From NCBI GenBank assembly GCA_001949185.1, contig BDGG01000010.1:1621773-1685772 (forward strand): DNA of 64,000 nucleotides, in the 5' to 3' direction. Source of the DNA: Ramazzottius varieornatus (Eukaryota; Animalia; Tardigrada). Below, piece after piece: positions 1 to 64,000 of this stretch. How positions within the stretch are numbered: the first letter of the stretch is position 1; each line of letters begins with the position of its first letter. The notes beneath the pieces were generated by a model. It was given only the letters and a program-made list of their open reading frames with translations. It was not told the DNA's origin and made no database searches. The translations under genes were made by a program, and so were the position numbers.

Positions 1-1694
1 CCCCTAGGTCCGCGAGAACGGAACCACCGGATCAGAGTGCCGGGCCTCCGCAGCATGCGAGACGTTTTTCTCAGCCTAACTCTGATTTGGAATTTTCCAC
101 TCCGAAGAAAAACAATGATGGTGCTTGGTTTAGTGATGAAGATTCACAGTAGCCGCTAACTCGACTCTTGTTTTCTTCTTCTTGTTTCCTTTCACTTCCG
201 GTGGGTATCTCTAGTACTAGTGTTCGCGCTGATGAATGCGTCGCAATGGCAGGCGCACGTATCTTTGTTTTTCTCTGTTGAACAGTTTTTTTGCTCTGTA
301 TAGTGGTTCATACTTTGTAGTTAGTTTGTTGAGTTGAGAGCTCATAAGATACAGGTACTTGCTTCGGTAGAATCCGTATACGAGGAGACTGGCGATTGTG
401 GCGGTAGTTCTGTTCCCTCGACCAATAAAACAACGGCAATCAAACAATAATCCCCTGCACTTCCAAGTCATGATCAAGAATTGAGTCTGAACTCAGAAGG
501 AAACAGGCAGTTCGCAATCTCCGCATTGAAAACTGATATTATCATTTAAATAGAACACTTCGTTTGACTTCGTCGACTTCATTTCGAATTTTCGATTGGT
601 TCTACTTGAGCTCCTTTGATTCAGATATCCATCATCAGCTTCGCAGCTGTTACTGTTTCCTCTGAGGAAGAAGTTCTGCCAACTATCGAGGAAAGGACAT
701 TCCGTCCACGTTCGACATCAGGTAAGTAAATCGTATCTTACAGCTTATTTTAGTACCTACTAAATGACGATTCCGGCTTGTTCTTCAGGTGCTCAGGGAA
801 GGCTACCAAGTAGCCAGAGAAGATGTTCGGCGCAAAAGCAGCTTCGCAAAGTGAACTGGAGGAAGAACAGCGCATGGCGCAGATGGCAGTCTATCAAAGT
901 CTCGCCAGTACGAATTACAAAACGATAATAGATGGGAGCACTTGCTCGTGCCATCTGCTGCTGCTAATTGCTAAAACAACCCTTATAGCTTGATCAATCG
1001 CGTTCATCTTGTTACAGCATTCGCGGTCTTTTGCGGAATACTGCGGATCATTCCGCTTGGCATCGACGTCGTGAGCAGTTTTAGGTAACCAGATACTCTT
1101 CTGTGAACTCTCGGGTTGAACAGCCCGTCTTCATATTCGTCGAGAGCAAACCCACTCTGGTGAGACCGTGTTTTGAAAAAGCTGTCGGTCTGCGCAGTTT
1201 TCAGTGTGCATTGTAATTTTAGCGGAGTCAGTGGACTGGCTTTTGTTTTATTGAATCGTATTCTCAAAAACGTTGCAGAAAGCACGATGGAAAATCCTTC
1301 GAGACTGGGTCGAGGGAGAAGCTACTGAAAAGAACCGATATGAGCAAAAAGGGGGCACAGTTATTCGAAAATCTTCTAGGGAAACCTAAACATTACGGCT
1401 AGCTTCGGCAAAGACATCTTTCCAGAATCCATGGAAGTCGGGAAGCGGAGGGTTACTTCAGAGACTATATTTTGCCACCCACGCCTTAATTGCATCCAGT
1501 TGGTTTTGCAGAATGTACGAGCTGCTGCAAACATCCAACATTAGATTTCGGGTTACGTGACGCCTTTCACAACAAACGGGTTCTCTCACTTCACAACACA
1601 GGTCGAGACTCTAGAGGGTCAACACAACAGTTTATTTTATTTTGAAAGAGGAAGATCGACTTACGGGTCGGAATAAACCCGCACTAGTGGATCA

Positions 1695-4600
1695 TCACTG
1701 CGCGGTGTCATGTGGTTGTCGACTAGGGAAAGAGCAAGATGAAGCAAAGTGCGGATGCGAATAAGACAAACATAGTGTATAGAAGCGGCACGAACTCTTT
1801 TCTGGATCGAATGTGGGGCTTTGTAGTGATGTCCGAGCTGTGAGAGAGGTCTTCCGTGGAACCAAATCGCTTTCGAACGGTGATGGGTGGTGGTTCAAGG
1901 TGCCTGAGATGACGTAATCACTGGTCAGACTAGAACCATGCCGACCATTTTTAGTAGCAGCCGCGTTATCCAACGACAGGTTAGTAACATCGACTGGAGG
2001 TGAGACGGAAGCACGAACATTGATTAGTTCCATTCCACACTGTTAACAATAAAACACTTACGTGGATGGTTGGGTTCGAGCTTGGCGGACAAATACATGC
2101 AAGGAGGGTAGAAATCATAGACAAAATAAACAGATTGGGTACTCACTTCCTCGTCAACCAAGAGATCGCGCAGAAGTTTCCTGGCGGTTAAAAAGGCCTG
2201 TCGGTTATCCGAGACGCTTCTACAGGGTTAGAAATGTTATTAACGAAAGACAGATGAAACCAAATGAAATCAGGAAGAAAAGACATAAGACAGTCCGATT
2301 AAGTTCGAAGACTGAGGCCGAGACAGGTTTATGCGATGGAGCAAGCTTTTTTGTTACCGGCGTACCCATTTTCATTTCGGGACGAGAGTCGACGAAAGAA
2401 CGAAGGAGAGTGGGACCGTGGCTCTGGGGTCGGAGTACGACTTAGATCGTCTTCAGGAAGGTGATTTGGTTCAGGAGTTGGTGGTAAGAACGTTTCGTCG
2501 TCTAGCGGTGTCGAGATTTCCACAAGAGGTGTAGTGGGTTCCGGAATATCGTTTACATCAGCAGGTACGTCTAAAGATATTCAAATCAGCTTTGGAATTT
2601 CCATTACCCAACAGGCGCAGAAAACAAAATTCCTTTAGCCGACAAAATATTTTAGCAGAGTGCTCACCGGTGTTTTCCTCCATCCTTAATCCCCACGCTT
2701 CATCACTTGCGAGGCTTAGCGGTGAAAAACTTTCCCCAACTATTTGTTTCAGTTGTCTGCAAAGAGGAGATAGTGAAAAGACTGAAGACCTTCGTAGGCA
2801 CGGTCGATTCGAAAAACAGTCTTTTGACGTACTCGACGCGCTCAACATATCGTTGCTTTGCTCTTTTCAACATGTAGAGGTCTTCCTCCATTTCGTTTCT
2901 CTGTTGCTCCAAGCGCGTCATGACTCGCTACGAAAATGTTCACATTGGAAATAAGTACTGGAATGGTGCCGCGCGTAAAGTAAATGCTTCGAGAGCTCAA
3001 CTTACCTCATTCAACTTCGAGTCCTTCGTCAACTTTTTGAGTTCATCTGTCAGGCTGTCACACTGCGCGCGAATTTCGGCCTCCTGATTTCTCAAGCCCG
3101 TGATTCGTTGTTCCACACTAGCCTTCTGTCTTTCCAAACTCTCAATCTGTAGTAAGTAAACGTTCTTGGAAACAGTCGTTCATAACAAGGAAATACGGTA
3201 CTGGAGGGCTACTGGAGATCAGCTGCCTTACCTGTGTTTTCTTGATGGCACTTTCGTCGGCAACTTCCATCTCAAGTCGATCGAGTTCATGTCTTAGTCT
3301 AGCTATATTCTTCTCGATCTAAAACCAGAAAAGTTTTCGACGCTAACCAATTAACCGTAAGTCTGCATAATCCCAGTTCTCTGCTCACATCATCTATTTC
3401 CTTCTGATGAGCACTACGCAGTTCTTCGACTCTCTTCCTGTGGGTCGCTAATAGTTCAGCGATTTCAGATTCCATAGACCGCTTCAACTGATCTAATTCT
3501 TTTCGTTCTATTTCCGTTTGTTTCTCTATTTGTTCTTTCCTCAGGTTTTCTTCCATCTTCTTCAGGTCCTCAGCCATAGCGTTCCTGGAAGAAAAAAGGA
3601 TTCTCGGGCACTAGATAAGAGAGCAGCTCGGCGAAAAATCAACCTCAGAGCTCTTTCTTGCACATTCCTTTCCGCATCCAGTTGGTCCTTCAGTTTCTGC
3701 AAGTCAACCTTGACCGCTTCCCTGTTGGATCAAAATACAAATTTTCATACCACAAGGAAGGAGGGAGACTACTGACAAACGACAAAGTAATTCAGCGCCC
3801 TTACCGAATACTCTGTTCTTGCTTTTCCTTATCTCGTTGAACAACTTCCTTAATCACTCGTAGGTCCTCCATCGACCGAAGCCTGCAACCCAACATGCTC
3901 GGTAGTCAGCTCGCATTTCCTACTGTGATGAATTTGCCCATCCAAACTGAACGCTGCTGTGACGGTAGCCCTGTCTGAACGGATAATGGTATACCTTATG
4001 TTCGCTTCCTCAGCTTCTTTCTCTTTGTCCATTTTTCCTTTGAATATTCTGATTTCTTCGGCCATCTGTGTCCTGTAAAACGGTTCTTTGGGTAAGCGTG
4101 CATGTAATAAAACTGGGCGCCGTTTGTTTCTCCAACCTCAGTCGTTTTTCCTCTTCGATTCTTTCCTTCGCAAGCCTTTCCCGGATATTGTTCAGTGCGA
4201 GATCGTGTTCCTTCTTCATCTTTTCCTCTTCCTCCCTGAGCCGTTGAGCATTAGTCTGAGCGGCTGAAGTGGCATTATCCGCAGGGCGGGGCTCCCCTGG
4301 GATTTCGGGGTGGTTGAACTGCAGCGAAATCCTTCGCGCCGAAGTGAGAGCAGTAGAATCCTTTTCCATGCTAGCTTTCTGCTCCATAACTTCAATCAGC
4401 TTCGTGAATTTCGACTCAATTGACGGTTTTCTTTCCAGTGGTGATTGGATCTTGTCATTGTGTGGAGGTGGAGGTGGCGGTGGTTTCTCGTCACGAGGCG
4501 GAGGCTTGTTGTTATTGTGGAATGGTTCGGAAGCCCTGCAAAGTTACGGATTAAGGGCCAATAATCCCGTTCTTACGCCAAGTATGAGAGGTACGCGGAA

Positions 4601-6331
4601 GAGTGGAGATAGAAGAAGAGGAAAGAAAGAACTGTGGTTTGCGGAGACCCAGACAAGTACAGTAGGATTACCTTGGTTTCTCTTCTACAAGGGTTTTGGT
4701 TTCCGCCAAAGTCGCATTTGGAGACTGAGCTCGATTGAAAGGGTTGCTGAAGAAGACAGAGAGACAATACGTGGAAAGAACCGGGAAAGATAGATGGTAG
4801 AGGAAGAGTAGAGGAAGGACAAATAAGAGAGAGTGAAGGTGATAAATATCGGGAAGGGAGCGCTACGCTACTTACGATGAAGTGTCCGGAGAGCCAGGTG
4901 CCACGCCATCGGAGTTGACGTTAGGGATAATTTTTCTTAGCTCTGCTGGGCTATCGACAGGCGTAGGAGGGAGCGACGGATTTGGCGAGGCAGTGGCGGT
5001 CGTTTTCGACCATGGAGGAGGTGTGAGCAGTGTCGTATTTGGAGCGCGCAGATTTGGCACGGGAGATCGCGGACGAAGGCTGGGTCGCTCGAACCGCCCG
5101 GTCTGGGTAGGGGAAGGCTGGCGGAATAGATTGTACGGCTGGAAAAAAAACCGTTAGTATGTTTCAAATACTGAAACTATTATAGACTCCGAAAAAGAAA
5201 TTGAAAATATATTCGAAATCAACTAAACGGGATCTTGGCAAGAAGACTCGCCGGAACTGCTTTCCCAAGTGGCGCACGTTTACAGTGTCATTAGCTGAAA
5301 GCGTGCACCACTCAAAATACCTTGTCGGGTTTGTTTGCCCCGGCCTTTTACGGTACTAAATTTTTCGACGCGTTGGTAGAAGTAGATGGGCGAATACAAC
5401 AACCGGCTTCATCTGACTTCGGAGAAACTGACAAACAGTGGATACTTACCGATTTGGGTCTCGTCGAACCCTCATGGTTCTCCGTGGGTTGCATCGTTGG
5501 TTCTTCGACACATTTCTTCCGGAGCCGGTTCTGACGTTCAACCTCGACCTGCTTTCGGTAATGACTGTCCATGGGGTGTTCCCATGAGGCTGCACCATTC
5601 CCGACATTGAAATAATAAATCTGTCCTGATGGCTGGTCTTCGCTACAAGGATATAATGCGATAATGGTAAATAAACAGATTCTTTAGTTCTTCGAGTGTT
5701 GATCGAGGACGGAAGCTGCAACTTACACGGCTCTCCAATCAGCGGGAAGTGGGGCGTTGAGGCCGTCTCGAGCGATCCACACAAGATCTTCTTCATCTTT
5801 GGTGTTGATTCCCAAGGCGCGAGCGTACTCGGCGATATCTGCAAAGATAAATTTACTCACGTAATTATAATTAGAACTTCACACCACTCATCAGTCCTCT
5901 TCGATTTATCGGTAACAGATCCGACAGACGACTTATTACGCTTGTTCGGACTTCAGAACTTGCTTCGTCAGACTCTCGGATCCGCGTCAACAAGTCAGCT
6001 ACTCTGACGTCATCCAGGCAAATCAAATTAAGATCTAGAACATCAGCTAAACGAAGATGGTTACATACAGTAACTCGAAAACAGCTTGAAGTCCCGTAGA
6101 TTGACTAAACAAGCTGAAGTTCTGACAGAGTTTAAGATCAATTTTGCTTGACCGTACTGCGCTGTTCGTTCATCACCGGAGCTCTTCGTTCAGAGCTACA
6201 ATCCGCGACAAGGAAACGCAGCTTTCGAAGTGTGAGTTTATAGTGAGCTTACCGTCATCAGTGGGGACCTCTTGAAGGTCTTCTCGATTCAAGTCTTCTA
6301 GAAGCAAAATTTGAGGTCTTGCAGATTTCAT
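1695..6331 (-). CDS. CEP164: CEP164-like centriolar distal-appendage protein (N-terminal WW region, Pro-rich segment, long coiled coil); multi-exon
   Basis: Spliced N-terminus MKSARPQILLLEDLNREDLQEVPTDD|DIAEYARALGINTKDEEDLVWIARDGLNAPLPADWRAV|EDQPSGQIYYFNVGNGAASWEHPMDSHYRKQ matches the CEP164 N-terminal/WW pattern. E/K/R-rich coiled-coil exons lie at 2700-4400. The 3' end near 1695 is the least certain part. Confidence 0.8.
5261..5316. repeat. Dispersed palindrome family copy (AAGTGGCGCACG-loop-CGTGCGCCACTT), CEP164 intron
   Basis: ccaagtggcgcacgtt..ttagctgaaagcgtgcaccact. Confidence 0.75.
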
Positions 6332-7728
6332 ATTCCAACATGAAGGCGAGGAGTCGTCGTTGTGCCGTAGAATCCGCATAGGTCCAGACTTTCCTTGTCA
6401 ATCAGTGATTCAAAATCTCCCAACAGATTCGCACAGCCACCATCTCATTAAAATGCGTGACTAAGATAGTGAGCAACACAAAGAGATCAAAACCGCCGCA
6501 CAACTTATGAATCTGATTCATAGAGATCAACATGCAATCTGAAGACGAGGGACCAATGTTGTGTTTGCCAGGAGACTTCGCAACGCCAGAGCTATTCTGA
6601 CTTTGCCACGTTCGAAGCAGCAGCCATCGTCGGCAAAAAGCGGTGCATTACTCGCAGCAGACTCGAAGCCCGCTGTCTGCCGTAACATGTTGTTTGTCCT
6701 GGCGTAAGGGAAGGAAACACTTCACGCAGTAAGAAGTGCTGCATACTGGTACGCGTACTGCGTCGCATCGTTCTCTGAAAATGGGAGCATGTTATGGGTA
6801 CATATTTCGAGTGATTCTGTTGCTAAAACGGGCCTGCCTCTATCACTCGCTTCATCAAATGTCAGACATAACTCATAAGACTTTCCGGCTCCCATGTTCC
6901 TCTGTCGCTTCATAGCGACTGAACGAGTGAGCAATTCTAGGGACGGTTCGAATCATCTGTCGGCTTAGCAGTAGCTATGCATCCTCAGCTCTCTCACGTA
7001 CTGCGGTCTCCGCGTTAACTAATCAGCCTCTTCAAAAGTCTTCGAAGATCTATACTACGTACGATGGAAATACCTAACTTGCGATACCGCTAACAGAGCC
7101 AAGATAATGCCTCCTGAGATCCCAGCTGATCAAGATTTAGATACTCAGGTGCAGATATTCTGTTACACTGAGTCCTTTCCGGAATTAGTCAAAAATCGAT
7201 CAGCGATATCGAGCTCCGAGCGCCCCACGCCATTCCACAGCTCTATCCGTATGATTCCGCAATGTTGTGAGTGTAGGTAGATCCCGTGCACGGCACACCT
7301 GCAGCTGCATAAACAAAGATGGAACGTAAACGCACCCACTGACGGTTTCCATCAGCGCTTGCTGTGTAGTGAACCAACCAGAAATACTTCGAGGCTGGTG
7401 GCTGGTTTCCCACCGCCACCGGTGCTGTATCCTGTGCACTACTGCCTGACTCGAAAGAGCTTCCGGTAGGCGGCGCACACGTGCATGCAAATCTCACTCA
7501 CTATCTACCAATCTGATTCACTATAACAATATCAAAATAATTTGTGCACTTCACAACACGCAGAAACAACGGGGTTTTGCTAATTATGGAAATCAGTACC
7601 TGGATTTCGCCGAGTCAAGGATATTCGGGGGAAAGGACAATGTCACACAACTTCAAAACGGGAGTAGTTTTCTTGTTCTTGCTTGCGGTACGTACTTCAG
7701 CAGCTTTCTGTCAAATCTTCAAGCCAAC

Positions 7729-8862
7729 TTAGATGTCAGGGTTAAGCTGGCGTGAAGACAGTGTAATCTGCTCTCCGGGCTTAAACGGTGGCATGCCGGC
7801 ATATGGGCAACTTGCGCATCGAAAAGCGTCTCCAAGATAACACTACAGTATCGAAAACGACAAAGTTAGAGAAAATGTAAGGCTACACATTTCGGTCAAA
7901 AGTTTATTACGTCTCTAAGACCCCAATAACTTACACTTCCACAGCTCGAGATGACTTTCGTCGGCGCTGCTTTCGACTCCAGTTCTTCGGCAAGTCCGCA
8001 AGAACAGTTCTTGCACGCTCTTTTCTTTCCGGGCCCGCAGTCCACTACACGAAATAAAGATCTTTATTCGTCCGAGAATAACACTACAGTAATTGAAACA
8101 GTCATTCGTCTACCTTTCAACGAAGTTGGGTCAGGTCTAACAAGGTCGCCCTCTTCCAACATCTCGTTCTGGTCTATCAAATCCACGTCGTCGTCCATCA
8201 TGTCCGACGTCGATAACGCCCATACCTTAGCAGCGTCTTTCAAAGGAGCCACATAGTTACCGTTAGTTCCGTTCGTTGTCTTGCTTACTACAGGAGAGGT
8301 CGTTATTGGACGATTAAGAGCGACAGGGATACTATGAACACGTGTTCTTGCGACCAAAATCTGTACTCACATTCTGCTGCTCCGGGAAGACGACTGCTTG
8401 ACCCGATCTCATACGCAGGCTTTCGAACACAACCCTGGCAAACCTTGAGAGGCAGACTGAACGGGATCTGCAGGCTCGTTCTCATCTTGCCGAGGACGTC
8501 GTCTGGCACCACGATATCTCTGAAATCCTTCAAGTCACAGAACAGTTAGTGCGTGTGCAAAAGGGTGTAGTTAGCCAAGAGCTCAAAGAAGATGTCTTAC
8601 TTCATCTGCCGCAACGAATCCGTTGATCTTCAAGTGCGACTTCAGCCAGCTTTCCGTTTTCACGGGCAAGCCTGGCGTGCTGAGGGGCACGACGACCTCT
8701 TGGAAGACGAAAGTGCCATTCGGTTTCAGGATCCGTATAACTTCGGGTAAGATGGAATCGTCGTGTACTAAGGTTTGGAGAGGAACAACACCGGATACTA
8801 CCACATCGAAGTAAGAATCCGGATGATTCGCTACAGAGTAAACAATTAACAGTCAAGAAGTC

Positions 8863-8896
<34 letters not shown>

Positions 8897-8924
8897 AATT
8901 TATATATATATATATATATATAGT

Positions 8925-8966
<42 letters not shown>

Positions 8967-9170
8967 TCAACAAATATATAGCCATGCTTGATCCAAACGA
9001 TACGTACACATGCTTAATCGTTCGACGTTCTCCACGGATAAGTGACCTCCTGACCCAATCCATCCTTGGAAGTCTGCGACATAGCTTTTCAGCTGTTCGG
9101 GATCAACTCCCGCGTGCCACAACAGCGCGATTGTCTTTCCGGATAAGTCCACAGCGTCAAATATGGTCAT
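7729..9170 (-). CDS. CIAPIN1: Anamorsin (CIAPIN1/Dre2), cytosolic Fe-S assembly factor; multi-exon
   Basis: Methyltransferase-like N-terminus ([17 protein letters not shown]), acidic linker ([21 protein letters not shown]), and the two Cys motifs [14 protein letters not shown] and CGS|[24 protein letters not shown]. Stop TAA at 7729-7731. Confidence 0.95.
8866..8980. repeat. Compound (TA)n microsatellite interrupted by AGTCAA units, in anamorsin intron 1
   Basis: Three visible (TA)n runs separated or followed by agtcaa. Confidence 0.95.
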
Positions 9171-10052
9171 GTTTCGGTTGTAGATTTGCAGTTGCTATCA
9201 GCTGCCGAACTATTGAACCTGTAGAAAAACCAAAGACAGAAAGATTCTGACCACTCTCGGAAAGGATTGGAGCGACTTGTTCTGCCTTCCATAAATTATG
9301 AGTGGACACCTTGGGCATAGTGAAAGGTCTATATCGGATGTTTCCAGTGATAAATTGACTTACCACCGTTCCTTGCTTCTTGTCCAGTGAATCACTCCCT
9401 ACTCGTGAAGATGGGTCACAACTCCGAATCTAAACATTCGCTGGTACACCAACTCCTCTACGATTATACAACGTCGTGATCTAAATCTGAGATCTGATTG
9501 GATTCATTTGGACTCATCAGTACCGAAGTTGAGTGAAGGCAAAGCGTACCAAGGCCAGTAATTTTCGTTTCCGGACGATTGTGCACAAACAAACTTTGCG
9601 AAAAAGTGGAAAACAAGGGCGGGACCTGCTCCACCTTACAAACTGAGCAAGTGCAGTGGTCAACCAATCAATGGACTTCTCAGAGATGCTTTATGGGAGC
9701 GCAAATCAAGCGCTGTTGCAATCAATCAGACAGTTAGCGGTGTATTTGCCTGCTCCATCAAATTTTCATTGTTTTCCGGTTTCCCGACGTCAACAGTCCC
9801 GTTTCTGGTTCCTCTGTGTATGTATTATATTCTTCCAGTCTTCCTGTAAAAGTGTGATAGCTCATTTGAGTGTTCGAGTGTCTGGAGAAGACAGGGTACA
9901 CCCTGTGGGGGAGCCATGGCGAGCTACGGCAGGAAGACAGAATGTCTCGAAGCAACGACGCCAAATATGGCGGTCGGTTGACCATCACGAAATCATCGGG
10001 AGTGGACTGTGTGACGTTGGACCATTAAGCAAGTCAACAGGATCCTGCTATC

Positions 10053-10692
10053 ATGGCAAATGCTCCAAGCGCTCAGGTACCCGTATTTTGTTATATGAAT
10101 TGTTAGTTACTGCTCCTCCGGTTTGATGTCGAATATCATATTTCACAGGTTGCTCCTGATCCATTAAAGCAGGAGATGTTGTCCTCTAAGAACGCCAGTG
10201 CCATGTCACACAACAACAGAACACCTTCGGGAGTGAACGTACACAGTGATAACCTGAAAGGGACGTCTAGTATCCCGAGCCTGATAGAGCGATCTCCTTC
10301 GTTCGTCGAGGGCGTCACCGGACCGACTTCCGAATATGTAATCCTCGTATCTTCTGACTTCCACGAGTTCGTGATAAAGAGGAAGGCTGCATACGTTTCG
10401 CCAACGCTGAAAAGGATTTTCGAGGGATATAGCAAAGAACTGGGCGCAAATTCCGTTAGCGAGGTCCTCGTCAACTATCCGTAAGTTCACCGACTGACCA
10501 CGTCAAAAACTGATGTTGAAACTTTAAAAAGACTTCCGTCTTACTTGCAGGTCGATGATTGTCAGCAAGGTTGTGAGTTACCTGGTTTACAAAGAATACT
10601 ACGAACGTACAATGGAGGACGCACCAAAGTTCACGGTGGACCCGGCAATGGTGCTGGAAGTCCTGATGGCCTCCCAGTTCCTGGACATTTGA
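10053..10692 (+). CDS. Elongin-C-like (SKP1/BTB fold) protein with Ser-rich N-terminal extension; 3 coding exons
   Basis: MANAPSAQ|VAPDPLKQEMLSS...SEYVILVSSDFHEFVIKRKAAYVSPTLKRIFEG...VNYP|SMIVSKVVSYLVYKEYY...PKFTVDPAMVLEVLMASQFLDI* carries the Elongin C motifs (YVxLxSSDxHEF; LExLMAxxFLD). GT-AG junctions are in phase. Confidence 0.85.
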
Positions 10693-13358
10693 GTCTGCCT
10701 TCGTTCTGACATGACAATGTATTGTTTATGGCTGTACGGTGTGCGGTAAGAGTAGCCTTTCCACTCACGAGACCCATATAAGTAACATTTCGTAAGCCCC
10801 GAAGAGAAACGGGAGGTTGTCAACTTTCGTAAACCCACCGATCAGCATTCACAACACGTTAAACAACAATGCCCGTGCAGGAAAGGCGGCAAGAGGAACC
10901 TACAGATTCGATTTTTCTAGACACACTTGTAGAATTAATGTGGAAACTGAACTGTGAGAAAAAAATGTGCTGTAGAATGTAGATCACTATGAAACACACA
11001 TTTCCACGCTTTAGATGCCAGTGTGCAGATTTCTGGTCGTGACATCTGTGAATTGCACACAGTAAGATTCAGTACATATCCACGTATTACACATACTTTC
11101 TTTTGCAAAGTCCTGACATTCGTTTTTGTGTTGTTGTAACAGAATCTACAGTATGTGGAACACGGAAACCCCCGATAGCGCGGGGACTGGATGGAGCGAG
11201 ATTCTTGTAAGTATAAACTAACTGTGCAGATTGCTCTATTTTACTGTTAACAGCCGGAGATACCATAAAATTTCACAGAACTACAAAAATTCTCGAAGCG
11301 GCGCACGTTTGAAAGTTTCCTGCCGTTGGTCTTTTCCTGTAGGAATTTTTCTGGTGTTCGAATTCTCCGGTGAAGCACGTCCGGTGGACGTCATTACACT
11401 GATGTACTATGACTGTTCTTTTGTGGGGAGAGAATCAATGCAGGGTTATTTTGGTTCTTTGGGAAAGTCCTTTGAGAAGCAGAAACTCTGGGATCAGAAT
11501 AGTCGGTGTCTTGTTGGGAGTAAAAGGCAGAGTAAACAAGACAGCTCGTTGAGGGAAAAACATCTTTTGTTGTTGGGAGTCCCTCGTCGCGATCGGTATG
11601 TATGGCACGTACTGCGCACTATCGAGCGGTGTAGGTGGCGCCGGTGTCGGGGGATAAGCTAGTACAGTAGTTAGGGTTCCCTGATGGGTTCGTCAAGATA
11701 GGAGAACTAAAAAAAATATCTGAAAATTTGGATACCAGCTCGGTTGAGGCAGCTGTTCAAGCAAGTGCGTCATGATGTTCTTGACCACCAGTCTTCTCAA
11801 TGGAATTTTGATGAGTTCCGTTTTCGATCGTTCACGATCTATTAGTAATCGATTTCACTTCCAGTGCGTTTCCTGGTCGGTCTTCCCGCCTCGTACGGTG
11901 TTCATCTTTACTCCGCATTGTACTGGAAACCTAGACATGCTTTTGTCATTTCCTGTCCCGAGTATATTCAAACAGTTTGAAGAGCGTGAATGAAACTCAA
12001 ACAGGCAGAGACCGCTGTTCCTGGCAAGGGTCTCTCCCGTCTTTGCACAGCTCTCCATGAGGCAACCCGAAAAAGTCTCTCTGTTTATTGCAACCCTTTT
12101 CTTACGCCTCATTTTTCTTCAAGATTTTCACTAGGAATTTCAAATCAACTGTCATAGGGTACTTTTTTATTATCAGCTGGATGATTGCCAGTGCGCGTAT
12201 GAGGGACAATCGTAGTGGAGGTCCGCAGCTGGCAAAATGCAGATCTTGAGTATGGGTCCCCGAGAGAAACAAGAGGCTGTCCGTCGAGCGTGCTTCAACA
12301 ATGTAGATTTCCCTCTAGCGCAAAAGTGATGTACAATCGACGTGCGGAAAGGAAGCTGGAAAAGCGAAGGCGACTGAGTAAAGGCTGGAAAAATCACAAA
12401 AGCTTAGTCGAAAGAGGGGACACTAAAGCTGAAAGCTGATTTAGGCTGCAGCAATGGTGTTTTTTTCCGTCCCCTTTTCTTATCGATTTTCGGTTCGTTC
12501 TTTGCAATCTGTAACGCTGGAAACAGATAGCGGATCGAGATTGACTGTGGGGCTGATTTGACGATGCCATTCCCTTCACTCAGCGCAATGCTAGGCTGTC
12601 GTCGTCCGTCCATCCGTCTGAGAGGGTAAAGAGGAAGAGAGCCTGGAAGATGTCCTGGTACATTTTCCGGAATGGATAGTATGATTGATATCGCGAAGCA
12701 GAAGAGCAGCCAGCTAAAGCAAAAACGTCGAACCCATCGGCTTCATACTCCACAATCAGTGAAGTGCGTCTGTCTCTATGGTGTGCTGGCTCTCAGAGAT
12801 CGTAGCAGCTATACTCTTCCAGCTTGGAATTTTTCGGATGCACGGCAGGAAAATGCGCATTGTACTGTACCACATATAGTACGTGATGTTGCTTTTGTAG
12901 CTTGGATGGTAACAGAGATAACGAGTCGCACTTGAATGTATTCCTGCTCTTGCTGGATTCTCCTCTCTTCGTTTCCGTTTCGGCTTGTCTGTTTAGTAAG
13001 ATAAACTGGCTGTGGTGTTAAGTCTCCCGCCAACTCTGAGGTCAGTTTGATACCACAGTGCATGCACGCTCCATCTCTTCCTTCACTGTAAATCCGAGAA
13101 CGACACGCATGTATTCGGAGAGACGACTTTCTGGATGGAGCTGTAAACCAAAGTTCGTACGTTGAAACTATTTTGCATCTTATCACCATTGATGTGATTT
13201 CCCGTTTAGTGGGCGTAAAGCTACGGAAGTGATTTTGGAACAAATTACACCGTTTTACTACCAAAGAATTTACAGCCGTTTAATCTAACAAATCCTTCGG
13301 CTTCGTCTTGTGTACCGTTGATTTTCCATTTTAGCCGGAAGTGACTCGATGCTCGTAA

Positions 13359-16300
13359 ATGGCGACCACTGATCCGAATTTTCAGGCGTACGTCGACTCG
13401 GAGAAAGGTGAGATCGGCGATAGCTCCGACGATGAAGAGGTGGAGAACCCTTCGGAGATTCAGCCGCGGTTCTTCCGCACGCCATCGGTCGATCTCGTTC
13501 CCAGCGCGGCACGGGTAGCTGCAGCCCGACGACGAAGTTCAGCCCGAGCGGAAAGTCTACGGAGAGAGAAGTCTACTGGAGCGGCTTCGCCCGAATCAGT
13601 CAAGCTACGCTCACCGTCAATCCACGAAGCTCGCGAAGAACGCGGTAATCGGTCTGAGCAGTATGTCGGGGACACTACAATCAAAACAGCCTATGAACCG
13701 CTGGAACCCGATGACCAGGAAGTCATCCGATTCGGCGGCCCATATACTCTGAAGGATCTCAAGAATGAGCTCAGTGGTCTGTGCACACTACAGACTCTAC
13801 AACGAAAACTGCCAATCACGCGCTGGTTGCCGAAATACTCTAGGGAAGACTTCAAGGGAGATTTGGTGGCTGGATTGACAGGTAAGATTCCAGCCGTCGA
13901 TCATCAAACCTGAAGGGACGTCTGTGATGCATGAAAAAGTATGTTTGATGCAGTTGGACTAACCGTGGTTCCCCAGTGTCTGGCCTATGCGCAAATTGCC
14001 GATATCAAATTAGAGGTGGGTTCCACAACTTCAGCCTGATAAGTACATCCCAATTATAGCTTGTAATTGACCGGAAGTAACCAGTGCAAATCTTCACGTT
14101 TTTGTCTTGCGTCATGCTTTGCCCTTGACTTCCGGGTTTCTTTACAGCTAAGTACACGCACGATAAGAAATTATGGGCCAAGCGGAATAGACGGCAAAAT
14201 GGAGATTCAAACGCAAAAAAGTGTCGAAAAGTATACTACTGTGAAGCAATCGCGTACGTACGTGCTTCCGCACAGCGGTAGCGAAAAGGCATGGTACATA
14301 GTTTTTACTGGCCCATGATTTCTCGTCGTGCGTGTACCCGAAATTCTGGAAAATAAAGTGAGACATCGGCGACTGATTCCACCCAAATCGTCATCTGAGG
14401 TGGCGCATGTTCTGATTGCTGTGAGCTGACAGCGTGCGCCACTAGAGAAAACGATGTGCGTGACTTCACTTGCCCACGACCGGATATGTGGGATATTCCG
14501 GGCAAGATATTTATTCCGTTAGTTCGATGGGGTGCATCAGCGTTCTTGATCAAGTGAATTTTCTTCCAGTTTGGACTGAATTCGGCCTATATGGGATGCT
14601 TCTGCTACGCATTATTCGGGACGAGCAAGGACGTGACTGTGGGGTAAGTGACGATGGAACCTCTTCATGCTGTCTATTTCTGATGCCACTTTGAGTTGGA
14701 AATTGTATCCCCTGTGGAAATGGCTATTTATTTGTCTTTTTAGACCAACTGCGATCTTGTCCTTATTAACTGGAGCGTTCATCCATCGCGAACACGGCCT
14801 GGAGGGCAAGTCGGCGATCCTCCTATGCTTCCTTGTCGGATGTTTCCAGCTTATGATGGGCTTCCTTCGACTAGGTAATTTCCTGCCTTCTTCACTTTTT
14901 GTCCTCCTGTTGAAAAACCTTTTTTTAAGATGGCATACATACGACCTGAGCGCTCGTTGAGGAAGAAGCGAAAAATCAATATCAGAAATATGTCAAATGC
15001 ATGCATGCATGCATAGAAGAAAACGAAATATTGGTCGGGCAGCGTCAATAATCGATCACGGTCCAGGAAGACGGAATTGACAATCACTCTGCTTCTCTTT
15101 CCCTTGCAGGCTTTCTTATGTGAGTCGAGATGAAATCTTGGACGCTGACTTTTCTCCGTTGACGGTTTGTTGTCTTTTGCCGTTGGTAGCTTTTTGATGG
15201 AATTCTCGTAGGAATTTTATATCGACACCGGTGGTCAGTGGCTTCACCCAAGCTGCCGTCATTGTTATCATCCTTAGCCAGATAAAAAACATGATGGGCG
15301 TCAGCTTCGGATCGGCCAAAGATAACGTTATGGAGACCTTGGCCGGATATTGGAACAAACTTCCGGCGACCAAGTAAGACGATAACCCCAATGAAACCAA
15401 AATTCTGACTGTGATGTCGAAAAATAGATCAAGAAAATTACAGTAAGATCCAGAGTTGGCGTTCCACTCAGTGAAGTAGTAATCGAAAATCGAATCGCAC
15501 TGAACGTCTGTCAGTTAACTTACATTGATGTGGTTCTTGACGGAAGATTTGTTTCTTATGCCGGCTTCTTTTGTGTTGCAGTGGCTGGGACGTCCTGGTG
15601 GGCTGCGTGTGTATCACTCTGCTTCTCCTGATGCGAGAGCTGCGAGTGCCGGCTTGGAAAGCGTCAAATGGCCGAACCCACCCTCCAAAATGGTGGGACG
15701 CTGCAAAGGAGTTTGTTAGGCTGGTGAATGTCTGTACGTCATCCGTTTCCATTACTCTGAAAGTTGTCATTAACGTAACTCTTTTACACTGAATCAATCG
15801 ATCGTAATGTGTTTTGCTTCTTTTGGTAGCTCGTTACGCCATCGTCGTCGTGGTGGCCACCGTATTTGAATTTGTAATGGAGTACTGCGGGCAGCGTTAC
15901 TTGTCGGTGACGGGAAAGGTCGACGCTAAAATCTCGGCGCCTGAGGTGCCTGATTTCCATTTGGGTGGATGGTATCAGTTCGGCGAGATTCTGACGCATT
16001 TCGGCTCCAGCCTGGTGCTGGTGCCGCTGTTGGCCACCATGGAATCGATGGCGGTCGCCAAGACCTTTGCTCACAAATTCCGATACAATATCGATGTCAC
16101 ACAAGAGTTCATCGCGTTGGGCGCAGCCAATGTGGTGTCTTCGTTCTTCGGCTCGTATCCGGTTACGGGGGCCTTTACCCGGTCAGCTCTGCAGGCGGAA
16201 AGTGGCGCTCGAACCTCTATGGCATGCATTGTCACAGGTACACCATGAATCTACGCTATCCCGTCTGCCACACTGGACAACACAAACAAACAAAATACTG

Positions 16301-17261
16301 TCGAAACTGTAATATGGGGGCTCGGTAAACAGACTCGATCAAACTGTTTTTCAAAGTGGCGCACGTTTCCTGTGATATTGGCTAGGACCGTGCGCCACAT
16401 GGATAAACGATCTCGCCAAGTTTGGTTGTTCTCCAAAGTGGCGCGCGTCTTTAATGTTATTAGCTCGCAGGGTAGGCCATTTTGAAAATAATTTTCTCCA
16501 GGTTTTATAACTATGTAATAATTCTGGATTCGTCATCTGTAGGGACCTTCGTCATAATTGCCATCATGTCTCTCTCATCAGTCTTCCAGTACATCCCCAA
16601 AGCCGCCTTGGCTGCGGTGATCATCTGTGCCTGCCTGACCATGTTTGATTTCCAAATCTTCCGCGAACTATGGCTCATACGAAAATCTGAGTTCTTCGTG
16701 TTGGTCTTGACCATGTCAATGTGTCTGTTCCTCCGGGTCGAGTACGGTTTGTTGATCGGTCTAGCAGTATCCCTCGCCATGATCATCTACCCCATGGCAC
16801 GACCCGTCGTCATAGTCCGTCAACGACGCCGGGAACTGATCCCTTCGACACCGAGACTGAACCAATACACCATCCATGTAACTCCACAAAGCTCTCTCTT
16901 CTTTCCGGCATCGGAGAACCTGAAAGAGATCTTCAACGACCAACTCTTCACTATCCCTGTCAACGCATACTCTAGTCCACGTGAATCAATGGTGGGTAAC
17001 GGGGCGATGGCGTTACCGGGTAAAGAGATGGCCAAAGCAAGCAATGCGGAAATGCGAGAAGCACTTCCGCCCATAGTATTCGATGGGCTGCATCTCACTA
17101 GTTCAGATTACTCGACGCTACGAGCTCTCCGCAGTGTTTACGTGAACTGTAAGGTGGCGCACAGAGACATAGAATTCATAAATACCTCGGATGAGATACT
17201 CGATCTCATCATGCCGTTTCGCGAAAAGAAGCAGAGGAATACAGGAAATAACAGTTTGTAG
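13359..17261 (+). CDS. SLC26/SulP anion transporter, SLC26A11-like, with C-terminal STAS domain; multi-exon
   Basis: LPITRWLPKYSREDFKGDLVAGLT|VGLTVVPQCLAYA, GTSKDVTVGPTAILSL, QEFIALGAANVVSSFFGSYPVTGAFTRSA, YIPKAALAAVII, and STAS-like motifs (LFFPASE, IVFDGLHLTSSDYS). Confidence 0.95.
14387..14455. repeat. Dispersed palindrome family copy, SLC26 intron
   Basis: atcgtcatctgaggtggcgcatg..agctgacagcgtgcgccactagagaaaacgat. Confidence 0.75.
15110..15119 (+). other. 10-nt micro-exon of the SLC26 gene
   Basis: ttgcag|GCTTTCTTAT|gtgagt. Inclusion restores the frame and gives LRLG-FLM-NFISTPVVSGFT. Confidence 0.85.
16345..16490. repeat. Two tandem copies of the dispersed palindrome family, SLC26 intron
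   Basis: caaagtggcgcacg..cgtgcgccacatggataaacgatct followed by ccaaagtggcgcgcg..gtaggccattttgaaaa. Confidence 0.75.
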
Positions 17262-17834
17262 TCGTGAACATCCCGTTGGACGAAAAATCCAAAACCGAAG
17301 AGCAATAGTGTTTATAAAGATAATATTCTCCATATATTATAGTATAATATTTTCCTCGTATGGTTCTAAGGTTTTCTGTGGACTGCTTATGGCTCAAAGG
17401 ATCTGTTCTGGTTACATGTATTGCTGTTACTCCTCACCGTAGTTTGACCGAAACCCGATCTTCCAATAACAAACGACGCTTTTCCCGAGTGATCTTTGAT
17501 CTCCCTGTTATTCTTCTGCTATGCTTGCATCACTCTGTAAAATATCCAGAACGTCAACCGTTCCTTCCTCTTTTGTCGTACATTACATTGCTGATTTATG
17601 GGACTAGTTGATGAGCAAAGAAGAGATTTCCGGAGAACTTCCGTGTCCGATTTTACCTCACCGAAAGTTTCGTTAAACATTGACGTATGAATCAAATTAG
17701 TGGAAGAAGAAAGGTATGAAATACTTATACTATGATTTGGTAGGTTCAACCACGACCTTTCAAACCGATGTTGCTATCACAGATTTTTGAGTTTAAAGGC
17801 ATTGCGTCAACTGCAACCTCCGGTCACTATACTG

Positions 17835-20800
17835 TTACGAAAATCTTCTTTGGTCTCTGCATATTGTAATCAAAATAAGAAAGGAGAATACGAGCGAACA
17901 GTGCCACGTTTGGCTGGAGAGCCTGATGGCGGAAGATTTCCCTCTCCTAGCCAATAGGCTCTTCGTGTGCTCCGATGTCAAAGCTTGCTGATCCATCTGT
18001 GGGTCGTAGGCGCCGTCGCCATCTGCTGGACAAAGCACAAGCACTTAATATCGCCCTTTTCTTCCGGAAACGACTGCATCTTACCCGTCTGCGGAACACT
18101 TCCGCGTTTCGGTACATCCACCTCTTCAAAGCAGAGCGAAAATACATGATACAAAATTCAGAGAGACGTACGCTGATCGACAGTATTTTACCGTATAATT
18201 TGGCCGTGCCCTCCACCGTGGCAAGGTAGTTGTTCGCTGTAAGTGCAAAACGATAATCACTATGGCGTACTCGACAAGGTCTTTAAGGCACAGTTCCAGC
18301 TTCAAGACGTACCTGTGCACGTGTATTCTCCATAATCTTTCTCGTCGACCGCTTTGATTGTTAGGAACATCCTTGTGCGGTACCCCGAGTGTCCAATGGC
18401 TTCTGTCTTGACTTCATACTTTGCATTGTTGGTTAGCGGGTTGCCTTCGTGGTACCAGAAGAATATGGCTTGAGGGAAGGCTTCTACCTCGCACTACAAC
18501 ATCGATGATCTTAAGAGGTGTATGGAGGTCGAGAATGGAGCAAGTCACTCGAGGTAGCTTTTGTGGTACCTTCAAATGGGCAGCACTTCCAATCCATGCT
18601 GCAACGTACTTGGGTTCGACCCAGACAATGGGCGCAACTGTCACATTAAACGACAAGGTTATTTCGAGACACAAGGACGATCGGTTACAAATGGGTGCTT
18701 ACATTCGACTTTGACAACGACTTTTTGTGAGACTGCTGGCGGCACGCCATTACTGACCAAACAAACGTACGTGGCCATATCTGCAATAGACAAGAGAAAG
18801 AAAGAGTCTTCAGTTGGAGGAGACTTGACAATCTGGGTGACAACTTCCGGTTTGTCAGAGCCCCCAGTCTTAGCTTTTTAGCATGAATATCTCACCTGCT
18901 CTAGAAACCCGAGTCATGTGCAGTGTAGATCCCTTGTAACTGTACACTAGATAAAGACAGAAAGGAGGTTTGAAATGTGAACTGATAAGTAGCAGTTACT
19001 ATTCAATTACGACTCTCTGGAACTGGTGAAATTAGGGAGGACGAACTACACTATGAGAGCAACGGTAACGGAAAGAACAGTGACCGAGATTGAGAAGCCT
19101 GAGTATATTCTTCAACAAAATGTTAACGCACCACCTGGTCGAATCCATTGACTTGTTTGAAGGAAGGGATCGTTCCAGATCGTTTTAGGCGGTCGGAGCC
19201 GGGAAAATGAACTGAGCCAGGTCATTTTTTCAAGTGGCGTACGTTTTCCCCGTTGTTAGCTGAAAGTGTGCGCCACTTGCGAAGACGATCTGGCTTAGTT
19301 CATTTGCTCAGCTCCCAGTTAACGAAAATTTTCGACAGTTTGTATGCGCAGCTGTGAGAAACTCAGGAATGAAGGCGTACTTTTTTCTTGGCCTTTTGGT
19401 CTAAGTAGCCCGTTGTCTTCCCGGGTCCATGTGATGGTTGGTGGAGGTAATCCGGTGGCTTTACATTTCAACGTGACGTCTTCTCCCTCCTCGACCATGA
19501 CGTAATCTGTCGTTTCCCCGGCTATAATGACAGGAGGCACTGCAAAGAAAACAATGGAGACAATGAAGGGAAGGGGGCGGAAGTTATATTCAATCATTGA
19601 AAAGTGTTCCCAGCAGTGCACTTAGTTACTAAAACATTGCCTGCTTCCCGTCACACAACTTCCCGTCCACACACACAAGGACCAAATGGAATAAAGAATA
19701 AACATTCACTTTTTCTTCATTTGTTGTTACATAACATTACTTTGGCGGGACATTCTTCCCTGTGTGTAAGACGGGCCGTACGGTGCAATGGAGAAGCATT
19801 GATGGTCTCACGAAGGAACGAGGAGCTTACATTGCACAACCAAGGCCGCTTTCATCTGCATGAAAGGCTTGGTATTTATCCGACAGCAGTATACCCCAGC
19901 ATCTTCCGCTTCGACATTGCGGATACGAAGGGTGAATTCTAGGCGATCGGCAGACTGGTGGACAGTGATACGGGGATTATGCTGCACAATTTGCCGCTCG
20001 ATGGCCAAGATTGTTTGCGTATCCAGCTTAATCCACACCAACTGCATCAAGATGCAAATCGCTTTAAGACAGAGCCATAACGCACCATATAGAGGCATAA
20101 TGACGCTTTCATCAAATAAACACTCCATCAAGAGCCAAGAACTAGCAGAGACCCACGAACCACTTTGTTCGTCTTACGGAAGAGTACCAACCTGCAACTG
20201 TAGTCCCTTGCTGCTCAAACGGTTGACCTTGCATGTGAACTCGGCATCTTGTCCCAAAGGAACACTTTGATTCTTTATCGCGTTAACAAACTCCACGTCC
20301 TTGGACTTTTCGAAAAATCGGTGCTTGGAATGTTGCTTCTTCCCTGCAATGAAAGACCGTCATCAGTTTCTCAACAATCAGAACCACAAAACCAACCGGG
20401 AAAAAATTCCGACCACAGTTTTGTTGTCTTGGTATGCTTGTGAGACTTTATACTGGTCGACTGAAATTAAAATTCTAGGGGAGAAATGGCTTCGTTGACA
20501 TATATTTCAATGTTAAGATGGTGAATAACTACTTACCCAAGTGGCGCACATCTTGATGTTACTGGCTGAAGGCGTGCGTCACTTGAGAGAAGAAATAATC
20601 ACATGAATATTCGTTTTATATTTTCCGGTGGGTAGTTTGTTGGAGAGCTAATTTGGTGAGTTGGGACTTTCGAGTGCAATCACTGTTTTATTTTTGTGTG
20701 GATTTATCGGAGCAATAAAAATCGTAAGCACTGCCGGGACAGAGCGGGAGCCGGGGCAAGTTCGATCTTTATCTCCTTGATTACCCATTGCACACAATCG

Positions 20801-21704
20801 ATTTGCGCGATCAAAAGCCACGTTGATCGAAGCGATGGTCAAGAGATCAAGAAATTTGTTTTACTCTAATAACAAATTAGCATTCATTTCTTTGCAGTTT
20901 CTCAAATTGCTCCAAATTGACTGCGTGCTCACTGTTCAGTCAGCAACGAGGGCGCGTTCAGGCATCAAGACACAGGGAACCAACCAAGGGAAAGTCCGCG
21001 CCAACGACGGGCTACATCCATCCAGGAAGGAAAACTCATCTTACGCTCAATGTAGACGCCAGCAAAGGCCATCCCGACTAGCTAACCTGCATCTCCTTCG
21101 CTTACGTTCCTTTTCTGATTGCTCGGGTCTTGCTTGTATGCGATGGCTCAACCATCTAAATAAAATCGCTCGCAACTTCCGGTGCCAACGAACGATTTGA
21201 AGCGCTCGCCTTTCACTCTACATTCAATCGGTTTTGGAAATATGCATATCGGAGGAAATTTCTGAAGACGCCCAGAAAAAAAAGGACAGGGTTCACCTGA
21301 GGCTGTCAGGTACTTTCTCACACGAACGAACCACGTCATACACCCGACACCAGTCGTGATCCAACCCGGAAGTTGTCAACAAACTTCACATCGAAAAGAA
21401 AAGCTGAATGTGAGTAATATTTCCCTGAAAAGTAAAAGGCTGAGACGTCTTTCTCGTTTAACAGTTTTCTCGGAAGGGTTGTAAAAATAGTACTGAAAAT
21501 ATTTTGAATATTTTGGAGTGTATATTCTGCAGCGGCATGGTGGGATGACTAGTCTAATATGTTTTGGAAATGATATAGACACTGACAACTGTATACCGAC
21601 TGATTCATAATCGTACCTTGAGCGGCTCCTCGCGTCGTTTCATTGTGGGAAAGTAGAGCAAGAGTCAGAGCAGCAAAAACCACGCTACAGCAAAGTGGTT
21701 GCAT
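17835..21704 (-). CDS. Three-Ig-domain cell-surface protein, DIP/Lachesin (IgLON-like) family, paralog A; probable GPI anchor
   Basis: Signal-peptide exon MQPLCCSVVFAALTLALLS. Ig1: QDAEFTCKV, LVWIKLDTQTILAI, DAGVYCCRINTKP. Ig2: VPPVII..EGEDVTLKCKATGLPPPTITWTRED, YVCLVSNGVPPAVSQKV. Ig3: CEVEAFPQ..DYGEYTC. Hydrophobic C-terminus. Confidence 0.9.
19195..19315. repeat. Longest copy of the dispersed palindrome family, Ig paralog A intron
   Basis: aaatgaactgagccag..caagtggcgtacg-loop-gtgcgccacttg..ctggcttagttcattt, arms ~50 bp. Confidence 0.85.
20536..20590. repeat. Dispersed palindrome family copy, Ig paralog A intron 1
   Basis: caagtggcgcaca..ggctgaaggcgtgcgtcacttg. Confidence 0.75.
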
Positions 21705-23435
21705 AGTGGGGGAAGGCAGTGGGTTATAACGGGATGGTACAGGATGTGATCATATATATGAAAATGTCAAGAGTGTTGTTCTCTAATCAAGTGGTACTCC
21801 GCTGTGCGGCCTGCACGGGTCTATAACCACGTCCGACAGTCGTTGCAAAAGAAGAGATGAGCGATGAGGTGTACGGTCAAGTATGTAGGATTGAGATGGA
21901 GATATGGGAACGAGAAGGAAAAAATTGAGGGTATGACGGTAAGCGTTCCGGAAGAGCGGCTGATGTGCGATTAAACGATGCCCATGCGGCGTCCTTTTTG
22001 TCAAGCCCAACACACATAAAACCAATCCTTGATTCTTTCCCTCCAAGAACCAACCGATCCCAGCCAGCGATGATCGAGTCACAACATGGCGGCCACCAAA
22101 TGAGTAAATAGCACACACAAAATTCAGTCCGGGAACTATTAGAAAACTGGGAAGGAAGTCATTAGGCGCGCAGTGGCGGATATATTTAAGCGAGGAGGAA
22201 ACCAAAGGAAGAATGACAACGCTCTCAATTCAGGTCTATTAAACGTCGGCGCAGTGTAGCAAAATCTGCCCAGAGCAATTTCCCAGCAGCAAGAGCAAAT
22301 GGACTGTATGGACTTTGAAAAGCCGGATTGATTTCAGGACAATTATTCATGGCACCAGTCAGAGCCAGCAATGGGAGGAAAGTGTAAGTAGCCTTGCACG
22401 ACATGCAAAGACGTCGCTAGAAGCAAGAAATCAAAAGGGTGGTAGTTTCATGGGGGGACATCAGGAGCAAGAGGTCCTCTTTACGACGTTTCAACTAGAA
22501 GATTCGTCAAAAGGACGCTGCTTGCCACCATCATCCTGTAAACTAACTGCCTCTTGGCTATACATACAAGCAGAGCAGCATATACAGAAGCAGCACTTGT
22601 GTCAGACGATATGTGTGTCAGTATTTAATAATGGTGATTCTCAGCTGAGGCCATACAATCACAAAGCGGCAATTATTCCCAGGTTCTTTCTCTGCAGTAC
22701 GGCAAGAGCCACCGTCACGCCTCTTCCGGTGCACCCGCCTTTCGTGTTTTGTTATCGGCGGTCTTCCTCTAGAAAAACACACCATCGCTGTCCGCTTTCA
22801 TTCCCCTTCCCTCCTTCCTCTTTACCCGTGGTAGATCAGAGATCGCTCGCTGTGTGTGATGTCCTGATATACGCAGCGCACTTCGACAAAAAGAGAGAGA
22901 CGAAAAAAGGGAAAAGTTTGAGGCGCTTGTCAGTTGAATGGCGCTGTGGGAATACTCACTACTTCATCACTTGTCCAAAATGCCCATACTTGCTGCAATC
23001 TTGCCCACTAACCAACCCATTAACAACATCTTTTAGGAAAACAGAATAAATTATTCGCTGAATAATTTGGGTGTAAATCAAAATGACCCCGAATACCAAC
23101 GGCCAGCAATCTGACGAAAGCTTCCAGTCCATTTTCAATCACATATGATATTTTTAAATCTACTCAGGAAAGACTGGGATTACTAAATATTCCAGCTCAC
23201 GTCCAATCGCGATGCAACGCTCGCGCAATAATTGATGCTCGCTGGTAGTTGGCTCATGGATCACAAAAGTCTCAGGGGACAACGCCCATGGATTACCCCA
23301 AGCGAGCTGCGATAACCCCATTCTGCACAAAACAATCGCCAATTCGAAAAGTTGAGTAATTTCTCGTAAAAAATCAAACGCCGAAACTTTTGTATGTTTT
23401 TGTGTAAAGTACATGTGGAACCTGAGTAAAGGATT

Positions 23436-23530
23436 CGAACCAGATCGTTTCCCAAGCGGCGCACGCCTCTCGCTGTACACAACAAAGACCTGCGCCACTT
23501 CAGAAAACGATCTGTTTCGGTTCATTTGCC
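23436..23530. repeat. Dispersed palindrome family copy, upstream of Ig paralog A
   Basis: cagatcgtttcccaagcggcgcacg..tgcgccacttcagaaaacgatctg..gttcatttg. Confidence 0.8.
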
Positions 23531-25334
23531 CCATGTAGTTTGCTGGTGCCGAAATTATCGGTCTATCCCGTAAGAAAAAAACCCGGTGCACTGCTATTAA
23601 GGTCGGATGAAAAAATCAGCGCAGAATTCCTCACTGGATCAGGCGGAAAGTAAGATCAACGGACTCACTGTTGTTAGTTTGATTGGGAATATGCTTGACG
23701 ATGTTTTAATTTCTATAGAAATCAAGAGTGAAAAATTAGCTTTTTGTCATTCTGCAAAACACGCGCGATCTGTCTTTCTCCGCATCAGTAGAAGGTCCAC
23801 ATATGTCAGCTAGCTGCTGTGAAACCCATTCCTCGTGGAAGGAAGCACATCTCAAAGCAAAGCGTGCACGTCAAGCCTGTCAAAATACTAACCGCGTTGG
23901 AGCAAGACGCCAACTTTACGATGCTTCTACACCCATACAATACACGTCTGCTTCCCCTCATGCTGTTCCTTATTCCTCCACAAAGTCCGCGGTCAAATAA
24001 TCTGCACTCCTTCCAGTCTAGCGATATCGCATCGTAAGCTTAGAAAATAAAAACAATTTGGCTTAATCTAAACTTGGCTCGTTCAAGAAGAGAGTTTAGT
24101 AGGTCGAGCATTGAATGGATCCCTCCTCAAGTCCCGGACGAAACCCACAAATCAAACAAAAAATCGCCCTTCTATTCTTCTCCCACAAATCAGCCAAAAA
24201 TTTTAGCCTGAAACCATTACATAACTAGAAATTTAAGGAGGTCACTCACAGAAAAAGCTTTGGAAAAATGAAAGATTGTCGTTAGACAAACTCAACCTAG
24301 TGGAAACTGGATCCACAAAAATTAATGGGACTTTTTGTATGCAGCTGTCCAACTTAGGATTGAGATGAAAAATGACCGGCTATGCTTCTGTCTTCAATGA
24401 AGAGATGAACGTTTGGTAGATTCTGTGAGGGAAGAAAACTTTCATGTCGATACAAAGGGCCAACTGGGTTCTTGACTAACAACAGAAAGCTCTCGTGGAT
24501 CGATCGAGTATGGGATCAATTACGCCAACCATTAAGAACAATTGTTGGCGGCGCCACTGTTGGGCCTCGGCACTATTAACTGGAGTCCCTCTTGAAAGCC
24601 GATCGTCATGTCAAGATTGAGCACTCGTCACGCCGAACAATTTAGCCCATCTAAGCACTACTCCCTCCTCGTTTCCTCCCATCACACCAACGATTGCTCT
24701 CGTTAAGCAACTGCGACTGATCTCATTTGTTCCATCGAGCACTGACAAAACTCACTGGAGAACCTAGCTCCCGTAACCAAAACAGACCGGAAGAATTCAA
24801 CTGTACCATTCCCCTCATAAAAGCAAGGCATTTGGGTTCTCTGAGAGTTTTCCGCGCAGTATGGACCTTCTTTACGCGGGCTTCGTGTTCGAGTGTAGGA
24901 AATAATATCGGTGCGTGACTTACGAAAATGATTTCACGGTTCTTCATTCGGTCACTCTCGATATTCAAATACAGGATGTAAACAAATATCACTACCTCTT
25001 TTTGGCCATTTACTGTACATACGAGCACGATTGTTGACTAATGCACTTCCGAGTTACGTCAAGGTGTTTTGCCTCCCAGAACCACTATTGGGTTTTTGAC
25101 CATATATCAAACACAAAACTAGCACAGGAGTAAAATACCACAATATGTTTAGAGAATTCTGCTCATCAGCACAATGAGTTAGAGGCTACATGAGCTAGAT
25201 AGCTGGTGCAGATGGCACCACCGTGTGAAAGATGTCGTCCCCTAGAAAGCTCAAGCGCGCGAGATTACAATATGGCCACCGAGACAAGAAACACGCAAAG
25301 ACTGCAGCTGCAAAAAAACGTAAAAGTGGAATAG

Positions 25335-26866
25335 CTAGAGTAGTTTCTTTCGTTCACTTGTCATGGAAAACTCGACTTGAGATGAATCACCAGCGGCTAA
25401 AAGCTGCTGCTTCCGGCCCACAGCCTCCACAGCCTCACCACCCATCACATTCTTCCAGGCAAGGCTAGTTAACGGAAACTTTTCTCCATTCTTCAGGATA
25501 CCGGCATAATCGTCATGGTTTAGACTGAATATCATGGCGCCACCGTAGCCATTCCTCCTGACCCACTGTGTCTTGACATCCATACTTTCCTCGTCTTCAT
25601 AGGATATCCACTGGCGCCTGTGGTAGGCGTACGGTACCCCAGCTTGCTTGTCGAAGACTCGCGTTCCTCCTTGCGCCAAGAATTCCTGGACTTGGACATA
25701 CGTCAGCGAACAGTTCTCCTTCGTACATGGCGCGTGATAGTACGGGAAGCAGGGGAAGAGAAGCTGCCAGCTTCGCGCGTACGTTGGAATGCCCACCACA
25801 ATCTGCAACAGGGAACCAAACACAAACTCGTCATCATCAGGGACAGCGCCAGTTAATAGTAGTCAAAAGTTCAGCGCATCTATGTTCCACAGAAAAATGC
25901 GAGGTGTGTTAACCTTACCTTTTCTTTGGGCATTCCGCGCCTCTCCCAGTATTCGCAAGACCACTGGGTGTTCATGGTAGCGAAGAAGCCATGTTGCTCG
26001 CGTCGCCGGAACATGGGAGCGTTGTGGCCAGCCCAGATGTCGTACGGCTTAAACAGGTGGTAGTCGTAGCACATCAAGTTCAGGAAGTCAATGCATGGTG
26101 CAATGGCTGGAATGTCGTAGGCTGGATCAATTATCAACCTGAAACAGGAAGAAACACAGTTCTTTAATGCTGCGGAGTCGATCAGATAATTTTTTCGATC
26201 AATTTGCCCTTTTTCTACGCCCTTGACAGGCCCTTGACAGGACCGTGCAGGGCGCCAACCTGTTCGGGATTCGGGTAGAAAAAAGGCAGAATTCATAACG
26301 TACTGTTACATTGGCCGATGACGTCAATTGTCACAACATGCATTCTATGACAAGACATGACGTCATTGCGCGAGTTCGAAAAGAGACACTTACTTGGTGG
26401 CTGCACCTGCCATCGTCAGCAAGTATCTCGGGGAATGTCTATCAAACGCTTCGCGGAGCTCTCGGAGTAAGTCTACATAATGCTTTTTGTCTTCGGAATG
26501 TCCTGAGTTCCACGCGGGAAACTCCCAGTCGATATCCATACCGTCCAGACCACATTCCTCCAAGAGAGCGACGACGGAAGTGATGCAGACTCGACGCAGC
26601 TCTGGACTTCGCGCGACGGGAGACATGGTGGTGGAGCCCAAGCAGAACATGACTTTGAGATGGGGAAACTTGTGCTTCAAAGCCACGCACCGTTTCAGAC
26701 CTTCAGGTAGCCAAGGGGGGCACATGATCTGGCCAGTTGATGAGCATACGTCGGCGAGGAAGACGATCAGGTGCGTCAAGATGCTGCCGTTGATATCTTC
26801 GGGCCGTAACGCTTCCGTATCAGGATTGTACGTGTAGTAAGCTGACAAGATCTTGCCTTCCTCCAT
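25335..26866 (-). CDS. Glycoside hydrolase family 18 (chitinase-like) protein; 3 recognisable coding exons
   Basis: Intact catalytic motif GLDGMDIDWEFP, plus THLIVF, DFLNLMCYDY, GHNAP, KIVVGIPTYARS, WISYEDEES, GYGGAMIFSLNHDD. An upstream exon is possible (acceptor near 26911). Confidence 0.92.
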
Positions 26867-29068
26867 TTCCCCTCTTGTGAAGAGCTTGAAAAATTGACGG
26901 TCCTGATTTCTGGAAAGTGGAAACCTGTGAACAGACAACGGAGTTGCTGTTTAATTACATCACCAATAACACGAGCAGTTTTGAGCAACCTGTTTTTGTC
27001 ACCGCGCAGGGATGTCCATCCTCCTTCTTCGACACGCTGGTTGCTCTGGCAGCTGAATTACGCCAAATCAAGTCCAGATTAGCAAACACAGCCAGACAGA
27101 TAAGATAGGAAGTGCTGGAAGAACCAAGAAACTAGCGTCGACTGCGATTACTATTCGCCAGAAATGTTGTGAACGAATCAAGTAACTCAATCAAAAATGT
27201 GCCAACTCGCACGCCATACAGATGGCGTTGACGAACCAAAAAAACCGCGTTCACTTCTTCCAGGCAGAATTCGTACGAGTCTTAGTGCTTTTGCGGCATG
27301 TGCCATGCTTTATTTCATTACGCTTCCGAGTTCCAACCCCTCTGGCAACGACCAAAGGTTTCCGGCTTTCTTGGACTGCCGTGCGCTTTGAAAAACTACT
27401 GCAGCCTCGTACTGTATAATTGTTTCAATTTGGCGAACCCGACGAACGTGGAGGGCATCAAAATGGCTAAAGACTGTTCTGCCGCCATGTTTTCTCTCAT
27501 AGCAATGGTGTTGATAAAAGATGGGTATGAAATCGATCTGTCCCCCTACTCCCTCTGAAACTCTGCGGAGTCTCTTCCGTCTATCAAGCAAGCACCTCAG
27601 GCCTTGGCCCACAGGGAACGCAAAATAACGGCCCCCAGTCCCCTTTGATGACACAACACAAACACACAGCCAGAAAGAAACAAGCCATGCCGAACATATT
27701 GTCACGAAAAGTAATTTCACAGAGACTCTGTCAACGCCTTCGAACAACACAGAGAACCGTCAAACCACACTCTGAAACCGTCATCATTTACCATCTTTGC
27801 ACCTTCCTTATGGCGAAAATATTTTCTCTAGACAATCGTTTGCGTCTGGGATACAGTATATCTAGACGCCGCAGAACGCTCTTGCTGTGGACAATCCTCG
27901 ATGCAGTATTTCTGTTGTTCATCAACTGAATTTTCTACTGCGGTGACGTCGGCCCGGCTGGCACTTGAGACCAATTTTCCACCAGAGATCAACTGTCAAG
28001 TCGCTGCTTCTAATCTTTCTTCAAAGATTTTCCGCACCAGAAAGCAGTTTGATGTGACGACCAAACTTCTCCGACTTAAAATCAAGAAATCTTTCAAGCA
28101 AGAAAAATTACTATGCGGTCTTTCCATCAAGGTAACCCCGCTCGGTACTTTCCCGCACGCGGAAGCTCGGCGCATCCTTCTTGTGACGCAGCGAAAGGAG
28201 AGCCGAGATGCCACTTAGTTGTCGCCTAACCAGCCCAAAGAGTAACGCGAAAAAGATCACATGTTGACAATCAGTTAAAAAACCAATATAGCTCCGTGTC
28301 TCACTGAACAAAAGTGCTTTGATGACAGTTCAGCACTATCATAAATCACACATTATGAGCCCAGGATTTCTGTGCCTGAGACATGTGAGATGGGATGAGA
28401 CCAGTCTGTGTTACATCGAGGGGCGGCACCGGGAACAGGCGTGGCGCTACCGCTGCTCACACTGTATGAATCTAGGTCCCAGAATCCTCCCCGCCTCTTC
28501 TCCTTCCCTTCCTCTACCCTTCAAGCTGCTGCAGTATAGGTGGCTGATCTACAGTCCAGTACAGAATTCTCCTCCGCTTCGAAGAGTGAAGCTTTCGTAC
28601 TACCGGCTAGTAAATCCAGTACTGGTGACTTTTATTCCCCGAGTTCTTCCTGGTGCAATCTAGTCAAAAGCTGGCCGCAAGTGTGCAATGAAGCTGGACA
28701 TAAAGGCGGCACATCGCATGTCGACATGTGTTTTGCGTGATCAAGTCAAGAGCTGCAGTGGTGTAAGGAACCCCTCTTGACAAAAAAGCCGAATGGATCC
28801 CTCTTATTCCCGTTACTAATGACTTCCTTCCCCGCTTCACGCCAGTAGTTCCTCCGTAAAAAGTGTGGCACAGTTATGCAGCGTTGACAGACCAGCGCTA
28901 CTTGAAGTGCGGAACCAAGCCTCTACTGCCTCTTCTGGAACAAATTGGGTGACTGGATTACTGGGTCCACTGACTCTCATTTAAGGCCCAGTGAAGTTCC
29001 CGGCCCTATCTTTCTCCTCTAATCCCAAGACTTACGTCACTGCCAGCATTCCATTCATCAACACGACC

Positions 29069-32000
29069 ATGACGCTCAAAGGCTTATTTTGCAAAAGCTT
29101 ATTCTTATTGTGGATTCTTTGTGCCTTCACATACGCCGCAAAAGGTAAGCAGGCAAAGTCGCACCAAGAAAAGTATTTCATTATTTCAGACTTGGCAAAA
29201 ACGTTTCGGCGATCTTGGGAGGTTTGGACTATGCAACGAAAGTGATATATATGGAGGAAAAAGTAGGTTTGGATTAGAGTGAAAGCCACAGGGTGGAGTC
29301 TACTGGGAACATTGGGTTGGATTGCCTCAGAGTGTCGAAAAACGGCCTGTAAAAGTTTGATAGATAAATTCCCAATGGAGTTAATCAGGCAAAAGTGTCG
29401 AAAAAGACTTTTGCATACATTTGCCGGGGTGCGATGGAGTCGATACGGCAATGCGGCTTTTTTTGTCAAGTGGCTGTATAATGTACACAGCAACGCACGT
29501 TGGTTTTGTGGTCCGTATATCTTCAAGTTGGGTCATTTCACGCCATCTTAACACAAAGTGGAAAATGTACCACTCGAGCTCTGAATGCGGAAGGAGCTGG
29601 CTGGGGCCTCGATACACGAACTCTAAAAGGAGAGAATTTTTTTGACAATTTATTTTGCACTCACTCGAGCTTGTCGAGCGGCAGCGTCATTTTCTTGGCC
29701 ATCTATGGCACAAAATGTCCACACTTCCATAACTTCAATTACGCACTTGAGCGCCATTGCGTAATGTTCCCCACTTGATGGCTTTCCGCGGGCACACGCA
29801 ATAATATTCCGCCTTCCGCCTTGTATAAACTTTTGCCCACTACAGAAAAATGGGTCAATAAAGAACGACTTTATGCCGGCAAAACAGTGTCGTTCCGTTT
29901 TGTGTTGACAAATGAAATTAAAGGCTGTAAAAAAATCCCCGCTCAGCCTGATTAGGGTCATTTCTGCCCATCGATTACTCTTATCCACACATCACATTAG
30001 GCCGACCAGCGAAAGGTCCCTGGCTCTTGGCCGATTTCCTTATCGGGTCGCCACCAGCCAGACGTATTTCAAACCATGCAACAGTTTAATTTTCCATATT
30101 TAAATCACTGGAACTCTCTTGTCCAAATACCAAGCTTATTACCGTATTATACAATAAATCCGAGCCTTATACTTCCACGATACGAAACCCGACACACGCC
30201 TGCCTCTCCATCCCATGGTATCAAATTTCCGAACCCTAATATTCCTCCCCAAATCGTAGACTAGACTGGGCCCTAAATAGTGTCAGACACTCCAATATTG
30301 TTCATCCTGTTTTAATGGAATCCTACATTAAACGAAGGCAAGAGGAAGGTTGTTTCCCCGTGTTACTTCTCCATTCATTTATTCCCTTCAGAAAAGAGCT
30401 CAACGCTATAAAGGCCATCGGGAGGAAAGTACGGCTAATATCGTGTGCTTGGTGCCGCATCAGCAAGTACCGAACATGACCTACTAGCGCAACGGAAACT
30501 TAAATCTCAAATTAAGGCCCTGACTTGCTGGATGCTTTTCGATTGGAAAGCGAAGTGGCGTTATCCTCAAAGTCCCCTTCCTTTAGTCCCGCTACCATAT
30601 CAGAGCGGAACTCATGCGTGAATATCGCCCAGTGACCACTTCAGTAATCCCCGTCTGTTTAACATTAACTTTCTTTCAAAGCCCCCACAAATCAAAAATT
30701 ACTCCTCGGCTACGACGCAGCGTCACCGCGGCCTACAGATAATAAACTAATCAAGTAAATTATGCATGAGGATAAACAGGCAAAACGGCACGCGCCAACA
30801 GTCTCCAGAGGAAAACAGTACTACAGCGTGCAAAAGGGATGAAGAGGGGAGACCTCTCACGAGCTTCCTTTAATTTGCGCCAACTCTGTGAGTTGAACGG
30901 ACGTCTCCCGTGTCAGATCTTGCCCGAGGGGAGAAACTGCAGGTTCGCTAAATTAACCTGGTGATGGCCTGAAGACAGCGATGAAGAGTGTTGGATTATT
31001 GAACAGGAACAAGTTTGCCCTATACCCATATCAGCACAGTTTGTGCCGGGCAAATATATCACGTCAATTCTTTATTGGATTCTTTGACCATCCAGCGTTC
31101 CTGTGTGTACAAGCATAAAAATGGCGCCCCTCGTCAGGATGATTTGTATTCGTAATGTAATAGCATCAATGACCGACTTTGGCTCTTTGCGTGGTATTGA
31201 CTATGATGGGGCTACAGATCAACGTTGAACAGGGAACAGTGAACGCACGTTTGTCTCCGGCCACAAAAGAAAACGGTGGCGATTTTACGACTAGAGTAGG
31301 CAATAATCTGCACCCAGCCTGTCAGCCCTTTTCCCTAATTAAATTACTGTTTACATATCTTCCGTCCATCTGATGCCAGTTTATGATAATAAGCAATGTC
31401 ATGCAAATATTCCCAACGATAAAATTCAATTGTGCTCGTTTATGCCCTGATTCTATCAGTGCAAGAAACACCCCTTCTGAAAAACCATCCGTCTTCTTGG
31501 ATCCTTGGCTAACGATCCTGTCAGATTATTTTTACTGAACTAATTTCCTGCAGAAACGATTCTCCAAAGTTTTCCACCACCGTGTTACTATCCCGTCAAA
31601 GCTGGTCTTTGTTATGCGGTCGAATAAAACGGTACACTAAAAGTAAAGGCGTCGAAACTAACCAATATGAGCTACAGAAGATGAAATGCGAGCTGGGGGA
31701 AGGATAATTTCAAATTTCAATAAAGAGCTTCCCGCTGTGCAGCACACGGGTGACGATAGTCGATCTCACTCATTTAAATCGTAACCCCCAGCGTCACAAT
31801 CCAACAATCGCATCACATAAAATGCGACCAAAACAACCCGTTGGCTCTAGATCTCACAGTTTCCAATTTCTACACAAATCACTGCTGAGAAGTTGAAGAC
31901 CACAAACAAGCTAAGGTCAACAGTTCATGCTCACAGCTGAAGAGCCACCCTTCCTTCCCGCCCACATTAGAATGAAGAACCTGCATGCCCACCGAGCCGG

Positions 32001-35000
32001 ACAAGTTATGCGATATATTGGGGGAAGTTCCCAGCGACCACGCCCAAAATTTTTCTTAGGATATTGTCCGAGAAATTTTAAACTGTCGAAGACGTTGACG
32101 CTTGACCGGAACTTGACAAAGAATAAACAACGATGGGACCGTGATTCGATTGCCTGTAATGACTGCAAAGAGGTGAGCCTCAGAACCGACCTATGGCCTG
32201 CTAAGTATCCCAGGACCCGGATGACCATGCGGTTAGACCACCTTGAATGAAATCAACGAATGAATGTGTACAATATGGCCGAAACACGCGACTATAATCG
32301 TCGCGGAACAATATCCGTGCAAATATATGCTAAATACTGGAAGTGTGGGCAGGTGGGAATGGCAGAAGGGGCTACCTACAGTGGAGTCCACAAAGGCAGC
32401 AAGTGATCATTGACTGGTCATTCTCAACGGATCAGATTACAGCTAGGATACAAATGGAGTGAAAACGGCCATGGCCACCATTGGGACCATTCTTCCCTTT
32501 TTATTGGCCATAGTCATCCCAATGCCCGCTCGTAAACCCCAATTGCCACTCTTTGTCCTATCAAACTGTTTTTCTTGAAATGAACAAGTAAAATATATTT
32601 CCCGGCCATTTCGGCGAGTTAGGGGAAAAGCCTGGCGCGTGTGGTCAGCGTGCAGCGTGTTCCCCTTTTCCTTCCTTACAAGGAAAAGGATAAACAAGGC
32701 ACTTGGCCACAACTGTTAATGACTGGTTCCTCGAATAATTGGATGAAAAGGAGCATTGATGCTTCAAGTGCCTTTCTACTGACCAAACTGCGTGTGACCC
32801 ATCAATAGGGGGGAAAAGGCCCATAATTTCGGTGCTGGTCATGACTGGGATATCTTGTCCACAGTTACGGCCAGGCTATCCTTTTGTCCACCCGGAAATT
32901 ACAGGTTTCAAACTGTCAGAAACATCTAATTGTGCCAGGCTAATTTTAATTGATGGTACATTTCTCTATTTTGGGGCTGGGAGTGAAGAACTAGTGTGAG
33001 CTGGAGTTTGTTTTGCAGTCATAAAATCGTCCAACGGAACTGTGCATTCGTGCTCGCTAAAGTACTGTTTGGGACCATCAAGATGGACATCAGTCCTCAG
33101 CCTTGCTTTCATCGCAAAGGGGATGACTCAAAATGTGTCCCTGACACGTTCCCTTTTATTTCTTTTCATAGCTACAATAAAACATGACAAGTCGCGTGGA
33201 TGCATTCATTTCCTCTAAGCAATTATTCCACACTGGCCCCAAACTGGACAACATCAGTCAAACTCACGAGTCACGACCATCGATTTCTTTCCCTTCTTAC
33301 CAAAAGTCAGATACACACCCGAAAATCCGACTCCGCTTTTTGGCTGGAATAACGCTAGTTTTATACACCGCCAAGAGCCGGTATGGTTGTCTGAATCCGT
33401 TCGAAGAACCCTATCGGTGAAATCAAGGTTCTTTCGAGAGCCTGTCTTGATCGCTGATGTCTTTGTAAGTTGTAACACGATACGGCATCCTCAAACTGTA
33501 ACAACTTTGCGTTAAACGAAAGGCCCTTGTCCTCGACTTCAAATGTGCGAGAAAACACTTGAGTTTAAAGAAACTAGGTTGTTCCTCCAGAGAGGATCAA
33601 CGAAGATAAGCCAATTAGAATGTAACTTGTGACCGCCTGATCGCAAAGCATACAGCAAAGCGTCTTCCGGTTCCCATTCCCTCAGTTGAGAACGAGACCG
33701 TGCCTCAGCTGTTGTCCTCAAACCATAGTACGCTTTCTTGTGTACCATCAATGTAAAACAAGGTCCCGCGGCTGTTTGTTCATAAATGCTTCATTAATGA
33801 ATCATTAGCTACAATTATGTCCGAGCCAGCTTCGCTGTGTGGCACAAGTTGCGATAAGCAAACACGTAATGGAATTTACTCATGGCGACTGCCAAATTAA
33901 TTATTTAACCTAATTTTTCGCTATTGTATAGGAGGAAGTCGGAGAGGATACAAACTGACCACGACGCAAACGTCCAAAGCAACCCTCAAGAACCGTCAAG
34001 TGGACTTCTTGGCCCCTATGGAGAACATTAGCATTCCACTCGGTAAAGATGCCGTCTTCACATGCAAGATTGACCGCGACGTCCAGCCGGAACAACTGCA
34101 GGTAAGTTTACAGCAATGAAACCGTTGCCAGAACGGTGTTTAGAAGGACAGTGGCCACGTGTTCTGTGCCTGTGTGCAACGAACAAATTCAACACTACGA
34201 CAAGCATGTACGCAGGTGCCCGCAATGGTATCCTCTGTCCGCCAATCAGCCTTTCAAGCCCCTGCATACAACAGCCCGATGGGTTGCCGCTGCGAGCGTG
34301 TTTGTAGGAGCACACAATGAAGTACTGATCGCTCGTTCACCGTTCGAAACATATGATCAAGGAAGTTTCGATTTCAGTTGGTATGGCTTCGATTGGATTC
34401 GCAAACCATATTGGCCTTCAAGGACCGAACAGTCCAAAACAATCCACGGATCAAGATAAGCAATGAGGAACGCCGGGAGTTCAGTCTTCATATTGAGAAC
34501 GTTCAACCAGAAGACGCTGGTGTCTACGTCGTCCAGATCAATACAAATCCCGTCTCCCAGATGAGAGCTTACTTGGATGTACTCGGTTAGTGCAAAGTAG
34601 TGTGTTATCTTTCCCCCGCGAAGGAATTACTCATTATTCATTGAAAATGTCCGGAAAATGAGAGTTAACGATAGCTAGCTATTATGCTGACACACAATTA
34701 CGCCCAGATTAATAATTCACGCGTAGCCGCTCGAGATTAATGACGAAAGCAATCTGTGCCAAAGCGAAACCTGACCTTAGCCGTATTCCAAATCTCTTCC
34801 TGGTTAATTCTGACTCTAAAAGCCGAAACAAGCTCTAAAAGCCAGAGACCCATATACGCAAGTAAAACAGAAGTCTTGTCGGCAGTAAACAGCTCGAGAA
34901 TATTTGTACGGGGAAGAATCGACGCTTCCCGAATTGCACACAGTAGTCATTGGCGCCACCCCGCTATTATTCCTGGGAACCACAACTTATGGAGCTGATT

Positions 35001-38000
35001 GCTACACACAGTGGTTATGTTGATATTTGTTTGAGGACGGCAAAGTGCCATCCATCATTTAACCCCAAACTGATATGAGCTGTTGTGAAGTTTTGCAGAC
35101 CAATAAGTGCTGTGAGCTAACTTCTGACCTCCAGATGTACGTAGCCATTTTCCTGCTTTCGTGCGCATGGACTCTGGTCAAAAGATTTGAACATATTCGG
35201 CCTAACTTAGACTAAATAAGAAGATAGTGGGTTTCATGGGAGAACTTTCCTGTAGTTTTCAGGACCTAGAACTAAACAAATAACAGCATCTGTAGAATTA
35301 CGCTGTATAAACAGCTCGCGGGGTACTCCACAAGGAGGAATTAAAGGGGGAGACGCGCTTATCAATCAAAGATTGAAAAGTCTAATTCAAAAGTCTATTT
35401 GACAATATGAGGCCTTTCTCCAGTTCAATCCCAGAGTGGCCTATATCTTAACCTATCAAAACATCTTGCACCAATCCGTCTTCCTGTTCCCTCGTCCTAT
35501 GTCAACAGCTTCGTTATAAATTGGAGAACCCGTCTAAACTTTCTTTGGCGAGATGAAAATCGAAGTCAGCCAGACAAGAAATTTCAGATAAATTTCAGGA
35601 GAAGAGAAATACAAAGGAAGGAACAAGGAAGAGAAGGAGGAAGCCCTGTTTACAGAAAATAATTCATAAAGTCCATCAGTTTTATTTGCACGTGTACTTG
35701 TCTGCAAATCACAAACGGACAAATCAGCGCAAACGACCACATGCAAAAGAGTGGCCACATGGCTCCAATTGTTAGCATAATACGCAGTTACGACATGTTG
35801 TCAGGCAAAGGCTGTCCCTCGCAATGGGACCTCCATCTGTTCTTTCCCTGCAGGACAAAGAGCGGAAAGGGCAGAATGGACACTGGTCGCACGCGAGCAT
35901 CGGACCATTAGGCCATGTATCAATGAGGCACAAATTAGTGGACAGTCTGTTTCAATAATGAGCAATCATTTACCAGCCTTTTGTCATTGACGACTTGTCG
36001 CCGCTGACAGATTCCTTATGAATTATGGCCCATCCATATTAGACACAAGAGGACACCCAGATTCATCGCCTTCGGCACTCCAAGTCTGCCTCGCATCAAA
36101 ACATTTTCTCATCAACAAACTCAGATCATGTCGGAATACAGAATATTCACCGGGTATTTTTCTGGCTGGAGAAGTGAATTTCGCACGAAAGCCGAACAGA
36201 TGTTTCAAACCATTCACAATACACAACACCGATCAAAAACGCTTTGCCGCGCGCAATCAAGTGGTAATTTCAACGTTTAACTCGACTCAGAGGATCATAT
36301 ACCTCGAAGTTAGAAGTTCCTCGATCTCATCCTGACTTAGCCGAAAGTCAACAATCGCCCACCCTTAGAAACGGTCAAGCACTTCACTGCATTCGCGGTG
36401 CTATCCTTGATAAAGGTCTCTGTCGGGCCCTTGAATATTTAAATGACTGTTTCGAAAGTCCAAAGACTGCCTTTCGCTATGACTTAACTATCGGAATAAT
36501 GGCGACTTTCATCGAGCAGCACCAATGATCACGCCTAATTAGTAGCGAAAATTGATTTATGTAGATTAAAGCCGGATTAATCTGATTGAGCCGTACGGAT
36601 GTTGTTGATGAGCGAATGTCTCGAGGGGCGCACCATTTAGCATCCAGAAGCCACTGGTCAACTTAGTAACTTCCTTCTTACCTTACAGTTCCGCCGGTGA
36701 TCCTTCCGAGCGAGACGACCGAGCACGCCAGCGTCCGTGAAGCCTCCAATGTTACCCTCAAATGCGCAGCAAGTGGCCATCCTCCTCCGGTTATAACCTG
36801 GACAAGAGACGATAACGGTTATATCACGCCCAGAGGAGACGAGAAAGGTAAGAACACAAGCAGCATCCTGTGATCCTACCAACCCACATTACGTATATAC
36901 CAAACCCATTATAGCGCTTGCATACAACGGATCCGAACTTGTGCTGGAACGAGTAGGGCGCGCAGGTGAGCATCCTGTCTTCAGTGTAACGGCAAGCGTA
37001 CTTCCGGTCAGTCTCTACACTCAGCTCTTATTTTTTCCAGACATGGCGAGTTACTTGTGCGTGGCTTCTAACGGAGTACCTCCTGCAGTATCACAAAGGA
37101 TAAACGTGAAAGTAGACTGTGAGTAACGATCGGTTCTTACCTCCTAAGCTTCTGGATAACAAGCCGCGCGTTTCAGTCCCACCTATGGTATGGGTCGAAC
37201 CCCGCCACGTCGGTGCCTGGCTTGGAGGATCTGCAACATTGAAGGTGAGGAAGTTTACACCATGGTTTCCCGGGGATCCCAGTGACTGTAATATCTCTGC
37301 TTTCAGTGCGAAACCGAAGCGCATCCCGCAGGCGTCCACTTTTGGTTTAGAGAAGGTGTAGTGTTGACCAACAGCGACAAGTACGATATCCTTTTCGAGC
37401 CAGCGCCAGAACCACAAGCCTACAGAACTAAGATGAGCTTACTGGTCAAGAACATCAACTCCAAAGATTTCGGAGACTTTGTATGCTCGGGTAAGTGTTA
37501 CTGGTTGTATCAGATCACTTACCGATATCGTGTCTCCAAGTTCGGGGTGTCTTCCTCCGAGTGGGAAAAGCAGGGAAGTCCAGGAGGAACGATCCGGACT
37601 TTAAAAGCTCGGAAGCCGTTGTAAAAGCTCGGAAATCCAAAAACGAAACCAAAACAATGGAATTTTTCCACATGAGCCAGATTAGAGTAGGGAATTGGAT
37701 CGCGCGGCGGGTCCACGCGGAAGCGGGCGGTGGTTACCGACCGCTTCTGCCCTGGAATCTGGCTGAAATTGTTACCGCTAGGGCTCGCTTAGTATTTGAT
37801 GTGACTGTTTTCCGCCCGCCCCGCGTCGATGATAATTACGATAAATGTTTAAAAGTAAATCTTATTGCGTCACATTGCGAACTATTTATATGATAGGCAA
37901 CCACAGGAAACTGTTGTCGTATGTACAGTTGGGTTTGTTTGTACTGTAACATCCATGAGTTGAATGTTATAAACGCAATTTGCCTGAAGTACCGCTCACT

Positions 38001-38917
38001 TCCGCTTTCGCGTCGGCATTAAAGGTTTACGGCCCGCTCTCGCCTTGAGATTACCAAAAATTAGTCCGCACCATCCAGCGTGGACAAGAAAATTTTGTGA
38101 AATTCTGGTTTCCGCCAAGGAAAAGTTGAGCGGTTCCCTACTCTAAGCCAGATTGCGTTAAAATGTATCTGGCTCATTTGCCGTCCATTGATTAACTGAT
38201 TGGGAAGATTCATGTGCCCGACGTCAGACTGTTATTGGCGCGCAAACAAAACTATATTGTCTTCCCTGCAGCTTCAAACTCCCATGGATCCGTCGAAGGC
38301 GTCGCAAAACTTTATGGTGGGTGTCTGTTTGCTTCGTTTCAAATTCTGCTTTTGTCTTTGGCCCGGTGTAGATAAGTAACAATAACGGGTTTTAGAAGTC
38401 GATATCCCTCCGGAAGCCAGAACCACACTTATTCCAAAAGGGAAATCGACGCACCGAACAGGAGCCAAGAAGAGTAAGTTGAATGCTTCACTGAGACTTC
38501 CAGATAGACAAATATTGAGTTCATAATGATAAGCTTGCTGCGGTGAATTTTTTGAATCGTGAACGTACAGTTCGTTCTGAGCTCGTCTTGTGTTCCTAGA
38601 AAAGCAGCAGAAACCCTCGGTCCCATTAGAACGCGAGGGTTCTTCATCCGGTATATGGAGTGTCATAACTGTGGATCTCAAAGCATAAGTGGTGCTCATT
38701 TTGCTTTCACTTTATAGAAGAGAAGGTGTTGTACGAGAAGCAGGGTCAAATGGAGCAGGACCAGCCTATGCCGGTGGAGGAACATGTGAAAGGTGCACTG
38801 CGGAAGAAAGAAACTGGAAACAGCGCTCCAAGAGACTCAAAGACTTCCTCCTTCTGGTCATTCCTCTATGCTCTGCAAGTGCTTCTTATATTCTTCTTGG
38901 ACAGGATAGAATGGTGA
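29069..38917 (+). CDS. Three-Ig-domain cell-surface protein, DIP/Lachesin (IgLON-like) family, paralog B; probable GPI anchor
   Basis: Signal exon MTLKGLFCKSLFLLWILCAFTYAAK|gtaagc. Further exons near 33932 (GKDAVFTCKI), 34378 (LVWLRLDSQTILAF..DAGVYVVQINTNP), 36690 (VPPVIL..NVTLKCAASGHPPPVITWTRDD), 37041 (DMASYLCVASNGVPPAVSQR) and 37307 (CETEAHP..DFGDFVC). Hydrophobic tail SFWSFLYALQVLLIFFL. Confidence 0.9.
37683..38145. mobile_element. Non-autonomous hAT-type MITE (463 bp) in an intron of Ig paralog B
   Basis: 12-bp TIRs TAGAGTAGGGAA / TTCCCTACTCTA, exact 8-bp TSD AGCCAGAT (37675-37682 and 38146-38153), and CCGC/GCGG-rich subterminal repeats. Confidence 0.9.
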
Positions 38918-39328
38918 TGGGACATTGCCAGTACCAAGTCTCTTATCTGTGATTACTTTGTTGGGTGGCGTAAGAGAAATAATTTGATTAGGCGGACCAC
39001 AAGCTGTAACATCATTCTGTAAGCCTGGACAATAGTCGGGGCTGAACTCCATTCGACTGAAAATTCGCGAATACATTCTACCACATTTTTTGATAATGTA
39101 CATTGTTATTATAGTGTGCCTGAAAGTTTTGTTTGATCCAGTACAAATATTGTAAACTTTACATTAGCGTAGACTCAAAAAAATCTGAAGCTTTACAAGC
39201 TCGCAAACCAAGTGACTGAATCATCGACTTATAAGAAACAACAAAGCGAAAAACAAGCTAACATGTAAGAAACAACCATTTGAGCTTTGAGATCCTTTTG
39301 GAATTTTTTGATCAGTATTATGCAGCAA

Positions 39329-42028
39329 TCACCAGAATTCGTGCGAAAGTCCCGCTAAATTTGAGTTCACCGATCGATCATACAAATCGCACCTCAGCCA
39401 GCTCGAGAGTCTTTCTTGAGGTTTGTAAGAATCGACCTGAAAACAGAAAGCGTGTAAGAACCGGAAAGTGAAACGAACAGGTGAAAGTGGGTGCTTACCT
39501 TGAACGAACTGGAATCGATGGGGTACAGAATTTCGTCGGCAAGTATCCAGACCGTCGTAGAGTCAGCTTTTGTATCCACTACTGATGCTGTCGGCCATTC
39601 CAAACCAGCTTCTATGTTTGACGGAAACCCAAGCTCAGGCTGTAAGGGGAATGGTCCGCGGACCTGGTTGAAGTGTGTTGGATGGAGAGTCCAGTAAGAA
39701 TCACCTGACGAGAAGGACGTCACGTTTACCCAGTTGAGCGTCGCCTCAGTTTTATACGCTGGCGGACCCCAACAGAAAGATCTCACGAAATCTAATTTTA
39801 CCTTTGACGAATACGATGCGACCTTCGTTCCACAAGAACGCTGCGTCTAGGGAGTCTGGAAGACCGGGGAACCCACTGCTGATGTCCTGAGGATACCCAT
39901 CCAACTGCTGATATCCGCGGTATTTCCAATATGATCGACCCTGCAGCAACAACTCCGTTGTAGCGCCATCAGAAGATCGTTCTGTAATCTGTTCCGTACC
40001 TTGAAGAAGTAAGTTTGTCCGTTGATCCAAGTGAAAGCGGCATCGATGTTGTCAGGCAGGTCAGGGTAATAGTCCCGAATCACAAGCGCCTTGGATAGAT
40101 ATCTATGCGGATCCACGACCCAGAATTGTTTCGCTACAAAACAGACACCCGATTGCATCACGCATTGCAAATCCTATTTTACGTTTCTGTAAATATTCTT
40201 ACAGCTCATTATGATCATGTTGTCGTCGAGTGTGCTCAGCATAGCATTGGTTCTAAACCCTGCATCACAGGGAGTCGCGGAATCAGCCAAAACCACTGAC
40301 TGAGATGCTTTCAGTCTCGGGGAAATCACTCTGCGTACTACGGGTGGCGCCACCGTCGTTGTAGTCGTGGTCGTTGTTTCCGCCTTTGGCAAGGGCGGCG
40401 TGTAGAAACCGCGGTAGGATGTATCTTCTGGCTCATTTATTCTTCTCCCGTTGTTCCCACATCCATAGTACTGGTTGACTTTTTCGGCATCGAGCGGACT
40501 CAGTTCCTTTCTTTGACCCAGCTTCTTCGCGCTGACCGTCGGATAGCGGGGCAAGATGGTCGGTCTTCTCTCGTCGATGGACTATCAGATGAAGTATTCT
40601 AATAAACTATACAGTATATTGTTGTAAATTAGGAAGAAAATTCGACTTACAAAAGCATATGCAGAATAATGCATCACAGAGTTGTAGTCGTAAGATTTTC
40701 CAAGACTGTCGATGGTGCCAGGCGAGCGCTTATGGAAGTTCACTTCTCTTCCTGCAACAAAAACTTGAGTCATGATCAGACGGGAAATCTCGTAAGCTGC
40801 TCTTTTGTCAGATTGCTGGAATACCGTTCTCCATGTTGTTCCAAAGGACGTCTATGAACTCATCTCGGTCCAGCCTCGTATGCTCATGGTAGAACCCCAG
40901 CACGTGCAGCAGCTCGTGGCTGACCACTCCAACTTCCGTCAGGCATCTCCAGGGATCCAACGTCACAACCTGCTGGCCGCCGCGGCGTCCGACGTATGAA
41001 GAACACCTGAAAGAATATGGCTGTATAGTAAGCAGGGCGAACACGTGAGCCGGTAATCTTATCCGACAGGCGACCTCGGCCATGAGTATCACCGCTAAGC
41101 TCCGTATTATAGCCACTCACCCTTCACCAGGCATGATGCGTACGTAGTCGGTTTCCGAGCTCCTCTCAACAAAATTTACACACGTTTTTCCCTGCAACGA
41201 AGCACAACGTTCAGTAAACAACAGTAAACTGACTCTTTGTAGTACGCGAAAACTGATATTGGTAGATGTCGGTCAAGATCAGTTTCATGCTAATATTCGA
41301 CAAACAATCAACACTAACCTGAATTTCATCAATAGCCGCGTATATTATTTTTCGCTGACTAGCACCTGCAACAGTTAATCAGTTGGCTTCTTAACAAAGC
41401 ACAATATGAGATACTTAATTTGTAGAAGTTTTTCTTACTGTAGTACGGGTCGATCGTGTAGGGGATTATTCCTTTTGTCCATTTTTTGAAGTCTTGATTA
41501 GTTACAGCTCGAACCTGAAAGCATCAAACCAGTTAAAAACAAAGGGTCGCTGTAGGCTGAATTTTCAATGGCTCCGCCAAAGTTCCTGACTTTCGAGAAA
41601 AGCAAAAGTACTCACCTGGCGTTCGAAGCTTCCGGGATATATCATATCTCCTTCCACATGCCCTAAGCATCCCGAGAAAATGTTTCTTATTCACAATTCT
41701 CGAAGAGAATAAAGTGCGGCTAGGTAACTTACGCCCAACTTCGTCTGCGTTTGGTCCGTCTATCAGGTCAAACCCTTCATCGTCCTCCTCCAAGCCGTTA
41801 TTGATGTCTATAAGAAGAACGTTTTGGCTGGTCGACCTTACCCGCATTCCGAGAGACTTACTCGGTTTTCTGCGAGATGCGAAGGAAGAGCAAAAGACAC
41901 CCGGACTCACCTTGTTGTGGAGTTTGCAGAGTTTCCTCTTCCGTGTTCGGTATGACATAGCTATGGCGCAATCGGATAACGCAGGTACCAATGAAGAAGA
42001 AAAATATTACAGCACGCGGTGTTGTCAT
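39329..42028 (-). CDS. Secreted astacin (M12A) zinc metalloprotease with Thr-rich hinge and C-terminal hemopexin domain; multi-exon
   Basis: Hydrophobic N-terminus, prodomain VEGDM, mature region WTKGIIPY, zinc motif HELLHVLGFYHEHTRLDRD, Met-turn YDYNSVMHY. After TTTTTTT come hemopexin blades (PDLPDNIDAAFTWINGQTYFFKGRSYWKY; PGLPDSLDAAFLWNEGRIVFVKGDSYW) and terminal SWLRC. Confidence 0.93.
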
Positions 42029-42769
42029 TTCAGGGAGGTACCTCTAGCAGTAGCCGGCTGACGTGCGAGTTTAGCAGCGGGCACGATGGATGAGAAAAAG
42101 TGAGCTATGACTGACCACATCCTCGGTTGTTACTTTATAAGGACCAGGAAGCAGAGTACTCTACTTCCGTAAGGCAATCTGTCAATGAATTTGGCTACCC
42201 GCGCCGCATTGACCACCGTCGAGACATCAAGTGGTCCACAATGACAACATTTCATTCAAGTTGTCATCATGAACACCAGTCTGTGTTTGTCTATACACTT
42301 GACATTCACACAAAAACATAATTCCAACAAACTGGGCCACTAGGTCCAGTTTGCTACGGATTAGCACAAGGCTCCTCGCAGAGAGATGCCTGGGAATACC
42401 GACCACACCTTCTTCCCTGCGAGCATCCGTTGAATCGGAGAACTCTATTTTCGGGGAAGAAGGGAAAGCTTGATGATTGTTCTACTTTGTCCGCCTAAAA
42501 CAAAATTTCTTTATGGGCGTTAACTACACAAATCAAGAACCTGGACACAGACGCAAGAGTAACTGAAAAGCATAAGCCTGTATGCAGGTGCGTGATGCAC
42601 GAAAGTATTCAAAGAATAAAATACTCCGAAGCTGTGAGCTTCATCTCACGTTTTTCCAAGGAAGAAAGTTTACCGCGAGGCCTATCATGTTACAGAAGAG
42701 TAACAGAACGTACAATCGTAAGTACCAACAGATATGGTTCACAAATATTTGTGGCCTAACCTTGTCCCC

Positions 42770-45456
42770 CTATAACGAAACTCCGACAGCGTCACCCTTG
42801 TGCGACTCGGACTTGTTCAATGGTTGATTGGTCTTCTTGACGTAACGCAACAAGCGAACCAGAATATCAGGATTAATTCCTTCAATGCGGCTTGCCGCCG
42901 CTAAGGAGCCAGGACGTACTGCGTTCAATTTGTCTTTCATCTCCATCGAGATATTCAGACTATTGTAATCCAGGTCTTCCGGCAACAGCAGCCTCTCGTC
43001 GTTTCTGACTTCGGATATCTCGAAACTTTGTTCCCGTGTCACGTCGGAGTAGACTGCTTCCGTCTTCAGTCGATGCTGAAGCCAAGGCTGGTCGAGAAGA
43101 TCTTTGGTTTTCGGCTACAACAAGAACAATGATGAATTCATCAATTACATCTGGCTATCGTTTTCACTGATTTTTGCAGAAAGGAAACTTACCAAAATAT
43201 TCTGTACGGCTTTGACCATTTCTTCAATCGAGATATCGGGATGTCGAAGCATTTGGAAAGCCGACTTCGCTTCGGCCTTCGTTATCCGCGCTTCGGTATT
43301 TAATTGTGACTTCCACTCGGAACAGGGCATCTTTATACTTTCGAGCAACTCCATTGCTTGTGTTAGGTTGGCTTGTCTCGTTCGGAAGTGTTCTTCCCTC
43401 GACTTTCCGATACAGCCAACAGCCAGACCTTTCGGTGTCAAACGCAAATCTGCAAGGCCAAAAAGCAACCTCCGCTTTTAACAGGCCCGTTCGTCGTAAT
43501 TCCGGACTGCATACCTGCGTTATCTGGTCGCAAGCTCAAACGGTATTCCGCCCTCGCAGTGAACATCCTGTAAGGCTCAGTGGCTCCCAAGGTCGTTAAG
43601 TCGTCTATGAGAACCCCGATGTACCCTTCAGTTCTGTCCACTGTCAGTGGGTCACGGCTGAGCGCTTTGGCGGCCGCGTTGATCCCCGCGATAATGCCTT
43701 GAGCAGCTGCTTCCTCGTACCCTAGATAAGGAAGCAACTTGCAACCGTTTGGTACACACCACTGTACGAGCAGCGGGTGAATGGTAACTAACCTGTAGTT
43801 CCGTTGATTTGACCAGCGAAGAACAAGGCAGGTATCCTTCTGGTTTCCAGAGTTAGCTTCAATTCGCGGGGATCGATGAAGTCGTAAAAAACACCATAAC
43901 CCGACCTGAGCATCTCCACATTCTCTAAACCAGGAACTTTCTTCAGGATCTCCATCTGATACTCTACTGGCATCGTCATAGACAATCCATTCGGGTATAT
44001 CACGTCTGAGTCGAAGCCTTCCGGCTCTAGCCATACGCGATGTGACAGATGTCCAAAGCGGAGAGCTTTTGATTCCAGTGAAGGACAAAACCTACCTTCA
44101 AAAACAGTTATTTACTTCGCACTCGTTTCCGTCCCTATCCATGTTACTAATTTCTGCCTTACCTTGGTCCCCGGAGTTCTTCTTTGACATGTCTGTTCAG
44201 ATGCAGAGTCTCATTGACAATTTTTACGGTTTCCGGTCCCGCGAACGTCATATGGCAAAGTAGCTGGTCTTCCGCCTTGATCCACGGTGCATCATTCATG
44301 AAAGAGAACGCCAGTGGTGGATTGTCTCCTTGCCACATTGCGGTCTTTGAGAAATCTATAGACTGCTTCTTTAGCCTCGGAGGTGTCCCTGTGCGCAGAC
44401 GACCCATGGCAAACCCGGCTTTCTCGATGGTTTCAGCTAAAGCTACGGCCGGGCCATCACCAATACGTCCGGCTGGAATTACATTGAGGCCAATATTTAT
44501 CTCACCGCGGAGAAACGTCCCTGTGGTCAACACGACAGACTTGGAATGGTACACTTTCCCGTCCGAAGTGACCACTCCACAGCACTGATTCGAAGTGGAG
44601 GTTTCTGACAGCGGATCTGCGGAACCTGTAAGCAAATCATCCACTGCCGCTGCTTTCACTGTCAATCCGGGATAGTTGAATATCTCATTCTGTAGATGCT
44701 GCTTATAAAGCTTCCTACACCAAAAGAAGAAGAAAGCTGCTGTGTACAGTAACTAATATCAAAAGATGAGACGCCAAGTCGGCCATTGTTCATATAGTCC
44801 AAGTGACGTCACTGCGGATGGGCACGTTACAAGGGTGGCCGATTCACATCTCATGCCCGCGGAAGCAATCTGCCCACTTCCCGTTATTAACGGGCCGTTA
44901 ATGAACTTATGCAGTTACAGTACGCACCTGTCAATCTGTGCACGATATCCCCAAACGGCAGGTCCTTTCTTTCTGTTTAACACCTTATACTGCACTCCCG
45001 ACAAATCGCAGATCCTACTGCACAAACCATCCAGCGCATCCACCTCTTTCATGAGATGTCCCTTCCCGATGCCTCCGAACGAAGGGTTGCAAGACATCTC
45101 CCCAATCGTTCCTAGCTTATGCGTCAGCAGCAACGACTTTGCCCCCATCCGAGCCGCAGCACAAGCCGCTTCTGTACCTGCATGGCCTCCGCCCACCACG
45201 ATCACGTCGTAGACGTCGCCTACAAGACAAGCTTAGAGTGAAAGTTCGTTAACTTTGTTTTGCATAATGAAAACTAGACTTTATTACCATCTGTCGTGCG
45301 AGCGGAATACGTGGAGGATGCTGCTGTGGACAGTATCGACGAGACCTGCGCTTCAAAGATTCCCAATAGACAAATGGGTTTTCCATGCTTTGGGCGGTAC
45401 GTCACGTTCGACAAGGGGATGAAGCGTCTGCGGGATATATAACTTTTCAACGCCAT
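42770..45456 (-). CDS. MTO1: Mitochondrial tRNA U34 modification enzyme MTO1 (GidA/MnmG family); multi-exon
   Basis: [100 protein letters not shown]. Basic, presequence-like first exon. Confidence 0.97.
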
Positions 45457-45761
45457 TGTGTTAACGCGTTCACAGCAGCCAGAGCACTAATTCAGAAGCG
45501 AATCTTCGCACTGCATCCCAAGTCCATTTTCTACGATTCCAGTCACAGCACCTGCCCTTGAAATGAGAGAAACTGAGAGATCGTTTGGCAGCAGCTCTAG
45601 CAATCTGGAGGACAAGATCAAAACACTCCGAATCAAAACAATCCCACCGGAAGTGCCAAAATGCACATGTGCTAGATCAACCCAAGTATGGGGCGCCGTT
45701 TGCGTCAAAATTTCTGACGTGTTTTTCGCAAGAATTCTCGCAGAGGTCCCTAAACCACCGC

Positions 45762-45955
45762 TAGTGCTGGGATAAATATGATATATCGTATCTTATCGAA
45801 ATATATCACATCATAGTGATTCGATATGACAAAAATATCATATCGAAATATCGATATGGACGGAATATCGCTGAGCGGAATATAATAAATAAAAATACCA
45901 TATCGCGGTATATCGATATGTTTCTAATATATCGATAAATCGCAAACCCGCACTT
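45762..45955. mobile_element. Degenerate hAT-like MITE/terminus rich in ATATCG/CGATAT repeats
   Basis: Begins TAGTGCTGGG and contains many ATATCG/CGATAT motifs in both orientations. No TSD found. Confidence 0.55.
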
Positions 45956-48039
45956 GAGAATCGGAGCTACGGAAGTCGATACTCCGGTTCGGTACCGCGC
46001 AGGCAGCGCGGTCTCGCCCGTAATGTATCGCGCACATGCATCCAAGCTGACTTCGGAGAAGTGAACAGTCAGCGTACCTAGGTGCGTAACGACAGGCCTT
46101 GATAGACTGAGCAACCAACTATTTTACATGCCTGCGCGCATGACTCAGTGGAGGAGGGGCGACCAAGGTAACAAAAGACGCATTTTTATGCTACCTTTTT
46201 CCGCCGCACGAACTCTCGCCAGCGTTCGAGAATTCTACACAAAGTGCGAAATGAAAAATCGTGCAAACTGAAACTCTGGCAAATCATGTTAAGTGGTTTA
46301 GGAAACTGCGAGAATTCTTGACGAAATAGTTTTGACGCAAACGGCACCCCATACAAGCCAGTGTTCCGCAGGTGAACCTTTACCGACATCGTTTGAGATA
46401 CCAGAGCCGATTTAGCTTGGCCTACCAAAAGACCTGTCCGTCAATCAAACTTAAACGGAAATCAACTGAAACTTGCATGTATTCAAGAAATCAATCCAGT
46501 GAAATCATGAATGAATTTCGTATATCATCTTTACTCAGCAGTTTTTGCAAGTCATTCGGAACGTCGGTAAATGTTCACCTGCTGAGCACTGACCCAAGTC
46601 AATCAACTGCTCTCAGTCCACGTGTGCCGAACTTCCGATGAAATCCTAAGACATATATACTGTTACATATATACTGATGTCTGAACCAAACAAATTAGGA
46701 ATTTACAACCGTGTAGTACTGATCTCACAGAACTGGTGACGGAGCGCGTTTTCTACTTTTTCGTATTCCAAATTTTCTATGAATTCTTACTCATTCTCTC
46801 ATATTTTCTGGCCGTTATGCACAGTCAGCAAGCAACTTTTTTGGGTCATATCAGTTTCAGTGTGAAGTATCCAGTCCTCATATCAGTCCATTAGATATTT
46901 CGTTTATAATTAAAAATCTTTTGTGGTAAATGTGATGGAAAAATGTAAAAGTACCGGTATGATGGAAAACAAGCCGAAAGCTTGCAAAGTGGTTTCAGTG
47001 ATACGTACACTTCTGGTGGGATTCATCTGCACAAATCCATATTTTGGAACGTCGCACCAGACTGTACTTTTGAAGTAATGTTTCTTGGAACAGAAACATT
47101 TCTTATCTCATTAGTCTCAGTCTTTTCAGTCTATGTGGATTTCTATTTCGTCTAAATCCGTTTCAGTCTTTTGAATATCAATGTTCGTCCCGCTATGCCA
47201 ATTTTAGTCTGACAGACCTACAGTTTCAGTTTCAGTCAATGACTGTCGGCTTGACATGTCGTCCAACAATGTCACAGAAAAACTCTATTCAGTTTGAGCA
47301 AGCCATGCTCCACGTTACTGACGAACTTCGTGAACGAAGTATCGATAGATATGGGCCGGATTAGGGGTTTCCTAATTATTGTATTAATAGTGGTGCCTGC
47401 AGCAAATCAGAAGTAAAACAGGGCTTCGACAGGGGTGCCTGTAGCCATTTCCGCATGAAAACATGGATAGAACAGACAGGCTGATACGAAACCTGAGCGG
47501 CGCAAGAAACCCAATTAGCGCAGAAGCCTCGATCCACCCACTCCTTGCACTAATCATGTGAGGTTGAGACTCGTCACGCGATGCAGGCGATTTGCGTAAC
47601 CTCTCCGAAAGGTTTTGCAGAACCTCCCTTCTTTCTCGTGGACTAGTTTGGAACGAGATATCGAGTCAAACTGAATCTTTGTTTTGACTGAGTAATGGAA
47701 ACAGAAGGTGTCAGTTCCAACTGCTCAAGGTGAGACCTGTCAGGAACCGCGTATAATTTGGTGAGTAGTCACAGTTGTAGGTGAAGTGGAGATAACGAAG
47801 TGGGGAAAGCTACAGTTGGAGACGGAGAGCTGATTCTGATGAAGTCACAGTCAAGCTGCAGTTTTACGGAGAATTAATGAAAACACCACTATCAAAGTTA
47901 CCGAAAAATCTCACAATACTACTCCCCCCCCCAAGCTACTACTGGCTGAGATCCAAGACAAGACTCACGTGAACTCAAAAAAGAGCCGATCCAAACAAAG
48001 CCGAATTTTACTACTGTTTTTTGGCCCACAGCGGTATAC

Positions 48040-48515
48040 TGCGATGAACGGTGCTCACTTTTTCAAAACTGCAACTGCACTGCAACTACATTTTCTCACC
48101 ATTTCGACGACTGCAAGTGTACTGCATTGCAGTAAAATGCAGTGCAGTGCAGAACGTGCTGCATGTTGCAGGGCTCTAATGGAGCATAACAGTCCATATT
48201 GACAACAGCCATCCGTACTGGATACCTTGGGAGCGACGTATTCACCGCGAGATGTCAGAAGGTCCGTTTAAACGCTTACCCATCCGACGCGTGGTACCGA
48301 ACGAAAATGCCAGTTTTATGAAAACTCAAATTACAGAACACCATCCCAGTAATTCGAATAATTTCAATTATTGTCGGAACTTGAATTTGAATTAATCTTC
48401 ATTGATGATCCAGGCAGGACGAGGTACCTGCAATTCAAACTGTTGCTACGCGAGGGATTCCGATCAATCGTAATTGCAATTCAAACTGAAAAAGTCATAC
48501 CGGAACAACACTGTC
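48040..48515. mobile_element. Two orphan hAT-like MITE ends (ACTGCA-repeat type ending TGCAGGGCTCTA; AATTC-repeat type ending AACAACACTG)
   Basis: Subterminal short-repeat arrays whose termini read TAGAGCCCTGCA and CAGTGTTGTT on the minus strand. Partner ends not found. Confidence 0.45.
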
Positions 48516-48520
48516 CAGTA

Positions 48521-49399
48521 TGGGCGGCGGATGCGGTCAGCGTAAAAAGCAGCTATCATATGTTTTGATAGGTATCATAACATGTAGGTGGTTGTTTCGA
48601 TAGCTATCAAAACCAGTACCTATCACTTAGTGTAGTTATCCATGCAACAAGATGTCAGTTTCGGTATCTATCGAAATAACAAGCTATCAGTTTTGGTAGC
48701 TTTCAAAATGACAACCTGTTTTGTTTTTGCACCTACTTGTGCATCTGGTACAAATTTGGCCTACTTCGAAAAAGTCGATTTCTATTTGCGCCGTTAAATG
48801 GAAGTATAGAAACGTCACATGGAAGTCAGAAATAACCAATATAGTAAGAAATAACCAATATATTTCTAATATTTCTGTGTTCGTGTGGTTCGAAGTAGGC
48901 CAAATTCGAGCCTACTGGTCCAAAGTTACACAAGTGGGTGCCAAAACAAGTAGGTTGTCGTTTTGATAGCTACCAAAACTAATAGCTTTTTGTTTCGATA
49001 GGTACCGAAACTAATAGCTGGTTGAATGGATAGCTAAATAAACTGATAGGTACTGGTTTCGATAGCTATCGGAACAACCACCTACAGTCCTACCTGCGAG
49101 ATGTGACAACTGCTTTTTCTGCGACTGAACATCAGTTTTGAACGGGAATACTCGCAAAACGTCACCCATACGATTAGCTGATCTTGATCAAGTAATCAAG
49201 TGTGCAACAGATCAGCTGATCGGTCTACGGCGAACAGAGTGGCGAGCAGTCTCGTGGACATATGAACCGTCCAAAAATGAAATCGGGCGATTGAACTGTC
49301 ACATCTCGCAGGTAGGACTGTACATGTTATGATAACCATCAAAACATGTAGCTACCACTTTCTATAGCTACTTTTTACGGTGAATGCGTCCGCTGCCTA
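48521..49399. mobile_element. Foldback-type MITE with long (~250 bp) imperfect inverted arms, TA-flanked
   Basis: The left arm (tgggcggcggatgcggtcagcgtaaaaagcagctat..tatcataacatgtaggtggtt..) is mirrored by the right arm (..aaccacctacatgttatgata..atagctactttttacggtgaatgcgtccgctgccta). Internal GATAGCTA-like repeats. Confidence 0.85.
49085..49320. mobile_element. 236-bp Tc1/mariner-type MITE nested in the foldback element
   Basis: Perfect 24-bp TIRs CAGTCCTACCTGCGAGATGTGACA and TA duplication (49083-84, 49321-22). Removing it restores the host arm. Confidence 0.93.
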
Positions 49400-50316
49400 T
49401 AGCCCAGAGTGCCGTGACTGCCGTCCCTCGTCTCTCGACAAAGGCACAAAGCACTGCTTGAAATGCTTGGGATCAATGGTGCTCGGACAGGTCAAAGGTC
49501 ATTTTAAAAACGGAGCAAGGTCAAAGTCAAGTGCGTGACCTACTGTCAGCACCATGGTCACCTTGAGGTCGCACCTCTCATGTTCTGATTGGCCACTTTT
49601 CTGAACTGTATAAACTTAACCGCCAGAGAATGCTCAAAGTTACCTTCATGCACGCAGTGGTGTTCTAGGAAACTGTCGATTATTTCCCAGTGCGGGATTG
49701 TCGTTCTTAAAATATTACACCCACAACTGGGTGAAATGTTTCACAGACCAAGTTAATATATACTTACCTAGAACTCAAACTCATCGTAGTACACAGGAGA
49801 TTTTTGATTTCCCCTACACTAGTTTAATCCATTTATCTCGCCCAGGCACAGTCTTTGTTCAACGGTACTGGTACTCGTTGGTACAGCAAATAGAGTAATC
49901 AGAAACTATTGTAGAGCAAAGATCTAAAGGCCCGAAAATTTTCCTGGTTCGATTCATCTTACTGAAGGTTTTGTTTGATGTTCCAATCAATCTTGTTTGT
50001 TCCAGCCATGCGAGAGTCAAACCCACACCCTCCGTGATTGGTGATTACTGTGGAAGGCTGATTGAAAGAGTCGCTGTTTGATCAAATAAAAGTCGTGAAG
50101 TTGAGAAGGCGCAGCCTTATCTCGCGCACAAAGGACCTTTCATGATGGATAGGACTCGTTCACACGCGGTGCGAATGTGGAATTTGAATACCATCTGACG
50201 GCCCGCAATTACGAGAATTTCGGTTTTTTGTAATTAATGCAGTATTGTGGCCCGATTAATGGACCCTTAGTCAAAGCGGTCAGGATGCCACTGCCCCTTT
50301 TTCATAATAACCTTTG

Positions 50317-50649
50317 TCATTGCTTCGGATCATGATGCGAAGTAACGATCCGCACGTTGTGGCCCTTGGTTTGCAAAGCGACGGCAGCATCCACAATCAG
50401 GCGCTGTGCTCCACCGATGCCGAGATCAGGATGGACGAACACGACGTCCAGAGGGCTGGCAGTCGTTAGGTAATAGTGTGAAAAGTCGTTGCTGGCCTGG
50501 GAGAGAAACATCAGCTCATCGTTATTAGATCTCGCTTTCCACTTCCGTGCTCCCACTTACGCGTTGACAGCAATCACTGGTGTGGTTTGTCGCTTCGCCT
50601 CCACCCAGAAACTGACACCAGCGATCAGAAACAAGAAAACGATGTACAT
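50317..50649 (-). pseudogene. Truncated ALG2-like (GT4 mannosyltransferase) 5' gene fragment
   Basis: [42 protein letters not shown] matches the ALG2 N-terminal motif HPDLGxGGAERL. It stops where ALG2 continues with CF, and no downstream ALG2 exons were recognised. Confidence 0.8.
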
Positions 50650-53600
50650 TAAGGTGAAGCATATCCTGGTGTACTGCTTCTCCCTTTCAAAGATAGTATA
50701 TCCGTGTGAATGAACGCCTGAAAGAATATTACTTGCTAGAGCGTCACTTCCTACAGCAAAAATAGCGGCTATCGCAGCGGTTGTGGGGAAAAATTCCAGG
50801 GGAAGGATCCATGCTTAGCCCATAGTTATCATACTCTTGTGCCTGAAGAGCTTCTAGAACTAAAACACTAGTAAAGATGAAGAAGAACCGGGAAGAAGAA
50901 GACGACGAACTTATGGAAGACACAGTTGAACAGTGTTATCACAGACGTGTGGTTCTTCCGGCAGCCAATCTCGCGGTAACAACTATTTCACCGTACCGGC
51001 CACGGTGTACCCGCAGCATGGGCTGCGGTGTCCGGCACTGCTACTGCGCTTGTGGTTTGAGCTGTTTCTACACCGCAAAAGCCAGTGGGCGACAATATAA
51101 TAGTCGCGAAACAGTCCCTCTGGGTGACACGCCTCTCCAGTAAGCAAACAACCATTACCGGGGCGAGTAAAAATAAATGGATGGACTTAGTCTGTCGGTT
51201 AGCCTTGCGCTGCTGAATTGATTGAGTGCAGGGATGTGCACACGAATTTTCCGACGAAGTGCTTTTTTGTCACCCTTGCCAAGGGCCAGAGGTGGGCGGA
51301 TAGGTTTTCACTCCAAGAATAAAAACCATGTGTCTTTACATTCGTAGAATTATATTAGTAGAATTTATAGAAATCTATTGCAGAATGCCACGGATGGGTG
51401 AAGAGCTATTAGGCGTGGAAGAAACAGCTGGAAGCTACAAGAAAGCACACATCATGAACGGACACAGCAAGGGAATTGATACCGTAGATCTTGCTAGACC
51501 AAAAACCTCAAAGAACATTTAACCAGTCAGGCAAACATTGCACGTAAATAATAAGCCAAGCGGCGAAAATGAATATTCGCACTGGAAAAAGGACGCTCCG
51601 TACGCTTTCAGCTAGCCGCAAAACGAAGTGAAATGGCCCTAATCGAAGTCAAGCTCTTCCACATCGACGTATCCATATTCATCCAGTGAGACTTCTTCGG
51701 GGTCCTCCATCTCAGCCAACTTGATGCGATCATTGGGTTCAGTATCACACACGGTTAGCCCAGCGTGTCATTGACTACCTGATTATGTACTCATGGCGCA
51801 AATCTGTTTAACTGATTGACAGCTGACCGTTGATTGGCCGATCTGCCGCATCCTCACTACCCGGGACGGATTCACGCGTACGACTGTGCGGAGGATCGAA
51901 CATACTGAGGTTCAAGAATCCTGTCAGTTGATCTTCCCCCGTAGCGGGATGATCGAAAGCTGATCTTAACTTTCTAAAACGGCCAAGTTGACCCGCCTCG
52001 CGAACTAAGAACTATGGCCGTAAAAGAATCCATAAGAAATGTTGGATGGGTTGGCCAGGAGGCTAGATGTAACACCCATCGGTAGATAAAACAGAGCTTA
52101 GATTCTGTGAGCTTCGAGCAATGCAAGAGTTTCGGTGAGTTCTCACATAGTGTTGTTGGTGATGGCGGCTCAGCAAATTTACAAACGAGGCTTCCAGTGT
52201 ATGTAGTCAGTTAAAGGCTGGCGCGACATTACTTTATGATTTCTTAGTCTACTAGTGATGTGGGCATAAGGGTATCCCGACCTAATATAATTTTGATTTA
52301 ATAAAGCCACTGGCAGAGCTCGAAGCCAGGGAACTTTCCTCCCTACATACTTTTATCGTTTAACTAAATCTTCTTCACATCCAGCAAAAGATAGATCGAA
52401 ATTCGACGAACTCGACACACAGAGCGTTCGGAAGCGCAAGAAAGGGCCTTGAAAAGCAGACAGCATCGCCTTCAGCAATGAGCGTTGCGAGTATGCAGGT
52501 GGATCGCCAGACTCGTTTACCTGCACTATCCAATCAAACGAAGTTGACAATCAATGTATCGCCCTGAACGCTGATCAATATACGGTGATGTGCAGGTGCG
52601 TGACGCGTAATGATCCAACCCAACAGCGCACTGCGCAGAGTCGCACGCTTTTGCTAGACGCAAATCAAGTCTTATTTTAATCAACCAAAGACGAAATCGC
52701 ATATTCATAATCTTAGTATGGAGCGCCTTTCGAGTTGATTTTAATACAATATATTCAGCTCTGGATTCCATCTAATTTAACACTAATAGATATCCTGCCT
52801 CCTTCGAGGCATCTAATAAATGTTATTATAATATATTATATGCCAAAGGCATCTAATAAGTTCTAATTTAATATAATATTCATACCTGCCAACATCACTA
52901 AAGTCTACTCTGCTACCGCGGTTTTGTTACCGCCGATGCAGTGAGGCTATCACGTAATGCCCGCAGAGCTTACTAATGAACCTTGCGTGCGACTTGATAA
53001 CCCCATGTTATCCTATGTCATCCCATGTCAGAGCACTTCAGGTGGTCTAACATGGGAATTCTGGGCACGAGCTGTCGTTGTGGAGCTGGTTTTGTTCGTA
53101 AGTTTTTGTTTGAACCCCTCTGCTGAACTTTGCCCATTGAAGGGCAAAGTACAATACTAGTGGAGATAAGCTTGTGAATCGAATGTGACTTAAGAGAAGC
53201 CAAAGTAGGTCACAAATAAAGGAGATAAGGCTACAGCATTGCATTCTGAGTCACAGGGAGTAATTCAGTGGTTGGGGACTTGGGATACGCGCTGCCATCA
53301 TCCCAGTTCCCGTTTACTTCCGTTTTACCCTCCCTCGGCGGCAACAGCACGGGTCGACTAGGGCCGGAAATGGTGGAAAAACGACCACCCTAAATGGCTC
53401 TGACATACAAGAGGTGGGCATTTCCATTCCGAAAGAACAGGGTGGGAACGGCAGGATGGAAAAGCTGGGATAGGGTGGGATTACTGGTTTTCCGTGACAT
53501 CAAACCCGCAAACCACAAGTTCTAAAAGTTCCTGGTGTCTCTTTCAAGGGTTGCAAGTTAACCACCTCATTTGTACACAAGAGAGTAGCATTCCCTCCCA

Positions 53601-54339
53601 TCTCGGCTACACACCGTCAGCCAGTGCAATCATGGCATGCCAAGAACATTACTCTATAACGTCAGTATATCAAAACTGACAGAAGACATTAGTTCAAAGG
53701 TCCCAGGTACTGGAATTACCTGGGGCGGTGCGGCAGTGCACCGCCCTAGGTTCAGAAACAGCGAAGTCCATTAGCTGTGCTATTCCAGTAGGGAAGGAAA
53801 TCGCATTGTTGAGGTCTGATTCGCACACTCCATAGTACTTTCATAAATTTGATAGAGAGTCAGAGAGGAAATTTGTACGAATTCGACTTTCGTGCCCCGT
53901 TTCGACCTTTCAAAGCACTTCAAACTGGAAACGACATACAAGGAGCAGATAGTGCGTTGAATTATCTATAAAACTGTATCATCCGAAATTTTATCCAAGG
54001 TCTTCAAAGAGAGCAGATGTGGATAGAAACAGAGAACCTTCAAAACCTGACCAGTGGCCGCTCCTATTGACCATGTGTGGGAGAGGAGCCTGTTTTTCTC
54101 GCTCTTCCTACTCGCACGCAGAGCCTGCTCGCTCTGTGTGCCTTATCTCAATGGGGAGATAGATTCTGGCAGGTTTTTTGCTACCTTCTCCTGCTACCAT
54201 CACATGACTTGTGGCCACTAACCAAGCAAGGGATGCTTGCACAGCACTAACGCGGTGGAATGGCTCACCCATAGAGCTTCTTCATAACGCACACAGAGAT
54301 CGCCAACTGTTCGACGTATCTTCAACGGATTACCCAACC

Positions 54340-54608
54340 TCGACGGTCTTGCACTGTCCAACCTTGATAAGGTTCTGATCTCGGAAATGGAGGTGGCAGA
54401 TTTGCTGTGTTGTAGATTACAGTAGTTCTCCATTCTCGCCCAGTCTACGGCTGAACTGAACCCACGCAGCCCGACGAGTACCATCACTGACAGCACATGG
54501 GAATTGGAAGAAATGAATTTGCGAATTGTCTTTACCAAATCGATTCATACAAGTCGCAGCAAAACAGCAAGCACCAGAGTAAGATTTATCCGAAGACACC
54601 TCGGCCAC
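54340..54608 (-). pseudogene. Decayed THAP (C2CH zinc-finger) domain coding sequence
   Basis: CCFAATCMNRFGKDNSQIHFFQFPCAVSDGTRRAAWVQFSRR...*STTQQICHLHF follows the THAP pattern C-x4-C..F-x-F-P..W..IC-xx-HF, with an in-frame stop at 54417-54419. Confidence 0.8.
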
Positions 54609-56344
54609 GATTGAAAGCGCGAGAACTAAATTAATGATGTACTATAACTGAGATCCTTTTTGATGGACACTGCCCGCATGCGCAGGCATGCTACAGTTCC
54701 AGTCTATTACAGTGGCGCGCAGAACCTATCAATCTGATGTTATGTATTGCGTACAAGACTCGAAAAATGCTCGAAGCATTTTTAGCGGTCATCATTTTAT
54801 GGAGTGTGAGATTGAGGCCTCAAACTCACTTCCTTTTATCTCGTACGTGCGGCCACTATTAGGCAACGCTTAAAAATGCACTGGAAACAGTAAATCTCAT
54901 TTCAATTTTCACTGCTCCGCTTACGCAAGGACAGTCGCAGCATTTCGATATTCTTGTTTCTATTCAGAAGCAGATATCAGAAAAGGTTCACTGAAAGACG
55001 ACACGCGCCACTGCAGATAAGTGGCTCTACGTATCACCGCTTCGCGACGCTACACCCAAGTTTCCCGGTCTTGACCGAAAACCCTCGAATTGCATGAAAA
55101 CGCGCGAACCGTCAGACTAAATTCAAATTGATGACTGTCCAGAAGTGTGCTCGACCCTCACTTTCTTACGAAACTGAAACAAGCTGCTTGAATTAACTCC
55201 ATCTGTAGCGACGGCCATGGGGTCGACAAAATCACAAAATACATTTAACGTTCGCGACACGAATAAATTACAGGACTGCAGAAACAGTGCAACTCCGGTT
55301 TTAGTATCTACAACAGAAGATATACGATATTCCAAAAGGTATTCGAAACTCCAAAATCTATGGACGGTGGTCTTGAACTCCAGTTTTCAGTTAGACGAGA
55401 CGACAGCGCTACGGGTGGGCCCCATCATCTGCAAAGTTTTGCCGGTACCGCGACCTCCATTTGTTGATCGCATCAGAATTTCCGAATTTCCGACGTCACG
55501 TCTTCTAGTCCACAAGATCGACGTCAGCATAAAACTATCATACCTGGAACTCTGTGATCAATATTCCGGTATGATTGGTCCATAAAAGCACCGAACAAAT
55601 TCATCATCAACCTTCTCAAGGCGCAAACATTCCGAAAAAAGTTAGATTGAGCATTGCTTCAAATTGTCATGTTCGGGCGCGTGAGAATCGATAGGAGATG
55701 GTCAGGATAATTTTACCGGTCCTGCGTCCGGGTGTACTTCCTGTGTTATTAGCTTACAGAGCAGTACATTGTGTGCCTTCGAAAACGCGTTTGAACTGCG
55801 GATTGTACTCGTTGGCCAAATAATCCACTATACAACCACTAATGACTCAGCACAGGCTGACTATGTGAAGCATCGTTATCTGAATCGTTTTTGTCACGTG
55901 CACTTGAGAAAACCGCTTTGATGCCCTCCAGTGCGGCGACCCGTCCAGATTTGTTCGTGGAGAAGAAACCATGCAACACTTGAGTTACCTAACAAAGTTC
56001 TACAGTGATACACCGCTCATCGTGAAAGGTTTGATTCCAAAAGGAGAGTCTTAATATTTCTACAGTCGCGCTCTAGATATATCGAATTATGGCACAAGAA
56101 TTATTTCACTCAATGGCTTGCTAGCCTACCTTTGGGCAACAGTACCCGTTAGGGTGCCGCCCCGCGAGTCTCGTGTTAAACCTTTACCCGTGTGCAGCTT
56201 TTCGTCTGCGTGCTAGCTGCGGAGTTTCGGCTAGACTGAATACCATACATTGACAAGTGTGCCTTACTTATCGCCCTTGCACAGTATACACAGCGGGAAT
56301 CTGTTCAAACATATCATTGCGCAAACTGAATCAAGCAGCGTCTG

Positions 56345-56466
56345 GTACTGTATGCTCTCCCGAAATTCACGTACGTCACTGACTCTCAAATCATTGGGGT
56401 CTTACCGTGGCGAAAATACACTCTGAATGGAGTGACGTACGTGAATTTCGGGAGAGTATACAGTAC
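56345..56466. mobile_element. ~120-bp hairpin MITE
   Basis: 35-bp inverted arms TACTGTAT(G/A)CTCTCCCGAAATTCACGTACGTCACT with one mismatch. Confidence 0.8.
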
Positions 56467-56757
56467 AGTCAACATGTGCTCGTGCTGCCCTGTCAAACAA
56501 TTGACCTTGCATTCTGGGAGTACAGTGTAGGCAAATAAGCTACTCTAAAAGTGGGTTGGACTATCGACAGTGAAGACACCGAACCAAAAACTATTCTAAA
56601 CGAGACAGCTTTCCTTTATGGTTGATTACAGCAGTTGATCAAACATACACACACACTCCACAGCTGACTGCCCAAATGACAGGCAACATGTTACGTAACA
56701 CCCGGCAAAACGTTCAGGCTGGTCTGAAAGTTCTCTTCTTGGACATCTATCCATCTG

Positions 56758-56850
56758 TCCCAACTCGTCGTACTCGGCTTTGGAAATCCATATCCGTTGG
56801 AAAGTTGACAGCGAAGCCAGGATAGAACCACCGATCCAAGGACTGTACAA
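56758..56850 (-). pseudogene. Actin C-terminal coding fragment inside the Tc1 element
   Basis: [31 protein letters not shown] versus animal actin [31 protein letters not shown]: 25/31 identical by hand count. Confidence 0.92.
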
Positions 56851-56851
56851 G

Positions 56852-58068
56852 ATGGCACCAGGAAAGCCTGTCGATCCAGACCTTGTTGGTCTTGTTTTCA
56901 GGTGTTTTGCACAAAACAACAGGAATTACAGCGTAGTTGGACGGCTCGTGGGAAAGAGCTACAAGTGGGTACAGAATATCATCGTTAATTACGATGAATC
57001 AACGAAAAGCGCAAAGTTGCCAAGCCAAAAGGAAGACCTCGTGCGACGACCACTGAGCAGGACGCCGATTTGTTGGGATTCGTCTAGGCGAATCGAGAGC
57101 TTAGCGGCGCCAAGATTGCTGTGGAAGTTGGACTATGTCGCAAGACACTATTAAACCGTCTGCGAGATTTTAAGGCCCGCCGATCCAAAGCTGTCCTGGA
57201 TGAGGTCACCCAGGAGCATAAGGACAATCGCGTCTTCTGGTGCCTTATTCAGCGGGAGCTTCTTCTGGAGAACCCTACAATGTTCCACGAAGTCATTTTC
57301 AGCGGTGAAGTCCGTTTCAATTTGCATGGTGGCAAGATTGAGGTGATCATATTTATTATTTATCGTATTCACTATATTTATTATATTTAATTTATTTATT
57401 TTATTCATTGTATTTATTTTATTTATTTTTCTATTCTATTTTTTCTATTTATTTTAGTGCTGGTATTTGAAAGGGGAGAATCGTCAGAATAAGGACTTGC
57501 AAGTTCTGTTGCCAGTCGCATCAAGGGCAGGATATTGCTGTGGGGCGCTATCACCGCGACCGGACCTGTAGCGTTGATCAGGGTAGATGGTCGGATTAAT
57601 TCTGACGTATATGAGGATACGTTGTTTGAGCGTCTGCTGCCTTTCTTGGATAAGCATGGACGGGATCTGACATTTCAGCAAGACAAATATCCAATCCACA
57701 CTTCCAGAAAGATGGGGCAATTCTTTTGGAGGAAAGAAATAGAAGTAAGTCTTGCATTTCTAATTTCACATCGTTTACTTATCAAATTTTGAACGCACTT
57801 TCGAATATATAAGTCTACAGTCTGTCTATCTTAGGTTTTGGCATGGCCTTCAAGATCTCCGGATCTTAATGTCATCGAAAATGTCTGGAGAAAAATGAAT
57901 ATGTATATTTGTGACCGAAGACCGAAAAATCTGGTGGAGCTGGACACTCTTATCCAAGAAGCGTGGAAAGCGATCGTGACTCCCGAGTACTGCAGCAACC
58001 TGGTGAATTCGATGTTCGATAGAACGACTGATTATATTAATAATTCCGGTGCTCGCACTTCTTACTAA
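56852..58068 (+). pseudogene. Tc1 transposase with two GT-AG introns (57343-57457, 57745-57834); inactivated
   Basis: MAPGKPV HTH region, GRPR, IFSGE (D->G), LWGAI, FQQD-x34-E through WPSRSPDLNVIENVW. Frameshifts near 57020 and 57495; TAG at 57085-57087. Confidence 0.92.
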
Positions 58069-58522
58069 CCCCATGATTTCAGTTTTACAGGTCGACTTTC
58101 TTGTTTTACCTCATATAGTTTCGTGTTTCATGTTTGTGACGTTCTGGTTTTATGATCAAATTTCATCCAACTGAATTGCCGCTGAATGTTATTTATTGGC
58201 CCATAGTACTTTGATGTACGCCCATAACTGCCGCCCCCTTTTAGAGTAGCTTATTTTCCTACGCTGTACCTGAGCTTGATCCGGACAGGGGACAGCCAGC
58301 AGTCGCAATCCCGCGCTTCGACAAAAATAGACCAAAACCACGTTCTCCATGCTAGGGGTGAAAACCCGCTCGCCCGTCCCCTGGCAAGGGTGACAAAAAA
58401 TCCCTTCGTCCGAAAATTCCTGTGCACACCACTGATTGAGTGCATGGCCGCATCCGCATGCTAAGGTTTAACAGTAGCAGCACATCATTGCCAATTTGCC
58501 AGTTTCATTGCTTAGCATACAT

Positions 58523-58903
58523 GAGTTGCTAAAGGGGGCCTTGCCGTAACGTCAAATACACTGATTGAGCGATTGATTGATTACGTTCCGTTAATAAATA
58601 GGTAGGACCAATATGGTATACGTCATACGTTGATTATATACCGTACGTAATGTGATGTAATCCACTAAAAAAAACTCAAAATGAGCTCTTCATTCAATCA
58701 AAGAATGCTAGCAACAAACGAAAACCGTCAAACACAAGTAACCATTTGGGCCGCAAAAACCGCGAGCGATGGTTTGAACCGGGTGTCTCTACGTACACCA
58801 CGTACACAATGCTGACTGTTCGATAATGACTAATCACACGCCGTTTTCGACGGCTTGCGGTTTTGGTAGGCCACGTGCAAGTGGAGGCCCCTTTTAGCAG
58901 CTC
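58523..58903. mobile_element. Putative MITE with 19-bp imperfect TIRs just upstream of EXOC6
   Basis: GAGTTGCTAAAGGGGGCCT versus reverse complement GAGCTGCTAAAAGGGGCCT (17/19). No TSD seen. Confidence 0.55.
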
Positions 58904-59025
58904 GTCACTGGTGCTTATTACTCCCTATTTGTGGTTTTCCATGGATTTTCTCTGGAATATTCGGATTTCGGACAGTTCGTGATGGTTTTGTTACTTTTGA
59001 TAGCCTCGTAATTGGAAGGAGTGAG

Positions 59026-62000
59026 ATGTCTGTCGGCAGTGTTTATCAAAAGGATTGCCAAAATCAGACTGTGAATAGCCGTAACATCTTCCATCAAGGA
59101 AGTGGCGACTGGGTCGAGCTGTCCGGAAATCAAGATGTCTTTTCCAGGACGCCTAACATCACAGCCAACATCTCGGGCTTCTCAACTTACGAACTGGGGA
59201 GCTCGGAATCTACTCCACGGAAATCCCTTCCAGCGATATTCGATGAGGTGAATGGAACGCCGCACAGCGATACTACTGGAGACAGCAAAAGCTTATTTCC
59301 GTCCAGTCTACCTATTCAGTATAAAGCCCTGGTCAGCCAGATCGAAACGTCGAGACAGCCGAACTACCCGTTCATCCTTCGTCGCGTAAGTAACTGTCGA
59401 TTGAGACTGGTAGCGAGGGGTAAGAACGATAGATCCGTAAACAAGTGGAGCGGAAGATCGGCAACCATATTGTAGTGGTTTTCACACACCTGCATACAAA
59501 TTGTCCCATAGTTCTCTCGCCGTGAACGTATGCATCTTCGTGTCGTTATTTGTACTGTTATGTTTTCTTTTGTACTTACAGAATTCTTTGTTTTTCCAGG
59601 TATACGAAGCAGGACATCTGAAAGCCTTTCTACAATACCTTGACCGGAGATCCGAAGCTCAAGATGTCGAAACGGAGCAGATCTGCGCCGAACACACCGC
59701 CACACTCACGAAGACCGCGAAAGACATCATGTCCATCAGCCAAGGCGTGGAGTCAATCCACAGTGGACTGAAGTCAATAGGAAAAGTCCAAGCGCAAGAA
59801 CTGGAAGGTGCACACAACGCCGCAAAGCTCGTTGAAACATACGGTAACGCGTTGATCCATACAGCGACTCTGATGGAAAGAATCAGCATCCTCAAACCTG
59901 TCGTAAGAATCGTCGGAGAAGCTCAGATATGCATAGAGAAGGATCAGTTGGTGCGGGCGTTGAGAAAGCTCCATGATGCGTGGGAACGAGTGCGTACTTT
60001 GCCACATCACATTCGCTTAGTGAAGTCCTTGGCAGATAACATTCCATTCATGAAGGACCAGATCATCGCGCAGGCTAAACGGGGTGTGACTATCTCGTTG
60101 GAATCCATGCGAAGTGTGAATCTGCGAGTTGGTTACTTGACGCTGAAGACGATCTGCGAGACGCATCGAATAAATGTCGCGCCGTACTTCGTAGACAAGG
60201 CCGAGTTGCTGAGAAGCTACCCAGAAGAAGTCAAATACTTGGAAGACAAGAGCTGGAGTGTCGATCATGCCATCAAGATCAAGCATCTGCTGGTCTACAG
60301 GCACATCATGCTGACGTTCGAGCCGAAAGACTTGTCCGAAACTGAGCTGAAGTCCTACTGCGAGAACTACGAACTCCAAAGAAAACACCAGGTATGATGG
60401 GATCAGTGTCGGCTATCAATATTCGTAACGCTATTCGGTGGTCGTAGGCTGGACAGATGATGCAGTCGCCGAACAGTATGCGCTCCGTCGAAGACATTCG
60501 CAGATACATCCAGGAAATCATCGGGATCTTCGCTCTAGAGCTCCACGTAAACAAAACCATCACCGGTCTAACTTCGCCCGATTTCCTTTCCGCGCTTTGG
60601 TCTGAAACCGCGCCTGTCGTCACCACCACGCTTCGGTCCAGTTTCCCTCTCCTCACCGACGAAGAACGGTGTCGTCGCGTCAGGGACCTCATCAGCCTCT
60701 TATCTACTACAATGGAATCCCTCCACTGCGACACCAGCCAGATCACCGTAGTACTCGACAACATTCGTGACCATTACGGCGAAATACTCCTTCGTGGGTT
60801 GGTGGACCAGATGAATAGGGTTCTCGAGAGTGATGCCTTGATAGCAGTTAGTATAACGAGTCGTGAGGAGGAAGAGCGCTTTCTATGTGGGTTTCCCTTC
60901 CGGCTTGACGAAGTTCAGGACAACCAGATGCTCCCGAAACACTTTCCGTTCTCTACCAGTGTTCCCAAGATCTATACGTTAATGAAAGACTACGTGGCGT
61001 CGTTCCTGCAGTTTAGTCGAGAAGGAAGTCTTGGACAAGCGGAAGTGGATGACAAAGTAAGGACGTCGATACTCAACCTTCTGTCACAGAAGCTTCGAGC
61101 TTGCATTGGTGGAGTGGTAGAACGCGGAACTCTCAACATCGAACAGTTGGTCCAACTGTACATCAACTGCAAGTACCTGGAGTTCTCCTGTCAGTACCTG
61201 GAAGTCTTTCTCATCGACCTCTTGAAGCTTTCGTCCGCGGTATGGCTTGGTGGTCTTCACAATCAGGTTATTGCACACAATTTCTTCACTATTTATTTTC
61301 AGGCATTCCCGAGACCAGGATCCAGTCAGTCGGAACCATCAGAAAAGATCCGAACAGGTTCCTCCGCCTTTCCCACGCTGTTCGATCATTCTTCGATCTT
61401 CCGCGACATTCGTTCGCAAATCGAACAGCAGATCTACGCTAGCCTAAAATACGCACTTGAAGTCATGATGGACGAAACGCGCTTTGATTCCGCTGCGGCG
61501 GAAGTTTCCGACAAGCCTTCGGAACTGTGGCATCGAATCATCCGGTACTTGGAGCCAGTTTTCGACTCAGTTCGTAAGCTGCCCTATAATGTCTGCCAGA
61601 CAGCATGGATGACGGCGTGTAAGCAGATCGCTGGAGAACTAGAGCACAGTTTTGCCAAGAAGTCCACGATGGTGACGATTGAAGGGACTCAGCAGTTAAA
61701 GAACGACCTGAGTGCCTATGAAGACTTCCTGACCAAGCAGGCAGCCTATACTGACGTGTCGATGTTACTCTTGGCTTTCACGTCATTGAACCATCTGACG
61801 GATCTGCTTCTGTTGTGGGACTGGAATACCTACTTCCATGAGTATGGTAGGAAGGACGCGAAGTATGACCGGGTGCAGCCTCAGCTCGTGCTGCAGATTC
61901 TGCATAAGATGAAAGAGACGGATCGGAAGAAGAGCTCGGTGTTTCAGAATTTACGGAAAAATGAAAGAGACAAGAAAAAACTGTTGGATAATATTATTGT

Positions 62001-62037
62001 TCAGTTGAAAGAACTCTTGAATGAGAGGACGTCTTGA
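59026..62037 (+). CDS. EXOC6: Exocyst complex component 6 (Sec15); multi-exon
   Basis: FILRR|VYEAGHLKAFLQYLDRRSEAQDVETEQIC, HFPFSTSVPKIY, EVDDKVRTS, QLVQLYIN, WDWNTYFHEYG, and C-terminal KNERDKKKLLDNIIVQLKEL match Sec15/EXOC6. Confidence 0.9.
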
Positions 62038-62492
62038 ATCAATCTGCGTGGCGATGAAGATAATTAATGCGGTTCCATTTCCGTCTTCAGCAGATTCGCC
62101 CTTTGTTCCTTCTTTGCTTCCCTGCCTTAATATTCTTCACAAAATTACCTTTGTTTTTTCTGACACGAAAACGTGCGCTTTCTTTATCTTCATGGAATCA
62201 TGGACTAGTGGAGCGTGAAGACCTTCCGACTTCGGGCCATAAAGAACTTGGCGTTCACGTACGCACTTGCTTGGTCGGGTTACGGGTAATATCCTCTGTA
62301 CATATTTCGCCTTACGTCCGCAGATACTAACTGACACATAACATAACATGATTTGGTTTGTGATCTGAGAGCCAGGACCAAAATCTGTTTCTGATTTCTT
62401 GGATTAGCCCACGAGTCTCTGGAGTGTTTGTTTATTCATCTACGCGTTTCCAGACGGATAAACTGCAGGATCAGCACTACACAGTGGGGCAG

Positions 62493-64000
62493 ATGTTCCG
62501 GCGAAAGGTAACTTGCTCTGTTTACAACGGTCGCAGTTGTATGATTTCCATCCCAGTCGTATCTCCAACCACTAATCCATTACCCTGCTACTCTAGGCTG
62601 AAATCCCTGCTGAATGCAGAGATACCCAGAAAGAACAGGAGGAAGTGGACAAGAGCACACCTCAACTCGCTAAAGTCTTGACTGGACAGCATGCGGGCAT
62701 CACCGGCTTGGACTTCCATCCAACAAAATATCAGATCGGTATGTGACCGTATGTCTGTATTTGCACGAAAAGCAATATCAAATAGTGACAAATACCTATC
62801 GTTCTATCCAAGTACTTATCGTTCGTTACTCTGAAGGCAAACGCAATTTACTCTCCGGTTTTGTAGTGTCAAGCAGCACGGACGGTACCCTGGGACTGTG
62901 GAGCATCAAACCTAATACTCGAGCCTTTCGTATGGTTGGACATCGAGTACGGAACAACGCTGCTCGGACTGCATTATTTTGGACTCGTGCAGTCTTTTAA
63001 TTAGTCTTGTTGCTTTCCTCAGGACGCCGCGTTGTGCGTGCGTTTCTCCGCGGAAGGGCACATATTAGCTTCCGGATCAAGGGATAAAACTATTCGGATG
63101 TGGATTCCGAGTTCGTGAGTCCTGCTTTGTCGCGATGCTTTTTCATCTCCAGAAGCAATCTGTACAAGAAGAAAATATTCTGTTTTTGCAGGAGAGCAGA
63201 ATCTATGGCTATTCAGGCTCATACAGCAGCTGTGTCTTCGATCGATTTTTCTCTGGACACAACCATTTTTTGTAGCGGTTCTCACGACAAGTCGATAAAG
63301 GTGAGACCAATCAGCAAGGCTGCGAACTCCGTGGCATGGCGCAGCAGGTCATTCAGGCGATTTTCCCATACTTTAGTCATATTTTACAGTGCTCATGTAC
63401 AACAGAATTAGTTGGGCGCAGGAGATATTGCACTAATTTTGGTCGTAGATTTGGGATGGTCAGCAGTTCAAGTTCTTACAGAGCTTTACTGGTCACAATC
63501 ACTGGGTGCGCTCAGTCAGGCAAGTACTCTCGTGTGGCTTGCGTTGTTGTTTTCCTGCTTTAATGAGCTAAAGACTTACGATGGATGGTCCTATTCTAGG
63601 TTTTCTCCGGACTCCAAAACTGTGGTCTCTGCTGGACACGACAATACTATTAAGCTCTGGTCGGTGAAAGAGAAATCAATTCTTTACAGTATAGAGTCCT
63701 TTGGCGGGACGGTTAACCACGCCCAGTTCCACCCTTCCGGCAACTATATAGCCGCCGCCATCGACGATGGCTCCATCAAAGTTTGGGATGTCCGGAAGTC
63801 CTTCCAGCTCGTACAGCTATATCGAGGTAATTTTTCACGCCTCCTTCCTTCCTTATTGGTCAGGTAAACATCGTACCCTTGACGTTGTCGTAGTACACGA
63901 CGGTCCTGTCAATCAGCTGGACTTCCACCCCTCCGGCAGCTTGCTGATATCAGTCTCGGATGACAAAACCATCAAAATCATGGATGCTGCAAACGGCGAA
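62493..64000 (+). CDS. POC1: POC1 centriolar WD40 protein; partial, continues beyond the window
   Basis: Spliced repeats [26 protein letters not shown]|[70 protein letters not shown] are colinear with POC1A/B. Confidence 0.9.

What the first reader, a model, noticed from the sequence alone, without database searches (positions are those of the whole stretch)
56523..56854. Tc1 transposon carries an antisense actin fragment fused directly to its transposase start codon
Seen: inside the TIRs, 56758-56850 encodes on the minus strand the actin C-terminal block [31 protein letters not shown] (25/31 identical to animal actin). Similarity ends 1 nt before the transposase ATG (56852), where actin's PPER would be. 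Sequence toward the left TIR may be the rest of the donor's 3' end/UTR. Known: host-fragment capture is typical of Pack-MULE, CACTA and Helitron elements and much less so of transposase-coding Tc1 elements. Inference: the transposase 5' leader would be antisense to an actin-family mRNA. It could be a neutral capture, a recruited promoter/leader, a source of anti-actin small RNAs, or a shield that makes silencing the element costly to the host.
Basis: partly seen in the sequence, partly recalled or inferred. Interest (0 to 1): 0.85.

Follow-up and report, generated by a model that had tools for sequence, protein, structure and literature searches.

The report
Tardigrade Tc1 transposon carrying actin scrap
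A small family of Tc1-type jumping genes in the tardigrade Ramazzottius varieornatus picked up a 75-base piece of the host's actin gene, backwards, just ahead of its transposase gene and has carried it to at least five places since; this is a rare multicopy example of a known kind of accident, and nothing found suggests the piece does anything.

Summary
Window 56764-56838 (minus strand) is 69/75 identical to the last exon of the host's own actin gene. The antisense ORF hits Pfam Actin at E=6.5e-12. The piece sits 13 nt upstream of the transposase ATG (56852) of a TA-flanked Tc1-like element (56523-58266). The genome is Ramazzottius varieornatus.

It is not an assembly artefact or a one-off. 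All five full-length copies carry the same piece at the same junction, each at a different locus; four have TA on both sides and the fifth is cut short at its 3' end. Two old deletion derivatives keep part of it. A sister family (at least 9 loci) and a third family lack it.

The sequence between the piece and the left TIR is the element's own leader plus 51 nt of unknown filler, not actin 3'UTR. The actin frame decays freely among copies: 10 nonsynonymous changes (one a stop) against 1 synonymous. The piece diverges as fast as exons 2 and 3.

One copy also holds a recent 1.58-kb capture of the host Pex19 gene, with repair-type junctions.

Best reading: filler DNA captured during break repair and then carried along, a multicopy "Pack-TIR" as described in animals by Tan et al. 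2021. The scan also noted this on another copy (s1-808358).

The parts
56521..56522 (.). TA target-site duplication, left
   Evidence: TA directly flanks both ends here. The four full-ended other copies also have TA at both ends, in different flanking DNA.
56523..56555 (+). Left terminal inverted repeat (begins CAGTG)
   Evidence: the repeat finder pair I2: 36 nt, 92% complementary, arms 56520-56555 and 58234-58269.
56556..56712 (+). The element's own 5' leader, homologous to the leader of a sister Tc1 family
   Evidence: Alignment A1 columns 1-199 align with four sister-family copies. It is the most conserved long part among the five copies, at 0.066 changes per column.
56713..56763 (.). Filler of unknown origin, the non-actin part of the subfamily-specific block
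   Evidence: Absent from the sister family. No match elsewhere in the genome apart from family copies. No similarity to the actin 3' ends.
56764..56838 (-). Actin-derived fragment: codons about W340 to E364 of the host actin last exon, antisense to the transposase
   Evidence: 69/75 identical to the C2 actin gene. PF00022 E=6.5e-12. Present in all 5 full copies.
56839..56851 (+). 13-nt spacer before the start codon; its last 4 nt (CAAG) are shared with the sister family
   Evidence: Alignment A1 rejoins the sister family at CAAGATGG. Only GTAC at 56845-56848 matches actin.
56852..57342 (+). Transposase exon 1, broken in this copy
   Evidence: Three-frame translation shows a frameshift near 57005-57015, an in-frame TAG at 57086-57088 and the first catalytic D replaced by G. 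The exon end agrees with annotated protein RvY_12000 of the C7 copy.
57343..57457 (+). Intron 1 (GT..AG), AT-rich microsatellite.
   Evidence: The splice is confirmed by the annotated model P0001, which joins ..GGKIE to CWYLK...
57458..57745 (+). Transposase exon 2, with a frameshift near 57500 in this copy; holds the second catalytic D (QQD)
57746..57834 (+). Intron 2 (GTAAGT..AG)
   Evidence: Read from the sequence. The frames on either side continue the transposase.
57835..58068 (+). Transposase exon 3 with the catalytic E; stop codon at 58066-58068
   Evidence: PF13358 DDE_3 E=3.6e-6, model positions 112-145. 34 residues lie between the second D and the E across the exon 2/3 join, read.
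58234..58266 (-). Right terminal inverted repeat
58267..58268 (.). TA target-site duplication, right

Best explanation
This is a multicopy host-fragment capture (transduplication, or 'Pack-TIR') in a transposase-coding Tc1-like DNA transposon of Ramazzottius varieornatus.

Inferred origin: in an ancestor of this subfamily, a double-strand break or an interrupted gap repair in the 5' leader was patched by copying from other templates. About 80 nt of the original leader just upstream of the start codon was replaced by about 135 nt of filler (56713-56847). This filler is 51 nt of unknown origin plus 75-85 nt copied in reverse from the last exon of a host cytoplasmic actin gene.

Shown: the patched element stayed mobile. 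The block was carried through at least five transpositions, and into a deletion derivative that also moved.

Inferred: the block is a passenger. It is transcribed, if at all, as part of the transposase 5' leader, and it has no selected role of its own.
For: Origin from host actin:
- 69/75 nt identity to the C2 actin gene, which equals the distance between the actin paralogues on C2 and C11.
- It shares the host's ..SKAEYDE.. variant.
- PF00022 E=6.5e-12.

Family-wide and mobile:
- The leader is 94-97% identical in copies on C1, C5, C7 and C17.
- The junction is the same in all of them.
- All five sit at different loci. Four have TA on both sides in different flanking DNA; the C17 copy is truncated at its 3' end.
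- Two relics on C7 and C10 share one internal deletion (about el 265 joined to about el 1640) and keep about 30 nt of the piece at 79-82% identity.

Subfamily-specific replacement:
- The sister family (at least 9 loci) shares the leader up to 56712 and the CAAGATG, but has a different stretch of about 80 nt in between.
- A third family has a 177-nt leader without actin.
- The genome-wide Actin scan hits only the five copies among Tc1 loci.

No constraint:
- Among copies, the actin frame shows 10 nonsynonymous changes, including a stop in C17, against 1 synonymous.
- The piece changes at 0.120 per column, like exons 2 and 3 (0.11-0.12). The shared leader (0.066) and the unknown filler (0.039) are slower.

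The mechanism is seen at work in the same family:
- The C5 copy has 1,579 nt of the Pex19 last exon and downstream DNA, 98.4% identical to a single-copy locus about 740 kb away on the same contig.
- Its left junction has 2-nt microhomology. Its right junction has a 9-nt deletion and a short templated duplication.

Precedent: gap-filling and template-switch capture by hAT and TcMariner elements in animals (PMC8277862).
Against: - Transcription start, strand and small RNAs were not measured, so a role in expression is not excluded.
- The piece has been kept next to the start codon in every full-length copy, including the one whose exons are all open.
- The capture is too old for its junctions to show microhomology, so the repair route is inferred from the Pex19 case and from the literature.
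- With only five copies the divergence test has little power: 9 changes in 75 columns.
Confidence: 0.72

Rival explanations
1. Co-opted leader or promoter: the filler block, with or without the actin part, now supplies the transcription start, the 5'UTR or the start-codon context of the transposase. It is kept because the subfamily needs it.
For: - It replaced the original start-proximal leader, yet the subfamily went on to transpose at least 5 times.
- The 51-nt non-actin filler and the upstream leader are 2-3 times less diverged than the rest of the element.
- Two upstream ATGs at 56676 and 56689 would burden any transcript that starts further upstream.
Against: - The actin part itself is not conserved: 0.120 changes per column, and the 13 nt before the ATG change at 0.31.
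- The sister and third families do without it.
- No expression data are available.
Confidence: 0.13
2. Antisense or small-RNA module: the transposase leader pairs with abundant actin mRNA. This would yield siRNAs, damp transposase translation, or make silencing of the element costly for the host (the 'shield', or epigenetic-conflict, idea).
For: - The predicted duplex between the leader and the C2 actin mRNA is -146.7 kcal/mol, against -43.6 +/- 5.3 for shuffled leaders.
- Perfect matches reach 20 nt in the window copy and 25 nt in the C1 and C17 copies.
- The genome has at least 10 Piwi-domain (Argonaute-family) loci.
- The concept is documented for captured fragments in maize (bioRxiv 10.1101/777037) and raised for animal Pack-TIRs (PMC8277862).
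Against: - Complementarity is eroding freely: the C7 copy, the only one with open exons, is down to 65 matches and a longest perfect run of 14 nt.
- There are only 5 copies, most of them broken.
- No RdRP domain was found, though that search had no positive control.
- No small-RNA or expression data are available.
Confidence: 0.07
3. The minus-strand ORF (56629-56919, 97 codons) is a real small protein with an actin-like C-terminal motif.
For: The frame is open for 94-99 codons in four of the five copies.
Against: - It covers only Pfam Actin positions 372-403 of 410.
- It has no ATG start.
- It shows a 10:1 nonsynonymous to synonymous ratio and a stop in C17.
- It overlaps the transposase start on the other strand.
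Confidence: 0.01
4. Assembly chimera or chance similarity.
For: None found.
Against: - The same junction occurs in five copies on five contigs.
- BLAST E=2e-23 to the host actin gene, and Pfam E=6.5e-12.
Confidence: 0.01

Closest known systems
Pack-TIRs of animals (Tan et al. 2021, Nat Commun, PMC8277862)
   Same: - A non-TE host sequence lies between the TIRs of a cut-and-paste element, and the parental copy can be identified.
- The captured piece is small (their median is 224 bp) and exonic.
- TcMariner is the second commonest carrier in their set (115 of 370).
- They infer a gap-filling or template-switching origin.
- They note antisense orientation to the parent gene as possible.
   Different: - This case is multicopy (5 full copies plus 2 relics). 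Only 4 multicopy cases were found across their 100 genomes.
- The carrier still has the full transposase gene, and the piece sits in its 5' leader next to the ATG.
- The host is a tardigrade, a group the paper's text does not mention.
- The capture is older: 8% diverged from the donor, and the relics are about 20% diverged.
Turmoil-1 of C. elegans (Sela et al. 2008, PMC2572040)
   Same: - A transposase-coding animal DNA transposon holds fragments of host protein-coding genes (rsp-2, cpg-3).
- The fragments are not under purifying selection.
- Several copies exist.
   Different: - Turmoil-1 is a Harbinger element, and its fragments lie in the long ITRs.
- This element is Tc1-like, with the fragment in the unique 5' leader and present once per element.
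Pack-MULEs, Pack-CACTA and Helitron captures of plants
   Same: Host exon fragments are amplified by a DNA transposon. The ideas of antisense small RNAs and silencing conflict come from these systems (bioRxiv 10.1101/777037).
   Different: - Those carriers are usually non-autonomous, and they capture often and in bulk.
- This is one short fragment in a small family.
- No small-RNA evidence is available here.
Abortive gap repair products of Tc1/mariner (MITE birth by microhomology, PMC3814204)
   Same: The two relics with one shared internal deletion (about el 265 joined to about el 1640, at a short AAAT-type overlap) look like such products.
   Different: That process deletes sequence. The actin block is an insertion made during the same class of repair.

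Membership tests
Tc1/mariner superfamily, Tc1-like (DD34E) | TA target-site duplication | tested here: met
   TA lies at both ends of the window copy and of the C1, C5 and C7 copies, in different flanking DNA. The C17 copy has TA at its left end only, because its 3' end is truncated.
Tc1/mariner superfamily, Tc1-like (DD34E) | Terminal inverted repeats beginning CAGTG | tested here: met
   36-nt arms, 92% complementary.
Tc1/mariner superfamily, Tc1-like (DD34E) | DDE_3 transposase domain (PF13358) | tested here: inconclusive
   Two complementary parts each fall just under the 28.6-bit cut-off. RvY_12000 scores 26 bits, E=9e-6, model positions 2-107. Window exon 3 scores 27.3 bits, E=3.6e-6, model positions 112-145. 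The joined protein was not searched, following the rule to search exon by exon. The source databases name these proteins Tc1-like transposase.
Tc1/mariner superfamily, Tc1-like (DD34E) | 34 residues between the second D and the E | tested here: met
   Counted by eye across the exon 2/3 join from the translations: QQD .. 34 residues .. E of NVIEN.
Pack-TIR / transduplication | Non-TE sequence inside the TIRs, with an identifiable parental copy elsewhere that has no TE around it | tested here: met
   Actin genes on C2, C11 and C15 match at 88-92% over 75 nt. A sister TE family lacks the block.
Pack-TIR / transduplication | Multicopy through transposition (distinct insertion sites and target-site duplications) | tested here: met
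   Five loci on five contigs in different flanking DNA; both TA ends are seen in four copies.
Pack-TIR / transduplication | Microhomology at the breakpoints | tested here: inconclusive
   The actin capture is too old, and the sister family too diverged (about 70%), to read its junctions. The recent Pex19 capture in copy C5 shows 2 nt of microhomology.
Small-RNA-producing captured fragment (as in Pack-MULEs) | Transcription of the fragment and small RNAs that map to the fragment and the parent gene | not testable with these tools
Actin family (as a working protein) | Full actin fold under purifying selection | tested here: not met
   Only model positions 372-403 of 410 are present. There are 10 nonsynonymous changes against 1 synonymous, and a stop in one copy.

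The most novel reading that the evidence does not exclude
The reverse actin tract in the transposase 5' leader is a working regulatory device. By pairing with the very abundant actin mRNA 13 nt upstream of the AUG, it would either throttle transposase translation or feed Argonaute pathways. This would tie silencing of the element to an essential host gene.
Probability: 0.06. Interest if true: 0.7.

Novelty: new member of a known kind. Interest (0 to 1): 0.3.

Why it matters
This is a clean, datable example of a transposase-coding Tc1 element that captured a host exon fragment and then kept transposing. In the survey of 100 animal genomes only 4 multicopy captures were seen (PMC8277862).

The fresh Pex19 capture in a sister copy is also useful. 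Together the two cases show both ends of the process in one small family and one compact 56-Mb genome: a single-copy capture with readable repair junctions, and an old capture that has been amplified. That makes it a handy case for studying how break repair feeds host DNA into mobile elements in tardigrades.

It does not by itself show a new mechanism or a function.

Tried and rejected
After that, no search tool received letters of 57390-57425. Local alignment scripts on whole copies did include the intron, but no statistic was taken from it.
- The look-up of sequencing runs: 13 runs guessed to be RNA hold a constant 15-18% of the element's sampled words.
- Actin 3'UTR hypothesis: local alignment of the leader against 400+ nt of the 3' ends of four actin-type loci found nothing beyond the 75 nt. 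Rejected.
- Donor assignment: C2 is nearest (69-70/75), but C15 and C11 each share single positions with the TE piece. 75 nt cannot decide between them.
- Other species: the protein search with exon 1 found only R. varieornatus proteins. The tool sees only proteins of 90-287 residues, so full-length Tc1 transposases of other species were out of range. No conclusion can be drawn.
- The joined three-exon transposase was not searched, following the rule to search exon by exon.
- No paper was found on Tc1 elements of R. varieornatus.
- The RdRP search was blank but had no positive control.

Full report
**What is there**

The window is contig C10:1621773-1685772 of a 55.8-Mb, 200-contig assembly. 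Protein hits named RvY_... identify it as Ramazzottius varieornatus.

At 56523-58266 lies a Tc1-like element:
- TA on both sides.
- 36-nt inverted repeat arms beginning CAGTG.
- A three-exon transposase gene, 56852-57342, 57458-57745 and 57835-58068. The first splice agrees with the annotated protein RvY_12000 of another copy.
- DDE_3 matches in two parts, at 26 and 27.3 bits, each just under the 28.6-bit cut-off.
- 34 residues between the second D and the E.

The window copy is dead. It has two frameshifts, an in-frame TAG, and G in place of the first catalytic D.

- The minus-strand ORF 56629-56919 matches Pfam Actin at E=6.5e-12, 45 bits, positions 372-403 of 410.
- At DNA level, 56764-56838 is 69/75 identical to the last exon of the actin gene on contig C2, and 66/75 to those on C15 and C11.
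- That is as close as the C2 and C11 paralogues are to each other.
- The piece also carries the host's ..SKAEYDE.. variant, so it was taken from this lineage's own actin.

Solid nucleotide similarity stops at 56838, 13 nt before the ATG at 56852. The Y-S resemblance nearer the ATG rests on a GTAC run and on a Ser codon of a different class. On the other side, similarity stops exactly after ..EYDE. The remaining actin codons, the stop codon and the 3'UTR are not there.

**It is a family feature, not a one-off or a chimera**

- A whole-genome search finds four more full-length copies, on C1, C5, C7 and C17.
- Their leaders are 94-97% identical to the window's and have the same junctions.
- Each lies in different flanking DNA. 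Four have TA at both ends; C17 is truncated at its 3' end.
- The genome-wide Actin scan lights up exactly these five Tc1 loci.
- Two older relics, C7:1178659-1179031 and C10:177565-177790, are 79-82% identical. They share one internal deletion that joins the middle of the actin piece to the right end.

So the capture predates them, and the deleted form also moved.

State of the copies:
- The window copy (C10) is broken as described above.
- C1 has a stop codon.
- C5 has a 1.58-kb insertion.
- C17 has deletions and a truncated 3' end.
- C7 has all three exons open, and an expanded microsatellite in intron 1.

**What the piece replaced**

A sister family has at least 9 loci, a coding sequence 70-80% identical, and 81-nt TIRs. 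It aligns with this family from the TIR through 56712 and again from CAAGATG. Between those points it has a different segment of about 80 nt. A third, more distant family has a 177-nt leader without actin.

So 56713-56847 is a subfamily-specific replacement: 51 nt of unknown origin, with no other match in the genome, plus the reversed actin piece. That sequence is the element's own leader.

**Is it kept for a reason?**

- In the actin frame the copies differ by 10 nonsynonymous changes, one of them a stop in C17, against 1 synonymous.
- Per alignment column, the actin tract changed 0.120 times.
- Exons 2 and 3 changed 0.11-0.12 times, exon 1 0.165 and intron 2 0.19.
- The shared leader (0.066) and the unknown filler (0.039) are slower.

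The tract is therefore not protected as coding sequence, and it is no more conserved than exons 2 and 3. If anything near it is constrained, it is the sequence upstream of it. Power is low, because there are only five copies.

**How it got there**

The same family shows the process directly. Copy C5 carries 1,579 nt that are 98.4% identical to a single-copy locus about 740 kb away on the same contig. That locus is the last exon of Pex19 and the DNA downstream of it. The insert is joined with 2-nt microhomology on one side, and with a 9-nt deletion plus a short templated duplication on the other. The annotation even reads it as a chimeric protein with a Pex19 domain.

These are the marks of filler synthesis during break or gap repair. 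This is the route Tan et al. 2021 infer for animal Pack-TIRs: 370 cases in 100 genomes, 115 of them in TcMariner elements, with a median microhomology of 2 bp (PMC8277862). I infer the same route for the older actin capture, followed by ordinary transposition of the patched element.

**What could not be tested**

Expression, transcript strand and small RNAs could not be tested.

The antisense idea remains physically possible:
- The predicted duplex with actin mRNA is -146.7 kcal/mol, against -43.6 for shuffled leaders.
- Perfect runs reach 20-25 nt.
- The genome has at least 10 Piwi-domain loci.

But complementarity is eroding. In the only copy with open exons, the longest perfect run is 14 nt.

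**Comparison and verdict**

This is a member of a known kind. Host-fragment capture by cut-and-paste elements in animals is documented by Turmoil-1 (PMC2572040) and by Pack-TIRs (PMC8277862).

It is unusual in three ways. It is multicopy, where only 4 such cases were found in 100 genomes. It sits in a transposase-coding Tc1 element. And it lies right next to the start codon.

The 'shield' idea is the epigenetic-conflict hypothesis already formulated for maize (bioRxiv 10.1101/777037).

Most likely it is a neutral passenger (about 0.7). A co-opted leader (about 0.13) or a small-RNA role (about 0.07) stay open until reads are mapped. Another first-stage note (s1-808358) recorded the same structure on another copy, which agrees with the copy survey here.

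Noticed in passing
G000:C5:1253228-1254801 (locus L007:1-1500; donor L040:1493-3070 = C5:~1994937-1996514): The C5 copy of this Tc1 family holds a recent 1.58-kb capture of the host Pex19 last exon plus downstream DNA, 98.4% identical to the donor. It is inserted in transposase exon 1, in frame. The left junction has 2-nt microhomology. The right junction has a 9-nt deletion and a short templated duplication. It is annotated as the chimeric protein RvY_10269, which has a Pex19 Pfam domain.
   Followed up: yes
window 56345-56466: A 122-nt palindromic MITE (36-nt arms, 97% complementary) lies 57 nt upstream of the Tc1. At least 35 copies at 91-99% identity are spread across the genome, so it looks recently active.
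   Followed up: partly
window 51229-51285 and 58378-58434: 57-nt inverted repeats, 88% complementary, bracket about 7.2 kb that includes the MITE and this Tc1 copy. The Tc1 therefore sits in a nest of elements. This is the subject of another first-stage note (s1-790219).
   Followed up: partly
window 55903-56115: Another dispersed repeat of about 210 nt, with at least 5 further loci at 78-87% identity.
   Followed up: no
G000:C7:1178659-1179031 and G000:C10:177565-177790 (L034, L035): Two degenerate relics of a MITE-like deletion derivative of this family share one breakpoint inside the actin piece (about el 265 joined to about el 1640, at a short AAAT-type overlap). The non-autonomous form therefore transposed at least once.
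   Followed up: partly
G000:C7:372338-374505 (L005/L006): The C7 copy, annotated RvY_12000, has all three transposase exons open. The AT-rich microsatellite in its intron 1 has expanded by several hundred bases, as tandem units of about 63 nt. The matching stretch of the window, 57390-57425, is the part the reads tool would not lay.
   Followed up: partly
G000:C15:275217-277446 (L032): The actin-type gene on C15 reads ..ERKNSAWIGGSV.. and ..EYDKSGSS.., and it changes frame just before that block. It may be a decaying actin paralogue, or it may have an odd intron there.
   Followed up: no
whole genome G000: At least 10 loci have Piwi domains (Argonaute family). No RdRP (PF05183) match was found, but that search had no positive control.
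   Followed up: no
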